From Chloroflexus sp. (lineage in GTDB: Bacteria > Chloroflexota > Chloroflexia > Chloroflexales > Chloroflexaceae): a stretch of DNA of 64,000 nucleotides. Shown one piece after another: positions 1-64,000 of this stretch (position 1 is the first letter of the stretch; every line of letters starts with the position of its first letter). Location of the stretch: positions 12,754 to 76,753 of the forward strand of contig JAINCM010000035.1 in NCBI GenBank assembly GCA_036574065.1, in the 5' to 3' direction. The position numbers were made by a program, and so were the translations under genes. The notes below the pieces were generated by a model. That model was not told the origin of the DNA and did no database searches. It saw only the letters and a list, made by a program, of their open reading frames with translations.

Positions 1-2239
1 CTTCTTCGGTAATCTGCGCAGCACCATTATCACGATGGCCGGGTTGCCGGTCATTCTGATCGGTACATTTATCTTCATGCCGTTCTTCGGCTTGACGATC
101 AATCTGGTGACCTTGCTGGCCCTCTCGCTCTGTGTCGGTCTGGTGATCGATGATGCTATCGTCGTGCGCGAGAACATCTTCCGTCATCTCGAACGGGGTG
201 AGAGTCCGCGGGTGGCTTCATCACGTGGAACGTGGGAAGTCGGCCTCTCGGTGGTGGCAATGACGCTCACGATCGTGGCCGTCTTCATACCAGTAACATT
301 TGCCGAAGGTGTTGCCGGGATCGTTTTCAAGTCGTTTGGTCTGGTTGTCTCAATCGCGATCCTGCTGTCGCTAGCAGAGGCGTTTACCTTTGCGCCGATG
401 ATGTCGGCCAATTTGTTCCCCAATATCAAGGTGAAGCCTAAGCCGCAGCATGGGAAGCACGAGCCAATTGTCGAAGTGCCAATTTCGGATGAAGTGAGTG
501 AGCGTGACATTGGCTTGCTGCAAGAGGCGAACGAAGATCCTGGTCGTCTAGAGCGCTGGTACGGGAAATTGCTCGCCTGGACACTGGCCAGTCTACGCAA
601 CCGACTGATTGTGGTCGGGGTTGCCATCGCCGTGCTGATTCTCAGTGTCTGGGTTGCTAGCGGACTAAAGCTCACTTTCTTCCCAGAGCAGGACCCGCAC
701 GAGTTCATCATGCGCTTTGAGGCTGCACCGGGAACGACACTTGCCGAAACTGACCGGCTAGCCCGCCAGGCTGAACAAATCCTACTGAGTGATCCAGCGG
801 TTGAGAACGTCATTACCCGGGTTGGAGCCGCTGGCTTCCCCGAACGGGCTGAGTTTTCGGTTACGCTGGTTGGCCGCACGCCAACTCTGCCAACACAAGA
901 GCGATTACGCGAGCAACTGAGTTTTCTGCCCCGCCTGAGTTTTTCGGTGCCTAGCTTCCAGCCATCGAGCGCCGGCGTAGAAGGGCGTGAACTTCAGGTA
1001 AGCTTGCAAACCACGCGCCCAGCCACCGAGCTGAAGCCCTTCGTCGAAGCGATCATGCGCGAGATGGCGTCAGTCCCAGGGCTGGTAGACATCGACAGCA
1101 ACTTGCAACTGGGTAAACCAGAATTACGCTTGCGCGCCGATCCGACCCGTATTGGTGAATTGGGAATTACCAACGAAGATATTGCAACCTCGGTGCGAGC
1201 GCTGATCAACGGTGATCGAGCTACCGTCCTGCGCACGAATGGCAGCGATACCGATGTAGTGGTGCGGCTGGCCCCCCAAGATCGAGCCGGTATCGAAACC
1301 CTGGGCACGATCAGCATTCCAACGCGGGCCGGTATAGTACCGCTCAGCTCGCTGGGGACAGTTGAACTGGCGTCGAGCCAAATCTCGATCCGTCGCTATG
1401 ACCGCCTGAATCAGGTGCTGATCGGGGCTAACTTAGAGGGGATTAATCTGAGCGATGCGCAGGCAGCAGTGCAGGCCCGCATCGACGCACTGAATATCCC
1501 GGCTGATGTGATTGTTAGTTACGTTGGTACCTTTGCGCAGACGAACGAAGGGTTCTCATCGCTCTTCCTAGCGATGGGATTGTCAGTGCTCTTCGTTTAC
1601 ATGGTGCTGGCTTCACAGTTCGGCAGCTTTACCCAGCCGCTAGTGATTATGATGGCAATGCCGTTCAGCTTCATCGGTGCATTCCTGGCTTTACGCCTGG
1701 TTGGCATCGATCTCGACATTACCGGTATGATCGGCCTGATCATGCTGTTGGGTCTGGTGGTGAAAAACTCTATTCTGCTGGTCGACTTCACCAACCGCCT
1801 ACGTGATCTAGGCCTCGATAAGCATTCGGCGCTCAAGCTGGCCGGCGCAATTCGGTTACGTCCGATCTTGATGACTGCGCTGTCACTGGTGGCTGGTGCC
1901 ATGCCAACCGCGTTAGGTCTGCACCTGCTGGCAACCGGCGAAGGTAATGAGTTCCGCAAAGGACTGGCATGGGTCTTGATTGGCGGTATGCTGACCTCGA
2001 CTCTGTTGACGCTGCTGGTTGTCCCGACGGTGTATAGCCTGATGGATGCATTGGTGACGTGGCTGAAGCAACGCTTCAGCGGTGTGCAAGCTCAAGAAGG
2101 TTTCGAACTACCGGCACCTGGCCCTGGGGTAACTATTTCTCCGACAACGTCCAGCACACCCGCTGGAGCTCAACTGACACGACCGGCCGTGCCGCCGACA
2201 ACACCAGCAACGCCAGCTGGCGAACCATCGGCAGACTAG
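1..2239 (+). CDS. AcrB/AcrD/AcrF-family RND efflux permease, 5'-truncated by the window edge
   Basis: The reading frame is open from base 2. Motifs GLVIDDAIVVRENI, GLVVKNSILLVDF and RLRPILMTA are RND hallmarks. Pro/Thr-rich C-tail. Confidence 0.93.
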   Translation, partial: FFGNLRSTIITMAGLPVILIGTFIFMPFFGLTINLVTLLALSLCVGLVIDDAIVVRENIFRHLERGESPRVASSRGTWEVGLSVVAMTLTIVAVFIPVTFAEGVAGIVFKSFGLVVSIAILLSLAEAFTFAPMMSANLFPNIKVKPKPQHGKHEPIVEVPISDEVSERDIGLLQEANEDPGRLERWYGKLLAWTLASLRNRLIVVGVAIAVLILSVWVASGLKLTFFPEQDPHEFIMRFEAAPGTTLAETDRLARQAEQILLSDPAVENVITRVGAAGFPERAEFSVTLVGRTPTLPTQERLREQLSFLPRLSFSVPSFQPSSAGVEGRELQVSLQTTRPATELKPFVEAIMREMASVPGLVDIDSNLQLGKPELRLRADPTRIGELGITNEDIATSVRALINGDRATVLRTNGSDTDVVVRLAPQDRAGIETLGTISIPTRAGIVPLSSLGTVELASSQISIRRYDRLNQVLIGANLEGINLSDAQAAVQARIDALNIPADVIVSYVGTFAQTNEGFSSLFLAMGLSVLFVYMVLASQFGSFTQPLVIMMAMPFSFIGAFLALRLVGIDLDITGMIGLIMLLGLVVKNSILLVDFTNRLRDLGLDKHSALKLAGAIRLRPILMTALSLVAGAMPTALGLHLLATGEGNEFRKGLAWVLIGGMLTSTLLTLLVVPTVYSLMDALVTWLKQRFSGVQAQEGFELPAPGPGVTISPTTSSTPAGAQLTRPAVPPTTPATPAGEPSAD

Positions 2240-2244
2240 CGATG

Positions 2245-2283
2245 GCGAGGGGATGGAGTGCATGATCGGCGCTCCACCCTCGC
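2245..2283. other. Intergenic GC-rich stem-loop between the RND and MFP genes
   Basis: GCGAGGG..TGGAGTGC-loop-GCGCTCCA-CCCTCGC imperfect inverted repeat with no U-tract. Confidence 0.45.
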
Positions 2284-2342
2284 TCCCAATGCCCACTAGT
2301 TAGATGACAGGTGAGCACTATCTTGATAGGAGTAGACATGCA

Positions 2343-3899
2343 ATGCGACGACTGATTGCGTCAACAGTGATCGGTGGCGCGCTGGCAGTGCTAGCCGCTT
2401 GTACCACCCCAGCCCCTTCACCTACAGCTGTGCCGACAGCAGCGGCTGACACGAGACCGACGGTAGCACCCCTACCCACCGCTGCCCCAGTCACAACGAT
2501 TGATCTGACCAACGCGCCTACTATCAGTCTCGGCGTAACAGCGAGTGGTGAAGTGGTGGCCCGTAGCAGTGCCGATCTGAGTTTCCGCATCCCTGGCGTA
2601 GTGGCCGAAGTGCTGGTAAAGGAGGGTGATCAGGTTAAAGCCGGCGATCCGCTGGTTGCACTTGATACCCGTGAATTGGAATTACAAGTGGCTCAGGCTG
2701 AGGCTAGCCTAGCACAGGCGCGGGCAAATTATGAACGACTGATAGAAGGTGCAACACCGGAAGAGATTGCCGCTGTGCGTGCCCAGGTATCTCAGGCACA
2801 GGCAGCATTACGCCAAGCACGCGGGAGTGTCACTGAGGCTGATATTGCTGCTGCTGAAGCAGCGCTCGCACAGGCAATTGCTCGACGCAATGACCTGCTT
2901 GATGGGCCGAATGAGGCTGATCTAACGGCAGCACGCGCCGCCGTGGAGCAGGCCGAGGCCAATTTGAATATTCAGCGTACCAACCTCTCGGCGGCCAAAT
3001 CAAACGCCGAGCTGCAAATGCTTCAGGCGGCTAACGCTCTCCGTGACGCTCAGCAAGCCTACTCCGATCTTTACTGGAAGAATCGCGAGCGTGAACAGCA
3101 ACTGGCGAAATTCGGACTTGAATTGCCAAAAGAAGCCAAAGACGCTGAAGAACAACTGCTACGCGCAGTAGAATCGGCAGAGGCGCGGTATAAGCAGACA
3201 CAGCTGGCTTATGAGCAGGCACGTCAGAATGAGATTGATGGCATTGCTGCCGCTGAAGCGCAGGTACGCACTGCACGCAGCAATCTGCAGCGTTTGCTCG
3301 ATGGCCCAACCGCCGATCTGATTGCAGCGGCTGACGCCGCGGTTGCACAGGCCCAAGCGACGCTCGAGCGTTTGCGTGGCGATCAGCGTGCAGGTGCATT
3401 GGCCGCAGCTCAGGCAGGTGTCGCGGCTGCTCAGGCCAACCTCGATCGGATTACTGCCCCACCGAGTCGCCAAAACCTGATCGCAGCCGAAGCAGCCGTC
3501 AAGATCGCAGAAGCGGCCTTAAGCGCAGCCCGCCTCAATTTGGAGAAGGCAGTGTTACGCGCACCTTTCGATGGCATTGTCGCTCGGATCAACGTTGATC
3601 CTGGCGATCTGGCTGGCACAGGCCCGCTACCGGTAGTTCAGCTTGTCGACACGAGCGAGCTCCATGTTGAAGCAAACATCAGTGACACTGACGTAGCACG
3701 GGTGCGTGAAGGTCAGCGTGTCGAAGTGCGGGTCGATGCCCGCGCTGGTACTGTCATCGAGGGTACCGTAGACTTTGTGGCCCCAGTCGCCAACGTTGTC
3801 GGTAATGTGCGCACCTTCAGAGTACGCGTCAAGTTGAATGAACAAGAGGGCCTACGTGCTGGAATGAGCGTTCGGATCACGGTTCTCACCGATCAGTAA
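2343..3899 (+). CDS. RND periplasmic adaptor (MFP/HlyD family) lipoprotein with a very long Ala/Gln coiled coil
   Basis: AGGAG precedes ATG 2343. Lipobox LAAC. Lipoyl halves (GVVAEVLVKEGDQVKAGDPLV; LRAPFDGIVARINVDPGD) and a C-terminal beta-barrel (GLRAGMSVRI). Confidence 0.9.
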   Translation: MRRLIASTVIGGALAVLAACTTPAPSPTAVPTAAADTRPTVAPLPTAAPVTTIDLTNAPTISLGVTASGEVVARSSADLSFRIPGVVAEVLVKEGDQVKAGDPLVALDTRELELQVAQAEASLAQARANYERLIEGATPEEIAAVRAQVSQAQAALRQARGSVTEADIAAAEAALAQAIARRNDLLDGPNEADLTAARAAVEQAEANLNIQRTNLSAAKSNAELQMLQAANALRDAQQAYSDLYWKNREREQQLAKFGLELPKEAKDAEEQLLRAVESAEARYKQTQLAYEQARQNEIDGIAAAEAQVRTARSNLQRLLDGPTADLIAAADAAVAQAQATLERLRGDQRAGALAAAQAGVAAAQANLDRITAPPSRQNLIAAEAAVKIAEAALSAARLNLEKAVLRAPFDGIVARINVDPGDLAGTGPLPVVQLVDTSELHVEANISDTDVARVREGQRVEVRVDARAGTVIEGTVDFVAPVANVVGNVRTFRVRVKLNEQEGLRAGMSVRITVLTDQ

Positions 3900-3909
3900 G
3901 GAATGGGCA

Positions 3910-3956
3910 GGGACATTGCTGCAGCTGTGGAGAAATACCGACTGCGGCAATGTCCC
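3910..3956 (+). terminator. Long hairpin after the MFP gene
   Basis: GGGACATTGCTGCAG-N17-CTGCGGCAATGTCCC, 15-bp stem with one G:T pair, about 10 nt after the stop. Confidence 0.55.
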
Positions 3957-4016
3957 CAAGATGTGGTATAGTTCCAGTTATCAACAATGTTGTGTGCTGG
4001 TTGACTTAGAGTGCTT

Positions 4017-4628
4017 ATGAGCATGACATTGCGCGAACGTCGCCGCCAAATGCTGCGCGATGAGATTCTCGCCGCGACTCAGCAATTTATTGTCGAACGG
4101 GGATTTGCTGCGCTGGCGATGGATGAACTGGCGGCACGCGTTGGCATCTCAAAGCCAACCTTGTACAATCAGTTCCCCACCCGCGAGGATCTACTGGCCG
4201 CCATGATCGTCCGTCTCATTCGCGATCTCTTTACGGCGGCGGCTATCGGTGAACCGAGCGATCGTTCACCACTTGAACAGCTTTGCGATCTGTTGCGTGC
4301 AAGTGTTATCTTTCAGATACAGCATCGTGCCGCTGCATTTCAGTTGTGGCTGCCAGAGGTGGCCGAGTTGCTCGAGAAGCATCCTGCTTCGCGCGAGGAG
4401 CTGCTGCAGGCTCAGGAATGCGTCTTGAAACTGGCTGCTGCGGCAATCGCAGCCGGAGAAGTGGCGGCGGATTTGCAGCCCGTTGATGTGATCCGGGCCT
4501 TCTCAGCGCTGCTCTGTTTTCCCTTTGTGGGCGGACGTAATTTGCCACCGGTTAGCGATCCAGTTGCAACCGCGGATCTCGTTGTGCGGATCTTTCGACA
4601 GGGGTTGCAGGCCCCAGAACGCGATTAG
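4017..4628 (+). CDS. TetR/AcrR-family transcriptional regulator
   Basis: N-terminal HTH MDELAARVGISKPTLYNQF. Start codon uncertain (4011, 4017 or 4023). Confidence 0.9.
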   Translation: MSMTLRERRRQMLRDEILAATQQFIVERGFAALAMDELAARVGISKPTLYNQFPTREDLLAAMIVRLIRDLFTAAAIGEPSDRSPLEQLCDLLRASVIFQIQHRAAAFQLWLPEVAELLEKHPASREELLQAQECVLKLAAAAIAAGEVAADLQPVDVIRAFSALLCFPFVGGRNLPPVSDPVATADLVVRIFRQGLQAPERD

Positions 4629-4719
4629 GGCGCGGGGCCACAGTCGATCGCTTGGGCGAAGCGCCATCTCCCGCAGGTGGTAGGTGCCGAGGCAAACGTT
4701 ACCACCATCAGTGTCGCGG

Positions 4720-4725
4720 TATAAT
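4720..4725 (+). promoter_or_regulatory. -10 box TATAAT upstream of the FAD oxidoreductase
   Basis: Consensus TATAAT 35 nt before ATG 4761. Confidence 0.5.
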
Positions 4726-4760
4726 CGCAGTGAGGAATTGTGCTAGGCTGAGATGCCACC

Positions 4761-5891
4761 ATGACCGTCAACCAACATTCTCAGCCGGTCTGGTATGACA
4801 CACCTGATCCAATCTATCCGACGCTCACCGAGACGATTGCCGTCGATGTGTGTGTGATCGGATTGGGTGGGTCAGGTCTCACTTGTCTCCACGAGCTGCT
4901 CGATCTGGGCGTAAGTGTGGCCGGCATTGACGCCGCGGCTATTGGCAGTGGTGCTGCTGGACGCAACGGTGGTTTCTTGCTGGCCGGGTTAGCAGCCTTC
5001 TACCACCAGGCGGTCAACGCGATAGGCCGCACGCGAGCAGCGGCGATCTATCGTCTCACGTTAGCCGAGATTGAACGTATGGCTGCCGATTTCCCTGGCT
5101 TGGTACGGCAAGTTGGTTCATTGCGTATTGCCGCCTCGGCGGCTGAAGCTGCTGATTGTACGGCCCAACTACGTGCTATGCGTGCCGACAACCTTCCAGT
5201 TGAACCGTACCAAGGTCCGGAAGGCAAAGGCTTACTCATTCCGAGTGATGGGGCATTTCAACCACTTTGGCGCTGCCGACTAATGGCCGAGCAGGCTCAT
5301 CGCCAGGGTGCGCTTCTCTTCACCCATACTCCCGCTCTAGCAATTGAAGGCACAACGGTGCACTGCCCTCAGGGTCGCATCCAGGCCCATAACGTCATCA
5401 TTGCGGTTGATGGCGGATTAGAACGATTAGTACCAGAGTTGCGCCCAATTGTACGCACCACCCGGCTCCAGATGCTATCCACCGCACCTGATCCCTCCTG
5501 TCAGATTCCACGTCCGGTGTATACGCGCTGGGGCTATGATTACTGGCAGCAGCTTCCTGATCATCGGATTGCGCTCGGTGGTTGCCGTGATCGCTTTGCC
5601 GCCGAGGAATGGGACGCTCCGCCACAGCCATCAGCAGCCGTGCAGGCGGCACTCGAACGCATCTTACGCGAGCGTATCGGCAGCCAGGCGCCAGTAGAAC
5701 GACGTTGGGCGGCACAAGTTGCCTATCGTAGTGACAGCATCTTGCCCATTGCGCGCCAGATTCGACCCAATGTCTGGGCAATTGGCGCCTACAACGGCAC
5801 TGGTAATGTGATGGGCGCTCTCTGCGGACGAGCAGTGGCTCGCGCTGCTGCACGTGGTGATCAGACATTGTTGCGCTTGCTTGACGGGTAG
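4761..5891 (+). CDS. FAD-dependent oxidoreductase, DAO family (PuuB/OrdL-like)
   Basis: VCVIGLGGSG dinucleotide fold, GAAGRNGGF, and C-terminal GAYNGTGN. Confidence 0.85.
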   Translation: MTVNQHSQPVWYDTPDPIYPTLTETIAVDVCVIGLGGSGLTCLHELLDLGVSVAGIDAAAIGSGAAGRNGGFLLAGLAAFYHQAVNAIGRTRAAAIYRLTLAEIERMAADFPGLVRQVGSLRIAASAAEAADCTAQLRAMRADNLPVEPYQGPEGKGLLIPSDGAFQPLWRCRLMAEQAHRQGALLFTHTPALAIEGTTVHCPQGRIQAHNVIIAVDGGLERLVPELRPIVRTTRLQMLSTAPDPSCQIPRPVYTRWGYDYWQQLPDHRIALGGCRDRFAAEEWDAPPQPSAAVQAALERILRERIGSQAPVERRWAAQVAYRSDSILPIARQIRPNVWAIGAYNGTGNVMGALCGRAVARAAARGDQTLLRLLDG

Positions 5892-5979
5892 CACAATCTA
5901 CTCGATGACCTCGAACGTATCAGACCTCTCTTCCTGTATGTTATGATAGGGGCTGATCGCGATTGTTGCGGAACAGGCT

Positions 5980-6882
5980 ATGAACGTCATTGAAACGATC
6001 GAGCTCTGCAAGCGCTACGGTGAGCGTCTAGTTGTTGATCACCTTAGTCTGACTGTCGGTAGTGGCGAAGTGTTTGGCTTTCTCGGCCCAAACGGCGCTG
6101 GGAAGACCACGACGATCGCCATGCTGCTTGGGCTGGTCAAGCCAACCAAAGGCAAGGCCATCGTGCTCGGCCATGATATGCAACGCGAGCCAACGCTAGC
6201 CTTGCGCCGGGTGGGAGCGATGATAGAAGCGCCCGCCTTCTACCCCTACCTAAGCGGAGCTGACAATCTGCGCGTATTAGCCTTAGCCGGTGGGATTCCG
6301 GTTGAACGAGTGGCACAGACGCTCGATATTGTTGATCTGCGCGAGCGAGCCCGCGACAAAGTGGCAACCTACTCGCAGGGGATGAAGCAACGCCTAGCGA
6401 TCGCTGCTGCATTGCTGCCTGATCCCGAGTTGATCATACTCGATGAACCAACCAACGGTCTCGACCCGGCAGGGACAGTTGAGATTCGAAACCTCATTCG
6501 ATCACTGGCCGGCAGCGGGCGTACAATCTTGCTGTGCAGTCATCAGTTGCACGAAGTTGAGCAGCTCTGTCAGCGGGTAGCGATCATGAAGGAAGGGAAG
6601 CTCATTGCTGCCGGTGATGTCGCGACCCTGCTGCGCCGCGGCCAAGGAGTGCGGGTACGGGTGCAAGGCGATCCGGCATCAGCAGTAAGTCTCCTCCATT
6701 CATTAGAGTGGGTTGCGGGTGTGACTGTACAGGGCGATACGATTATCGTTGATGCGCCAGCTAGCCGCACTGCCGAGATCAATACCCTCTTGATCCGAGC
6801 CAATATTGTGGTGACGGAGATCGGGGCCAGTAGCACTTCTTTAGAAGAGTTTTTCCTATCAGTGACCCAGGCCGAGAGCTAA
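5980..6882 (+). CDS. ABC-2 type exporter ATP-binding protein
   Basis: GPNGAGKT Walker A, YSQGMKQR signature, LDEPTNGLDP. Confidence 0.93.
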   Translation: MNVIETIELCKRYGERLVVDHLSLTVGSGEVFGFLGPNGAGKTTTIAMLLGLVKPTKGKAIVLGHDMQREPTLALRRVGAMIEAPAFYPYLSGADNLRVLALAGGIPVERVAQTLDIVDLRERARDKVATYSQGMKQRLAIAAALLPDPELIILDEPTNGLDPAGTVEIRNLIRSLAGSGRTILLCSHQLHEVEQLCQRVAIMKEGKLIAAGDVATLLRRGQGVRVRVQGDPASAVSLLHSLEWVAGVTVQGDTIIVDAPASRTAEINTLLIRANIVVTEIGASSTSLEEFFLSVTQAES

Positions 6883-6921
6883 ACTTGGCAGTTGTTATGT
6901 TCTGAAAGGTATCCAATCGCT

Positions 6922-7839
6922 ATGGATACAGGCGCCATTTTTATCAATCTGCTCGCCGCCGAATGGATGAAAATCTCACGCCGACCCATGGCGCTATTGT
7001 TGCTGGGCATCTTTCTCACCCTGACCATGCTGCAGCAGACACTTTGGTTTCTTGTAGTGGCGCTGCAAGAAGGTTTCTTTAGCGGTAGTGGTACCACGTT
7101 TGGTATACTCAGTGCAGCAGCACTTGAGCAGGTCAAGCGACAATTGAGTCTGCCTGGCGTCTTTGGTGCGATGCTGAGCGCAATTAATGGCACCGGTGGC
7201 ATTCTGGCCATCATTTTGACTGCTGGTCTCTTTGGGAGTGATTTCAATTGGGGTACGCTGCGCGTCTTGCTTACCCGCGCTCCTAGCCGAGGCGCTTACC
7301 TGTTAGCCAAACTGACAGCCCTGCAACTGGCGCTGTTGGTGGCAATGGTGATCACACTGATCGTGGGCACGCTGCTCTCCCTCTTCTTCAGCGCCATACT
7401 TGGGTTACCACAACAGGCTGACATCAGCGCGTTCCTGCTCTTACCGCTGGGGATGCTACGCTCCCTGCTCGTACTGGTTCCATACACGCTGATCGCAGCG
7501 GCCAGCGCCATTGTCGGGCGATCGGTCATTGCCGGCGTGGGCGGTGGCCTGATCTTTCTCGTCTTCGACGTCAGCGCCGGCTCGCTCAACACCATCAGCG
7601 CGGTTGATCCTATGATACGTGTGTTGGTGAATCTGCTCTTGCAACCAAACATCGACCGGCTTATCGTTGACAACAGCCAGATGTTTGGCCTGGATCAGAG
7701 TGTCCTCACGGGAGCACTCGATCGCAATCTGCTACCATCATCGTGGCAGGCGATCAGCGTAATCGTGGTTTACAGTGTGATCTTTGGCTACAGCGCCTAC
7801 CGTACCCTCAAGCGGCAAGATATTGGTGGGGCAAATTGA
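6922..7839 (+). CDS. ABC-2 type permease
   Basis: Multiple TM helices with FGSDFNWGTLRVLLTRAPSRGAYLLAK. Directly follows the ATPase. AAAGGT precedes ATG 6922. Confidence 0.85.
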   Translation: MDTGAIFINLLAAEWMKISRRPMALLLLGIFLTLTMLQQTLWFLVVALQEGFFSGSGTTFGILSAAALEQVKRQLSLPGVFGAMLSAINGTGGILAIILTAGLFGSDFNWGTLRVLLTRAPSRGAYLLAKLTALQLALLVAMVITLIVGTLLSLFFSAILGLPQQADISAFLLLPLGMLRSLLVLVPYTLIAAASAIVGRSVIAGVGGGLIFLVFDVSAGSLNTISAVDPMIRVLVNLLLQPNIDRLIVDNSQMFGLDQSVLTGALDRNLLPSSWQAISVIVVYSVIFGYSAYRTLKRQDIGGAN

Positions 7840-7870
7840 GATCGAGCTTAGGTGGTGGCACTGCTGACTG

Positions 7871-7908
7871 CCCTCGATGAGAGTGCTCGCCGCGTTCATC
7901 GGAGAGGG
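7871..7908. terminator. Hairpin between convergent genes
   Basis: CCCTCGATGA...TCATCGGAGAGGG imperfect inverted repeat. Confidence 0.4.
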
Positions 7909-7935
7909 ACATCGAAGACAACTGCTAGCAATCCC

Positions 7936-8538
7936 TCACTGCCACTGCACAATTAACTCGCTCAGTGGGCGGCGCGGGCGACGCTGCGGTTCTTGAGCCA
8001 GATAGCCGATAGGAATAAGCGCATGGGGATGCAGATCCTCGGCTAATCCGAGTGCAGCACGTACCGCTGCAGGGGCAAAGAGCGGCGCACACATCCAGCC
8101 TGCTGCTAGGCCGAGGGCAAATGCTGCTAGCAGCATATTTTGCACGGCGCAGCCTAGACTCTGGATCGCCATGGTTGTCTCAGCGGCCTGGCGGGCGGGA
8201 TCGGGGTACTGATCAAGATCGTTCAGATAGAGGCAGGGAATAATGATAATTGGCGCGTTGACCACACGCTCATGGGAGCGTTGCAGCCGTTGCTCGATGG
8301 TAGATGGATCGTGACCATCAAGGGCAAGATGGTAGCGCCAGGCTGCACCCATCGCCTGAGCCAGCGCTTGCTTACGTTCGCGGGCTTCAACGACCACAAA
8401 CCGCCATGGTTGAGCACCATGAGGTGAAGGCGCCCAGCTGGCTGCGGCCAGGATCTGTTCAATTGCAGCGCGTGGCGGTGGATCGGGATGAAAGGCGCGC
8501 ACTGTGCGGCGCGTTTGGGCAAGCGTAAAGAAATCCAT
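7936..8538 (-). CDS. Nitroreductase-family FMN-binding protein resembling the FbiB C-terminal domain (stand-alone dehydro-F420 reductase-like)
   Basis: RRTVRAF, APSPHGAQPWRFVVV, SLGCAVQNMLLAA, GWMCAPLF. Lies 31 bp downstream of cofE. Confidence 0.8.
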   Translation of the reverse strand: MDFFTLAQTRRTVRAFHPDPPPRAAIEQILAAASWAPSPHGAQPWRFVVVEARERKQALAQAMGAAWRYHLALDGHDPSTIEQRLQRSHERVVNAPIIIIPCLYLNDLDQYPDPARQAAETTMAIQSLGCAVQNMLLAAFALGLAAGWMCAPLFAPAAVRAALGLAEDLHPHALIPIGYLAQEPQRRPRRPLSELIVQWQ

Positions 8539-8569
8539 AACACCTACAACATAACCTCGGACGACACCC

Positions 8570-9328
8570 TTAGCGGAACAGATCAAACCGTGGGTCGCGA
8601 ATCAGCGAGCGCGCCGAAGCCGTATCACTTGGCTGATACTGATAGCCGCGTACAATCGCCGCCGGCACGCGATCGATTTTTCCCATCACTAGCTCTGCTG
8701 CAGCGGCCAATTCATCAGCCACTGCGATCAACGTAGCCTGCATCGTATAGCCGTAGGGATCAGCGATACCGGCAAAGCTATGCAGTGGCTCTAGACCAGC
8801 GACACCAATAGCCACATTCACCTGCCCCTCCCGCCATGGACGACCAAATGTATCAGTAATAATGACTGCAGGGGCACAACCGTAGCGTACAGCTAACGCC
8901 GCGCGCAGTGCCGCAGCGCTGGCATCGGGATCGATAGGCAACAACGCTAATCGGCGCCCACCATCAACATTCGACTCGTCAACACCGCTGTTGGCGCAGA
9001 CAAAACCGTGATGAGTTTCGGTAATGAGCACGCCGTTCGCCATCTTAACAATGCGCTTGCTCTCGCGTAACACCACCTCTTGGTAGCGAGCGTCTTTCTT
9101 GGCAGTTTTGGCAATCTGGCGCGCAAAGGGTGATGGTTCCACTGTCGCTAGATCGACCAACCGTCCTTCCGCCTTCGAGACAATCTTTTGGGTAACAACC
9201 AGGACATCACCGGCTACCAACCCGCCGATCTGGTCGATGGCTGGTGCCAGCAACGCAGCTAGATTATCGCCTGGTTGTACTTCACCGATGCCGCGCAGCG
9301 GAAGAATGCGAATTTCGCCTTGTGTCAT
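8570..9328 (-). CDS. cofE: Coenzyme F420-0:L-glutamate ligase
   Basis: VVTQKIVSKAEGR, VCANSGVDESN, IITDTFGRPWREG, ADELAAAAELVMGK. Confidence 0.92.
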   Translation of the reverse strand: MTQGEIRILPLRGIGEVQPGDNLAALLAPAIDQIGGLVAGDVLVVTQKIVSKAEGRLVDLATVEPSPFARQIAKTAKKDARYQEVVLRESKRIVKMANGVLITETHHGFVCANSGVDESNVDGGRRLALLPIDPDASAAALRAALAVRYGCAPAVIITDTFGRPWREGQVNVAIGVAGLEPLHSFAGIADPYGYTMQATLIAVADELAAAAELVMGKIDRVPAAIVRGYQYQPSDTASARSLIRDPRFDLFR

Positions 9329-9376
9329 AGATTTAGTGTGATGAGGGCAATGCTCTGCGTTGCCCCAGTGACGAGG

Positions 9377-10243
9377 CTAAGACCAGTATCGGCCTGCAAT
9401 CGGCGCCAACCGCTCTTTGACCGCTGGTGAAATAGCATCAGGATGAGTTACGATGGCGTAACGTAGCGCATCATGGGCGGGACTAGTAAAATTCTCGTCG
9501 ATCTGAGCGACCGCGAGGCGTACAATTTGTTGCGCAAGAGCAACATTGGCGCTCAGCACCTTTATCACCTGCTCTGCCGTCACTGCATCGTGTTCAGGGT
9601 GCCAGACGTCATAATCAGTGACCATTGCCAGCGTCGCATAGGCAATCTCAGCCTCACGGGCCAGCTTGGCTTCGGGCAGCGCCGTCATACCGATCAAGCT
9701 ATGACCACGCCGGCGATTTTCCTCGCTCTCGGCCTTGGTTGAAAACTGCGGCCCCTCCATTACCACTAGCGTCCCACCTTGGTGCACGACTGCACCTGCC
9801 GCCTGGGCCGCACGAAACAGAATGTTGCTCAGATGAGGGCAGAAAGGACGATCGAAGGCTACGTGCGCAACAATGCCATCTTCAAAGAAAGTCGCTGGAC
9901 GAATGCCTTTGGTACGATCAAAAATCTGATCAGGGATCACTGCATGACCAGGGGCGTAGTCCTCACGCAGTGAACCTACTGCGCTGACTGAGATCAATGC
10001 CCGCACACCTAACAGCTTAAAAGCGTAAATATTCGCGCGCGCCGGGACTTCACTTGGATTGAGGCGATGCCCACGACCGTGACGGGGGAGAAACGCCACC
10101 CGCCGACCTTCCAATTCACCAATAATGAAAGCATCGCTCGGATCACCAAATGGTGTTGTCAGGCGTACCTCTTCCGGGTTCTTCAGATCTGGCATGGCAT
10201 AGAGGCCGCTGCCACCGATCACTCCGATCATTGCGCTGCTCAT
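9377..10243 (-). CDS. mtnP: S-methyl-5'-thioadenosine phosphorylase
   Basis: IGVIGGSG, FLPRHG, MEGPQFSTKAES, GMTALPEAKLAREAE, VTDYD. Confidence 0.93.
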   Translation of the reverse strand: MSSAMIGVIGGSGLYAMPDLKNPEEVRLTTPFGDPSDAFIIGELEGRRVAFLPRHGRGHRLNPSEVPARANIYAFKLLGVRALISVSAVGSLREDYAPGHAVIPDQIFDRTKGIRPATFFEDGIVAHVAFDRPFCPHLSNILFRAAQAAGAVVHQGGTLVVMEGPQFSTKAESEENRRRGHSLIGMTALPEAKLAREAEIAYATLAMVTDYDVWHPEHDAVTAEQVIKVLSANVALAQQIVRLAVAQIDENFTSPAHDALRYAIVTHPDAISPAVKERLAPIAGRYWS

Positions 10244-10515
10244 AGCTCAAGCTCCTTGATACCGAAGACTACGCCGATATGCAGTATACCGTATCCTGGC
10301 GCAGATAGGCAAAAGGCACCGTCACCTGGGCCTGTACGACATCTTTGTGAGATACCATTTTCCCACGCGATGAGCCATCACTCGTCCCCACATTTGCCAG
10401 TGGGCAAGTGGCTAGACATGTGGCGCCAGAGAGCGGTACATTGGTACATACACCCCACCAGGCAATCGGATCATTGAGCAGCATTCGGCGCAATCATAAG
10501 CTTTCACTCTACTCC

Positions 10516-10524
10516 TGGTATAAT
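10516..10524 (+). promoter_or_regulatory. Extended -10 promoter (TGgTATAAT) for the BTAD regulator
   Basis: TG-N-TATAAT 39 nt upstream of ATG 10564. Confidence 0.6.
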
Positions 10525-10563
10525 ATTCTCGCATCTCAGAATGTTCAGAATGATCACACCCTT

Positions 10564-13500
10564 ATGTCAAGCGGAGAGACAGTGTTGTTGCAGGCTAAAG
10601 TCACGCCGCCGCGACCGCACCGTTACCGACTGGTGCGCCCAGCCCTGACCGCGCGTTTGCGTGAAGCGTTTGACTATCGGGTGACGCTGGTGCAAGCAGG
10701 CGCTGGCTACGGTAAAACCACGGCGCTGGCTGAGCTGGCGGCAAGTGCAGCAGTAGTCTGCTGGTATACGATCGGCGAGAACGATCGTGATCCGGTCACT
10801 TTTCTGACCTATTTGACCGCGGCCTGTGCACCAGCCTTGCCACACGGTGCACCAGAGGCGCTGGCCGCATTGCATGCCAGCCCGGCTGACCGCTCGGCTT
10901 GGACCACGGCCCTCGACGCGTTACTCAATGCGCTGACCAGCGCGCCACCGCGTCCTACCTTGCTCATCCTCGACGACTATCACTTTGTGACGGCTTCTGC
11001 CGAGATTCGCGCCTTGACCGAGCGCCTCATTACCTACGCGCCACAATGGTTGAGTCTCCTGATTGCCACCCGTTACCCGATTATCAGTGGGGAATTGGTG
11101 CGATGGCGCGCCCGCGGCGAGGTATTGGAATTGCAACGCGAGGCTCTGGCCTTCACCCGCGATGAAATTGCCGCACTCTTCGCTGATGTCTTTGGGATGC
11201 CGCTCAGCGCTGCTGATGTCGATTTACTGAGTCACCATACTGAAGGCTGGCCGATTGCACTCCAACTGGTTTGGCAGGGATTGCGGGGCGGGCAGGCGCG
11301 AAGCGTGGCCGAATTGTTAACTGCCGGCCCGGCATCGCTGTCGGCGCTGTTTGATTTCCTCGCTTCTGATGTCCTCGATCGTCAGCCCACTGACATTGCT
11401 AGCTTTCTGCGCGCGACTGCACCGCTGCGCGTGCTAACAGCTGCCGCCTGCGACGCTGTGCGCCAAGCTACCGATAGCGCCGATCTGCTCGCTCAGATCC
11501 GCGATCGCGATCTCTTCCTCGTGGAGTTGGATGCTCATCACTACCGCTATCACCATCTCTTTCACGACTTCCTGCGGCAGCAGACCCGTCACGATCCCGA
11601 CTTGTTAGTGCGACACCGACGCGCTGCCCAGCATTACGCAGCCATTGGTGCCACCGCCGAGGCGATCTACCACTGGTTTGCTGCTGGTGATATGGCAACC
11701 GCTGCTGATGCGATTATCACTGCCGGTGAAGAGGCGCTGCGTAACGGTCGCCTAGATACGCTGGCGAATTGGATTGACACGTTGCCCGCTGAATTGATCG
11801 CGGCACGTCCGCGCCTGCAATGCTATCTGGGCGATCTCTATCGCCTGCGTGCCCGTTTCGATGAGGCGCGGAACTGGTATGCCCAGGCTGAAATGACCAG
11901 CCGACAACGTAGTGATCGCGCCGAGCTAGCGCGCGCACTCTACGGGCAGGCGCTTGTGTACATTGATCAGGTGCAACCAGTTCAGGCGGAAAGTGTCTTG
12001 CAAGAGGCACTGCGTGTCAGCGAAGGGTTGGATGATCAGGTTGCGCGCGCGCGGGTACTTGAGCTGTTGGCTGAAAATAAGCTCAATATGGGTCAACCAG
12101 CCGAGGCAGAGGCGTTACAGCAACAGGCACGCCAGTTGCGCGCTGCTAGCCCCGCTGCCGATTTGCTCAGCGCGCGGGTGAAGTTACGCACTGGTCAATT
12201 AGCGACTGCACGAGCCTTGCTACAGGCCTGGCGTGATCAGGAACGATTGGCGACGGCACGCGGTGCAACGCCAGCGCCGCGCGGTCACCGTGAAGCTGTC
12301 CTGGTGCTGGCGTTGATCGCCGCTTTTGAAGGCGAAGCCGATCAGGCATTATCGTTCGCCACCGAAGGGGTGCAGGTTGGTGCCGAGCGGCATTCGCAAT
12401 TTATTACCTCGGTAGCGTATGCCCGCCTTGGTCACGCCTGGCTGCTCAAGAGTGCGACAGAAGGGCCATCGGCTCGCCATTGCGCGCTCGAGTATTACCG
12501 TAAGGCCTTGGCTGAAGGGCAAGCCCTCGGTGTCGATCGCTTGCGGGTGGAACCGCTCTGGGGCCTGACTCGTCTCTACGGACTAGCTGGCGACATAGCT
12601 GCTGCTGAGAGTGCCGCTACCGATGGTCAGGATTTCTGCCGGTGGGCCGGCGATCTCTGGTTGGGAGCGATGATCCAGTTGCAGCGCGGCGTCAGTCATC
12701 TACTTGCGGGGCAGTACGGACGGGCGCAAGAATTATTGCAGGCGGCCCGCGCCGATCTGCGCGCTTGTAGCGATCGCTTTGGGCAAGCGGTCGCCGCCGT
12801 GTGGTTGGCTCTCTGCTATCACGAGCAACGCCAAGAAGCAGCCGCAATAACAGCCATCAGCGAAGCATTGGAATTGAGCGCCGCTCACGGGTACGACTAT
12901 CTTTTCACCCGTCCTACCTTCCTTGGTCTACCTGATCCACGTCGTGCGCTGCCGATACTGCTGGCAGCACGTGCGCGCAATTTACATCGCGACTATATCG
13001 AACGATTGTTCATCACGCTCGGTCTACCGGGTCTGGAGGCCCATCCGGGCTATCAATTACGCGTGCAGACTTTAGGCGCATTTCGGGTCTGGCGCGGCGA
13101 CCACGAGCTGGAAGCCCGAGAATGGCAGCGTGACAAGGCCCGACAGCTTTTCCAGGCGCTCATTGCTCACCGCGGACGCTGGCTTCAGCGCGACGAGCTG
13201 GCCGAGATGCTCTGGCCGCAACTTAGTCCGGATGCGGCCATTCGCGATTTCAAAGTTGCACTGAGTGCGCTCTACCGCGCGCTCGAACCGAGCCGCGTCG
13301 AAACGATCTCTTCATTTATTGCACGTGATGGCAGTGCCTATCGGCTGCGTTCCAATGCTGATATCTGGCTCGATTGCGCCGAATTTCAGGCAGGTTGCGT
13401 AACCGGTCTGCGGCTGATCGATCAAGGTCAAATTGAAGCCGGTATGCGCCAATTGCAGGCCGCTTTACAACTCTATCAGGGTGACTTCTTACCCGACGCG

Positions 13501-13845
13501 CTCTACGAGAGCTGGGCAGCAGCTGAACGCGATCGATTGCGTAATACCTTTTTGCGCAGCGCTGATCGGTTGGCACAGTTGTACGCCGAGCAGCAGCGCG
13601 ATGAGGAGTTGATCGCGTTGTCAGAGCAGATACTTGCCTGTGACAATTGCTGGGAGCGTGCTTACCGCTTTTTGATGCTAGCCTATGCCCGGCAAGGTAA
13701 CCGGGCTGCTGCGTTGCGGGTATTTCAACGCTGCGTCGACAATCTGGCCCGCGAACTCGACGTTGAACCGGCCCCTGCTACGTTCGCTTTTGCGGAACAT
13801 TTGCGCCACGGTGACTCATCGCTACCCGCTGTTACCGATTTGTAA
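10564..13845 (+). CDS. Large MalT-like STAND transcriptional regulator: N-terminal AAA+ NTPase, TPR-like helices, C-terminal winged HTH plus BTAD
   Basis: LQAKVTPP..RPALTARL, GAGYGKT, LILDDYH, TEGWPIAL, then VQTLGAFRVWRG, LYQGDFL and WERAYRFLMLAY. Confidence 0.88.
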   Translation: MSSGETVLLQAKVTPPRPHRYRLVRPALTARLREAFDYRVTLVQAGAGYGKTTALAELAASAAVVCWYTIGENDRDPVTFLTYLTAACAPALPHGAPEALAALHASPADRSAWTTALDALLNALTSAPPRPTLLILDDYHFVTASAEIRALTERLITYAPQWLSLLIATRYPIISGELVRWRARGEVLELQREALAFTRDEIAALFADVFGMPLSAADVDLLSHHTEGWPIALQLVWQGLRGGQARSVAELLTAGPASLSALFDFLASDVLDRQPTDIASFLRATAPLRVLTAAACDAVRQATDSADLLAQIRDRDLFLVELDAHHYRYHHLFHDFLRQQTRHDPDLLVRHRRAAQHYAAIGATAEAIYHWFAAGDMATAADAIITAGEEALRNGRLDTLANWIDTLPAELIAARPRLQCYLGDLYRLRARFDEARNWYAQAEMTSRQRSDRAELARALYGQALVYIDQVQPVQAESVLQEALRVSEGLDDQVARARVLELLAENKLNMGQPAEAEALQQQARQLRAASPAADLLSARVKLRTGQLATARALLQAWRDQERLATARGATPAPRGHREAVLVLALIAAFEGEADQALSFATEGVQVGAERHSQFITSVAYARLGHAWLLKSATEGPSARHCALEYYRKALAEGQALGVDRLRVEPLWGLTRLYGLAGDIAAAESAATDGQDFCRWAGDLWLGAMIQLQRGVSHLLAGQYGRAQELLQAARADLRACSDRFGQAVAAVWLALCYHEQRQEAAAITAISEALELSAAHGYDYLFTRPTFLGLPDPRRALPILLAARARNLHRDYIERLFITLGLPGLEAHPGYQLRVQTLGAFRVWRGDHELEAREWQRDKARQLFQALIAHRGRWLQRDELAEMLWPQLSPDAAIRDFKVALSALYRALEPSRVETISSFIARDGSAYRLRSNADIWLDCAEFQAGCVTGLRLIDQGQIEAGMRQLQAALQLYQGDFLPDALYESWAAAERDRLRNTFLRSADRLAQLYAEQQRDEELIALSEQILACDNCWERAYRFLMLAYARQGNRAAALRVFQRCVDNLARELDVEPAPATFAFAEHLRHGDSSLPAVTDL

Positions 13846-13950
13846 CTGCTGCGCAACCTGCATCTGCTACCCTCGGCAGCAAATCCCCGGCTACAAGCTG
13901 CGCATTTGCGCATATCGCGGCGGAGACGCCGCACACAACGCATGGAAGCG

Positions 13951-15480
13951 ATGTACCTTGGCGATTGGCTCGGCCGACGAGCACAACTGTCACCGCATAA
14001 GGTGGCGTTGTTCGATGCCCAACACGGGATGCGCCCGATCACCTACGGCGAATGGAATGCGAACGTGAGTCGGACTGCCCATCTGCTCCGCTCGTTGGGG
14101 ATCGAGCGTGGCGACCGCGTAGCTACTCTAGCCCAAAATTGTGTCGATCTCCTCGATATCTGGTTCGCTTGTGCTAAACTTGGCGCAATTCTACAACCGC
14201 TCAACTGGCGTCTAACCGCCGTTGAATTGAGCAACCTGATCGCCGATGGTGAGCCCAAGGTATTGGCCTACGGGCCTGAATACGCTGCGCTGACCTTGAC
14301 CCTACGTAGTCAGGTACCAACCGTAGCCCATTGGCTGGCGATTGACAATACGCCGCCTGCTATTGCCGGCGATCCGGTGATGGCTCAACGCGACCCACTG
14401 CCTACCGAATTTACGCCAGTTGCGCTGCATTGGGATGATCCCTGGGTGATCTGCTATACCGGTGGCAGCACTGGCCTCCCGAAAGGCGCAATCCTCACCT
14501 ATCGTAGTATCACCGCTAACGCCGTCAATACGGTGATGAGCTGGGGGTTGCGTCCTGACGATGTCGCCATTCTCAATGCGCCGCTCTTTCACACTGGTGG
14601 GATGAACGTCTTTACCGCGCCGCTGGTACAAATCGGTGGTGCTTCTATTGTCTGTCGCAGCTTCAATGTCGATCAGGTTTTCGATCTGATTAACCATGGC
14701 CCGGCCACACTGTTCTTCGGCGTACCGACGATGTTCATCGCGATGCAGCAGCATCCACGCTGGCCTACGATCGATTTTAGCCGGATGCGCATCGTGATTA
14801 GCGGCGGGGCCCCTTGTCCTGAACCGGTATTTCACGCCTTTTGGGAGCGCGGTATCGATTTCAAGACTGGCTACGGGCTTACCGAAGCTGGCCCCAACAC
14901 ATTCTGGCTGCCACCAGAGCTAGTGCGCGTCAAACCGGGCGCAGTTGGCTACCCTCTAATGTTCATCGATCTGCGCGTAGTAGCTGCTGACGGTCATCTT
15001 TGCGGCCCAGATGAAATCGGTGAGTTACACATTCGCGGCCCCCATGTCTGTGCAGGCTACTGGCGGCGCCCAGAGGAAACAGCGGCTACGTTTGTCGATG
15101 GCTGGCTGCGTACTGGCGATCTCGCCTGTTTTGACGCCGATGGTTGCTATCGTATTGTGGGGCGGTTGAAAGATGTGATTATCTCGGGCGGCGAAAACAT
15201 CTATCCCGCTGAAGTTGAGAGCGTGCTGGCGGGCTATCCAGCGATCGCCGAAGTGGCCCTAGTTGGTATGCCAGACCCGCACTGGGGTGAAGTTGGTTGG
15301 GCGGCGGTGGTGGTACGTCCTGGCAGCACGTTTTCAGAACCAGACCTGCTCGCCTTTGCCGGGACGCGTTTGGCGCGCTATAAGCTGCCAAAACGGATCG
15401 TCGTCCTTCCCGAACTTCCCAAGACCGCAGCCGGCAAGATCGACAAACGGGCACTCAAGCAAATGTTTCAGCAAGCGTAA
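13951..15480 (+). CDS. Acyl-CoA synthetase / AMP-binding ligase (FadD/MenE-like)
   Basis: YTGGSTGLPKG, GYGLTEAG, WLRTGDL, IISGGENIYPAEVE, PKTAAGKIDK. Start may be 13942. Confidence 0.92.
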   Translation: MYLGDWLGRRAQLSPHKVALFDAQHGMRPITYGEWNANVSRTAHLLRSLGIERGDRVATLAQNCVDLLDIWFACAKLGAILQPLNWRLTAVELSNLIADGEPKVLAYGPEYAALTLTLRSQVPTVAHWLAIDNTPPAIAGDPVMAQRDPLPTEFTPVALHWDDPWVICYTGGSTGLPKGAILTYRSITANAVNTVMSWGLRPDDVAILNAPLFHTGGMNVFTAPLVQIGGASIVCRSFNVDQVFDLINHGPATLFFGVPTMFIAMQQHPRWPTIDFSRMRIVISGGAPCPEPVFHAFWERGIDFKTGYGLTEAGPNTFWLPPELVRVKPGAVGYPLMFIDLRVVAADGHLCGPDEIGELHIRGPHVCAGYWRRPEETAATFVDGWLRTGDLACFDADGCYRIVGRLKDVIISGGENIYPAEVESVLAGYPAIAEVALVGMPDPHWGEVGWAAVVVRPGSTFSEPDLLAFAGTRLARYKLPKRIVVLPELPKTAAGKIDKRALKQMFQQA

Positions 15481-15554
15481 CTAGTTGCAGCCAGCCGTTC
15501 ATCCGCACCCAGACGCGCTAGCTGCACCGTGAATTCACGACTGGAGTAGGCAAG

Positions 15555-16625
15555 ATGAGTAATATCCCGACTCTGCCTGGTATCACCTCGACGATGGTAA
15601 CAACGTCGCGGTTACAAATGCATGTTCTCAGCTGCGGTCCGGCCGATGGTACACCGGTACTCTTCATTCATGGCAATGCCTCGTCAGCCACCTTTTGGGA
15701 AGAGACCATGCTGGCGCTACCGGCGGGCTTTCGGGCCATCGCGCCCGATCTGCGTGGCTACGGCGCAACAGAAGATCTGCTGATTGATGCGACGCGTGGC
15801 TGCGGCGATTGGGTAGATGACCTGTTAGCGTTGCTCGATACACTCGGTATTGACCGTTGCCACGCGGCCGGCCACTCACTCGGCGGCATCGTGCTCTTCA
15901 ATCTCATTGCTGCCGCGCCACAGCGGATTATCAGCGCAACCCTGGTCGCTACCGGTTCACCCTACGGTTTTGGCGGTTGTAAAGGCTTAAATGGTGAACT
16001 TTGCTGGGCAGACGGCGCCGGATCGGGTGGTGGCACCGTCAATCAGGCCTTTGTTGAGCGCATGGCAGCAGGTGATACCACTGAAGAGGCCGGGCCTGCT
16101 GCACCACGGGTGGTAATGAATACCTACTATTGGAAACCGCCCTTCCGTCCGGCCCGTGAAGACACGTTACTCGCTGCAATGCTCAGCGAGAAGGTCGGAC
16201 CACAGCGCTACCCAGGCGATTTCAAGATCTCACCGAACTGGCCAGGTGTTGCGCCAGGCGTTTGGGGACCGATCAATGCCATCTCACCACGCTATGTAGG
16301 CGACTCAGTGAACCGCTTCATCAACGCCCAACCCAAACCGCCAATCCTCTGGGTCCGCGGCGCCGATGACCAAATTGTGAGTGATAGGTCGCTCTTTGAT
16401 GTCGGTACGCTTGGTCAACTCGGCGTTTTGCCCGACTGGCCCGGTGCAGAGGTATATCCCCCGCAGCCAATGGTGAGTCAGACACGTGCCGTGCTTGAAT
16501 ACTACGCCGCCAATGGCGGTCAATTCCGCGAAGTGGTATTCGAGAATTGCGGTCATACGCCGTACCTTGAACATCCGGCGCAGTTCAACGAGGTATTTCA
16601 CGCCCATCTGCAAACTGTTGTGTAG
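15555..16625 (+). CDS. Alpha/beta hydrolase with a large cap insertion
   Basis: FIHGN, APDLRGYG, GHSLGG nucleophile elbow, NCGHTPYLE. Confidence 0.88.
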   Translation: MSNIPTLPGITSTMVTTSRLQMHVLSCGPADGTPVLFIHGNASSATFWEETMLALPAGFRAIAPDLRGYGATEDLLIDATRGCGDWVDDLLALLDTLGIDRCHAAGHSLGGIVLFNLIAAAPQRIISATLVATGSPYGFGGCKGLNGELCWADGAGSGGGTVNQAFVERMAAGDTTEEAGPAAPRVVMNTYYWKPPFRPAREDTLLAAMLSEKVGPQRYPGDFKISPNWPGVAPGVWGPINAISPRYVGDSVNRFINAQPKPPILWVRGADDQIVSDRSLFDVGTLGQLGVLPDWPGAEVYPPQPMVSQTRAVLEYYAANGGQFREVVFENCGHTPYLEHPAQFNEVFHAHLQTVV

Positions 16626-16657
16626 CCTGCACCTAGATAGAGCGAAAAGGAGGGCAT

Positions 16658-17425
16658 ATGCCCACCGTTCAGGCTGGCGATCTTACTGTCCACTATCTTG
16701 ATTATGGGCAAGGTGAACCTATCATCTTCGTACATGGTAACTGGGCCAGCTGTGGCTGGTGGTTACGTGTCATCGAACGACTACCTACTGGCTACCGCGG
16801 TCTAGCACCCGATCTGCGCGGACGCGGTGCAACTCAGGGCCCAGACCACGACTACCGGATGTCATCGATGGCAGCAGATCTCTGGCGGTTCGCCGACGCA
16901 CTCGAGCTCCAACGCTGCCATTTGGTCGGGCATTCCCTAGGAGCAGCGATTGTCTTACAGGCTGCGCTTGAACAGCCTGAACGAGTGGCGACCATTGCAG
17001 TGCTGGCGCCACCGTGGGTCGATGGTATGCCCGACGAGGTCTATCAGCCCGAGCGACAGCAGTTACTGAAAGACAACCCCGAATTTTTTGCGCAGGCGAT
17101 CAAAGCCATGGCGCCAACTGCACCCGACGATGATCTTTGGCGCGAACTGGTTGCCATTGGGCACAGTCAACGTCTGAGCGCCGCTAATGGCGCTATCAAC
17201 GCACTGCGCGAGTGGAAACCAGGTGATCAATTGCGTACCATCGGCGTGCCCGCGTTGGTAATAGGGGGAGAACTTGATCCATTGGTAACCACCGCGACAG
17301 TCAAACGGGCCGCTGCAGCCCTCGGTGTAGAACCACACATTATCCCGGGTGTGGGTCATTCGGCTAATCTCGAAGCGCCTGATCAACTGCTGGCCCTGCT
17401 GGTGCCGCATTGGCGCAGGCAATAA
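16658..17425 (+). CDS. Alpha/beta hydrolase
   Basis: FVHGN, APDLRGRG, GHSLG, GVGHSANLE. AAGGAGG RBS. Confidence 0.88.
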   Translation: MPTVQAGDLTVHYLDYGQGEPIIFVHGNWASCGWWLRVIERLPTGYRGLAPDLRGRGATQGPDHDYRMSSMAADLWRFADALELQRCHLVGHSLGAAIVLQAALEQPERVATIAVLAPPWVDGMPDEVYQPERQQLLKDNPEFFAQAIKAMAPTAPDDDLWRELVAIGHSQRLSAANGAINALREWKPGDQLRTIGVPALVIGGELDPLVTTATVKRAAAALGVEPHIIPGVGHSANLEAPDQLLALLVPHWRRQ

Positions 17426-17555
17426 AACGGTGACGAGCGATGCGTTGGTAAGGAACGCGCCACAGTGAATATATCAGCAGCATGCCGAAGCTGGCGCTCG
17501 AGGCTGGGCGGTGCGGCGGGGCTAATCACGCCGCTCTGCAGTGAGGAAACACGAT

Positions 17556-17948
17556 ATGTCAACAGTTTCAAGTGGCACACGATACACTCAGAAGCGTCTC
17601 ATTACTCAATCTGACATCGATCGCTTTGCAGCGGTAAGCGGCGACACGAATCCGATCCATATTGATCCGGTGGCCGCAGCGGCTACCCGGTTTGGGCGCA
17701 CAATCGCGCACGGCATGCTGCTCTACGGTTACATGCGAGCGGCGCTGCGCGCACTCATCCCAACTGGCGTCCAGCGCACTCAGCAACTCAGCTTTACCAA
17801 CCCAGTCTTTGCCGGCGAAGAGATCGAGATCAGCGTTGAGGTGTTAGACGGCAGCAACGATCAGTGCCGTTGCGCGGTCAAGGTGACTCGCAGCGATGGC
17901 AAAGTAGCTTGCAGCGGCGAAACGGTGTTAGAGATCAGGTATGCATAA
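17556..17948 (+). CDS. MaoC/PhaJ-like (R)-enoyl-CoA hydratase, hotdog fold
   Basis: FAAVSGDTNPIH (catalytic D-x4-H) and IAHGML. Confidence 0.88.
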   Translation: MSTVSSGTRYTQKRLITQSDIDRFAAVSGDTNPIHIDPVAAAATRFGRTIAHGMLLYGYMRAALRALIPTGVQRTQQLSFTNPVFAGEEIEISVEVLDGSNDQCRCAVKVTRSDGKVACSGETVLEIRYA

Positions 17949-18729
17949 CCCCGTCACAATCCAGCCTGATGGCCCCATCGTCACATTAACTCTCAATCAG
18001 CCAGAGCGGGACAACATCCTGACGCCAGAACTGCTGGTAGCGCTGCTCACCGCACTTGCCATTACCCGCCAGCACCATGGTCTGCGCGCCGTCGTCTTGC
18101 AAGCTGCTGGCCAGTCGTTCTCACGCGGGAGCGATATCGCTGCGCTGGCCAGCCAAACGGACCGCGCAGTTTATGCTGGCCAACTCCTCGACCTATTGCA
18201 CCGCGTCATTCTAGACATCATCGATCTGCCAGCGCCGCTCATCGTCGCTGTTCAGGGGCCAGTGAACGGCAGTGCGTTAGGGTTAGTGCTGGTAGCGGAT
18301 ATGGTGCTGGTAACACCAGACGCCACCTTTACCGCCTATACTACCACGCTCGGCCTGGGGCCGGAAGGCGGCTGGGCCACACTCTTGCCGCGGTTAATTG
18401 GTCAGCGGCGTGCAACCGAAACGTTGCTACTCGAACGCACGATCAGCGCCGAAGAGGCCGTAATGTGGGGGTTAGCCAATCGAATTATTCCGGCCAGTCA
18501 CCTGGCTGAGGAAGCGCAAGCAATTGCCCATCAGATTGCAGCCCAATTTCCCGGCAGTATCGCTTGCGCTCGTCGACAGCTCTGGAACGAACGCGAGCAG
18601 CTGGTCGCAGCCCTGCAGCGCGAACGCGAGGCATTTTGTGCGCAGATCCGATCGATAGAAGCTGAGATTGGCCTCAAAGCATTTCTCGATCGGCAACGGG
18701 CACGTAACCATATGGAGGCAGAACCGTGA
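17941..18729 (+). CDS. Crotonase-family enoyl-CoA hydratase/isomerase
   Basis: TLTLNQPERDN, AVQGPVNGSALG, LPRLIGQRRATE. Overlaps both neighbours. Confidence 0.85.
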   Translation: MHNPVTIQPDGPIVTLTLNQPERDNILTPELLVALLTALAITRQHHGLRAVVLQAAGQSFSRGSDIAALASQTDRAVYAGQLLDLLHRVILDIIDLPAPLIVAVQGPVNGSALGLVLVADMVLVTPDATFTAYTTTLGLGPEGGWATLLPRLIGQRRATETLLLERTISAEEAVMWGLANRIIPASHLAEEAQAIAHQIAAQFPGSIACARRQLWNEREQLVAALQREREAFCAQIRSIEAEIGLKAFLDRQRARNHMEAEP

Positions 18730-19079
18730 AACAACTTGCCGTTGGTATGCAGGCGACGACGCAGCGGGTATTCGACCACCAGTTGATCGCTGCCTATGCT
18801 GAACTTTGCGGCGATCAGCCGGGTGAGACTGTACCTGAACCACTAATCGGCGCCCTTTTTTCCTACCTGCTGGGCGTGGAATTGCCGGGCGCTGGTTCCG
18901 TCTATCTCAAACAAGATCTCACATTTTCTGCTCCGGCTCGGGTTGGTGAACTCCTAACTGCGACCGTAACAATTACCCATATCCGCACTGACAAGCCGTT
19001 GGTAACGATCCACACCCGCTGCGTCGGCGCTGATGATCGCGTTATTGCCGATGGCGAAGCGCTGGTGATGACACCGTAG
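18726..19079 (+). CDS. MaoC-like hotdog protein lacking the catalytic His
   Basis: YAELCGDQ with the NPIH segment missing, LPGAGSVYLKQDLTF, IADGEALV. GTGA overlap with the upstream stop. Confidence 0.78.
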   Translation: MKQLAVGMQATTQRVFDHQLIAAYAELCGDQPGETVPEPLIGALFSYLLGVELPGAGSVYLKQDLTFSAPARVGELLTATVTITHIRTDKPLVTIHTRCVGADDRVIADGEALVMTP

Positions 19080-19153
19080 TGATACCTTAGCCAAATCGTT
19101 CGGGTTTGCGCCCGCTGGAACGAAGAAGAAGTTTAGTCAGAGGAGACCGTTCG

Positions 19154-20515
19154 ATGCAGAGAATCCATCTCGTCCGCCAGTTAACGATCACCCTTCTGAT
19201 CATCCTGACCATGGTGATCAGTGCCTGCGGTGGCACACCGAGCGCACAACCGACCGCTGCGCCGCAACCGACTGCTGCGCCACAACCGACCGCTGCGCCG
19301 CAACCGACTGCCGCTCCACAACCGACTGCCGCGCCGCAACCAACTGCCGCGCCGGCTGGTGAACCGATCGTCGTTGGTCTGATGACCGACAACTCCGGCC
19401 TGCTTGCGATTTACGGACCGATGCTAGAGCGCGGCTTCACATTGGGGCTGGAATACGCCACCAACGGGACGAATCAGGTAGCTGGCCGTGAAATTAAGGT
19501 GGTAGTAAAAGACACTGCTAGCAACCCAGAAACGGGCGTTGCCCTGGCACGTGAGGCGATTGAGAGCGATGGTGCTGACGTGCTGGTTGGTTCACCTAGC
19601 TCGCCGGTGGCACTAGCCATTTCGGCCGTCGCAGCTGAAAACAAAATCGTGTATATTGCGGCGCCAGCGGCAACACCAGCTCTGACCGGTGAGAACTTCA
19701 ATATCTACACCTTCCGCGCTGGTCGCACCAGTGTACAAGACGCGCTTACGATGAGCGCTGCTCTTTTACAGACGGGCAAGAAGTTCATCCAGATTGCGCA
19801 AGACAATGCCTTCGGACGCGGTTCGGCAGGAGCATTCTACGCCACAGTTAAGGCTCTGGGCGGTGAGTTCGTTCTCAACGACACTGCTGAAGGTGTCGGT
19901 ACTGTCTTTGCGCCACCAGATACCACTGACTTCACACCATACATCAACCAGCTGCTCGATTCAGGCGCTGAAGTCCTGATCGTCACCTGGTCAGGTACTG
20001 GCTTCGTGCCGATGTTCCAGCAGATGCAGCAATTGGGTGTCTTTGATGTGATGACGGTTGCTACCGGTTTCGGCGACAACCAAACCATGGTGAATGGCTA
20101 CACTGATGCGATCGGCTCGGTGGGTGTGAGTGTCTATCACTACAGCCTGTTCGACAATCCGGTCAACCAATGGCTAACCGAGCGCCACAAGGCAGTGTAT
20201 GGTGTGCCACCCGATCTTTTCACCGAGAGCGGCTTCAATGCAGCCATTATGCTAGTCAAGGCACTGGAACAGACCAAAGGCGATCCGGCTGCTGACGGAC
20301 TGATTGCCGCACTCGAAGGTATGACCTTCGACGGGCCGAAGGGCAAATATATGGTGCGTGCGGAAGATCATGTCCTGCTGCAACCGATGACATTGGTACG
20401 CCTGCTTAACACCAACGACCCTGAATTCAAATTCTTCGAGCTGGTTACGCTCTTTACACCTGAACAGACCGCACCACCATGCGTCGTGCCAGCGGCATTA
20501 AACCGGTGCAAGTAA
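19154..20515 (+). CDS. Liv-type (HAAT) ABC substrate-binding lipoprotein
   Basis: AGGAG then ATG 19154, lipobox ISAC, QPTAAP linker, GREIKVVVKDT, FDGPKG. Confidence 0.9.
   Translation: MQRIHLVRQLTITLLIILTMVISACGGTPSAQPTAAPQPTAAPQPTAAPQPTAAPQPTAAPQPTAAPAGEPIVVGLMTDNSGLLAIYGPMLERGFTLGLEYATNGTNQVAGREIKVVVKDTASNPETGVALAREAIESDGADVLVGSPSSPVALAISAVAAENKIVYIAAPAATPALTGENFNIYTFRAGRTSVQDALTMSAALLQTGKKFIQIAQDNAFGRGSAGAFYATVKALGGEFVLNDTAEGVGTVFAPPDTTDFTPYINQLLDSGAEVLIVTWSGTGFVPMFQQMQQLGVFDVMTVATGFGDNQTMVNGYTDAIGSVGVSVYHYSLFDNPVNQWLTERHKAVYGVPPDLFTESGFNAAIMLVKALEQTKGDPAADGLIAALEGMTFDGPKGKYMVRAEDHVLLQPMTLVRLLNTNDPEFKFFELVTLFTPEQTAPPCVVPAALNRCK
19247..19354 (+). repeat. Six 18-bp tandem coding repeats (QPTAAP)6
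   Basis: CAACC(G/A)AC(C/T)GC(T/C)GC(G/T)CC(G/A) x6 with synonymous variation. Confidence 0.95.
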
Positions 20516-20576
20516 CGACCTGACAACCACGGCGCGGGCCCCTCTGTGTTCGCGCCACCAGTGATACGAGCGGGCA

Positions 20577-20606
20577 GCGCCGCCGGAGCTAGCGTCGAGG
20601 CGGCGC
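20577..20606 (+). other. Stem-loop after the SBP gene (probable mRNA stabiliser)
   Basis: GCGCCGCC-N14-GGCGGCGC. A second GGCGCG/CGCGCC stem lies at 20531-20556. Confidence 0.45.
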
Positions 20607-20650
20607 ACCAATTCGTCAGGGCCATCGGCGTTAGCTTTGAAGGAGTTTAC

Positions 20651-21421
20651 GTGAGCGATTGGATTATCACCACGCAAGCCTTGACCCGCGATTTCGGCAG
20701 CCTGCGCGCTGTTGATCATGTCGATTTACGAGTGCGTGCCGGCAGCATTCACGCCATCATCGGACCTAATGGTGCCGGGAAGACGACGTTGTTCAACCTG
20801 ATCAGCGGCTATCTCAAACCTACTTCGGGCCGAGTATTGCTACGCGGGCGCGATATTACTCGCATGCCGCTACACCAGATGGCACATCTTGGAATCGGGC
20901 GCTCATTCCAGATTACCAATATCTTCCCTACGTTGACAGTGTTGGAGAATGTGCGACTGGCGGCACAGGCTCGCGGGCGCGACAATCTACGGTTGTGGCG
21001 CAATGCTGCTCGGTTATCAACCTACATTGAGCGGGCATACACCGCCTTGCATCAGGTTGGTTTGCATGAACGCGCCGGTCAGATCGCCGCTACCCTGCCC
21101 CATGGCGACAAACGCCGCCTCGAACTGGCCATCCTGTTAGCCAGCGATGCCGATATCCTGCTGCTCGATGAGCCAACTGCTGGTATGGCAACCGAGCAGG
21201 TGCCGATACTGCTTGACCTGCTCCGCATGATTCGGCAAGGAACGAATAAAACGATTTTGATTGTTGAACACAATATGTCAGTCGTCATGAGTCTGGCCGA
21301 GACAATCACGGTAATGCATCAGGGTCGCGTGCTGGCCGAAGGCAGCCCGGCTGAGATTAGCGCTAATCAGGCGGTGCGAGAAGCGTATCTCGGCACCGCC
21401 TTTACGGGAGGGCTGCTATGA
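20651..21421 (+). CDS. livG: Branched-chain-type ABC ATPase
   Basis: GAAGGAG then GTG 20651, GPNGAGKTTLFNLISG, LPHGDKRRLE. Confidence 0.88.
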   Translation: MSDWIITTQALTRDFGSLRAVDHVDLRVRAGSIHAIIGPNGAGKTTLFNLISGYLKPTSGRVLLRGRDITRMPLHQMAHLGIGRSFQITNIFPTLTVLENVRLAAQARGRDNLRLWRNAARLSTYIERAYTALHQVGLHERAGQIAATLPHGDKRRLELAILLASDADILLLDEPTAGMATEQVPILLDLLRMIRQGTNKTILIVEHNMSVVMSLAETITVMHQGRVLAEGSPAEISANQAVREAYLGTAFTGGLL

Positions 21422-22125
21422 GTGAAGTGCTGCTCGAGGTTGACGCTATCCATACTTTTATTGGTCAGTTCCACATTCTGGAAGAGGTGTCACTCAAAGT
21501 ACGTACTGGTAGTATCACCGCGCTGCTGGGCCGCAACGGCGCAGGCAAGACTACGACCTTACGCTCGATCATGGGGCTTAACCCGCCGCGGAGCGGGAGC
21601 ATTCGCCTCGCTGGCGAAGTAATCAATGGCCGACCGGCCTACGAAATTGCGCACCTCGGTGTTGGGTATGTACCTGAACATCGCGCCATCTTTCGCGATC
21701 TAACGGTTGAGGAGAACCTGCGGCTGGCCGAACGCAAACGGGGTGATCTGGCTAAACGCAGCGATTTTATTATGTCACTTTTTCCTGACTTGAAACGGTT
21801 TTATCGCCATCCCGGTGGCAAGTTATCGGGCGGTCAGCAGCAAATGCTGGCTATTGCTCGGGCGCTGGTACCAGACAATCGATTGTTGCTGATCGACGAG
21901 CCGAGTGAAGGGTTGGCCCCTATCATCGTCGAGCAGATCGTTGCGGCCCTACGCCAGATGGCCACTGCGACTACCATCCTGCTCGTCGAGCAGAACTTCG
22001 CCCTGGCAGCACAGCTGGCTGACGAATACTACATTCTCGATGATGGACGCAGCGTACAACACGGCCGCATGGCCGAGCTGGTTCACGATCAAGCTACCAT
22101 CGGCAAATATCTCGGTGCAGGGTGA
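21418..22125 (+). CDS. livF: Branched-chain-type ABC ATPase
   Basis: GRNGAGKTT, LSGGQQQMLAIARAL, DEPSEGLAP. ATGA overlap. Confidence 0.88.
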   Translation: MSEVLLEVDAIHTFIGQFHILEEVSLKVRTGSITALLGRNGAGKTTTLRSIMGLNPPRSGSIRLAGEVINGRPAYEIAHLGVGYVPEHRAIFRDLTVEENLRLAERKRGDLAKRSDFIMSLFPDLKRFYRHPGGKLSGGQQQMLAIARALVPDNRLLLIDEPSEGLAPIIVEQIVAALRQMATATTILLVEQNFALAAQLADEYYILDDGRSVQHGRMAELVHDQATIGKYLGAG

Positions 22126-22255
22126 AACAGACCAACGCAAAGACGTACAACTGCGACGAAAGAGATATCTAACGGTTACGTGAGCAATGCTCATTGTTCG
22201 CGACTGCCGCGTAAGTTTTCCCACTATGACTCGGTCTGATGCACGAGGAATTTCC

Positions 22256-23734
22256 ATGATCGAATTGATCCAACGCCGACGCGGATTGATAGCTGGTATC
22301 ATCGCCTTTATCCTCTTTAACCTGTGGGCATCAACCCAGTACGAACCGCGTGTACTAGCCAGCATTCTGCTCTCTGGTCTAACCCTGGGTGCGCTTTACT
22401 TTCTAGTTACATCTGGCCTCTCACTCATCTTCGGCCTTATGGATGTACTGAATTTCGCCCACGGCACACTCTTCATGATCGGCGCCTACATTGGCTTTAC
22501 CCTCTACGCTAACCCACGCCTCCTCCTCAATATGCTGCCATTGGGGTTGGCACTGGCAGGCGGCTGGATGCTGGCGCGATGGTTACCGGCCACTAGTCTC
22601 CCCGCCGGTCATCGGCGGCCCCTCTGGGTCACGGCGGTACTGGTCGGAGGCGTTGCTGTATGGGGGTTTGAGCTGGCGCCGCTGGCAACAACCGCGCTCA
22701 GTGCTGGTGGACGGATACCAACCGAGCAGGCACAGGCACCCACCGCCATCTTTATCGCACGCACGTTAGGGATGGCGATGGCTGGCTTAATCGCCGGAGC
22801 TGCCTTCTTAGTCGGTAAAGAACACTCACGCCGTCCCGCCCAGCGTGAATTGTTTGCAGCAGCAGCGTTGCTCGTGCTAGCGCTGATTATCGTACCGTTG
22901 CGGCTCACGTTGGAAGAGTGGCTGCTTAGTCTTGACTCGAATACACGCTTCTTGTTCGCATTGCTCATTGGCGCTAGCGGCGGTGCCGCGTTGGGCGGAC
23001 TAATGGAATGGAGCCTAATCCGCCCGCTCTACAGTCGCCCCATCTACCAAGTGCTGGTCACCTTGGGACTGGTGTTCGTTGGCACCGAGCTGGTCAAAGG
23101 TATCTGGGGACCAGGTGGCTACTTCATGGAGCTGCCAGCGTGGTTTAGTCGGCGTGGGCCCAACTGTCCTTCACCAAACTTGATCGCCTGGCTACAAGAC
23201 AACTGCGCCAGCATTGATGTACTAGGCCGTCCCTTTCCCAGTTACCGTATCTTTATCATTGCCCTCGGTATCTTGATGTTCATCGGTATTGCTGCTCTCT
23301 TGCGCTACACCCGGCTGGGCATGATCATTCGTGCGGGGGTGCAGGATAGCGAAATGGTGCAAGCGTTGGGCATTAATGTACGCCGCGTCTTTACTCTTGT
23401 CTTCGCACTCGGTGCTGGCCTAGCTGCACTCGGCGGCGTCGCTGCCGCCCCCTTTCTCGGTATCAGTCCCGGTCTTGGGCAGGAATTCCAGTTGCAAGCA
23501 TTCATTGCCGTCGTGATCGGCGGTATGGGCAGCTTTACTGGCGCTGCAATTGGCTCGTTACTGGTCGGCCTAGCGCGCGCCTTCGGCGATCAGATAGTGT
23601 TGACCGGTATTCAACTGCCCTGGGTGAGCGAAGCTATGACCTTTTCACCCTCAATTGCGCGTGCTTCTACCGTCTTGATCATGGCGCTGGTACTGTTGTT
23701 ACGCCCGGCTGGATTGTTTGGCAAAAAGGAGTGA
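22256..23734 (+). CDS. livH: LivH-like ABC permease with a large membrane insertion
   Basis: SGLSLIFGLMDVLNFAHG, TRLGMIIRAG, AVVIGGMGS. At 492 aa it is much longer than canonical LivH. Confidence 0.85.
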   Translation: MIELIQRRRGLIAGIIAFILFNLWASTQYEPRVLASILLSGLTLGALYFLVTSGLSLIFGLMDVLNFAHGTLFMIGAYIGFTLYANPRLLLNMLPLGLALAGGWMLARWLPATSLPAGHRRPLWVTAVLVGGVAVWGFELAPLATTALSAGGRIPTEQAQAPTAIFIARTLGMAMAGLIAGAAFLVGKEHSRRPAQRELFAAAALLVLALIIVPLRLTLEEWLLSLDSNTRFLFALLIGASGGAALGGLMEWSLIRPLYSRPIYQVLVTLGLVFVGTELVKGIWGPGGYFMELPAWFSRRGPNCPSPNLIAWLQDNCASIDVLGRPFPSYRIFIIALGILMFIGIAALLRYTRLGMIIRAGVQDSEMVQALGINVRRVFTLVFALGAGLAALGGVAAAPFLGISPGLGQEFQLQAFIAVVIGGMGSFTGAAIGSLLVGLARAFGDQIVLTGIQLPWVSEAMTFSPSIARASTVLIMALVLLLRPAGLFGKKE

Positions 23735-23737
23735 GTG

Positions 23738-24763
23738 ATGCGGGAACGTTGGAATTCGTCGCAATGGGCTGGCCTCGGTTTGATTGGCGGCCTCATCATC
23801 TTCCCATTTGTAATTTCGCTGCTGGTCGGTCAGCCGGTTGACGCTGGTGCCCCTAAGTTCTGGCAGGGCATGCTGATTCAGGTCTTCATTCTGGCCGTTT
23901 TCGCCATGAGCTACGACATTCTGATGGGCTACACCGGCATCCTCTCGTTTGGTCACGCGCTCTTCTTTGGTACTGGCGCGTACACCATCGGCATTCTCCT
24001 CAAACATGCGGGCTGGGATCTCGGCGCTGCCATGTTAGCGGTGATTGGTATTGCTATCGTACAAAGCCTGATCGTCGGCCTGCTTTCGCTGCGGGTCAGC
24101 GGCGTCTATTTTGCGATGGTGACACTGGCCTTCGCCCAAATGGCCTTTTTACTCGCTGAGGCAACCGACTTTCGCCAATGGACCGGAGCCGAAGACGGCT
24201 TGCAGAGCATTCCAGTGCCCGCCTGGATCAGCCCAACTACCGAGCGATTGCGGTTTTATTATGTCACACTAGGGTTCGCAGTTGTTATGTACTTGCTAGC
24301 GCGTCAGGTAGTCAACTCACCGACAGGTCGGGTGATGATGGCAATCCGCGACAACGAGACACGGGCCCAAGTGTTGGGCTATCATACCCTTACTTTCAAA
24401 CTCATAGCGATCACCATCAGCGGCGTAATGGCGGCACTAGCTGGCGCCTTCAACGCGCTCTGGAATCTCAACGCTAATCCGGCTGTACTCGGTGTAGGGA
24501 CAACCATTAACGCGCTACTGATGACAATCATTGGTGGTGTTGGTTCGTTGATCGGGCCGATGTTGGGGGCAGATGTGATCCAGTTACTCGGCTACTGGCT
24601 GAACGTCTTCTTTGGGCCAAGCTGGCCACTGCTGTTCGGGATCATCTATATTTTGATCGTACTCTTCTTGCCTTACGGCATTGTCGGCACATGGCGAGTG
24701 CGCGGGGCAGGCTGGATAGCATTGTGGCGTAGACGAGTCCAGGAGCTGCGGATACGGTTGTGA
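23738..24763 (+). CDS. livM: LivM-like ABC permease
   Basis: GYTGILSFGHALFFG, GVYFAMVTLAFAQM, SPTGRVMMAIRDNE. Confidence 0.88.
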   Translation: MRERWNSSQWAGLGLIGGLIIFPFVISLLVGQPVDAGAPKFWQGMLIQVFILAVFAMSYDILMGYTGILSFGHALFFGTGAYTIGILLKHAGWDLGAAMLAVIGIAIVQSLIVGLLSLRVSGVYFAMVTLAFAQMAFLLAEATDFRQWTGAEDGLQSIPVPAWISPTTERLRFYYVTLGFAVVMYLLARQVVNSPTGRVMMAIRDNETRAQVLGYHTLTFKLIAITISGVMAALAGAFNALWNLNANPAVLGVGTTINALLMTIIGGVGSLIGPMLGADVIQLLGYWLNVFFGPSWPLLFGIIYILIVLFLPYGIVGTWRVRGAGWIALWRRRVQELRIRL

Positions 24764-24800
24764 TGCACAGACTACAAGCGCTGCGGGTACGGTTGTGATG
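24741..24800. repeat. Imperfect 25-bp direct repeat with 35-bp period spanning the livM stop
   Basis: AGGAGCTGCGGATACGGTTGTGATG (24741-24765) versus AAGCGCTGCGGGTACGGTTGTGATG (24776-24800). Confidence 0.85.
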
Positions 24801-24823
24801 GCGCCTGCCCGCGCGATACAAGA

Positions 24824-25849
24824 TCAAACATCCGGTTCTTCGACAACCCACGATTGCACGCCGTGGGTAACGAACGAAAAGGGACGTACAACCACACCAG
24901 CTTCGGTGAGTGCGCGCTCGATGATTAGGCGCCGATCAAAAGGGCAGGCGAAGACCATAAACCCACCACCACCGGCACCTGATATCTTTCCACCCCACGC
25001 ACCATGCTTACGAGCGAGCGCATAGACCTCTTCAACAATCGGGGGAGCAATGTGGGGTGAGAAGGCTTTTTTAACCTCCCAGGCATCGTGCAAGAGCCGA
25101 CCAAAATCGGCAATTCGCTGTTCGCGCAGCAACCGAGCCGCCGTATCAACGAAGGCTTTCGTTTCGTGGTGCAGACGCAGGGTGTCACCCTTAACCAAGC
25201 GCTGCACCTGATCGGTCATGAGATGGCGCGTGAGCAATTGACGATCACCGATATAGCCCAGAATCAAGCAGCTCTCCAGTTCGAGCAAGGCGGTAGGATC
25301 GCTGAGCACCGGCTCAACAATAACGCGGTCACGCCCAAAGTGATACACACACATCCCACCGAAAACAGCCGAATATTGGTCTTGCCGCCCACCGGGGATC
25401 CCCAAATCTACGCGCTCGATTCGATACGCTAGTTCAGCGAGCTGATGCGGATCGGCATTTTGACCTGCCACCGCGTAGAGCAGCTTGAGCATACTAACGA
25501 CCAGTGCCGACGACGAGCCCAGGCCCGAACCAGGCGGAGCATCGCTAAACATGGTAATCTTGTAACCAGCTGTAGTTGGCCGTAGTTGAGGCAGGGCGTC
25601 GAGTACGGCTTGCGGCAATACCAGTTTGCCATCCCATTTGCGATCGCTCACCTGACGGCTGACTTCTTGCAAATCGAGCGAGCGGATAAGAATGCCCGGC
25701 GTGTTGCTAGTAGTGAGCATGCAGCGTACATACAGATTGATCGTGCAATTAAGGACTTTGCCGCCGTACTCTTCGGCATAGGGGCTGACATCGGTACCAC
25801 CGCCAAAAAAGCCAATTCGCATCGGCGCACGGGCTTTGTAAATTTTCAT
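24824..25849 (-). CDS. GHMP-family sugar kinase (D-glycero-D-manno-heptose-7-phosphate kinase-like)
   Basis: RAPMRIGFFGGGTD, PPGSGLGSSS, GGRQDQY, GGKISGAGGGGF. Confidence 0.87.
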   Translation of the reverse strand: MKIYKARAPMRIGFFGGGTDVSPYAEEYGGKVLNCTINLYVRCMLTTSNTPGILIRSLDLQEVSRQVSDRKWDGKLVLPQAVLDALPQLRPTTAGYKITMFSDAPPGSGLGSSSALVVSMLKLLYAVAGQNADPHQLAELAYRIERVDLGIPGGRQDQYSAVFGGMCVYHFGRDRVIVEPVLSDPTALLELESCLILGYIGDRQLLTRHLMTDQVQRLVKGDTLRLHHETKAFVDTAARLLREQRIADFGRLLHDAWEVKKAFSPHIAPPIVEEVYALARKHGAWGGKISGAGGGGFMVFACPFDRRLIIERALTEAGVVVRPFSFVTHGVQSWVVEEPDV

Positions 25850-25884
25850 GCATTCCTCCGGCCATTACTGAGTGCCGCGGCGCC

Positions 25885-25893
25885 AGTATACCA
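25885..25893 (-). promoter_or_regulatory. Extended -10 (TGgTATACT) for the GHMP kinase
   Basis: Reverse complement of AGTATACCA, about 35 nt upstream of the start. Confidence 0.45.
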
Positions 25894-25958
25894 GAAAATT
25901 AGGACCACACTCTTGCACGACTCAATCCGTATTGGTTGGATTCGCACCCTGACTACAG

Positions 25959-25964
25959 TACAAT
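25959..25964 (+). promoter_or_regulatory. -10 box TACAAT 6 nt before the ATG (leaderless configuration)
   Basis: cagTACAATatcattATG with no SD sequence upstream. Confidence 0.5.
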
Positions 25965-25970
25965 ATCATT

Positions 25971-27029
25971 ATGAAGATCTTTTACAGCGTCGATCACCAC
26001 TATCACAATCCACCATTCGAAATTCTTGACGGGCGGCAGACGCCATACTACGAGTCGCCGCGCCGGCTTGAGATCATTCTTGATGCCCTGACCGCTGCTG
26101 GCTTTGCGCCTCCGGTCGCGGCGACACCGGCAACGATGTCTGATCTGATAACAGTGCATACTGCCGACTATCTCGACTATCTCGTTTATGCTGTCGAGCG
26201 CTGGCAGGCTGCTGGGCTGACGGGTCCAGTGATGCCATCAGCCTGGCCGTTGCCTGGTCTGCGGTTACGCAGCGATTCGCCCCAGGCGGCAGCCGGACGC
26301 TATACCTTCGATCTTAGCGCGCCGATTGTGGCTGGTACAATGACGGCGGCGTTGTCATCGGCTGGCGCAGCGCTAGATGGGGCAAGAGCGCTACTGAGCG
26401 GTGAACGTTTCGCGTATGCCCTCTGTCGGCCGCCTGGTCACCACGCCGCCGCCAACATGGCTGGTGGTTATTGCTATCTCAACAACGCCGCGATTGCTGC
26501 CGACCGACTGGCACGTAGCGTGGCCGGTACGGATGCCACGTGGACGTTGCGCGCACCAGTGGTAGCGGTTCTCGATATCGATTATCACCATGGTAATGGC
26601 ACCCAGAGCATCTTTTACGAGCGCAATGATGTGCTGACTGTCTCACTGCACGCCGATCCGTCGCGTGAATACCCGTATTTCCTCGGCTACGCCGATGAGC
26701 GAGGAGCTGGCGCTGGTGAGGGTTACAATCTCAACCTTCCTCTCCCACCAGGCGTGATGGATCGCGACTATCTGACTACGCTCACTCATGCGCTGCAAGC
26801 AATCGCCGATTATAGCCCGCGCTATCTGGTAGTGGCGACTGGTTTTGACACCTTTTGCGCTGATCCTCTCGGTGATTTTGCCCTCACCACGAACGCCTAT
26901 CGCGCCATCGGTGCCGCTATTGCTCAGTTGGGGTTACCTACACTCTTTGTTCAAGAGGGCGGATATGCGCTGGACGCGCTAGGCACGAATGTCGTCACTT
27001 TATTACAGGGAGCACTCGCGTATGCTTAA
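25971..27029 (+). CDS. Histone-deacetylase-family amidohydrolase (acetylpolyamine amidohydrolase-like)
   Basis: RPPGHHA, GGYCYLNNAA, DIDYHHGNGTQ, GFDTFCADP, QEGGY. Confidence 0.92.
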   Translation: MKIFYSVDHHYHNPPFEILDGRQTPYYESPRRLEIILDALTAAGFAPPVAATPATMSDLITVHTADYLDYLVYAVERWQAAGLTGPVMPSAWPLPGLRLRSDSPQAAAGRYTFDLSAPIVAGTMTAALSSAGAALDGARALLSGERFAYALCRPPGHHAAANMAGGYCYLNNAAIAADRLARSVAGTDATWTLRAPVVAVLDIDYHHGNGTQSIFYERNDVLTVSLHADPSREYPYFLGYADERGAGAGEGYNLNLPLPPGVMDRDYLTTLTHALQAIADYSPRYLVVATGFDTFCADPLGDFALTTNAYRAIGAAIAQLGLPTLFVQEGGYALDALGTNVVTLLQGALAYA

Positions 27030-27768
27030 TCACTCGCTCGATCAGCCGCAAACACCGGCACCACTCACACCGACATGGGGCTGGCGTGATTTTATCATTA
27101 CCTTACTGGTCAGCGGTTTTGGCGGTGTGCTCGTTGTCGGCGCGGTGCGCGTCTTCGCTATGTTCGGCAATTGGGATACTTCACGGGGATTTATCAGTCC
27201 ACCGTTGTACATCGCAGGCGCATTGCTCTACCTCATCATCGGCGGTGCGATCCTCGTGATCATCGGTCCGCGCGCTGGCTGGCGCGATCTGGGCTTGCAA
27301 TGGCCGCATTGGATGTATCTAGCGTTGGTACCACCGGTGTTCATCTTTGGGATGGGTATGATGGTGTTGACTAACATCGGTGTGCGCGCGCTCTTGGGCG
27401 AGTTTGAAAATCCCCAGATCGAGAGTCTCTCTGGCGGACAACCTTTTGGGATCGTTGAACTGGTGGTGTTGTGGTTCCTGGTCGCCGGTATCGTCCCCCT
27501 GGTTGAAGAGCTGTTCTTCCGCGGCGCGCTCCATCATCTGCTACGCCGCCATTTTAACAGTACGTTGACGATCGTAATTGGCGCCGCAATCTTTGCAGTT
27601 GTGCACTTTATTCCCATATTGATCCCCGGGCTATTTGTCGCCGGCCTGTGTCTAGGCTATCTGCGTGAACAGAGCGGCTCGATCTGGCCGGGCGTGATCT
27701 TCCATGGGCTGCAAAACACGCTAGCGTTACTGGCAATGGCGTTGGTCTTGACCACCGGCGGCGTGTAG
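27022..27768 (+). CDS. CPBP/CAAX (Abi) intramembrane metalloprotease
   Basis: PLVEELFFRG, FAVVH, SIWPGVIFHGLQN. Overlaps the upstream stop. Confidence 0.9.
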   Translation: MLNHSLDQPQTPAPLTPTWGWRDFIITLLVSGFGGVLVVGAVRVFAMFGNWDTSRGFISPPLYIAGALLYLIIGGAILVIIGPRAGWRDLGLQWPHWMYLALVPPVFIFGMGMMVLTNIGVRALLGEFENPQIESLSGGQPFGIVELVVLWFLVAGIVPLVEELFFRGALHHLLRRHFNSTLTIVIGAAIFAVVHFIPILIPGLFVAGLCLGYLREQSGSIWPGVIFHGLQNTLALLAMALVLTTGGV

Positions 27769-27896
27769 TCAGCTGATCTGCAGCGTTTGGTCTTCACCAA
27801 ACATTTGCTTACAGTAGTGAATTCTTCTCTGCCCAACCGTTGCCGGCTGTACTATACTGCCATTGCCTTCAGAACCAACAGTAATGAGGTGAGGCA

Positions 27897-29441
27897 GTGG
27901 AAACCCCCGAAGCACAACTCGACACCCTGCGCCGGTTGCGTGAGCGCGCGTTGCAGGGCGGTGGGCAGGAACGGATTGCTCAACAGCATGCACGTGGTAA
28001 GCTGACAGCACGCGAACGGCTAGCATTACTGCTCGACCCCGGATCGTTTCAAGAGATCGGCGCCCTAGCAACCAGTATCACCGACGATGAAGAACAGCGC
28101 ATTCCTGGTGATGGCGCGGTCACTGGCTTTGGCAAGATCAACGGGCGTCGAGTTGCAGTCTTTGCCCAGGATTTTACCGTCATGGGCGGCTCGTTTTCAG
28201 CGGTACAGGCCAACAAGATCTGTCGTATGCAAGACCTCGCCCTTGAGAGTGGCATTCCGATCATCGGTCTGAATGACTCGGGCGGCGCGCGCATCCAAGA
28301 AGGGGTGCGCTCGCTCGCAGCTTATGGAGAGGTCTTTGTCCGCAATGTACTAGCGTCGGGTGTTGTGCCCCAAATCTCCGCTATTCTCGGCCCCTGCGCC
28401 GGCGGTGCAGTCTATTCACCGGCCTTGACCGATTTTGTCATTATGTCAGAGTCGACCGGCTACATGTTCCTGACCGGTCCTGACGTAATCAAGACCGTCT
28501 CAGGACGCGACATCTCGGTTCAGGAACTCGGCGGGGCAGCTGTGCACTGCGCCCGCAGCGGGGTGGCCCATCTTTCCGCCCCTGACGATCAGGCAGTGAT
28601 TGAACTGATCAAGCGGCTACTCAGCTACCTGCCGCAGAACAATACCGAAGATCCGCCGCAAATTATGCCCTACGACCGCGCCGATCGGCAAGAGCCAGCC
28701 CTCAACTCGTTGGTGCCAGCGGATGAGCGGCAGGGTTACGACATTCACATGCTGATCGATTTGGTCTTCGATCACGATAGTTTTCTCGAGATTCAACCGC
28801 TCTTCGCCCAAAATGCGGTGGTCGGTTTTGCCCGCCTCGATGGCTACGCCGTTGGCGTGGTTGCTAATCAGCCGGCAATTATGGCGGGCGCGCTTGATAT
28901 CGATGCTAGCGACAAGATCGCGCGCTTTGTGCGCATTTGTGATGCATTCAACATCCCGGTCATCACTTTTGTCGATACACCAGGATTTCTCCCCGGCGTA
29001 GAGCAAGAGTACGGTGGGGTCATACGCCACGGCGCAAAGATCATTTACGCCTACAGCGAAGCTACTGTGCCCAAGATCTCTGTCGTGTTGCGGAAGGCAA
29101 TCGGCGGGGCTTACGTTGCCATGTCAAGTAAACAACTGCGCTGTGACCTCAATTTTGCTTGGCCGTCGGCCCAGATCGCAGTCATGGGGGCCGAAGGCGC
29201 TGTCCGCATCTTGTACCGTGACGAGCTGCGCGCCGCTGCCGATCCGCGTAAGCTGATGGAGGAGTTTGTCGCTGAGTACCGGCGTAAGTTTTTCAACCCG
29301 TATCACGCCGCCGACCTCGGCCAGATCGATGAGGTTATCGAGCCAGCAGAGACGCGGCCACGCCTCATTCGCGCGCTGGAAATTCTGCGTACCAAGGTGC
29401 AGCAGAATCCGCCGCGCAAGCATGGTCTGTATCCATCGTGA
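27897..29441 (+). CDS. mmdA: Acyl-CoA carboxyltransferase (methylmalonyl-CoA decarboxylase alpha / PccB-like)
   Basis: GKLTARER, QDFTVMGGS, DSGGARIQEG, GPCAGGAVYSPALTDF, VDTPGFLPG, KHGLYP. GAGGTGAGG RBS and a TATACT box at 27853. Confidence 0.85.
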   Translation: METPEAQLDTLRRLRERALQGGGQERIAQQHARGKLTARERLALLLDPGSFQEIGALATSITDDEEQRIPGDGAVTGFGKINGRRVAVFAQDFTVMGGSFSAVQANKICRMQDLALESGIPIIGLNDSGGARIQEGVRSLAAYGEVFVRNVLASGVVPQISAILGPCAGGAVYSPALTDFVIMSESTGYMFLTGPDVIKTVSGRDISVQELGGAAVHCARSGVAHLSAPDDQAVIELIKRLLSYLPQNNTEDPPQIMPYDRADRQEPALNSLVPADERQGYDIHMLIDLVFDHDSFLEIQPLFAQNAVVGFARLDGYAVGVVANQPAIMAGALDIDASDKIARFVRICDAFNIPVITFVDTPGFLPGVEQEYGGVIRHGAKIIYAYSEATVPKISVVLRKAIGGAYVAMSSKQLRCDLNFAWPSAQIAVMGAEGAVRILYRDELRAAADPRKLMEEFVAEYRRKFFNPYHAADLGQIDEVIEPAETRPRLIRALEILRTKVQQNPPRKHGLYPS

Positions 29442-29464
29442 GGCCCGTGGAGCAAGGAGTCGTA

Positions 29465-29818
29465 ATGGAAAATCTTGGTTTTGGCTTAACTATGACCGTA
29501 CTCGGTATGGGCTTAGTGTTCGGCGTGCTGGCACTGCTCTGGGGTATTCTCTCTGCCCTAACCTATGTTGACCAGCCACCAGCGTCGACACCGAGCGCAA
29601 TTGCGCCGGTAACGGTGAGCGAGCCAGTTGCGCATGAACAACTGACACCAGAAGAGCTGGCAGCAATTGCGGTTGCCGTCGCTGTGCATACGACAGTACT
29701 CCGACGCGAAGCTGCACCAGCGGTGCGTAGTTACTGGCCGGGTAGCCTGTTGTTTGCTAGTCGTTGGGTCGCCGCTGGTCGCGCGCGCCAAAACCAGAGC
29801 TGGCAACGAAGGAGATAA
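29465..29818 (+). CDS. mmdD: OadG/MmdD-type delta (gamma) membrane subunit
   Basis: AAGGAG then ATG 29465. Single TM TVLGMGLVFGVLALL, Pro/Ala linker, ELAAIAVAV, and a C-terminal SRWVAAGR motif. Confidence 0.8.
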   Translation: MENLGFGLTMTVLGMGLVFGVLALLWGILSALTYVDQPPASTPSAIAPVTVSEPVAHEQLTPEELAAIAVAVAVHTTVLRREAAPAVRSYWPGSLLFASRWVAAGRARQNQSWQRRR

Positions 29819-29825
29819 CACAGCG

Positions 29826-30290
29826 ATGCGTCGCTATCACCTGACGATCAACGGCCAGACGTACACAGTCGATATCGCCGAACTGAGCAATGACCGCTTT
29901 GTCGTACAACTGAACGGTCGCGAGTTTGAAGTGCAGCTGAGCGAGGGTGGCGAAGTGGGCGAGATTGTTCCACGCACCGCGCCCGTTGTCGCGCCTGCCC
30001 TTCCCGCGAGCGCTCCTGCGTCGCCACCACCACCAGCAGTGACATCTTTGCCGCCCGCGACCACGGTGGGCGACAATCTGATCCGGGCACCGATGCCGGG
30101 AACCATCCTGCAAATAGTTGCCCAACCTGGGACCCGGGTGAAGCGTGGGCAGCCGATCATTGTGCTCGAAGCAATGAAAATGAATAACAGCATCGGCGCC
30201 CCCCGTGATGGCGTCGTCACAGCCATTCTGGTCAAAACTGGTCAGAGCGTGGGCTACGGCGAACCGCTGGCCCAACTCGCCGACGCCTGA
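29826..30290 (+). CDS. mmdC: Biotin carboxyl carrier subunit
   Basis: GGAG then ATG 29826. Y..TINGQTYTVDI, Pro/Ala linker, APMPGTI, biotinylation motif EAMKM. Confidence 0.9.
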   Translation: MRRYHLTINGQTYTVDIAELSNDRFVVQLNGREFEVQLSEGGEVGEIVPRTAPVVAPALPASAPASPPPPAVTSLPPATTVGDNLIRAPMPGTILQIVAQPGTRVKRGQPIIVLEAMKMNNSIGAPRDGVVTAILVKTGQSVGYGEPLAQLADA

Positions 30291-30370
30291 AGTGGCCAGG
30301 AAGGGGTATCGTTAGCAGCACCAACGCCAGTTTACTAGAATCTGCCACCAACATCTACAGGCTTTAAGCT

Positions 30371-31489
30371 ATGGATGATATTGCCTTTCGGCTGTTACAG
30401 GGGATCACGTCGATCACGTGGCAATCGCTGGTCATGATCGGGGTCGCTACGCTCTTGTTCTACCTTGCGATCGTCCACGACTACGAGCCATTGCTCCTCT
30501 TACCGATCGGTGCCGGGGCGTTGCTGGCAAATCTGCCGCTGTCTCCCCTGCTTGGCGAAGACGGAATGTTTACTATTCTCTACAATGCTGGGGTCGGTAA
30601 CGAACTCTTTCCCCTGTTGATATTCATCGGTATCGGTGCGCTTACCGATTTCAGTCCTTTGCTTTCCAACCCGCGGATGGTCTTGCTCGGTGCTGCCGGT
30701 CAATTTGGCATCTTCGGCACTTTGCTGGCGGCGCTAGCCCTTGGCTTTAGCCGCGAAGAAGCAGCTTCTATCGGGATTATCGGCGCGATCGACGGTCCTA
30801 CTTCGATCTACGTATCGAGCCTGCTCGCCCCCCAACTGCTCGGCCCGATCACAGTGGCAGCGTATAGCTATATGTCGCTGGTACCAGTCATTATGCCGCC
30901 GGTGATCCGCGCACTGACCACACCCGCCGAACGGCGGATCCGTATGGCTTACGTCAGCCGCCCGATCAGTCGCCGCACGCGCATTCTGTTCCCCATCGTG
31001 ACTACCATTGTGGTGGGCATACTGGTACCGTTTGCTATCCCGCTGATCGGTATGCTGATGTTAGGCAATCTGATGCGGGAGTCGGGAGTGGTGGAGCGCT
31101 TGACCAACACCTCTTCTCGGGAACTGGCTAACATCGTCACGCTCTTTTTAGGGCTGGCGATTGGCTCAACGATGGAAGGCGTCCGCTTCCTCCAACCGGC
31201 TACGCTGGCCATTCTCGCCTTAGGCATTCTGGCCTTCGTCCTTGACACTGCCGCTGGCCTGATCTTTGGTAAATTCCTCAATCTGCTCAGTCGCGGCAAC
31301 TTCAACCCGATCATCGGCGCTGCCGGCATCAGCGCCTTCCCCATGGCAGCGCGGGTGGTGCAAAAGATCGCGCACGAAGAAGACTTCGAGAACTTCCTGC
31401 TGATGCATGCAATGGGCGCTAATGCCGCCGGACAGGTCGCGAGCGTGGTAGCAGGCGGAGTCGTGCTGGCCCTGATGGGAGCGTCGTAG
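30371..31489 (+). CDS. mmdB: Na+-translocating decarboxylase beta subunit (OadB/MmdB)
   Basis: YEPLLLLPIG, ELFPLLIFIGIGALTDF, GIIGAIDGPTSIY, AAYSYMSLVP, GISAFPMAARV, AMGANAAG. Confidence 0.93.
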   Translation: MDDIAFRLLQGITSITWQSLVMIGVATLLFYLAIVHDYEPLLLLPIGAGALLANLPLSPLLGEDGMFTILYNAGVGNELFPLLIFIGIGALTDFSPLLSNPRMVLLGAAGQFGIFGTLLAALALGFSREEAASIGIIGAIDGPTSIYVSSLLAPQLLGPITVAAYSYMSLVPVIMPPVIRALTTPAERRIRMAYVSRPISRRTRILFPIVTTIVVGILVPFAIPLIGMLMLGNLMRESGVVERLTNTSSRELANIVTLFLGLAIGSTMEGVRFLQPATLAILALGILAFVLDTAAGLIFGKFLNLLSRGNFNPIIGAAGISAFPMAARVVQKIAHEEDFENFLLMHAMGANAAGQVASVVAGGVVLALMGAS

Positions 31490-31545
31490 GTGTGTCACCG
31501 GATTGGCGACTGTAACCGACGGCGTACAATGAAAGAGAGAAACGC

Positions 31546-32004
31546 ATGATGGCAGAGGAGCGTTCTATGTCAAAGACTGAGCGTGTCGCAGAATGGATGA
31601 CGGAGAATCCGATTTGTGTATCGCCCGATTTCTCGGTGCTGGCGGCTTACGAGCGTATGCGCGCGCGCGGAGTACGACGGATGCCGGTCGTGGATAAACA
31701 AGGCAATCTGGTGGGTATTATTACCAAGAGCGACATCGAGCAAGCGATGAGTCACCCGCGCGATGATGAAGAGCGACGTTTGGCGCGCTTCAATCTGGCC
31801 GGACAGACTGTGGCTGAACTTATGACGCCCAACCCTTTGACAGTTTCCTCGAGCGACTCGATCGGCAAAGCGGCGGCCGTTATGGTGCGCGCGCGGGTCA
31901 GTGGTCTGCCCGTGGTAGACGATGGTCGGTTGGTCGGCATCATTACCGAATCGGATATTTTCCGACTGGTAGCCAGCACGTGGGCAGCGGAAGAGAACGA
32001 CTAG
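31546..32004 (+). CDS. CBS-pair domain protein (AcuB-like)
   Basis: MPVVDKQGNLVGIIT and LPVVDDGRLVGIITESD. TACAAT box at 31525. Confidence 0.88.
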   Translation: MMAEERSMSKTERVAEWMTENPICVSPDFSVLAAYERMRARGVRRMPVVDKQGNLVGIITKSDIEQAMSHPRDDEERRLARFNLAGQTVAELMTPNPLTVSSSDSIGKAAAVMVRARVSGLPVVDDGRLVGIITESDIFRLVASTWAAEEND

Positions 32005-32007
32005 CAC

Positions 32008-32370
32008 CTACCGCTCACAGCTCGGGTCTGCGCTACTGCCAATGCAGACATCGAACCCAGCGCCGCCAATGAGCACATCGTTACCCTTGCCGCCAATGAT
32101 GCAGTCATTGCCATCCAAGCCCTCGATGGTATCATTGCCGGCGCTACCCACGGTGAGATCATTGCCCACGGTACCCTGAATAAACCCCGCTCCAGTGATG
32201 ATTGTACTCAGGCCCATCCCGGCGCAGGCTGGTGGTGCTACGTCCTGCGGACTGACCGTCATCCTGATATCATCCATGACTGCTAACGGAAGAGCTACGC
32301 CGGCCGCAGCTGCCAGGGCTAGCGTTCCTAATAAACAACTAACTAGCCCAAACAAGATGATCCGCCTCAT
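32008..32370 (-). CDS. Small secreted protein with hemolysin-type (RTX) Ca2+-binding nonapeptides
   Basis: Hydrophobic signal peptide, then GTVGNDLTVGSAGNDTIEGLDGNDCIIGGKGNDVLIGGAGFDVC. Confidence 0.8.
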   Translation of the reverse strand: MRRIILFGLVSCLLGTLALAAAAGVALPLAVMDDIRMTVSPQDVAPPACAGMGLSTIITGAGFIQGTVGNDLTVGSAGNDTIEGLDGNDCIIGGKGNDVLIGGAGFDVCIGSSADPSCER

Positions 32371-32932
32371 GCTGCACCTCGCTGCCGATCATGCCCACGC
32401 TGGCGCGCTTCGTGCCCGGCCTGCGCAAAGGTTGGATTCTCGCTACGCTCCTGATAGGGAGTAAACGGATCGACGCTGGCAGCCGTGCAGGCTGCGCCAA
32501 TTAGGCCCGTTTGCTGGAGCGTAGCGATAAACCGATCACGCCGGTCGGCTGGCGATAGTGCAAGCCTGACAGGCGACACTGCATGCGCGATATCGGCTAC
32601 TAGTGCTGATGACTGGTAGACATAGATAGTGTTGTGATCAAGCAAGATACTGATGGAGGACGACTCTGGTGTTACGCATAATCAGACTGCCAGTGCGCTG
32701 GGCTAAGTATGCTAGATCGGCTATGGCTGCCACTTCGATCCGTGGTAGCTCAACCCGTGGTGCCGTACCGCTAATGATCAAATGGCCGTACCAGACCTGA
32801 ATCCGAAATGCTTCATCGCGTTGCCAGCGACGCCACAATGACTAGCCCAAGACGAGAGTGACGGCGGCGAATAGCGCTGCGCCAACCGTTCCCCACCACC
32901 GTAATGTCAGCATATCACAGCATAGTAGCCAT
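32367..32932 (-). pseudogene. Disrupted membrane-protein gene: N-terminal TM helix, DUF5305-C-terminal-like segment, C-terminal HTH-like segment
   Basis: AAGGAGG then ATG 32932 gives MATML*. Reading resumes at ATG 32913, hits an in-frame TAG at 32844-32842, then a frameshift near 32648 (HQYL/LDHNTIYVYQ). The final stop overlaps the RTX ATG. Confidence 0.65.
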
Positions 32933-33194
32933 CGAACGCCTCCTTGCAGTTCTTCAAGCGGCTGACTCGTCATCCATTTCGATATAGATGAAGCACGAAC
33001 CGTTTACTATCGCACAAAAGTGTGCTCCTATCATTTATCGTGACGTTGCTAGAAAGATGACCTCAGAACTACGTTATTTTGTGAAATAACACACAAGGCA
33101 GGGCGGGTTGTTGTCATGTGCGCCAAGACGCTGCTAGCCACCGCTATGGTGAATAACTGCCGGTATCGCGCATCACCAACAATAGGGAGACGCA

Positions 33195-33993
33195 ATGTGA
33201 CAATCAGGACTAGTGACTGACCGATTGGGGCACACCGACCCAGAATCGACGCCAATACTGCGCTGCAATCTCTGCCACGCGCTGGGTTTAGCTATGAAGC
33301 TAGTCCACAATAACGAAGAGCTGTTTTGTAATGCTTGAGGCACCGATGGTGTCGCCGACGCTGGGATAGAGCGTCACACGCGGGTGCGGGTCAGCCACCA
33401 CCTAAAGGTAATGCTTGCTGCAACTGCTGAATGCGTGACCCAACAGGCCTGGCGCTTCAATGTCAATCAAGCGATGCTTAAGATGGCGTGTCACCATCGG
33501 ACTCAGCCCGTGCCCAACAGGGTTGGCACATTGAGCCCTAAAACTCGCCTAACCCTCTATGGGAACCGCAATGTGATGTGCGAGCCGCTCTGCGCGGACT
33601 ATGTTGCTAGCGACAGTGCCGCTGGGCGGGTTTTACGCCTCCCTGGTGCGACCACGGCTACTGCTCCGCCCGCTAGCAGAGTGACGATGATGCCATCGAA
33701 ATCTTTCATGCGGTGTTGACAACTAATGCCAACAGCTGCTATTGACGGTCAGACTCTCACCTGCCGCTGCTACATCTAACCAATCGCATCCCTGCCCTAG
33801 ACTCGAGCTGCTGGCAGCCGATTGCGCACGGCTGCGCTACGCCAATGCCTACACCATTCAAGACTTTAGCACCACTCCTGCTACATTTACCACCACGATC
33901 ATGCGCCGCATCCCCGGTGTTCAGATCGTCGCTGACCTCCAACCTTACCGCCGACAAATGCCGACTCGTGGCAATACATTCCTCGTGATCTAG
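33195..33993 (+). pseudogene. tdh: Decayed SDR-type (NAD-dependent epimerase family) L-threonine 3-dehydrogenase
   Basis: Recognisable blocks in three frames: HHLKVMLAATAE..AWRFNVN, TLYGNRNVMCEPL, LRLPG..TAPP; then DDAIEIFHAV..CY*RSDSHLPLLHL with TGA at 33743; then LELLAAD..LRYANAYTIQDFSTTP..IMRRIPG. The 5' boundary is tentative. Confidence 0.7.
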
Positions 33994-34082
33994 AAGTGGT
34001 GGTTGATGCTATGCTAGACACGATCGGGGTATCCGTTGGTGTCCCGGGATCAATCCGCCTAGAAGCTAGATGGAGAAGTCTT

Positions 34083-35300
34083 ATGCCGCATAACCGCCTT
34101 GCTGAATTATTGCAACGCCAGCTCGATCAGTTGAGCGCTGAACGCCGTCGCAAAGGGTTAGAGCGCGTTGTTACCGACCGTATACCAGGAGATGGCATCC
34201 GTGGACCACGCTACCGCATCGCTGGCTACGATCAGCTTTATATTCGTATGAACTCCAATAGTTATCTAGGGTTGGCCAGTGATCCACGTCTGATCGCTGC
34301 TGCCGAGGCTGCCACGTATCGCTTCGGCGTCGGCCCAGGCGCGGTGCGGTTTATCAGCGGTACTTTAGCGCCGCACGTTGCGCTGGAACAACGTCTAGCC
34401 GCATTTCATCACCGTGAGGAGGCTATGCTTTTTTCCAGTGCCTATGCTGCGGTCCTCAGCGTGATCACAGCGCTAACGACGCCCGATACGGCCATCATCA
34501 GCGATGAACTGAACCATAATTGCATCATCAATGCTATCCGGTTGGCACGTCCGCGTGAAAAACTGGTTTACCGTCATCTCGACCTTGACCAGCTTGATGC
34601 CGCATTGACCCAAGCTGCTCATTCGTGCCGTCGCGCAATTGTAGTCACCGATGGCATCTTCTCGATGCGTGGCGTGCCTGCGCCACTCGATCGGATCGCC
34701 GATATTGTGGCTCGACACGACGCTATGTTTGCAGAAAATGTGTTGCTAGTAGTCGATGACTCGCACGGCGTCGGTGCATTCGGCGCGACTGGTCGCGGCT
34801 GCGAAGAGTATTGTGGCGTGCAAGCCGATCTGTTGATCGGCACGCTAGGCAAAGCCTTCGGTGCCAACGGCGGCTATGTAACCGGTTCACAGGTATTGAT
34901 CGCCAGTCTGCGCGAAACGAGCCCGACCTATATCTATTCCAACCCCATCACTGCCGCTGAAGCCAGTGCCGCCCTCACCGCCCTAGACATTCTCGTCAGC
35001 GCCGAAGGGCAAGCCCGCCTCGCCCATCTACGCACTATGACGGCGCGGTTCCGGCAAGGCTTACACGACGGAGGCTACGAGACACTACCCGGCGAACATC
35101 CGGTTGTACCACTCTTTACACGTGATCCGGCGGCAACAACGGCGCTGGTAGATCACCTCTTTGCTAATGGTGTGCTCGCCACTGCCATTACATATCCGGT
35201 AGTGCCGCGCGGCGATGACAGCATTCGTTTCCAGATCAGTGCTGAACACACTGCTGCTGATATTGATGAGGCATTGGCTGCGTTGCGTAGGGCACCTTGA
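34083..35300 (+). CDS. kbl: Glycine C-acetyltransferase (2-amino-3-ketobutyrate CoA ligase), AONS-family PLP enzyme
   Basis: NSNSYLGL, GVGPGAVRFISGT, SDELNHNCII, VDDSHGVG, GTLGKAFG. GGAG then ATG 34083. Follows the tdh remnant. Confidence 0.8.
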   Translation: MPHNRLAELLQRQLDQLSAERRRKGLERVVTDRIPGDGIRGPRYRIAGYDQLYIRMNSNSYLGLASDPRLIAAAEAATYRFGVGPGAVRFISGTLAPHVALEQRLAAFHHREEAMLFSSAYAAVLSVITALTTPDTAIISDELNHNCIINAIRLARPREKLVYRHLDLDQLDAALTQAAHSCRRAIVVTDGIFSMRGVPAPLDRIADIVARHDAMFAENVLLVVDDSHGVGAFGATGRGCEEYCGVQADLLIGTLGKAFGANGGYVTGSQVLIASLRETSPTYIYSNPITAAEASAALTALDILVSAEGQARLAHLRTMTARFRQGLHDGGYETLPGEHPVVPLFTRDPAATTALVDHLFANGVLATAITYPVVPRGDDSIRFQISAEHTAADIDEALAALRRAP

Positions 35301-35368
35301 TACCATTCCACGCCGGCACCGGAACCGGGGAACGTTGCGATGCAACATCTGCGTGCTGGGAATATCTA

Positions 35369-35398
35369 TTGACAGCATCCCAAAATTCAACGTATGAT
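35369..35398 (+). promoter_or_regulatory. Sigma70-type promoter for the prenyltransferase pair
   Basis: TTGACA-N18-TATGAT. Confidence 0.65.
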
Positions 35399-35454
35399 AC
35401 AAGTGTCATATGTTAAACCTCTACCTTTATCGGTAATCCACTGAAACCATTAGA

Positions 35455-36375
35455 ATGTACAAGTCATTTTCCATGATGCAGCACCTGCGCCTGCTTTACG
35501 AATTTGCCCGCCCCCATACCATCATTGCGACCGGCGTTCAGGTAATAACAATGCTCATTATCGTGGCAGACTGGCGCTCATTAACGCCTGAGCTGATCGG
35601 TCTTGCTCTAGCCACTCTGGTAGTTTGTCTGGCGCTCAACCTCTATGTGGTTGGAATTAATCAATTGACCGATGTCGCAATCGACCGCATTAACAAGCCA
35701 TGGTTACCGATAGCTGCCGGACGTCTGAGCACGTATGTTGCCCGGCGCATTGTTGCGGCAGCACTGGCGATTGCGCTCATCGGGGCAGCTATTCTCGGGA
35801 CTCCTCTGTGGTTGACTGTTGCGATCATTGCAATCATTGGTTCACTCTATTCGCTACCACCTCTGCGGCTAAAGCGTAACCCACTGGCGGCGGCGTTGAG
35901 TATTGCCAGCGCACGCGGCGTCATTGCCAATGTCGGGCTGGCGTTGCATTATCAGCATTGGTTAGGGGTAGAGTTGCCACTCATTACCATCATCCTAGCA
36001 GGTGTCTTCTTTTTTGGCTTTGCACTGGTAATCGCCCTCTACAAAGATCTACCCGACGATCGCGGCGACCGTCTCTACCAGATCGAGACGTTGACGACCC
36101 GCTGGGGACCGCAACGGGTATTGCAACTTGGTCGCCTGTTGCTGACCGTATGCTATCTCTTGCCTATCGGGGTTGGCCTCTGGTCACTTCCTGCCTTCGC
36201 CGCTGGTTTCCTTGCCCTAAGCCATGCCCTGGTGATTACGCTCTTCTGGCTGGTGAGTCTGCGGGTTGATCTGCGCCAACAGCAGTCGATTACCAGTTTT
36301 TACATGTTCCTGTGGGGGATCTTTTACACCGAGTTTGCGTTACTCAGTGTTTATCAACTAGCTGGCGCTTTGTGA
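35455..36375 (+). CDS. UbiA-family prenyltransferase, homogentisate phytyl/solanesyltransferase-like
   Basis: FARPHTIIAT, LYVVGINQLTDVAIDRINKPWLPIAAG, YSLPPLRLKR, IALYKDLPDDRGD, FYMFLWGIFYTE. Start could be 35473 or 35476. Confidence 0.85.
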   Translation: MYKSFSMMQHLRLLYEFARPHTIIATGVQVITMLIIVADWRSLTPELIGLALATLVVCLALNLYVVGINQLTDVAIDRINKPWLPIAAGRLSTYVARRIVAAALAIALIGAAILGTPLWLTVAIIAIIGSLYSLPPLRLKRNPLAAALSIASARGVIANVGLALHYQHWLGVELPLITIILAGVFFFGFALVIALYKDLPDDRGDRLYQIETLTTRWGPQRVLQLGRLLLTVCYLLPIGVGLWSLPAFAAGFLALSHALVITLFWLVSLRVDLRQQQSITSFYMFLWGIFYTEFALLSVYQLAGAL

Positions 36376-36472
36376 TCGTCTCCCGGTGTGCTTAATCAGG
36401 ATATCTGTTGGTTATGCCTACTAACTGACTCTAATTACGATTGGACTGAACTCCTCACTACTGTTCAAGAAA

Positions 36473-37399
36473 ATGTCAGTTATGACCGCCAACTGGCTCC
36501 AAACCGCCATCGACCTAATTCGACTTGGTCGTCCCTTGCATCTACTCGGGGGTGCCATCTTCTATGGTACTGGCGTTGCGGCAGCTGGCGCCGTACCGCG
36601 CGACAGCGGTTTGGCCCTGTTAGGTCTGCTCACCACCCTAAGCGCGCAGCTTATGAACCACTACAGCAACGACTATTTTGACCGCGACGCCGATCGCGCC
36701 AATCCCACGCCAACCCGTTGGTCGGGCGGGAGTCGGGTATTGCCGACTGGTCGATTGCCGGCGCGCGTGGCGCTAATAGCGGCATTGAGCTGGGGTGGAT
36801 TAGCGATGCTGCTGGCGCTGCTTAGTGCGATACGTTCGCCTAATCCATTGCTGAGCGCTGCAGTACTAGGCACTGCAATTGCCCTGGCATGGGTCTACAG
36901 TGGACCTCCGCTCTACCTGCACCGACGTGGCTGGGGAGAAGTGATCGGTGCGCTACTAGTGCCAGGACTGACCGCAGTGACCGGTTTTGTCCTCCAGACG
37001 GGCACTATTACGTCGATCATGCTCCTTGCTGTGCTACCACTCTGTTTACTACAGTTTGCTATGCTTATCGCGGTCAGCCTGCCTGATGTTATAGGCGACC
37101 AGACGGTCGGCAAACGCACCTTAGCCGTCATCTGTGGCCCACAACGTGCGGTACAGTGGCAGATCGGCGCCATTGTCGCTGCATTTGCCGTCTTGCCACT
37201 CATCGCGATGGCAGGTGTCCCCTGGCTGGTCGCCGTAGCACCGCTAGCAACCGCGCCGATCGGTATCTGGCTGATCGTCCGCCTACGGGCAGGGGCGTGG
37301 GCTGATCCGCAAGCTTGGGATAGCCTGGGATTCTGGAGTATTGGTCAATTGGTCGGCAGCGCCGGGATGATTTTACTGGCATTTCTAGCGGTAGCCTGA
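36473..37399 (+). CDS. UbiA-family prenyltransferase, MenA/UBIAD1-like
   Basis: NHYSNDYFDRDAD, SGGSRVL, YSGPPLYLHRRGWGE, PDVIGDQTVGKRTLAV. Confidence 0.82.
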   Translation: MSVMTANWLQTAIDLIRLGRPLHLLGGAIFYGTGVAAAGAVPRDSGLALLGLLTTLSAQLMNHYSNDYFDRDADRANPTPTRWSGGSRVLPTGRLPARVALIAALSWGGLAMLLALLSAIRSPNPLLSAAVLGTAIALAWVYSGPPLYLHRRGWGEVIGALLVPGLTAVTGFVLQTGTITSIMLLAVLPLCLLQFAMLIAVSLPDVIGDQTVGKRTLAVICGPQRAVQWQIGAIVAAFAVLPLIAMAGVPWLVAVAPLATAPIGIWLIVRLRAGAWADPQAWDSLGFWSIGQLVGSAGMILLAFLAVA

Positions 37400-37415
37400 C
37401 TGTAGTGAGGTCATA

Positions 37416-37451
37416 AGCTGGCGGGCCCAAGTTGTGGAGCGCCCGCCAGTT
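37416..37451. terminator. Hairpin between convergent genes
   Basis: AAGCTGGCGGGC-N14-GCCCGCCAGTT. Confidence 0.55.
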
Positions 37452-37460
37452 AGCCCATCA

Positions 37461-38297
37461 TTACCACAAGGCGAAGACCCGGCTGGGTCCGCCGGAACCG
37501 GCGGCAATCTTTGGCGCGCCGACTACTAGCGTCGCACCGCTAGGCGGGATCGACTCGAGATTGGCCAGGTTTTCAAGCCCCCAGCGATTGGTTGGCAACA
37601 ACGTGTAATGGACAGCAAACGTCGTCGAGGGGCCGTGATCGAGGCTGAGCGTATCAACACCGATCCCGCTAATATTGCGCTCGGTCAATAGAAAATCGAT
37701 AGCATCTTTGCCAAAACCAGGAAAGTGCATCACACCACTCGCGTCGGTATTGCGGAACAATTCAACCGAATGGGCCCGTGCCCCCCAGCCACTAGCCATG
37801 AGGACAGCAGCATTGTTCGGGATCCGCCCATAGCGCCGCTCCCAAGCCCGAATATCGTCTGGTGTCACAACGGTATCGGGGTCACGCGCTGCACGTTCGC
37901 TAATATTGATTACAACAGCTGGCACTACCAGTGACCGGACCGGGATTTGATCAACGAATAGGCCGTTAGGCGCGAAATGCACCGGTGCATCCATGTGAGT
38001 ACCCGAATGCTCCCAGTAATTGAGGATGCTGCCATAGTAGCCATCGCGATCGTGAAATACTACCGGCGTAATCTGGAAAGGCGCTGCGCCAGGGAAGAGA
38101 GGAAACTGCGTGCCCAAGAGATGGGTGAGATCAGCGACATTCTTAAAGCTCACTCGACTGATCGTCGCGGCCTCGGCTGCCGTCGGCGCTGCAACCGCTG
38201 CGACCGCTACACCCAGGCCGAACTTGAGCAGGTTGCGTCGGCTAATCTCGGGTGACTGTAGCGAATCAATGAAGCGTGGTGGGCACATAGACGACAC
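37461..38297 (-). CDS. Cyclase / kynurenine-formamidase-family metallohydrolase with a Tat signal
   Basis: SRRNLLKFG twin-arginine motif, HSGTHMDAPVHF (HxGTHxDxPxH), GIGVDTLSLD, GLENLANL. Confidence 0.88.
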   Translation of the reverse strand: MSSMCPPRFIDSLQSPEISRRNLLKFGLGVAVAAVAAPTAAEAATISRVSFKNVADLTHLLGTQFPLFPGAAPFQITPVVFHDRDGYYGSILNYWEHSGTHMDAPVHFAPNGLFVDQIPVRSLVVPAVVINISERAARDPDTVVTPDDIRAWERRYGRIPNNAAVLMASGWGARAHSVELFRNTDASGVMHFPGFGKDAIDFLLTERNISGIGVDTLSLDHGPSTTFAVHYTLLPTNRWGLENLANLESIPPSGATLVVGAPKIAAGSGGPSRVFALW

Positions 38298-38327
38298 TCC
38301 TCCATCTTTGCAATCAGGCGAATCCTG

Positions 38328-38870
38328 CTATACGCGCTCCGTCAGCCGTTCGACACGACCGTGCAACGGCTGTGGCTGCAACACCGCCAGTAATACTGGA
38401 CACAATCGTTCTAGATCTGTTTGCAACTTGGCCATATCACTGTCACTCACCTCACCGCGGTAACGCAAGGTGTAGCTGAGACCAGTAGGCGCAACTGGTG
38501 CCTCGGCACTTACTCCAAGTGCACCGCGATAGTCTATTTGACCTGTAACTTCCACATGCAGATCGTCAAGCGCCAATTCACGATCGGCGGCCAATGCCAG
38601 TGCCGAATGAGCAATGCAGCTTGCCATAGCAGCTAGCAACAGTTCGGGGGCATTTGGACCCAAATCATAACCGCCGAGCGTCGGGCCCGAATCACTCAAC
38701 ACTGTATGATCCCGCACCCGTACCGGACGCAAACCAGTCCCTGCTGCCACTGCCACTGTGGCGCGCAACGGCACTGGTGTCGGCGGCTGCTCGCGTAGGC
38801 GAGCACGGAACGCTGCTAATGCCTGCCGCTTACGATCTAAGAACTCCCGTAAATTCCAGATTGACGCCAT
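38328..38870 (-). CDS. OsmC/Ohr-family protein
   Basis: DLGPNAPELLLAAMASCI and LERLCPV (two conserved Cys). AAGGAG RBS. Confidence 0.85.
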   Translation of the reverse strand: MASIWNLREFLDRKRQALAAFRARLREQPPTPVPLRATVAVAAGTGLRPVRVRDHTVLSDSGPTLGGYDLGPNAPELLLAAMASCIAHSALALAADRELALDDLHVEVTGQIDYRGALGVSAEAPVAPTGLSYTLRYRGEVSDSDMAKLQTDLERLCPVLLAVLQPQPLHGRVERLTERV

Positions 38871-39147
38871 ACCAGTCTCCTTGGGCCACAGACAATGATC
38901 GCAACGCTCTCAATCTCCACGCTAGCTCAAGGCGTCAGCGATAGGCATATCCCTCGCAAGGCACCCACCTGCGGTATATCATTGCCGCATTGTCTCACAA
39001 TTTACCCGGGAATGGCTGCTATTATCAGTCGAAATGTTTTGGCTGTCAAGATGTGCAACTCACGCATTTCCAGTACAATATTCGATAAACGATACCAGAC
39101 AGCGCGACCCCGTTTATGTCTACCGATACTGCGCCGGAGGAGCCTGC

Positions 39148-42100
39148 ATGCCAAATATTGAAACACTACTCATCGTGCTGTTGTGGATTGTCTGCGGCGT
39201 AGCTATCGCGGTTGCCAGTTATATCTGGCCACGACGGAACCGGGCAGGCAGCGGCGAATTTATCACGATGCTGGCAGCTATTGTAGTGTGGGCAGGCGCC
39301 GACGCGCTCGAATTGGCCGCGACAACACTTGAAGCCAAAATAGTGTGGCGGCTAGTACAGCAAGTAGGAATTGTGCTGCTGCCGCCCACCTGGTTACTCT
39401 TTGTCTTCGCCTACCTGGATTTTCAACCGTGGAGTCGGTCGCGCATGCGCTGGCTGCTGTTCATTATGCCAGCAGTAACGCTGATCTTGGTGCTAACCAA
39501 CAGCCAACACCAGCTCTTCTTTCAGGAATTGCACCTCAGTCCCCAGCCTCATAGCCATCTCAATGTTGTGCCGGGGCGCTGGTTCTGGCTTCATATCGGC
39601 TATTCGTATCTCTGCCTAACCGCCGGACTAGCGCTTATTGTTGGCGCGTTCTGGCAGGCTGCGCCCTTCTTTCGCCGCCAGGCGATGCTGATAGGTGCCG
39701 GATTTGTGTTTCCGTTCATTTCCAATGGACTGTTCCTGAGCCAGATCGAGCCACTAGGCATCGACTTTACGCCGGTGTCGTTTTTGATCTCTGCGCCATT
39801 CATCATCACTGGTCTGTTCCGCTACCAGTTTTTGTATCTGACCCCCATTGCCCGTGACCGCGTCATTGAAGCAATGGCTGATGCGATGATCGTCGCCGAT
39901 CATCGGGATCACATTATTGATTTCAACCTCGCTGCCAGTAAGCTCTTCGGCTCTCTGCTTCAGTACAACCGGCCTTTATCTGCAGCACTAAAGTGGCCGG
40001 CGCTGTTGGAAGCTGTCCACACTGACCAGACTCAGCGGATCGAGCTGTGTTGCCCTGAGCATCCTGACCGCTTTTTCGATGTTACGATCGACCCCATACT
40101 CAATCAGCAAGGGCAGATCAGTGGCCGCACTCTGGTATTTCGAGAAATCACCGATCGTAAACAAGCGGAACAACGCTTGCAAGAGGCCATTCAACGCTTT
40201 ACCGATATCATCGAGCAGACACCACTAGTTGCTATTCAGCGGTTGGATCGCCACGGTGTTGTGCTGGAATGGAACCGTGTCTGCGAACAATTTTTTGGCT
40301 TTACTGCCGCCGAAGCCTGTGGTCGTCGCTTGCAAGACCTGATCTTGAGCGACAGAGAAATAGCCGACTTCGAAACCATGATCGAACAAATCTGTCATAC
40401 TGGTCAGGCATTGCCACCGCGTACCTGGCAGATCCATACCCAGACTGGCGAGATCCGCTGGCTCTATTCAGCCATGTTTCCCCTCTTCATGCAGGGTCAG
40501 GTAAGCGATATCATCCGCATGGATGTTGATATCACCGAGATCCGTCGTGCCGAACAAAGCTTGAGTCGCCAGCGTGATCAACTGGCTGCACTGCATCAGT
40601 TAACATTAGATTGGCTCAATCGCCGTGAAATGGATGACCTGTTACAGGCGATCACGAACAGTGCCTATCGCCTGCTTGATGTCAGTTACGCGGAACTCTT
40701 ACTAGCAGATGATGATGATCAGACCCTAGTCGTGCGTGCTTGCACACCACAGTTGCCCAACCATCTATCGCGACGTGCGTCGCCAGCTAATGCACCGCTC
40801 TCGTGGCGCGCGTTCCGCTCGCGGCAGCCGGCAGTAGTGCTCGACTACACCGCATGGCCAGAACACACGCCTGATTATGCGCAGCTCAACTTTGGTCCAG
40901 TGCTCACACTGCCGATCGTGGTTGGTGATGTATGTTTGGGTGTGCTCGGTCTGGCTCGCAATCAAGGCGCCCCCCCTTTCACACCTGAAGACATCCAGTA
41001 CGCTACGTTGCTCACGCAACTGGCCGCTATCGTCCTTGATAACTCGAATCTCTACGCTGCCGCCCAGCGTGAAATCGCCGAACGCAAACGTGCCGAAGAG
41101 CAGCGGATAGCATTACAACAGCAATTATTGCAGGCGCAGAAAATGGAGGCAATCGGCCAGCTGGCAGGCGGTATTGCCCACGACTTTAACAACATCTTGA
41201 CCGTCATCACTGGCAATGTCGAGTTGGCTTTGCTGGAAACGGAACCAGATCATCCAATTTATGCCGAGCTAGAGCTGATCCGGCAGAGCGCAGCACGCGC
41301 CAGTGAGCTAGTACGTCGGTTGCTAACCTTTGCCCGGCGTCAACCTGGTCAGCCACGGCCAATAGATGTGAATCGCCAGATCATTGATACGATGAATATG
41401 ATGAAGCGCCTAATCGGCGAAAACATCCATTTGCGACTCGAGCTGAGCGATTCGCTCGACCTTGTGATGATCGATCCGCATCAATTTGAACAAGTTTTGA
41501 TCAACTTGGTGGTCAATGCCCGTGATGCAATGCCGGATGGTGGTGAACTGACCATCCGCACCACCGCCGAATATCTGTCAACCAGCGATATTCCACCAAT
41601 CAGCACAGCCCAGGCCGGCAAATACGTGCTGCTCTCGGTCTGTGATACCGGCGTTGGGATTGATGAGACAATCCGAGCTCATCTCTTCGAGCCTTATTTT
41701 ACGACCAAGCCGATCGGAAAAGGGAGCGGACTAGGGTTAGCGATCTGCAATGGCATTGTGTCTCAACACGGCGGTTTTATCACCCTGGATAGCCAACCTC
41801 GAGTAGGCAGTTGTTTCACCGTCGCGTTGCCAGCAGTTGCCCACAATTCAGCACCGCTGCGGCACCAACCAACTGTTAGGCCGATTATCGACAGCGTCGG
41901 TCACGAGACCATCTTGCTGGTCGAGGACGAAGCCGAAGTACGTCAGTTAACGGCACGTTTGTTGCACGAGCAAGGTTATACTGTTCTAGAGACTACCAAT
42001 GCGCACGAGGCCTTGCAACTGGTCCAGAGTCACGGCGATGATCTTCACCTCCTGATCAGTGATATCGTGTTACCGCATACTGATGGGATTACCCTGGGCC

Positions 42101-42267
42101 GTCAGGTACAGCAACTACTGCCGCATGTGCGTGTGATCTTAATGTCGGGATATGTGCAGCGGAGGTTGGCCAACGGTGATGAACCGCCGTTCCCGGTTTT
42201 GAGCAAACCATTTACTCGCTATCAACTATTGTCGCTAGTTCGACAAACGATCCATCAGTCGCCATAA
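39148..42267 (+). CDS. Hybrid sensor histidine kinase: 7TM N-terminus, PAS x2, GAF, HisKA/HATPase, receiver
   Basis: GGAGGAG then ATG 39148. GQLAGGIAHDFNNIL, QVLINLVVNARDAM, DTGVGI, FEPYFTTK, GSGLGL, LLVEDE..LLISDIVLP. Confidence 0.93.
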   Translation: MPNIETLLIVLLWIVCGVAIAVASYIWPRRNRAGSGEFITMLAAIVVWAGADALELAATTLEAKIVWRLVQQVGIVLLPPTWLLFVFAYLDFQPWSRSRMRWLLFIMPAVTLILVLTNSQHQLFFQELHLSPQPHSHLNVVPGRWFWLHIGYSYLCLTAGLALIVGAFWQAAPFFRRQAMLIGAGFVFPFISNGLFLSQIEPLGIDFTPVSFLISAPFIITGLFRYQFLYLTPIARDRVIEAMADAMIVADHRDHIIDFNLAASKLFGSLLQYNRPLSAALKWPALLEAVHTDQTQRIELCCPEHPDRFFDVTIDPILNQQGQISGRTLVFREITDRKQAEQRLQEAIQRFTDIIEQTPLVAIQRLDRHGVVLEWNRVCEQFFGFTAAEACGRRLQDLILSDREIADFETMIEQICHTGQALPPRTWQIHTQTGEIRWLYSAMFPLFMQGQVSDIIRMDVDITEIRRAEQSLSRQRDQLAALHQLTLDWLNRREMDDLLQAITNSAYRLLDVSYAELLLADDDDQTLVVRACTPQLPNHLSRRASPANAPLSWRAFRSRQPAVVLDYTAWPEHTPDYAQLNFGPVLTLPIVVGDVCLGVLGLARNQGAPPFTPEDIQYATLLTQLAAIVLDNSNLYAAAQREIAERKRAEEQRIALQQQLLQAQKMEAIGQLAGGIAHDFNNILTVITGNVELALLETEPDHPIYAELELIRQSAARASELVRRLLTFARRQPGQPRPIDVNRQIIDTMNMMKRLIGENIHLRLELSDSLDLVMIDPHQFEQVLINLVVNARDAMPDGGELTIRTTAEYLSTSDIPPISTAQAGKYVLLSVCDTGVGIDETIRAHLFEPYFTTKPIGKGSGLGLAICNGIVSQHGGFITLDSQPRVGSCFTVALPAVAHNSAPLRHQPTVRPIIDSVGHETILLVEDEAEVRQLTARLLHEQGYTVLETTNAHEALQLVQSHGDDLHLLISDIVLPHTDGITLGRQVQQLLPHVRVILMSGYVQRRLANGDEPPFPVLSKPFTRYQLLSLVRQTIHQSP

Positions 42268-42294
42268 TCAAGGCTGAGTTACCTGAGGTGAGTT

Positions 42295-42570
42295 ATGGAA
42301 CAGCTTGGCGGTTTGTTCATCGCGGTGCTCGTAACGCTCTTTCTAGGACTAATCGCCTTAGCTGCCTGGCGTTACTGGCACGAGCAGATTAATATCTCGC
42401 CCGCAGATGAAGAGTTAATGCGCGAGATTGCCGAACTGAACGAGCGACAGGCCAACCGTATCAGCGATCAGCGCCTCCGTTCAGTTATTGATCCCGATGA
42501 AGCGTGGCGGATTATGGTGCAACGTGGTCAGAGTTCGCGGCGCCGCACATCGCCGCCACGCCGCAAATGA
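42295..42570 (+). CDS. Small single-pass membrane protein of unknown function
   Basis: GAGGTGAG RBS, N-terminal TM helix, charged C-terminus. Confidence 0.65.
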   Translation: MEQLGGLFIAVLVTLFLGLIALAAWRYWHEQINISPADEELMREIAELNERQANRISDQRLRSVIDPDEAWRIMVQRGQSSRRRTSPPRRK

Positions 42571-42602
42571 CCAGGGCACGCACATGTAGGCGTTCCCTGG
42601 TC
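42569..42602. terminator. Hairpin between convergent genes
   Basis: GACCAGGGcACGC-N8-GCGTtCCCTGGTC. Confidence 0.55.
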
Positions 42603-42626
42603 TGGCATGACCTTGCTTAGTAACCG

Positions 42627-43967
42627 TCAGACGTGCGCTGGCGCTTGATTACCCGCCTCCTCAGCCGCATGTCGTACATTTACTAACAGCAGAAGAACGA
42701 AGCCACTAATGAAGAAGATGATGAGCGAGACTATAGCAATCCGGTAACTCTGTGTATACTGGTATGCGATACCGAACAACAGTGGTGCTAGCCAACTGGT
42801 ACCACGTTCTCCGACTTCATATAGACTGAAATACTCTGCTTCTTGCCCTTTTGGAATCATCAGTGAGAAGAGCGAGCGGCTGATTGCCTGACTTCCTCCC
42901 AACACCAGCGCAATTGCCGCTCCCAGGGCAATAAATTGCACATCGTTGTTTGCGGGCATCACATACGCATAACTGACGACCAGCGTCCAGATTACCAGGC
43001 TGCCCATCAACACCCGCTTCGAGCCCAGTCGGGTCGCCAGGGCACCGAAGGCCAGTGCACCGACAAAGGCCACAAATTGCACCATCAGAATAGTCGCAAT
43101 TCGGGTTGAATCCCCAATGCCTAATTCTTCGGCACCAAACTGAGCGGCGAGCGCAATGACCGCCTGAATGCCATCGTTATACAACAGGTATGCAGCTAGA
43201 AAGAGCAGCGTTTGCGGATAGTTGCGCAGCTGGCGGAGGGTGTGTGCTAGCTGGCGAAACCCGATCGTCAAATAGTGCTCACCCGGCGGCAAACGCCGCA
43301 CTGCACCCCGATTCCGCAGCGTAAACATCGGAATCAGCGTAAAGATTGCCCACCACATCCCGGCTGACAGCAGACTGATCCGCACCGCCATACTGCTCTC
43401 GACGCCAAACGAGCTGGCATTCAGAAAGAAAGCCAGGTTGGCCGCAAGCAGGAGACCGCCACCGAGATACCCCAACGCCCATCCCCGTGATGAGACAGCA
43501 TCACGCTGATCAGGAGTGGCGATGTCAGGCAAGAAGGCGTTGTAAAAAACAATTGACGCGCCAAAGGTGAGATTCGCTAGCAAGAATAAGATACCCCCCA
43601 ACAAATAGTTGGATCCTTCGAGAAAATACAAACCCATCGTCGCAAATGAACCAATGTAAGCGAAGATGGCTAGCATTGGCTTGCGCGCGTTCGAGTAGTC
43701 AGCAATGGCCCCGAGGATAGGTAAGAAGAAGACCTGTAGCAATACCGAGAGTGAAACGACGTAGGGAAAGAATGATCCGGCTGCGACCGGTATCCCTAAT
43801 GGATACACAAAGCCATTTGCGTCCGCGGCATTACGAGCCACTGAAGTGAGGTATGGACCGAGAAAGACCGTTACTACCGTGGTCGAAAAGGCTGAATTAG
43901 CCCAGTCGTAGAAATACCAGCCGATCTGTTCCCGACGATTGTTGGACGAGATTGCAACCGTCGCCAT
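42627..43967 (-). CDS. MFS transporter, UMF1/ATG22-like
   Basis: WYFYDWANSAF, FYNAFLPDIA, SSRGWALGYLGG, YNDGIQAVI, SQAISRSLFS. Confidence 0.9.
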   Translation of the reverse strand: MATVAISSNNRREQIGWYFYDWANSAFSTTVVTVFLGPYLTSVARNAADANGFVYPLGIPVAAGSFFPYVVSLSVLLQVFFLPILGAIADYSNARKPMLAIFAYIGSFATMGLYFLEGSNYLLGGILFLLANLTFGASIVFYNAFLPDIATPDQRDAVSSRGWALGYLGGGLLLAANLAFFLNASSFGVESSMAVRISLLSAGMWWAIFTLIPMFTLRNRGAVRRLPPGEHYLTIGFRQLAHTLRQLRNYPQTLLFLAAYLLYNDGIQAVIALAAQFGAEELGIGDSTRIATILMVQFVAFVGALAFGALATRLGSKRVLMGSLVIWTLVVSYAYVMPANNDVQFIALGAAIALVLGGSQAISRSLFSLMIPKGQEAEYFSLYEVGERGTSWLAPLLFGIAYQYTQSYRIAIVSLIIFFISGFVLLLLVNVRHAAEEAGNQAPAHV

Positions 43968-44246
43968 TCAAGCTCCTTCTCGCAGCAACAATACACTGTG
44001 CAATCAGTCTGCACCAGCAATCTTCCAGTGCGACATTGAGAGGACGTAACTATTCAATTCCATGGACAACTGCGACGTGAGCATTGTACCATAGCTTGTT
44101 GTAGCGCTCGTTGTGCTGCACGCTGTATCTGCGGTGCCTTCTTTTCCACAGCTTGATCTGGAAAATCAGTCACTCAGTCACTGGGCACAAGATTGAGTGG
44201 TACAGGAGCTGGAGTGGCGGATCCGTGCAAGGGCTCTGCTGGCCTA

Positions 44247-44259
44247 TGGTATCATACCA
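44247..44259. promoter_or_regulatory. Palindromic operator candidate TGGTAT-C-ATACCA
   Basis: Perfect 6-1-6 palindrome about 45 nt upstream of phhB in a divergent intergenic region. Confidence 0.45.
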
Positions 44260-44304
44260 GTATGGAGAGGCAGATGATACGCTATACAAGGAGCAACGAC
44301 TGCT

Positions 44305-44586
44305 ATGGCGCGTCTGAGCGAAGCTGAAATTGCTGATAACCTAGCCCAACGCCCCGATTGGAATCTTGAAGGTAATGAGATCGTCCGTACCTTTCGCTTG
44401 GCTAATTTCCCGGCGGCGATCGCCTTTGTTACCCACGTTGCCTTCCTGGCTGAAGCCGCTGGTCATCATCCCGATATCGACATTCGCTACAATCGGGTGC
44501 GGATTGCCCTGACGACCCATGACGCTGGCGGGCTAACTGAGAAGGATTTTGCCCTCGCTGCTGCAATTGACGAGATTCTGGGCTAA
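44305..44586 (+). CDS. phhB: Pterin-4-alpha-carbinolamine dehydratase
   Basis: AEAAGHHPDIDIRYNRV, LTTHDAGGLTEKDF. Confidence 0.92.
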   Translation: MARLSEAEIADNLAQRPDWNLEGNEIVRTFRLANFPAAIAFVTHVAFLAEAAGHHPDIDIRYNRVRIALTTHDAGGLTEKDFALAAAIDEILG

Positions 44587-45356
44587 TGCCATTCGTGTCA
44601 ACATCAGTCGGTAATCTGTTTACCCTGCGGCGTGGCGACTCCGGCCCGCCGCTAATCTGCATTCATGGCGCTGGCGGTAGCGCTCGCCATTGGGGATTGC
44701 TGCTTGAGCCACTAGCCACAGTGGCACAGGTGTATGCGCTCGACCTACCCGGTCATGGCCGTTCGTCCAGCACGAACAGGGTCGTGTCGATTGCCGGGTA
44801 TGCACAGGCTGTCATCGCGTTTCATACAGCCTTGGCGCTCCCACCAGCACTCATTGTCGGTCATTCCATGGGCGGTGCTATTGCGTTACAGCTTGCTGTG
44901 CAAGCGCCGCAGATTGTAGCCGGGCTGGGTCTGGTCGGCAGTGCCGCTCGTCTGCGCGTTGCACCAGCGTTGCTGACGGGCCTAGCAGGTGACGAGGCCG
45001 CTCGTCACACGGCGATAACCACCTTGGTCGAATGGCTGTTTAGTCCGGCTGCCGATCCTGCCCTGAGAACTGAAGCGGCTGCCGAGTATGCCGCTCTTGA
45101 TCCGGCACTCTTGCTTGCTGATCTACAAGCGTGTGACGGCTTCGATCTCCGTTCGCAATTGACCGCTATCCACTGTCCGGCGTTGGTCGTTACCGGCGCC
45201 GATGATCGGCTTACCCCACCCAAATTGGGTGCGGAACTGGCTGCAGGCCTAGGCATTGCACCTCAGCTGTTGCCGGGTGTTGGCCATATGCCCATGCTTG
45301 AGGCCCCCGACCTATTGAGTGAGTTGCTACGTGCGTGGATCGTTACGCTTGCCTGA
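44586..45356 (+). CDS. Alpha/beta hydrolase
   Basis: IHGAGG, DLPGHG, GHSMGG, GVGHMPMLE. TAATG overlap. Confidence 0.88.
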   Translation: MPFVSTSVGNLFTLRRGDSGPPLICIHGAGGSARHWGLLLEPLATVAQVYALDLPGHGRSSSTNRVVSIAGYAQAVIAFHTALALPPALIVGHSMGGAIALQLAVQAPQIVAGLGLVGSAARLRVAPALLTGLAGDEAARHTAITTLVEWLFSPAADPALRTEAAAEYAALDPALLLADLQACDGFDLRSQLTAIHCPALVVTGADDRLTPPKLGAELAAGLGIAPQLLPGVGHMPMLEAPDLLSELLRAWIVTLA

Positions 45357-45420
45357 GGGCACATGCTCGCGTAGAATGAAACCGGAACTGACCTAAGCCC
45401 GATAACGACAGGAGGCGATC

Positions 45421-46560
45421 ATGGAATTCCAGCTTAGCGAAGATCAGCAGATGCTCCGCGATATGGTGCGCCAGTTTGCCGAAAAAGAGGTCAAACCCAC
45501 TGTTGCTGAGCGCGACGAACACGCAATCTGGCCTACCGATCTCGTCCGCAAGATGGGCGAACTTGGTCTGATGGGCGTTGCTGTGAGCGAGGAGTATGGT
45601 GGCGCTGGCATGGACTATGTCTCGTATGCGATTGTGATCGAGGAGCTGTCCCGCGTCGATGCCTCGCTAGGCGTGATTGCCTCCGTCAATAACTCGCTCG
45701 TCTGCTACGGGATCGAAAAATTTGGCACCGAAGAGCAGAAGCGAGAACTTCTCAAACCGTTGGCTAGCGGTCGCATGTTGGGCGCCTTCTCGCTAAGCGA
45801 ACCGGGCGCCGGCTCGGATGCCGCGGCTCAACGTACCACTGCCGTGCGTGATGGCGATTACTACATTATCAATGGCGTCAAGAATTGGGTCACTAATGGC
45901 GATCATGCTGATACCATCATCTTAATGGCCATGACTGACCCAAGCAAAGGGGTTAAAGGGATCACCGCCTTCTTGATTGACACCCACGCGCCGGGGTGCC
46001 GGGTCGTCAAAGTTGAAAACAAACTGGGTATTCGTAGCGCACACAGTTGCCAGATGGCCTATGACAACTACCGGCTACCAGCCTGGCGCCGTCTCGGTGA
46101 AGAAGGCCAGGGTTTCAAGATTGCTATGACTATCCTCAATGCCGGGCGCATTGGGATTGCTGCGCAGGCCGTCGGCATTGCCCAGGGTGCCTACGAGGCC
46201 GCGCTCGAATATTGTAAGGTGCGCGAGCAGTTCGGCAAACCGATCCACGAATTTCAGGCCGTCGGCTTTACTCTTGCCGATATGGCAACGCGCATCAAAG
46301 CCGCCCGCTTGCTGACCTACGAGGCCGCCTGGCGCAAAGATCAGGGGCTTGATTTTATCAAAGACGCCTCGATGGCGAAACTATTCGCTTCTGAAACGGC
46401 GATGTGGGTGGCTACCAAAGCCGTTCAATTACACGGCTCCAACGGTTACTCGAAAGAGTATCCGGTTGAACGCTATTTCCGTGATGCCAAGATTACCGAG
46501 ATCTACGAAGGAACGAGTGAGATTCAGCGCCTTGTTATCAGCCGCGAGATTGTACGTTGA
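45421..46560 (+). CDS. Acyl-CoA dehydrogenase (short/branched-chain type)
   Basis: GAFSLSEPGAGSD, NGVKNWVTNG, GRIGIAAQAVG, QLHGSNGY, ITEIYEGTSEIQR. Confidence 0.93.
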   Translation: MEFQLSEDQQMLRDMVRQFAEKEVKPTVAERDEHAIWPTDLVRKMGELGLMGVAVSEEYGGAGMDYVSYAIVIEELSRVDASLGVIASVNNSLVCYGIEKFGTEEQKRELLKPLASGRMLGAFSLSEPGAGSDAAAQRTTAVRDGDYYIINGVKNWVTNGDHADTIILMAMTDPSKGVKGITAFLIDTHAPGCRVVKVENKLGIRSAHSCQMAYDNYRLPAWRRLGEEGQGFKIAMTILNAGRIGIAAQAVGIAQGAYEAALEYCKVREQFGKPIHEFQAVGFTLADMATRIKAARLLTYEAAWRKDQGLDFIKDASMAKLFASETAMWVATKAVQLHGSNGYSKEYPVERYFRDAKITEIYEGTSEIQRLVISREIVR

Positions 46561-46596
46561 TCGCGTAGGCGGCAGCGCTGCGTCGCAATAGCAGAT

Positions 46597-47226
46597 ATGC
46601 GTCTCATTCTCGTGCGACACGGCGAAACGCCGTGGAACCGGACACTGCAATATCAGGGTCATGCGCCTGTTCCACTCAATGACCGAGGCCGCGAACAGGC
46701 GCAACGGGCCGCCCAACGATTGACACGTCAGAGAGCAGTCGCCCTGTACAGCAGCGATTTACCTCGGGCTTGGGAAACTGCAACGATCATTGGTGCTCAC
46801 CTCAACCTGTCGCCAATTCCCATGCCTGAGTGGCGCGAAATCGATGTGGGGTTGTGGGAAGGGTTAACACCCGAACAACTGTATCAGCGCTTCCCGGATC
46901 ACATGCGCGAGTATGAGCGTGATCCGGCTCGCACAGTGCGATTGGGCGGCGAAAGCTATGCGCAGTTGCAAGAGCGCGTATTACGCGCGTTTCGCCAGAT
47001 TGAATCGCGTCACCAATCCGGCGAAACTATCATTGTTGTCTCACACGGCGGTTCGATTCGTGCCTTATTCTGTCACATCATCGGTCTCGATCTGGCTAAC
47101 TTTGGCAAACTTTGGCTCGACAATGGCTCGTTGAGCGAAATCGTCCGCGGGCGAAGTGGCTGGCGGCTGTTACGGATGAACGATGTCTCCCACTTAGAAG
47201 ATCTGGTGGGGGAAGGCGGCGAGTAA
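46597..47226 (+). CDS. Histidine phosphatase (phosphoglycerate-mutase family; PspA/CobC-like)
   Basis: LVRHGET, YSSDLPRAWETA, REIDVGLWEG, VSHGG. Confidence 0.9.
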   Translation: MRLILVRHGETPWNRTLQYQGHAPVPLNDRGREQAQRAAQRLTRQRAVALYSSDLPRAWETATIIGAHLNLSPIPMPEWREIDVGLWEGLTPEQLYQRFPDHMREYERDPARTVRLGGESYAQLQERVLRAFRQIESRHQSGETIIVVSHGGSIRALFCHIIGLDLANFGKLWLDNGSLSEIVRGRSGWRLLRMNDVSHLEDLVGEGGE

Positions 47227-47229
47227 GTC

Positions 47230-50028
47230 ATGGGCGGACGAACTACTTCAGAGCATGATCTGTTGTCGGCCAACATTCGCACATTGGGCGATTTGTTGGG
47301 TCGAGTCATTACCGGGCAAAGTGGGCCGGAAACGTTCCAGCTGGTTGAGCAAGTGCGGCGAATGGCCAAAGAGTTGCGCGCTGCGCCGCACCAGACTGAT
47401 CCAAAAGCCCTGCAATCGGTGATTGCGCATTTGAGTCTGCCGCAACTCCATAATCTGGTCAAAGCCTTCACCCTCTACTTTGGGCTGGTGAACCTGGCCG
47501 AAGGTGTAGAACAGTTGCGGATTCTGCGGGCCCGCGATCTGCGTAATGCCCCAGCCCCGCGGGCCGAGAGTATCGCCGACGCGATCGAGTTGTTGAAGCG
47601 CTATGATGTGCCGGCCCAAGCTATTCAGGAATGGCTTGATCACGCCTTGATTATGCCAGTGCTCACTGCGCACCCGACCGAGTCGCGTCGACGTACCATT
47701 CTGATCAAACTGCGTCGCATCTTCGATACGCTGATCGACCTGACGTTCGGTGAACGGCTGGTGTTGCCTGCCGATCGACAGGCTGCGCTTACTCGCATCG
47801 AGCGTGAAGCGATTGGTATCTGGCAAAGCGACGATGTCCGTAATCGCCGCCCGTCAGTGCTCGATGAGGTCGAAAATGGTCTGTTCTATTTTCAGACCGT
47901 GCTGTGGGATTTGCTACCACAAATGTACCGCGAGACAGCAGAAGCACTGGCCGCGGCCTACCCTGATTATCCATGGCGGTTGCCACCGTTTTTGCGTTTT
48001 GGCAGCTGGATGGGCGGCGATCGCGACGGTAATCCGTTCGTCACACCCGAAGTGACCGTCGAGACGGTACGTCTGATGCGGAGCGCAATGCTCAACTACC
48101 TGATCACCTCCATTGATCGCCTGATCACTGATCTCAGTCAGTCGATCCAGCAGGTTCAAGTCGATCAGGCCATTCTCGACCGCATCGACGCCTACCAGCA
48201 GCTAATGCCAGAAGCGGCAGCGACGCAGAACCCGCATTACCGCTGCGAACCGTATCGCCAGCTGTGCCACTTTATTCAGGCCCGGCTGCGCAATACGTTG
48301 GCTTATACGCTCAATCATACCCCGCGTTGGGGCGCTGATCCACCACCACCGCGCCTGCCAACGATCTACTATCATAGCCGCGATTTGCTGGCCGATCTCG
48401 ACCTGATCGATGCTAGTCTGCGCCATCACGGTAGTGCCCTCATTGCTGATGGCTTGCTCCGCGATGTGCGCGTCAATGTAGCGGTTTGTCGGCTGCATAC
48501 TGCAACACTCGATGTGCGCCAGCACGCCGGTCGCCATACCGAAGCCTTAACCGAGATTTTGGCTGCGGCTGGTGTTGTTGACAACTACATGGCCCTCGAT
48601 GAAGCTGAACGGATTGCAGTGCTCACTACCGAGATCCGTCGTCCGCGCCCACTCACCCCTAGTCGCCTCAACCACTTCAGTCCGGCAACCGCGGAAACCG
48701 TCCAGACTTTCCGCATGATTGCGGCGATCAGTGAGCAACTCGATCCGGAAATCTTCCAGACCTACATCATCTCTACGACTAGTCAGGTCAGCGATATTCT
48801 GGCTGTCCTGCTCCTCTGCCGCGATGCCGGTCTCTATCAGCCTGGCCGGCAGAGCCAGCTCGACATTGTGCCGCTCTTCGAGACCGGTGATGACTTGCAA
48901 CACGCACCAGCGTTGCTCGACGAGCTGTTGCAATTGCCAGTTTATCGCGAACATCTCGCCCTGCGCGATAACCTGCAAGAGGTGATGTTAGGCTATTCCG
49001 ACAGCAACAAAGAGAACGGTTTTCTCGCAGCCAACTGGGCACTCTATCGGGCGCAAGTTGAGCTGACCGCTGTTACTGAACGCCACGGGGTGCGGCTGCG
49101 CTTCTTCCACGGTCGCGGTGGTGCGGTTGGCCGCGGTGGTGGCCCAGCCGGACAGGCCATTTTGGCCCAGCCACCTGGCACGCTCCATGGTCAGATTAAG
49201 GTAACCAATCAGGGCGAAGTTATTTCAGATCGCTATCTCGACCCACGCACCGCCCATCGCCACCTGGAACAGGTTGTCAATGCGGTGCTCCGCGCCAGCT
49301 TTCCCGGTATTGCCCGCCATCCTGAACCAGCCTGGCTGGCTGCTATGGAACAGATGGCAGCTACTGCGCGTACCGTCTACCGTCAGCTCGTGTATGAAAA
49401 TCCAGAGTTTTTAACCTACTTCCGCGCCGCTACCCCTGTTGCTGAACTCAGCCGCCTCCGCATTGGGTCACGTCCCGTCTCGCGGCGCAAGAGCGACCGG
49501 ATCGAAGACCTGCGCGCGATTCCGTGGGTCTTCAGCTGGATGCAAACGCGCCATACTTTGCCAGGTTGGTTTGGATTGGGGAGTGCCTTCGAGCAATTCA
49601 TCGCCGAAGATCCAAACCATCTGCATCTCTTGCGGGCAATGTATCGACACTGGCCTTTCTTCACCACCTTGCTCGACAACGCGCAAATGATCATGCTCAA
49701 AGCTGATATGGGCATTGCCCACTGCTACGCTAGCCTAGTCCCCGATCAGGCGCTGGCGCAGCGCATCTTTCAGCACATTGAATCGGAATACCAACGCACT
49801 AAACGCTTGATTTGCCAGATTATAGAGCGCGATGAATTACTCGCCCATCAACCCGTGTTGCAACGCGCCATTCGCCAGCGCAATCCATACATCGATCCGC
49901 TCAGTCACGTGCAAATCGAGCTACTGCGCCGTCTGCGCAGTGCACCACCTGACCAACAAGATGAACTAGAAACGGTGCTCCTGATGTCGATCAACGGCAT
50001 CGCTGCCGGCTTGAAGAACACAGGCTAA
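47230..50028 (+). CDS. ppc: Phosphoenolpyruvate carboxylase (bacterial type)
   Basis: VLTAHPTE, GSWMGGDRDGNP, EVMLGYSDSNKE, FFHGRGGAVGRGG, LRAIPWVFSW, GIAAGLKNTG. Confidence 0.96.
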   Translation: MGGRTTSEHDLLSANIRTLGDLLGRVITGQSGPETFQLVEQVRRMAKELRAAPHQTDPKALQSVIAHLSLPQLHNLVKAFTLYFGLVNLAEGVEQLRILRARDLRNAPAPRAESIADAIELLKRYDVPAQAIQEWLDHALIMPVLTAHPTESRRRTILIKLRRIFDTLIDLTFGERLVLPADRQAALTRIEREAIGIWQSDDVRNRRPSVLDEVENGLFYFQTVLWDLLPQMYRETAEALAAAYPDYPWRLPPFLRFGSWMGGDRDGNPFVTPEVTVETVRLMRSAMLNYLITSIDRLITDLSQSIQQVQVDQAILDRIDAYQQLMPEAAATQNPHYRCEPYRQLCHFIQARLRNTLAYTLNHTPRWGADPPPPRLPTIYYHSRDLLADLDLIDASLRHHGSALIADGLLRDVRVNVAVCRLHTATLDVRQHAGRHTEALTEILAAAGVVDNYMALDEAERIAVLTTEIRRPRPLTPSRLNHFSPATAETVQTFRMIAAISEQLDPEIFQTYIISTTSQVSDILAVLLLCRDAGLYQPGRQSQLDIVPLFETGDDLQHAPALLDELLQLPVYREHLALRDNLQEVMLGYSDSNKENGFLAANWALYRAQVELTAVTERHGVRLRFFHGRGGAVGRGGGPAGQAILAQPPGTLHGQIKVTNQGEVISDRYLDPRTAHRHLEQVVNAVLRASFPGIARHPEPAWLAAMEQMAATARTVYRQLVYENPEFLTYFRAATPVAELSRLRIGSRPVSRRKSDRIEDLRAIPWVFSWMQTRHTLPGWFGLGSAFEQFIAEDPNHLHLLRAMYRHWPFFTTLLDNAQMIMLKADMGIAHCYASLVPDQALAQRIFQHIESEYQRTKRLICQIIERDELLAHQPVLQRAIRQRNPYIDPLSHVQIELLRRLRSAPPDQQDELETVLLMSINGIAAGLKNTG

Positions 50029-51062
50029 TGCAAACACGACGTCTCGACACTTCATCGGCATCCATCGCTCTAGCCGCCGAACTGTTGCGCCAGGGAGAGC
50101 TAGTCGCCTTCCCAACCGAAACAGTCTATGGCTTGGGCGGTCACGCACTCGACGAACGGGCGGTAGCCGCCATTTTCACAACCAAAGGCCGACCTGCCAC
50201 CGATCCGCTCATCGTGCATCTGGCCGACGGGCGCGACTTGCCGCGTGTCGTCGCAGCTATCCCGCCGATCGTTAGTCATCTGGCGGCGGCCTTCTGGCCT
50301 GGGCCGCTCACGCTCATCTTACCCCGCCATCCCCAGGTCCCCCTGAGCGTCACTGCTGGTCGCGATACAGTAGCAGTGCGCGTGCCTTCGCATCCAGTGG
50401 CACGTGCGCTGCTCGCGGTTGCTGATCTGCCAGTTGCTGCGCCAAGTGCTAACCGGTTTGGACACACGAGTCCCACTACTGCCGATCATGTCTTAGCCGA
50501 CTTGTCCGGACGGATTGCCGCCGTGATCGACGGTGGACCTACCCCCATCGGGATCGAGTCGACAGTGCTCGACTGCACTACCACTCCACCCACGTTAGTG
50601 CGCCCCGGCGGGATCAGCTTGGAAGAGTTAGAGGCAGTAATTGGTCCTATCCAGCTCAGATCGCGCCCAACTAGCGACGAACAGACTGGCATGATCTCAC
50701 CCGGCCTACTCGATCGCCACTACGCACCTGATCACGAATTGTGGCTCATCAGCGGGCCACCAGCGCTAGCCCTGGCCCGCTTGCGTCAAGAAGCCGAAGC
50801 AGCACTGGCCGCTGGCCTGCGTGTCGGCATCCTCCTCCCTGACGACGATCTAGCCACCTTGCGTGATCTGCCAGTAGACGTTGAACCTCTCGGCCCAGCT
50901 AACGATCTGGCGGTAATGGCGCAACGGCTCTACGCCGCGCTCCGGGCCCTCGACGAACGCCAACCGGATCGCATCCTCGCTCGTGACCTCGACGAGACTG
51001 GCCTGGGCCGTGCCTTGCGCGACCGGCTCCGGCGGGCGGCAGTACGGGTGATCGAGGCCTGA
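50028..51062 (+). CDS. sua5: L-threonylcarbamoyladenylate synthase with C-terminal SUA5 domain
   Basis: AFPTETVYGLG, KGRPATDPLIVH, FWPGPLT, AAPSAN, PGLLDRHYAP. TAATG overlap with ppc. Confidence 0.93.
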   Translation: MQTRRLDTSSASIALAAELLRQGELVAFPTETVYGLGGHALDERAVAAIFTTKGRPATDPLIVHLADGRDLPRVVAAIPPIVSHLAAAFWPGPLTLILPRHPQVPLSVTAGRDTVAVRVPSHPVARALLAVADLPVAAPSANRFGHTSPTTADHVLADLSGRIAAVIDGGPTPIGIESTVLDCTTTPPTLVRPGGISLEELEAVIGPIQLRSRPTSDEQTGMISPGLLDRHYAPDHELWLISGPPALALARLRQEAEAALAAGLRVGILLPDDDLATLRDLPVDVEPLGPANDLAVMAQRLYAALRALDERQPDRILARDLDETGLGRALRDRLRRAAVRVIEA

Positions 51063-51477
51063 TACTAGTACAGATAGGTGATACCATTCAACAATGCTTT
51101 AGGAATGGATGAAGTGAGATCGGTTTTCTCAGTTGCAGTAGTGTGTCCAGCCAGACATATTCAACCTCTGCTCCGCATTCGTTGCCCAACGACTGCCACA
51201 GTTGCATATATATGTCCGGTCAATATTGATATCTAGCAGTGCCTCCAATAAGCTAGAAGAATTAGTGCGGACTACTGCCGAATTGCAAGCAATTGCCCGC
51301 TCCAAGAGCAGGGTAAACTGCGATCATCGGCAACACTATGCTCAAAGGACCAACGTTCACAGGAACTTCACTCCCTGGCTCGATTGAATCGTTTAGCGTG
51401 GGCTCTCGGATCAACGTCATCTGTACGATGAACGTCACTACTGAGTTTATACCTGTTTCTGGCTAGGCGATGGGTTG

Positions 51478-52287
51478 CTATGCCAACGTTGCCCCTAACC
51501 CCACCACAAACGCGATGGCGTCCGCTACTCGTGCGCGCCAGGCGGCTTCGTTGTGCGCTGCACCCACAAACTTGCGTGTGATCCAATCGTGGCCCTGCCG
51601 ATAACCGGTGCGTTCCATCCATGCATCCATCCGCTGCTGAAACGGTTCATATTCAGCATCCAGCCCGACAGTGCCGTAATCAAAGTAGAAGCGGTGCTGG
51701 CCAGGTGGTGGTAAGAGCGCTGCTAGGGCATCAACCAACACGTTACCACCGGCCGGCCAATGAGTTGACAAGCATCCAGCGCCGCCAAACAGATGAGGGT
51801 AGCGACATACGCCGTACAGTGAGATCAGACCACCCATACTTGACCCCATAATAAAAGTGTTGGCCTGATCAGGCCGCGTGGGATAGGCGGCGTCGATAAA
51901 TGGTTTGACTTCTTCAACCACAAAGGCCAGATACGCATCTGACATCGGCTCGCCCCCCATGCGCTCGACAATGGTTGACCAACCGCGCGTCTGGCGCAAG
52001 GCGGTGAAGGGCTGCTGGGGCGCATATTCACGCCAGCGCTGGTCGGTGCACCAGATGCCAACAATGATCGCACCAAGCCAGTCGTGCTTGGCGCGGAGTC
52101 GTTCGATAGCCTGATCGACGGCCCATACTTCGCCATCGGCGCGCAAGGCGGGATCGAACAGATTTTGCCCATCGTGCATGTAGATGACTGGCAAGCGTTG
52201 TGTACCGATGTTGGCTGGCATCCAGACATCGATCGGTCGCGTTGTAACATAACGGCTGGTGAGATTGGTATGGCGGATTAGTGGCAT
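51478..52287 (-). CDS. Putative esterase (IroE/Fes-like alpha/beta hydrolase)
   Basis: PVIYMHDGQNLFD, GSSMGGLIS, GAAHNEAAWRAR. Confidence 0.88.
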   Translation of the reverse strand: MPLIRHTNLTSRYVTTRPIDVWMPANIGTQRLPVIYMHDGQNLFDPALRADGEVWAVDQAIERLRAKHDWLGAIIVGIWCTDQRWREYAPQQPFTALRQTRGWSTIVERMGGEPMSDAYLAFVVEEVKPFIDAAYPTRPDQANTFIMGSSMGGLISLYGVCRYPHLFGGAGCLSTHWPAGGNVLVDALAALLPPPGQHRFYFDYGTVGLDAEYEPFQQRMDAWMERTGYRQGHDWITRKFVGAAHNEAAWRARVADAIAFVVGLGATLA

Positions 52288-52312
52288 ATTGCGTTACCTC
52301 ATTTTTAACGAC

Positions 52313-54436
52313 TTAACGATGTGCTGGCCAGGCATGCTCGTTTGCAGGCAACGGCGCTGAGCTCAACTGGTAGGTAACGACCCCATGAGCGCGCGTGCCA
52401 ATCCAAAGGACGCGACGCTGATCAACCGCCAGTGCCAGCGGTTCAGCCCCTGGAAATCCGGAGTCGCGCGGTAGAAAATTACGCCACCGCTGCCCATCGT
52501 AGCGCAGCAGATAGCCACCGGTAGTGAGTGGTCGCGCAGCTCCAATCCAGATCTCACCAGGGCTGGCTTCTAGCAAGGCAGTTATTGTCTGCGCCGGTAA
52601 TTGCCGGTTAGCGGTAGTGAGCCATTCCCAACGCGCCCCATCCCAGCGTGCCAACCCTTCGCCGAGAGTGGCTGCCCATACTACGCCAGTGTGATCGACC
52701 AGCAGATCGGCAACGCCAGCGCCGGCAAAGCCATCGGCACGGGCAAAGTGTTGCCATTCCTGACTACGTACCAAGTAACGGCTGACAACGCCGATACCGC
52801 CAAACCAGACGTCATCGTTCTGACCAACTGCCACTGCGAGGATCATCCCACCCTGACCCGCTTGTGGCAATGGTTGCCATCGACCCTGAGTATCGCGCAG
52901 GACACCGCCAGTCGCCGTCCCGATCCACAGCGAACCATCCGGCGCTACCGCCAGCGCGCGTGCCATTCGCTGACCAGCTACCGGGAGCGAGTACCAGGTC
53001 CAATCTCCATTGGCTGTCACCAACGCCAGACCGCGGTTTGACGCCACCCAGAGGCCTTCGGCAGTCACTGCCAGATCGTATACGCGGCCAAGGGGAAGAT
53101 GGTTCCAGCGGGGTGGTTCGGTGCTGACTGCAGGAGCTTGCCAAATTGTCAGTCCAGTCTCACCGCCGAGAGCAACTCGACCATTGCGTAACGGCTGAAT
53201 GGCATAGATCGGTCCTGGTGGTAACTCGCCCGCCCGCGGTGCGATCACGCTCCAACCAATACTGCCCGCTGTCACCATGATCAACGCCGTCGCATAGACT
53301 GTAGCGACAAACCCGACCAGTAAGGCTAGCGCCACCCAGGCATACCAAGGTGGACGCAAAAACATTAGGTTGCTCCAGCCCCAGTAGTCATTCTGTTCCT
53401 GCAACCATTGGCCACCACGACGCACAACTGGTGCCGCCAACAACACAATCGGCGTCACGAGGGTGAGCACGTATTGCGGCCATTTGGTTGGCCAGAGCAG
53501 TAACAGCAGACAGCCGCCAATCAGCCAGACTAATAGATAACGGCGGCGGCGATCGCGCCAGGCCGCTGGCAGGCCGATGAGAGCCAGTAAGGTAAGCCAT
53601 GGATCGAGGCCGGGCAAAAAGAAGACTTCAGGGTGCCATTCAACCGCTGGTGCTGTCACCAGCCAGACGAGCGGCTGATACCATGGATAGCCGGCCGCCT
53701 GCACCTCGTTCCCCTGAGTATACGCAGTCCAGAACCCAGCCATTGCCGCCAGCCGCGTCCACGGTTCGCGCCAGAACGTCGGGTTGGCCGCCGCAAACGA
53801 GAGCAATGCAACTCCGCTCAGCAGGGGGATTTGCCGGATATAACCACGTCCGATCAACCACATCAATAGCGCTGGCAAGGCAATGATAACGTAGTTCATT
53901 TTGGCGGCGGTTGCTAGCCCCCATGCGACGGCACCTAGCAACAACCAGCGCCGCTGCTGTCGGCGCTCAATCTGATCGGCCCGTTCCCATGCCCCCACTG
54001 CCACAATCGACCACAGCAGCGGCCATGCCTCCAAATACGCCTGGGCAGTATACTTCACAGTCAGGGTATGGACGGCGAGAAAACCGGCTGCCAACGGCCC
54101 AGCAAACCACGCCAGCACAGCTACTGCCGCCACTCCCAAAAATGCCGCCAAGAGACGGGCAGCGTACAGAGTCGTAGTCGGATTGGCAGCATCACCCAGC
54201 ACCAGAGCCCCAGCAGCGTAGATCAACTTGTGCAGAGCGGGATGCTGACGATTGCCAGGGTAATCGATCACTCCAATCCAATCACCCTGCCGGATCAGAT
54301 GCGCATAATCGAGTGCTACACCCACATAGACCGGCTCGTCGAAATCGAGCGGCAATGTCAACGCAGCCCATAATCTAATCAGCGCGGCCAGCCCAACTAC
54401 TCCGATTAACCAGCCGCGTGCCGATCTGTCGCTCAC
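52313..54436 (-). CDS. GT-C fold (ArnT/PMT-like) membrane glycosyltransferase fused to a C-terminal beta-propeller
   Basis: TM1 followed by DFDEPVY and HPALHK, about 11 TM helices, then repeated LWIGT/VWFGG/VWAAT/IWIG blades. Confidence 0.72.
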   Translation of the reverse strand: MSDRSARGWLIGVVGLAALIRLWAALTLPLDFDEPVYVGVALDYAHLIRQGDWIGVIDYPGNRQHPALHKLIYAAGALVLGDAANPTTTLYAARLLAAFLGVAAVAVLAWFAGPLAAGFLAVHTLTVKYTAQAYLEAWPLLWSIVAVGAWERADQIERRQQRRWLLLGAVAWGLATAAKMNYVIIALPALLMWLIGRGYIRQIPLLSGVALLSFAAANPTFWREPWTRLAAMAGFWTAYTQGNEVQAAGYPWYQPLVWLVTAPAVEWHPEVFFLPGLDPWLTLLALIGLPAAWRDRRRRYLLVWLIGGCLLLLLWPTKWPQYVLTLVTPIVLLAAPVVRRGGQWLQEQNDYWGWSNLMFLRPPWYAWVALALLVGFVATVYATALIMVTAGSIGWSVIAPRAGELPPGPIYAIQPLRNGRVALGGETGLTIWQAPAVSTEPPRWNHLPLGRVYDLAVTAEGLWVASNRGLALVTANGDWTWYSLPVAGQRMARALAVAPDGSLWIGTATGGVLRDTQGRWQPLPQAGQGGMILAVAVGQNDDVWFGGIGVVSRYLVRSQEWQHFARADGFAGAGVADLLVDHTGVVWAATLGEGLARWDGARWEWLTTANRQLPAQTITALLEASPGEIWIGAARPLTTGGYLLRYDGQRWRNFLPRDSGFPGAEPLALAVDQRRVLWIGTRAHGVVTYQLSSAPLPANEHAWPAHR

Positions 54437-54441
54437 AGTTC

Positions 54442-55287
54442 TTAACCCTTGACACCGCCAATTGTCAGCCCTGACACCAGGAAGCGCTGGAGCATTAGAA
54501 AGACGATGATTGTTGGCAGAATGATCAGCAAACCACCAGCGGCAAAATTGCCCCAGGGCACGCTTTGGCTATTGGCAAGGCTAAACAAGCCGGGCACCAC
54601 TAGCTTCATGCTATCTGGCGCTGGCACCAGCACTGACGCAAAGATAAAATCACCCCAGCCAGCCAAAAAGCCGAGCAGCGCCGTAACTGCCAGTGCCGGG
54701 CGTGCTAGCGGCAACGCAATCAGAATAAACGATTGGATCGGCCCACAGCCATCGATCATTGCCGCCTCTTCCAGCTCGATGGGGATAGTATCAAAATACC
54801 CCTTCATATTCCAGGTACTAAAGACGAGCGTGCCAGTTGTATACGCCAGGATCAGGCCCTCGTGCTTACCGTACAACCCCATCGCCGTCAGCAACTGTGC
54901 CACCGCCACCAGACTTAGCACACCAGGGAAGGTCTGGATTGCTAGTAACAGAATTAGGGCAAACTCACGACCATAAAACTTAAAGCGCGAGAAGGCGAAC
55001 GCTGCCGAAGTCGTAATCACCAGCGATGCCAACGTCGTCACCCCAGCCACGTAGAGGCTGTTACGCAACCACGTCAGCAATGGCCGGTCAAAAATCATTG
55101 CCCGATAATTCTCGAATGTCCACTCGGTTGGAATGAACATAGCGAGCAGATTGAGAGTGTAAAGACGGTCACCGGTCCGCCCTGAAGCCAGAAATGCAAA
55201 CCAGAGCGGATAAACTGCAAACAGTACGCCCAAAATCAGGATGGTATATTGTAACACCAGTACTGATCGCGAAGGTTTCCGGATCAT
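54442..55287 (-). CDS. Sugar ABC permease (MalG/GanQ-like)
   Basis: WLRNSL, YFDTIPIELEEAAMIDG, WGNFAAG. Confidence 0.92.
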   Translation of the reverse strand: MIRKPSRSVLVLQYTILILGVLFAVYPLWFAFLASGRTGDRLYTLNLLAMFIPTEWTFENYRAMIFDRPLLTWLRNSLYVAGVTTLASLVITTSAAFAFSRFKFYGREFALILLLAIQTFPGVLSLVAVAQLLTAMGLYGKHEGLILAYTTGTLVFSTWNMKGYFDTIPIELEEAAMIDGCGPIQSFILIALPLARPALAVTALLGFLAGWGDFIFASVLVPAPDSMKLVVPGLFSLANSQSVPWGNFAAGGLLIILPTIIVFLMLQRFLVSGLTIGGVKG

Positions 55288-56504
55288 GACTCGTACGCCC
55301 CTTTCGTGATGCGCGTCAGCCGCAGACTGTAGAGCGTTGCTGAAAAGAGGAAAATGAAGAGAATGACGGCAAAAGCTGTGGCGTTACCATAGTTCTGAGT
55401 TTGGAAGATCTGTTTGTAGGCATAGACAATCACAAACTCAGTCGCGCCAGGCCGACCGACCTCGCTGATTGGACCACCCTGGGTGATCGCCCAGACAGTA
55501 CCAAACATCTGAAAGGCAGTGATCGAGGTCAAGACTGTAGCGGGTAAGACTGCCGGGCGGATCAACGGCAGCGTGATACTGGTGAGCTGCTGCCACCACG
55601 AAGCGCCGTCCAGCTCCGCTGCCTCGTAGACATCGCGCGGCACAGCTTGCAGCGCACCGAGGATCACGATCATGAAAAATGGGTATGAGAACCAGGTATC
55701 CACAAGCACAACGATCAGGAATGCGCTAAGCGGATCGCGCAGCCACGACGGGCCGGCAATGCCAAAGAGAGCCAGCACTTGATTGATGGTCCCCTGCTCG
55801 CGGAAAAAGAACTGCCAGATTAGGGCCATCAGAATGGCCAGTGATGAAGCCGCCCAGGGAACAAAGAGCATCACCCGGAAGAAAGTACGACCGGGCAGAT
55901 AGTCACTATTCAGAATCAAGGCGAATGTCAGGCCGAGCAAAAAGCTAAATGGCACGCGTGCAATCACAAACAGCAACGTCCGAAAGACCACAACCACAAA
56001 ATCGCCGGTGCGCATCAGCGTATCATAGGCCTGAACGACATTGACCACTACTGCCAGAATGAACCCCAGCACTAACGCCCCGAGCCAGACCACCGCAGGT
56101 GACACCGGCGGTTCTATCATCTGCTCCAAGCGTCGATTAATGAACGTTGCTGCGATCAGCGGCACGAAACAGAGCGCAATCGCTGCCATTGCGCCCAAGG
56201 CTTCTGGCGTAAACAAATTGCCGATCAGATTGGCATAATTGGCAAAGATGGGATCTTGCAATCGGTAGGGCTGACCCATACCCACTGGCGCGCTCGGGCG
56301 AAATTGTGGCCAGCATAGCGGATCGAGAATGCTGGTAAGAAAGACTTCACAATCAGGATTGGGGCGAAAACGGTTGCGATTGGTAAACGAGGTGTAAACA
56401 CTGAGCAGGATGGGATAAATATTAAACAGCAAAATACCAATGATGGTCGGACCGGTGAAGAGCAGAACGGTGAGTGCTTTACGGCGATTAGACCACGACA
56501 CCAT
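55284..56504 (-). CDS. Sugar ABC permease (MalF/GanP-like)
   Basis: LQAVPRDVYEAAELDGASWWQ, ITLPLIRP, GATEFVIVYAYK. Confidence 0.92.
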   Translation of the reverse strand: MVSWSNRRKALTVLLFTGPTIIGILLFNIYPILLSVYTSFTNRNRFRPNPDCEVFLTSILDPLCWPQFRPSAPVGMGQPYRLQDPIFANYANLIGNLFTPEALGAMAAIALCFVPLIAATFINRRLEQMIEPPVSPAVVWLGALVLGFILAVVVNVVQAYDTLMRTGDFVVVVFRTLLFVIARVPFSFLLGLTFALILNSDYLPGRTFFRVMLFVPWAASSLAILMALIWQFFFREQGTINQVLALFGIAGPSWLRDPLSAFLIVVLVDTWFSYPFFMIVILGALQAVPRDVYEAAELDGASWWQQLTSITLPLIRPAVLPATVLTSITAFQMFGTVWAITQGGPISEVGRPGATEFVIVYAYKQIFQTQNYGNATAFAVILFIFLFSATLYSLRLTRITKGAYES

Positions 56505-56522
56505 GTGTATACCTCACTGGAA

Positions 56523-56668
56523 GCAGCCGGACTGCCATTGGCAGGCTGCCGGTCATCTGACCGGCACAGTCAGCGGTAGCGAGTGAGCCGGACAACGTTG
56601 TCCGGCTCAATCTGATCATCACCTCTACCGATGCGGCGGAGATATTGATGATTGCCATACCCCGCCGC
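56523..56668. repeat. Cluster of inverted repeats between the SBP and permease genes, including a perfect 26-bp palindrome
   Basis: TGAGCCGGACAAC|GTTGTCCGGCTCA (56584-56609), GCCGGTCA-tc-TGACCGGC (56548-56565), GCGGCGG/CCGCCGC (56633-56668), CTGCCA/TGGCAG (56532-56544). Confidence 0.85.
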
Positions 56669-56680
56669 TCGTACCTGATG

Positions 56681-57994
56681 TTACTTCATTTGCTTGATAG
56701 CGGCCTCGATCGCTTGAGCAGCTGCTGCCAGTGCATCCGCCGGAGACTGCGCGCCAGTCCAGATAGCGACGCTGGCATCGCCCACCGGGCCCCACTGCGC
56801 CGAAGCGTAGGGCGTGTTAGCCATCGGAACCCCCCCATTGAGCGCAGCGCCAAAACCAGCCAGGGTCGGCAGCGCAGCCACTTCCGGATTCTTCAGGGCC
56901 GCAGTTGCTGCTGGCACTGTCTTGTTGGTCAGCGCCAACTTGGCCTGCACCTCAGCGCTAGTGAAGTACTTCATAATGTCGAGCGCTACTTCGGCGTTGC
57001 CACGATCAACGGCATTGCGGGTTAGCATGAGGGTCTTGATGCCAACGAACGGCTTACCCAGCGGTAGGATGCCGTAATCAACACCATCTTGCTCGATACC
57101 GGCAATGGCCCACGGGCCCGTCCACCACATGGCTGCCTTACCTTCGGCCAGCGCCGCCTTGCAGATGTCGTAGCTCTGCTCGCTAAACGACACTTTGCTC
57201 ATCTCAGCCAGCCACTCGCCGCCTTTGATCATCTCGGGTGTGTTGACGTAGACATTGCCCTCATCGTCAACATAGCTCGGTACACCGTAGCCGAAGTAGA
57301 TCGGAGCCACGTGATAGGCATCGCTACCACCGAAGCCCTGGTTGCAGACCAGTGTCTTGTCGGGGTTGGCGGCACGGTATTCTTTAGCCATCTGCAACAG
57401 CTCATCGAGCGAGGTGGGCAACTTCATATCACCCAGCACCTTCTTGTTGTAGATCAGCGCGATCCCTTCCTGGGTCTCTGGCAATGCCCAGATCTTGTTT
57501 TGCCAGATCACGCCATTAACAGCCGCCGGCTCATAGGTGCTGCGCAGAAATTCTTCGGTGATCCCGTAATCGTTGAGCGCCACAATATTACCAACCAGGG
57601 CCTGCTGGCCAATCTGGTCGTTCGCCCAACCAATAATATCGGGGCCTTCGCCAGCCGGGATAGCAACATTCAATGCATTGCTGACATCCTCGGGCTTCGA
57701 CAGGTCAATCTTTACATTGGGATGAGCGGCTTCGTAATCGCGGAAGGCCTGCTCAATGGCAGTGAGGTATGCACCATCCCATTGGTGCCAGATCTTGATG
57801 GTGACCGGCTGTGCAGCAGGTGCAGTTGTGGGTTGCGCTGCAGGTGCAGTCGTGGGTTGCGCGGCAGGTGCAGTCGTGGGTTGCGCTGCAGGTGCAGTCG
57901 TGGGTTGCGCCGTTGGCTGTGCTGAACCGCATGCGGCCAGCAACATGGCGGCAGCGAGGAACAGTGCGGTCAAAACGTGCTTCATTGCTTTCAC
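56681..57994 (-). CDS. Sugar ABC substrate-binding lipoprotein (MalE/GanS/CycB-like)
   Basis: AAGGAG then GTG 57994, lipobox LAAC, GEGPDII, ALIYNK, KPFVGIK. Confidence 0.92.
   Translation of the reverse strand: MKAMKHVLTALFLAAAMLLAACGSAQPTAQPTTAPAAQPTTAPAAQPTTAPAAQPTTAPAAQPVTIKIWHQWDGAYLTAIEQAFRDYEAAHPNVKIDLSKPEDVSNALNVAIPAGEGPDIIGWANDQIGQQALVGNIVALNDYGITEEFLRSTYEPAAVNGVIWQNKIWALPETQEGIALIYNKKVLGDMKLPTSLDELLQMAKEYRAANPDKTLVCNQGFGGSDAYHVAPIYFGYGVPSYVDDEGNVYVNTPEMIKGGEWLAEMSKVSFSEQSYDICKAALAEGKAAMWWTGPWAIAGIEQDGVDYGILPLGKPFVGIKTLMLTRNAVDRGNAEVALDIMKYFTSAEVQAKLALTNKTVPAATAALKNPEVAALPTLAGFGAALNGGVPMANTPYASAQWGPVGDASVAIWTGAQSPADALAAAAQAIEAAIKQMK
57816..57911 (-). repeat. Four 24-bp tandem coding repeats (AQPTTAPA)4
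   Basis: GCAGGTGCAGT(T/C)GTGGGTTGCGC(T/G/C) x4 on the + strand. Confidence 0.95.
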
Positions 57995-58293
57995 AGTTGT
58001 ACTCCTTCGACTGAGTCGTCTCCGACTACAGCACTACACGGACATTTGTGACATGATTGAGATCAGCGGGGACATCGTATTGCGTCTAGCTCGGATACAA
58101 CGCCTCCTTTCTTACCACGCCTGTCACCTGTATTGGCTACAATGAGACGAGCGCTTTGCGCATCGAGGGTTATTTACGGCACGCTGCAGTCATGGCAGCA
58201 GCACCTGGGAGACATCTGTACATGCTCGCATCGATTGCGCCAACCAAAATAGTTGTGACAGGCATTGTTTTACTTACAACCTTTTCAATCACA

Positions 58294-58323
58294 ACTATAC
58301 CACCGACAGGACAGTCCTGTCAA
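58294..58323 (-). promoter_or_regulatory. Sigma70 promoter of the sugar ABC operon with an embedded 17-bp palindromic operator
   Basis: TTGACA-N18-TATAGT with extended TG. GACAGGAC-N-GTCCTGTC (58305-58321) overlaps the -35 and the spacer. Confidence 0.7.
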
Positions 58324-58503
58324 GTGGTCATGAGCAATTATACTGTAGAACGTTGATCGGTGAAGAAGAGAGGAAGATGTTGGCGAGACATAAAGAACTG
58401 TGGATTTTGTCGATCGCAAGGTCTTTGTCTATACGATCATCCACTATTTGTTAGGGTCATAAGGGGTACTACTGACGACGATTGCCTACGCCTCTCATTC
58501 GCC

Positions 58504-58539
58504 GTATCCCACCTACCATCGCTCTGGTAGGTGGGATAC
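58504..58539 (-). terminator. Strong hairpin after the glycosidase gene
   Basis: GTATCCCACCTACCA-N6-TGGTAGGTGGGATAC, perfect 15-bp stem about 20 nt past the stop. Confidence 0.8.
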
Positions 58540-58560
58540 CATAAATACAAGCTGGGTCGT

Positions 58561-61248
58561 CTACTGCCCATACCGCCAGCGCAGGTAGTGCTGACCAACA
58601 TTTCCCATCTCAACCCGCCAATTCGGATCGTTATCTGGTGTGTAAGTCAGCACCCGTCGCTCAAAGGCTTGTATCAGCACGTCTTTCTCAACACCACCAA
58701 CTTTGACACGCGCCCAGTAGGGTTCACTAATCGGCAAGCCCATCACAAAGAGCCAGTCGATTATCTGGCGGTTTACGTAGCGCCCACCTTCGAATACCAC
58801 TCCCTGTTGCGCGAAGTAATCGAGAAAGACCTGCGGAATGTTGTGACCAAGTGTCGCCTCATACTGACCAATCCGCACGTTGTAGGCGGCCAGATCAGGC
58901 CGTTCAACAACGGAGCCATCTCGATTCAAGAATGCAGTCACCACCTGAGCGGTTCGATCTGGTGCTCGATTGGGATTAACCGGATAAGCGACGCTGCGTA
59001 GCGTAGCGTAGGTCGGCGCATTGGGATTGACGTTGGCCGGATCACCGGCTACGGCTTCATTCGCTGGAGTGCGATCTTCGAACTGGGCATCGCCGAGTTG
59101 CAACCGACCCGTCATCATTTCGACTACCAGCAGACCGTTAGTCACATACCACTGATCACGGGGTGCATCGGGGTTATTGATCTCCATCCGGCTCTTGTCG
59201 AAGTACTGCACCAACCGACTACCGCCAGGGCTTTGCACATATGGCTCACGCATTGCACCACTGATTGGTTGGGGTCCCCAGATCCACGATCGTGGTCGGA
59301 GACCAGGGGCACCACTTGCCACTGGCTGATCGGTTCGCTGCCAGACGTTGCGCATAGCGGCGTCGGCAAAGGAACCATCGGGCGGGACAAAACCACTGCC
59401 GCTAGCTGGAGGTGGCGGAACCGATGAAGGTGGGGGCGTTGTTGGCACTGTAGCCGGCTGGTAGATTAGATAAATCGGACGCGGCCCAACGTTGAGCGTG
59501 AGTACACCGCCTGACGCTGCCTGGCGTCGCTCGGCACCGTCACGGTCAACAATTGTTACTTCACCATCGACACCAGGGATCCGTACCTCACCACTATTCA
59601 CCGCCCATACCACTTCAACGACACCCCGATCGGCAGCAAAGCGGGCAGCGTATGCTTCAGGACCGCTGAATCCAGTCAGATCATCAATGTACAGCACTCC
59701 TTCACCAGTGCGACTATCGGGGTCATCGTCAATAACCAGCGCCTGCAAGGCGATATCACCATCAAGCCTGCCGTTAACGAAACGGATCCAATTGCCCGGC
59801 TCAACCTCGCCATTGATCGACACCACCAGCTGCTGCCAACCGGGAGGCCCTATCTTGCCGAGACGATATTGCAAAATCTCACCCTGGCTATCACGTAGTT
59901 GCACCTTGATATCAAAGCTGCTACCGTCTCCGTAGACCCAAATACCAATCTGAGTTGTTCCTGCCGGGAAAGTGATCGTCTCCCGCGGCGTGAAACTGAC
60001 GTAATCGTTACCGCTGGTTGTAAACCGATAACGTACCTCAGCGGCACCACTACCGCTGCGTACCTGGGCCCTGCTCTGCGCGATCGAGCCATTGCCAGTG
60101 GGAAAGATCTGCCAACTGAGAGCTCGTTCAAAATCGAAAGCCGTACGCTCATCACTGAGGCGACGTAGTCCGAGCGGTTGTCGGCCACCAACTTGCTGGT
60201 TAAGCGTGCGGAAGGCGTTGAAAGCTGGCTTGAACTGGGTGTAATCCTCTTGCCCGCTACCATAGTGAAGCAGGCCGTAGCTGTTGAACGGAACACCGTT
60301 ATTCAGTTGCATGTCTTTGAAGCGGAACATTATCACCCGTTCCACTCCGGCCTGTCGTAAGAGTGCCATTGCACGCACGAGATAGTTAGCCTGCGTTTCA
60401 AGGTCGACCACCTGATTGCCAGTGCGGTCACTGGGCGTATGAGACCAGCCAAACTCGGTAACCCAAATCGGTTTTGGGCCAAGCCGGGCCGCAAGCGTTT
60501 TGATTGCCCCGATCCCGACAGTATCGATCGATCCTTCCTCTGGTCCTTTGGGATCGGTGTAGGGATGCAGCGCAATCACATCAAACGAGCCCCAGGCCCC
60601 GTTATCAGCGATCGCTTGTAAGAATGAACCAGCTGGTTCGGGTGATACGATACCGGCAGCCAATACGATGGCGTTGGGGTCAGCCTGCTTGATGGCTGGA
60701 TAGACTGCGCGCAACAACGCAGCATATGCGGCCGGATCGGGCGCTGGGCGCCAATAGGTAGCGTTGTCAGGTTCGTTCCATATTTGCCAGTAGCGCACGC
60801 GATCTTTGTAACGATTGACCACCGTCGCCGCGAAACGAGCAAATAGTTGCGGATCAGGCGGGTAGAAACTCCCCAGCTCAGGCGGAATAGTATCATCCGC
60901 AGGATCAGGTGTTGCCCAACCAACTGCTGGATTCAGCAGGCCAAGAATATTGATCCCGCGCTGAACCAGCTCATTCACCGCCCGATCGGTGAACGTCCAA
61001 TCAAATTGACCAGGACGAGGTTCGATTCGTCCCCATTGAAACTCCTCTCGTGCCCAACCTAGACCACTCTGGGCAATCACATCAGCTGGTCGGTTAAGCG
61101 AATTGGGAAAAGGGTACGTCGTTGCGATATGAGTATTAGCGCCGAACACCGACGAACTGACTGACTGCGCTGTTGAGAGGCTGACTGGCCAGCTAGCTAA
61201 AACCATCCCAATCAGTAGGATGAGGCCAAGATGACGGACGAGACGCAT
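58561..61248 (-). CDS. Secreted multidomain clan GH-A glycoside hydrolase (GH5/GH39-like) with a CBM-like insert, Pro linker and Chloroflexota-type C-terminal domain
   Basis: GGAAAGG then ATG 61248, signal peptide, WQIWNEPD (acid/base) and IWVTEFG (nucleophile), GIWVYGDGS..YIDDL jelly-roll, TTPPPSSVPPPP, then RSWIWGPQP, YFDKSRME, FERRVLTY, MGNVGQHY. Confidence 0.85.
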   Translation of the reverse strand: MRLVRHLGLILLIGMVLASWPVSLSTAQSVSSSVFGANTHIATTYPFPNSLNRPADVIAQSGLGWAREEFQWGRIEPRPGQFDWTFTDRAVNELVQRGINILGLLNPAVGWATPDPADDTIPPELGSFYPPDPQLFARFAATVVNRYKDRVRYWQIWNEPDNATYWRPAPDPAAYAALLRAVYPAIKQADPNAIVLAAGIVSPEPAGSFLQAIADNGAWGSFDVIALHPYTDPKGPEEGSIDTVGIGAIKTLAARLGPKPIWVTEFGWSHTPSDRTGNQVVDLETQANYLVRAMALLRQAGVERVIMFRFKDMQLNNGVPFNSYGLLHYGSGQEDYTQFKPAFNAFRTLNQQVGGRQPLGLRRLSDERTAFDFERALSWQIFPTGNGSIAQSRAQVRSGSGAAEVRYRFTTSGNDYVSFTPRETITFPAGTTQIGIWVYGDGSSFDIKVQLRDSQGEILQYRLGKIGPPGWQQLVVSINGEVEPGNWIRFVNGRLDGDIALQALVIDDDPDSRTGEGVLYIDDLTGFSGPEAYAARFAADRGVVEVVWAVNSGEVRIPGVDGEVTIVDRDGAERRQAASGGVLTLNVGPRPIYLIYQPATVPTTPPPSSVPPPPASGSGFVPPDGSFADAAMRNVWQRTDQPVASGAPGLRPRSWIWGPQPISGAMREPYVQSPGGSRLVQYFDKSRMEINNPDAPRDQWYVTNGLLVVEMMTGRLQLGDAQFEDRTPANEAVAGDPANVNPNAPTYATLRSVAYPVNPNRAPDRTAQVVTAFLNRDGSVVERPDLAAYNVRIGQYEATLGHNIPQVFLDYFAQQGVVFEGGRYVNRQIIDWLFVMGLPISEPYWARVKVGGVEKDVLIQAFERRVLTYTPDNDPNWRVEMGNVGQHYLRWRYGQ

Positions 61249-61403
61249 ACTACGAATTTTCCTTTCCAACAAGAAGGCCAACGGACAATAATAGCATACC
61301 AACATGCGCAAAAAAAATAGTGTAACGATTCTGCAAAATTTTAGCCGGCAGGCCTGAGAGCACAGCCGGCGCTAGAGGTATGGCGGTGAATAAGGTACTA
61401 TAT

Positions 61404-62975
61404 CTATCTGATTACTAATGGGATCATCACTTGCTGGCTCATAGACGATGAGCCTTCAATCGGTAGCACATATGCCAATGACGGCAGTCCAGCACGATCG
61501 ATGAAGCGCACATATATGATCGAAGGTGTAGCAACGCTCAGCACCGGTGCACTATCTAGTGCTAGGGTAATCTCGGGCGCATACGCTACACGTAAAGCAT
61601 TGGTAAATGTACGTTGGGCACTTAACTCGACCAACTGCGTGTCTGACGGCGCCTGCAAGCGGATAACGAGCGTTTGTTGCTCGAGGCGGGCTGCTGTCAA
61701 GAGGCGGTATTCAGGCGCTGCTCCCAGGCCATTGACGGATACCGCGTGGGTCACGATATCTGAACTGTTACCCACTGCATTTAGGGCGCGGAATTCAACC
61801 TCGTAGTCGCCATCGTACAGCGGTAGTTCGATCTGAGCGGTTTCACGCACCCTATCAAATATGCCATCATTCGGCAGAGCCAGCTGCCAGTCGTTCCCAG
61901 CCACCCGATATTCAATTGCCGTGATCGGATTGATGCTGGTGTCAGGTTGAATTGGCGACGGATACGGCTGATCGTACACAACCAGCTCAACCAGCGGGCG
62001 ACCATTGGGTGATTGAAGTGTATTAGCGATAGTAACGAGCGGGGTAGTATCTAACACGTCAATAATGCCATCTCCGTCACTATCGCGATAGCCAAGCTGC
62101 ATACGGGCCGAGCTATCAACGGCACCGATGATGAAACTATTGATAAGTTCACGCATAATGCTCGGCTCGTTTGTGCCGCAGTTATTAAACATGCTGTTCG
62201 TCGTCGGTGTATATAGATAGCCACTACGCCGGTCGCAACTGACTCCAGCGGCGCTGTACTGATCAAGTGCACCGAAGAGATGAGCAAATTCGTGCGCGAT
62301 CACGGCCCGTAGCCACTGGGTGCCATACGGGCCCCCATCAGAAGTGATGACACTAAACGGACCATTAAGGTAGGCATAGGCGAAACGACCGTCAGCAAAG
62401 AAGCCATCGTCCTGAGTGCTATTGACAATAAAGATAGTAGTTGCCCAGTCGGCACTGCGGCGATCACGAAGATCGAACGCAGCCATGTATGCTTGCTCGT
62501 AATAGTTGGTGCTAGTATAGCCTAACCGCTGCAACACATCACTGATCCACAGCCCTTCCTGATCCAGACCGTAGCGGATTGGCTCGTAGCGAGTTGGCAC
62601 AACTTGCACAGTTAGGTCAAATGAAAGCCGGGCGGCAGGTAATCGCTCGCGCCACCAGTCAAGCGCTGCCTGGGTTTGTGCCGTCACCTGCTCGATTAAA
62701 GCGTCTGTCCAATCTTCGATTGAGCGATCGTACTCTCCAGTGCTTTCCGGCAATACTAAGCGCACCGCGACCCGCCCAGCCAGGTACTGACTGGGCAGAC
62801 GAATATCTTGATCAGCATCAACAGTAAAGGCCAACGTGGTTGGCAGTGGCGCAATTAAGACATCATCGGATGGCAAGGGCAGGTTTGGTTCCGCAACCGG
62901 ATCGGCGCGAAGGAGGGGAGTCGGCACTGATAGCAGGAGGAGCAGCAGGCTGAGAAGTAGCAGTCTAGTTCGCAT
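61404..62975 (-). CDS. Secreted zincin-like metallopeptidase with a Ca-binding motif and C-terminal ..IPLVIR motif
   Basis: Signal peptide, AHEFAHLFGALDQY, downstream Met-turn-like SIM, DSDGDGIIDVLD, ends VMIPLVIR. Confidence 0.75.
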   Translation of the reverse strand: MRTRLLLLSLLLLLLSVPTPLLRADPVAEPNLPLPSDDVLIAPLPTTLAFTVDADQDIRLPSQYLAGRVAVRLVLPESTGEYDRSIEDWTDALIEQVTAQTQAALDWWRERLPAARLSFDLTVQVVPTRYEPIRYGLDQEGLWISDVLQRLGYTSTNYYEQAYMAAFDLRDRRSADWATTIFIVNSTQDDGFFADGRFAYAYLNGPFSVITSDGGPYGTQWLRAVIAHEFAHLFGALDQYSAAGVSCDRRSGYLYTPTTNSMFNNCGTNEPSIMRELINSFIIGAVDSSARMQLGYRDSDGDGIIDVLDTTPLVTIANTLQSPNGRPLVELVVYDQPYPSPIQPDTSINPITAIEYRVAGNDWQLALPNDGIFDRVRETAQIELPLYDGDYEVEFRALNAVGNSSDIVTHAVSVNGLGAAPEYRLLTAARLEQQTLVIRLQAPSDTQLVELSAQRTFTNALRVAYAPEITLALDSAPVLSVATPSIIYVRFIDRAGLPSLAYVLPIEGSSSMSQQVMIPLVIR

Positions 62976-63343
62976 CGCGGCCTCGCTCGGTAGTTATGTA
63001 AGCGGATGGCAAAGCCGTCTCCTGCTTCAACTCTAGCTGATGCGAATGCCTGTGCCGAGAGGCGAAAGAGTCCCGTTATAGCGCAACAGGAAGAACCAAG
63101 CCGACACGACAGAAAGTAGGAGAAATGTACTAGACAGCTTGAAGAGAAGCGTGTGTTATGCGGACGCCAATCGCACCTTTCTTCTCATTGATTTGGATCG
63201 GAGCTCAACAGGGGGCCTGATTCAGAACAGAGGACCTCATACAAGAAGTGGTTAAGAAGCACTCGATTGAGAGTAGCAAATTGCAATTGTGCCGTGTATT
63301 ATAGATAGTGAAAAAAGGCGACTAAGTTTGTCATAGGTAATCT

Positions 63344-64000
63344 ATGCAACCATGGTTCAACTGGTTGATCCAGGTGCGCAGTAGTGACGAAGATGCCATT
63401 CGCCGCGGCCAAACTACCGTTATTCTCGCACTCATTATGATCACGCTGGCCATTCTGGCCATCCCGATCAGTTTCCTCACTAACAGCGGCTGGGGAGGAC
63501 TAATAGCGATCGCTAGTGACATTATCGCCTACACTATTGCCATCGCCGTAACGCGAGCCGGTGCTGTCAATCTAGGCGGACTCATTCTGATTAGCTTCAT
63601 TATCTTGCCCACGCTCGTGCCTGTCGTTGTAAATACCTCAGCCACCAGCCACCAAACTTCCCTCTTTTACCTCACTCTATCCATATTGGTAGCTGGGTTG
63701 ACTGTCAGTCCGCCGCTTATCTGGTTGATTTTGGCGATCAATCTAGCTGGTGGCATGATTGCCCGTCAAATCGGCGGTGTGCCCCTATTTGCCATTGAAG
63801 TAAGCACCGCGTTCGATGCGGCAGCGCTCTTCTTACAATTCAGCGCTGCGCTCTTCACCTTCATCAGCAGCAGAATCTTTGATCGCACGCTAAAGGAATC
63901 ACGCCAACTTCGTGAGCAAGCCCGGCAAAGTGCACTCCAGCTAGCAAAACTCAACGAACAGCTTGAACAACAGGTGCTCCAGCGCACGGCAGCACTCCAG
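63344..64000 (+). CDS. Multi-TM membrane sensor protein, 3'-truncated (N-terminus of an RsbR/STAS- or kinase-type signalling protein)
   Basis: Open frame of 219 codons MQPWFNWLIQVRSSDEDAIRRG.., about 6 TM helices, then a coiled coil ..LNEQLEQQVLQRTAALQ. Absent from the ORF track because it has no stop. Confidence 0.75.
   Translation, partial: MQPWFNWLIQVRSSDEDAIRRGQTTVILALIMITLAILAIPISFLTNSGWGGLIAIASDIIAYTIAIAVTRAGAVNLGGLILISFIILPTLVPVVVNTSATSHQTSLFYLTLSILVAGLTVSPPLIWLILAINLAGGMIARQIGGVPLFAIEVSTAFDAAALFLQFSAALFTFISSRIFDRTLKESRQLREQARQSALQLAKLNEQLEQQVLQRTAALQ

Follow-up and report, generated by a model that had tools for sequence, protein, structure and literature searches.

The Na+-translocating methylmalonyl-CoA decarboxylases (Mmd; EC 7.2.4.3) of Propionigenium modestum, encoded by mmdADCB, and Veillonella parvula, encoded by mmdADECB, consist of a PccB-class carboxyltransferase (alpha), a small membrane anchor, a separate biotin carrier whose linker is rich in Ala and Pro, and a beta subunit of approximately 372 aa, with no biotin carboxylase. 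The glutaconyl-CoA decarboxylases GcdABCD of Acidaminococcus and Clostridium share this design of four separate subunits, and the oxaloacetate decarboxylases OadGAB are found in Klebsiella, Vibrio and Salmonella (PDB 6iva/6iww). In the 64,000-nucleotide stretch of Chloroflexus sp. DNA analyzed here, termed the window, the same four subunits as in Mmd were found, arranged in the gene order of the reference operons. In contrast to the Mmd hosts, Chloroflexus is not a strict fermenter; it is an anoxygenic phototroph that is facultatively aerobic and has the 3-hydroxypropionate bi-cycle. The Chloroflexus operon also differs from Mmd in having no epsilon subunit and in being accompanied by a second, paralogous operon, and the ATP synthase of Chloroflexus looks H+-coupled, in contrast to that of P. 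modestum.

The four open reading frames that the preliminary description placed at 27897-31489 were all found intact on the + strand (Table 1), and no biotin carboxylase goes with them, as it had claimed; the biotin carboxylase domain is absent from the entire 64-kb window. The alpha gene starts with a GTG codon at 27897, with the ribosome-binding site GAGGTGAGG 5' of it, and an alternative start codon, GTG at 29438, exists for the anchor. A gap of 128 nt separates alpha from an upstream CAAX-protease-like gene. Because a terminator-like hairpin follows that gene, the sequence suggests that the decarboxylase genes may have their own transcript starting within this gap. A recent transfer of the operon was rejected, as the GC content around it is without anomaly.

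Table 1. Features of the decarboxylase locus (positions in the window).
Feature	Coordinates	Strand	Size	Domain or remark
Terminator-like hairpin, directly after the upstream CAAX-protease-like gene	27785..27802	+		Consensus scan only
Alpha subunit, carboxyltransferase of the PccB/MmdA/12S class	27897..29441	+	514 aa	PF01039
Delta/gamma subunit, OadG-type single-helix membrane anchor	29465..29818	+	117 aa	PF04277
Biotin carrier, MmdC-like	29826..30290	+	154 aa	PF00364, EAMKM
Beta subunit, OadB/MmdB-type integral membrane carboxybiotin decarboxylase, predicted Na+ pump	30371..31489	+	372 aa	PF03977, TIGR01109

Alpha matched the Carboxyl_trans family PF01039 over its full length (629 bits). Compared with solved structures, it scored 565-655 bits against the PccB class, with 1vrg of T. 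maritima being the best match (655 bits) and the PccBs at about 610 bits, whereas it is only remotely related to GcdA (109-119 bits). These scores place alpha in the PccB/12S/MmdA class and not in the OadA or GcdA class, and the glutaconyl-CoA and oxaloacetate decarboxylase readings were dropped on this ground. Unlike the alpha subunit of OadGAB, it is not of the OadA type with a fused carrier, and its predicted substrate is a CoA ester. The score against the mmdA subfamily model TIGR01117 was 738.2 bits, below the cut-off of 998.8 bits; alpha of the second operon, at 776 bits, was also under it.

The anchor was assigned to the OadG family by PF04277 OAD_gamma (49.6 bits, cut-off 27), while its 28 bits against the NCBIfam subfamily model TIGR01195 were below the cut-off of 36. 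It contains one hydrophobic segment (residues 4-37) and shares 63% identity with its orthologue in C. aurantiacus. The carrier matched PF00364 with 71.9 bits and scored 90.3 bits against the MmdC equivalog model NF047903, under the cut-off of 200. A short N-terminal domain is followed by an Ala/Pro-rich linker and the biotinyl domain, in which, as read from the translation, the EAMKM motif spans residues 115-119 and the predicted biotinyl lysine is K118 (codon 30177-30179).

Beta matched PF03977 OAD_beta with 496 bits (cut-off 31.6), TIGR01109 with 459 bits (cut-off 190.6) and Salmonella OadB (PDB 6iva) with 362 bits, and differs from OadB in lacking an N-terminal insert of about 60 residues. 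In the alignment, D141, Y167, N312, G316, S321 and R328 of beta correspond to D203, Y229, N373, G377, S382 and R389 of OadB. Mutagenesis in Klebsiella is reported to have shown these OadB residues to be needed for Na+ binding and decarboxylation. All six are identical in beta, and in beta of the second operon too. The locus thus has an OadB/MmdB/GcdB-family beta subunit with the six key residues, an OadG-family anchor and an EAMKM carrier without biotin carboxylase, the sequence traits of the NaT-DC family (TC 3.B.1). Every sequence test run supported the identification made in the preliminary description, a Na+-translocating decarboxylase of the Mmd type with all its subunits, the gene order A-D-C-B and no biotin carboxylase. 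The four genes are predicted to encode a standard Na+-pumping, biotin-dependent acyl-CoA decarboxylase of the methylmalonyl-CoA type. Enzymes of this kind are common and already annotated, and the operon in the window adds one member.

The closest relatives of alpha are found in Chloroflexus islandicus and Chloroflexus sp. Y-396-1 (93-94% identity). The operon is present in all 16 sampled genomes of the genus, including the finished genome of C. aurantiacus J-10-fl, and intact in 15 of them; in the remaining one (G069) the beta match is broken into three pieces. Outside the genus, an alpha-anchor-carrier-pump cassette with 65-80% identity was found in Propionibacteriaceae, Acidobacteriota, NC10, Betaproteobacteria and many Chloroflexota. 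Nearly all related loci for which upstream DNA was captured, from at least five phyla, have their genes in the order A-D-C-B. Clustering of the neighbours in 80 related loci revealed no recurrent partner beyond the four genes, and the apparent large neighbour clusters were antisense shadow ORFs. Since neither the window nor the 80 loci have a mutase, an epimerase or any further gene of the pathway next to the cassette, it is the class of alpha that points to methylmalonyl-CoA as the putative substrate.

Alpha is approximately 55-60% identical to PccB subunits, exemplified by S. coelicolor PccB and the bi-cycle enzyme of Chloroflexus, shares their fold class and is predicted to handle the same CoA ester pair. 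According to one alternative, alpha belongs, or also belongs, as carboxyltransferase to the bi-cycle's ATP-dependent propionyl-CoA carboxylase and acts with a soluble biotin carboxylase. In public records, the alpha orthologues are entered as "acyl-CoA carboxylase subunit beta" or "propionyl-CoA carboxylase". Caur_2034 and Caur_3435 are both listed as pccB in the paper on the C. aurantiacus genome, which took this role for granted (Tang et al., 2011; PMC3150298). Caur_3435 was identified as the orthologue of alpha from its position and the gene count from accC/BC2 (Caur_3421). Caur_2034 resembles a methylcrotonyl-CoA-carboxylase-type subunit, judged from its length, accession arithmetic and an interpolated position; used as the "Chloroflexus PCC" in E. 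coli, this subunit reportedly gave no activity.

However, alpha is the first of a closely spaced set of same-strand genes that goes on with an anchor, a carrier of its own and a pump, in an order that is constant across phyla, and it has no adjacent biotin carboxylase. The phylogeny proposed in the preliminary description as a check placed alpha in a clade of 17 members, every one of them linked to an OadB-type gene (SH-aLRT 100), and outside the characterised PccBs of S. coelicolor and R. pomeroyi. It is a stand-alone carboxyltransferase on contig C2 that groups with S. coelicolor PccB (SH-aLRT 96). This paralogue has the Asp of PccB at the position of D422, where alpha has Val. The stand-alone PccB-type gene is frameshifted in one finished relative genome, which would favour a carboxylase role of alpha, but this could reflect an error in sequencing. 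The genome holds three biotin carboxylases, one free and two fused to carriers, on contigs C40, C19 and C39, the window being on C34, together with AccA/D and two stand-alone carboxyltransferases outside the operon. All parts of ATP-dependent carboxylases are present elsewhere, and alpha of the operon is therefore not needed to complete a carboxylase. We therefore regard a role of alpha in the propionyl-CoA carboxylase as highly unlikely; by sequence, the stand-alone gene on C2 is a better candidate for the carboxylation in the bi-cycle, which is relevant to engineering of that pathway. For the bookkeeping of pccB in C. aurantiacus this means that Caur_3435, by gene count, would be the alpha subunit of a membrane decarboxylase.

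The second operon, located on another contig and missed in the preliminary description, encodes alpha and beta subunits that are 56 and 49% identical, respectively, to those of the window. Both operons are kept in all 16 genus genomes, and conservation of two paralogous copies implies a possible difference in substrate or role for one copy or both. They could be specialised for different CoA esters, e.g., methylmalonyl-CoA and malonyl-CoA or another carboxy-acyl-CoA, in which case the window copy would not be the methylmalonyl-CoA enzyme. The two alphas fall into separate, well-supported clades, with Val or Ile at the D422 position in the window-type clade and invariably Leu in the other, and Mmd of V. 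parvula accepts malonyl-CoA as well. The D422 position was rejected for telling substrates apart; its residue differs between the clades (Val/Ile, Leu and Asp), yet it is no universal rule because the PCC beta of R. pomeroyi has Val. Against a split between esters, structures of enzymes that handle methylmalonyl-CoA or propionyl-CoA are matched similarly well by the two alphas, propionate-forming Propionibacteriaceae share the cassette of the window type, and no sequence rule separates malonyl-CoA from methylmalonyl-CoA specificity. We consider such a split, with the window copy acting on another ester, fairly unlikely.

The genome was confirmed to be Chloroflexus-like, as previously proposed, by a malonyl-CoA reductase homologue of 1219 aa that is 87-92% identical to those of genus members. 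An ORF of 1823 aa is, by its size, a candidate propionyl-CoA synthase. In 61 genomes of the family, the pump gene was present in 8 of the 15 without malonyl-CoA reductase and missing from 9 of the 46 with it. The association between the two genes is weak and not convincing (Fisher p = 0.05, uncorrected for relatedness). Because these genomes break the pairing, the decarboxylase is not part of the bi-cycle. The earlier suggestion that the operon forms a branch of CO2 fixation, or its ATP-independent carboxylase, is not supported, given this distribution, the occurrence of the cassette in many phyla without the bi-cycle and the separate PccB-type gene available for carboxylation.

A related possibility is that the complex is reversed in the light, with a Na+ gradient driving ATP-free carboxylation of propionyl-CoA or acetyl-CoA into the bi-cycle. 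Dimroth and Hilpert (1984, as cited in PMC10880623) reportedly reversed both Oad and Mmd with a Na+ gradient in vitro. The organism has the bi-cycle, and the Mrp antiporter, for which a marker gene was found in the genome, could convert a light-driven proton gradient into a Na+ gradient. However, the family distribution, the frequency of the cassette in heterotrophs that lack the bi-cycle and the complete set of ATP-dependent carboxylase parts argue against it, and light-driven carboxylation by the complex appears extremely doubtful.

We favour the reading that the operon encodes an Mmd-type membrane decarboxylase that probably converts methylmalonyl-CoA to propionyl-CoA with export of Na+ in dark, anoxic metabolism. 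Alpha would take the carboxyl group from (S)-methylmalonyl-CoA, probably from malonyl-CoA too, and transfer it to the biotin of the small carrier. The anchor would tether both proteins to the membrane, and decarboxylation of carboxybiotin by beta would power the export of Na+, the presumed ion. With light and oxygen both lacking, the complex would most likely act as a decarboxylase, and methylmalonyl-CoA derived from succinyl-CoA would yield propionyl-CoA and then propionate or 3-hydroxyvalerate storage units. The Na+ gradient would drive Na+/H+ antiport or Na+-coupled transport and not the ATP synthase. The search for a Na+-ATPase or Mrp antiporters called for in the preliminary description was successful for the Mrp marker but not for the ATPase; the single F-type c-subunit gene lacks the Na+ signature when its motif is compared with the I. 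tartaricus sequence, and Na+-coupled ATP synthesis was rejected on this basis.

Energy conservation by the operon under dark or anoxic conditions is plausible, since the genome has three methylmalonyl-CoA mutase matches, an ADP-forming acyl-CoA-synthetase-like gene and the Mrp marker, and since propionate is formed at night in mats. A weak PhaC-like match was also found. Propionate and 3-hydroxyvalerate units build up at night in hot-spring mats; in a Yellowstone mat propionate peaked at midnight, and 3-hydroxyvalerate units exceeded 3-hydroxybutyrate threefold (PMC4400912). These data are mostly from Roseiflexus-dominated communities and not from the source organism. In the searchable literature and the published expression data consulted, neither enzyme activity nor transcripts or proteins of the operon were found for any Chloroflexus. 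The supplements consulted of a diel metatranscriptome of C. aggregans (PMC8004040) have no row naming a decarboxylase, a carboxyl transferase or a propionyl- or methylmalonyl-CoA enzyme, and the main text of a time-course proteome of C. aurantiacus (PMC9316378) gives no tags for the operon genes. No meaningful pairing of Chloroflexus with a methylmalonyl-CoA, oxaloacetate or sodium-translocating decarboxylase was found in the searchable literature.

More tentatively, and rather improbably in our view, both Na+-pumping decarboxylases may be kept to run the carboxylations of the bi-cycle backwards at night, from methylmalonyl-CoA to propionyl-CoA and perhaps from malonyl-CoA to acetyl-CoA. If so, some steps of the bi-cycle would serve at night as a fermentation that conserves energy, the propionate and 3-hydroxyvalerate storage units formed at night in hot-spring mats would be explained, and cells living at alkaline pH would have a primary Na+ pump that does not depend on light. 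The gain would be in physiological detail and not in a new mechanism, because the enzyme type is textbook knowledge and the cassette is widespread. The operon offers a testable route by which filamentous mat phototrophs may form propionate and 3-hydroxyvalerate at night, and a candidate Na+ pump that would need neither light nor oxygen.

The four genes of the operon were found intact and in the order alpha, anchor, biotin carrier and beta, and no biotin carboxylase domain was found across the whole 64-kb window. The ORFs, the family scores and the domain search thus bear out the gene content and order given in the preliminary description. The intergenic gaps are, in order, 23, 7 and 80 nt. A terminator-like hairpin is located 3' of the gene upstream of the operon, and the GTG start of alpha has a good ribosome-binding site in front. 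Judged by their position and size, C. aurantiacus has counterparts of the GHMP-kinase and CAAX-like upstream neighbours, with a longer ORF between them; the downstream tandem-CBS gene is not kept at that place in C. aurantiacus.

Features and their coordinates. G, C and L numbers denote genomes, contigs and loci; G000 is the host genome of the window.
Feature	Position	Strand	Description
Window	G000:C34:12754-76753		
Alpha	window 27897-29441	+	514 aa; full-length carboxyltransferase (PF01039, 629 bits); GTG start
Anchor	window 29465-29818	+	117 aa; OadG family (PF04277, 49.6 bits, cut-off 27); one hydrophobic segment, residues 4-37
Biotin carrier	window 29826-30290	+	154 aa; short N-terminal domain, Ala/Pro-rich linker, biotinyl domain with EAMKM (K118)
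Beta	window 30371-31489	+	372 aa; OadB-family membrane protein (PF03977, 496 bits; TIGR01109, 459 bits, cut-off 190.6)
Upstream neighbours	window 24824-27768		Divergent GHMP-kinase gene, histone-deacetylase-family gene, CAAX-protease-like gene
Downstream neighbour	window 31546-32004		152-aa tandem-CBS protein
Second operon	G000:C39:541694-545335 (L003:8692-12336)	-	Complete, alpha-anchor-carrier-beta
F-type c subunit	L003:2332-2562	-	76 aa
Window-type beta of G069	G069:C6:157886-158998		Matched in three separate pieces
Reductase and second-type operon	G004:C63:344287-347940 and 364365-365468		Close pairing
Reductase and second-type operon	G033:C163:8343-11996 and 30433-31536		Close pairing
Biotin carboxylase of G062	4,583,880-4,585,247		455 aa
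Locus of decarboxylase alpha of G062	G062:C1:4596904-4600431		
MccB-like gene of G062	G062:C1:2784146-2785582		
PccB-like gene of G062	G062:C1:3203233-3204693		At 3.20 Mb
PccB-type gene of G061	L092 (G061:C1:3687000-3691000), locus ~1917-1954		Frameshift near codon 313

The host assembly comprises 4.1 Mb in 40 contigs. It encodes a malonyl-CoA reductase homologue of 1219 aa with 87-92% identity to same-genus versions, and among named relatives alpha comes nearest to those of Chloroflexus islandicus and Chloroflexus sp. Y-396-1 (93-94% identity), which confirms the host as a Chloroflexus. An ORF of 1823 aa matches propionyl-CoA synthase by size alone.

Compared to solved structures, alpha scored highest against T. 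maritima 1vrg (655 bits), followed by S. coelicolor PccB (~610 bits) and the 12S transcarboxylase subunit (578 bits), while glutaconyl-CoA decarboxylase GcdA structures reached just 109-119 bits. Because of this difference alpha is assigned to the class handling methylmalonyl-CoA and propionyl-CoA, and not to the Gcd or Oad class. Beta aligned with Salmonella OadB (6iva) at 362 bits, with OadB residues D203, Y229, N373, G377, S382 and R389 all kept as D141, Y167, N312, G316, S321 and R328. Alpha fell short of the curated NCBIfam model for MmdA (738 against a cut-off of 998.8 bits) and the carrier of that for MmdC (90 against 200 bits), and the operon is therefore designated Mmd-type, short of a proven Mmd. 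Judged from its sequence, it is a real, complete and conserved Mmd-type operon for a predicted Na+ pump.

The preliminary description had suggested a phylogeny of alpha, among others. In a rapidly built maximum-likelihood tree with 46 carboxyltransferases the window alpha fell in a clade of 17 members (SH-aLRT 100) from Chloroflexota, Thermoanaerobaculia, Propionibacteriaceae, NC10 and Betaproteobacteria, all of which adjoin an OadB-type gene. The alpha of a second operon in the genome belonged to another clade, with 13 members (SH-aLRT 100) that all have a linked OadB-type gene and all come from the same family, and it was a stand-alone paralogue on contig C2 that clustered with S. coelicolor PccB (SH-aLRT 96). 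The position of PccB D422 was Val, Ile or Leu in all 35 decarboxylase-linked alphas (Val/Ile in the window clade, always Leu in the second-operon clade), and Asp in the C2 gene, S. coelicolor PccB and two carboxylase-linked betas. The residue is no universal rule, since the PCC beta of R. pomeroyi has Val.

The second operon shares 56% identity in alpha and 49% in beta with the window operon, and its beta retains the same six OadB key residues; its carrier has 143 aa. A hybrid histidine kinase/GGDEF pair lies on one side of it and regulatory genes on the other, and the F-type ATP synthase genes are ~6 kb away. The C2 carboxyltransferase has 60% identity to both alphas and S. coelicolor PccB as its top solved match (733 bits); contig C11 carries an MccB-like carboxyltransferase (817 bits against P. 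aeruginosa MCC beta) and an AccA/AccD-like sequence. Three biotin carboxylases were found, one free (455 aa) and two each fused to a carrier (596 and 654 aa). Given these carboxyltransferases and biotin carboxylases, soluble carboxylases can be built without the alpha of either operon. In the finished 4,684,931-bp genome G061, which we take to be C. aggregans, the stand-alone PccB-type gene is frameshifted (AWAQN reads AWAKK), so that the best bi-cycle carboxyltransferase candidate either has truly been lost there or contains a sequencing error.

A scan of species genomes identified 575 beta relatives. The best 80 of these include loci from other phyla with 73-80% identity; nearly all of the 80 with upstream DNA captured retained the alpha-anchor-carrier-beta order, and no recurrent partner gene beyond the four was found beside the cassette among them. 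Within the family, at least one beta gene was present in 45 of the 61 sampled genomes. Of the two types, that of the second operon is widespread in the family, and the window type occurs in five genera; all 16 sampled Chloroflexus genomes carry both. In one of these, G069, the split window-type beta could reflect either a pseudogene or faulty assembly.

The preliminary description had proposed that the decarboxylase would add a bioenergetic branch to a CO2-fixation pathway. Among the same 61 genomes, those with malonyl-CoA reductase comprised 37 with beta and 9 without, and those lacking the reductase 8 with beta and 7 without (Fisher p = 0.05, uncorrected for relatedness). In one genus all six genomes had the decarboxylase and not one had the reductase. 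The decarboxylase is thus neither necessary nor sufficient for the bi-cycle, and both the cross-table and the occurrence of the decarboxylase in many heterotrophs speak against its being dedicated to CO2 fixation. Another genus of the family had the reductase and a second-type operon on one contig, separated by only 16-18 kb.

A search for a Na+-ATPase or Mrp antiporters had also been suggested. A single F-type c subunit is encoded, on contig C39 within a few kb of the second operon, and reads GPGVGIG...FTEALAIF. Relative to the Ilyobacter tartaricus c subunit, Q32 is replaced by I, S66 by A, T67 by L and Y70 by F, and the ion site is predicted to be of the proton type. The Mrp antiporter marker MnhG was present. 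Since the c subunit looks proton-type and MnhG is encoded, any Na+ gradient that the decarboxylase builds would serve antiport, pH homeostasis or Na+-coupled uptake and would not drive ATP synthesis directly. The near-identity of the c subunit to a solved chain of 76 residues (PDB 9itj, in a set of 18 solved entries) suggests that this ATP synthase already has a structure.

With three methylmalonyl-CoA mutase matches, a gene resembling ADP-forming acyl-CoA synthetases and a weak PhaC-like match, the genome encodes in outline a route in which succinyl-CoA would be converted to methylmalonyl-CoA and propionyl-CoA, the latter then yielding either propionate and ATP or 3-hydroxyvalerate units. A Yellowstone mat had a midnight peak of acetate and propionate, and its polyhydroxyalkanoate, higher at night, contained three times more 3-hydroxyvalerate than 3-hydroxybutyrate (PMC4400912). 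These data fit the proposed route; the mat is Roseiflexus-dominated and the data are not tied to the operon genes.

Genome G062, a single contig of 5,258,541 bp, is presumably C. aurantiacus J-10-fl. Its 455-aa biotin carboxylase matches BC2, Caur_3421 (Met1-Val455; Shen et al., 2024, PMC11077971). The Caur assignments below come from ORF counting and interpolation rather than from recorded locus tags. Counting ORFs from Caur_3421, beta, carrier, anchor and alpha are Caur_3432-3435, and by that count Caur_3435, which the 2011 genome paper (Tang et al., PMC3150298) listed as pccB along with Caur_2034, is the decarboxylase alpha. That paper's pccB list omits the PccB-like gene located at 3.20 Mb, which has Asp where PccB has D422. 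Caur_2034 itself seems, from its interpolated position, its length and accession arithmetic, to correspond to the MccB-like gene of 535 aa. When ABY35246.1, also 535 aa long, served as "C. aurantiacus PCC beta" in E. coli, the product reached 0.2 mg/L compared to 0.5 mg/L in the no-PCC control (PMC5509990). The second operon is near 4.10 Mb in this genome.

This kind of enzyme is already known, and the window operon adds another member. No discussion of the decarboxylase's presence in Chloroflexus was found in the searchable literature; that silence, the counting of its alpha as a bi-cycle carboxylase and the paired operons are what is modestly new, and only these.
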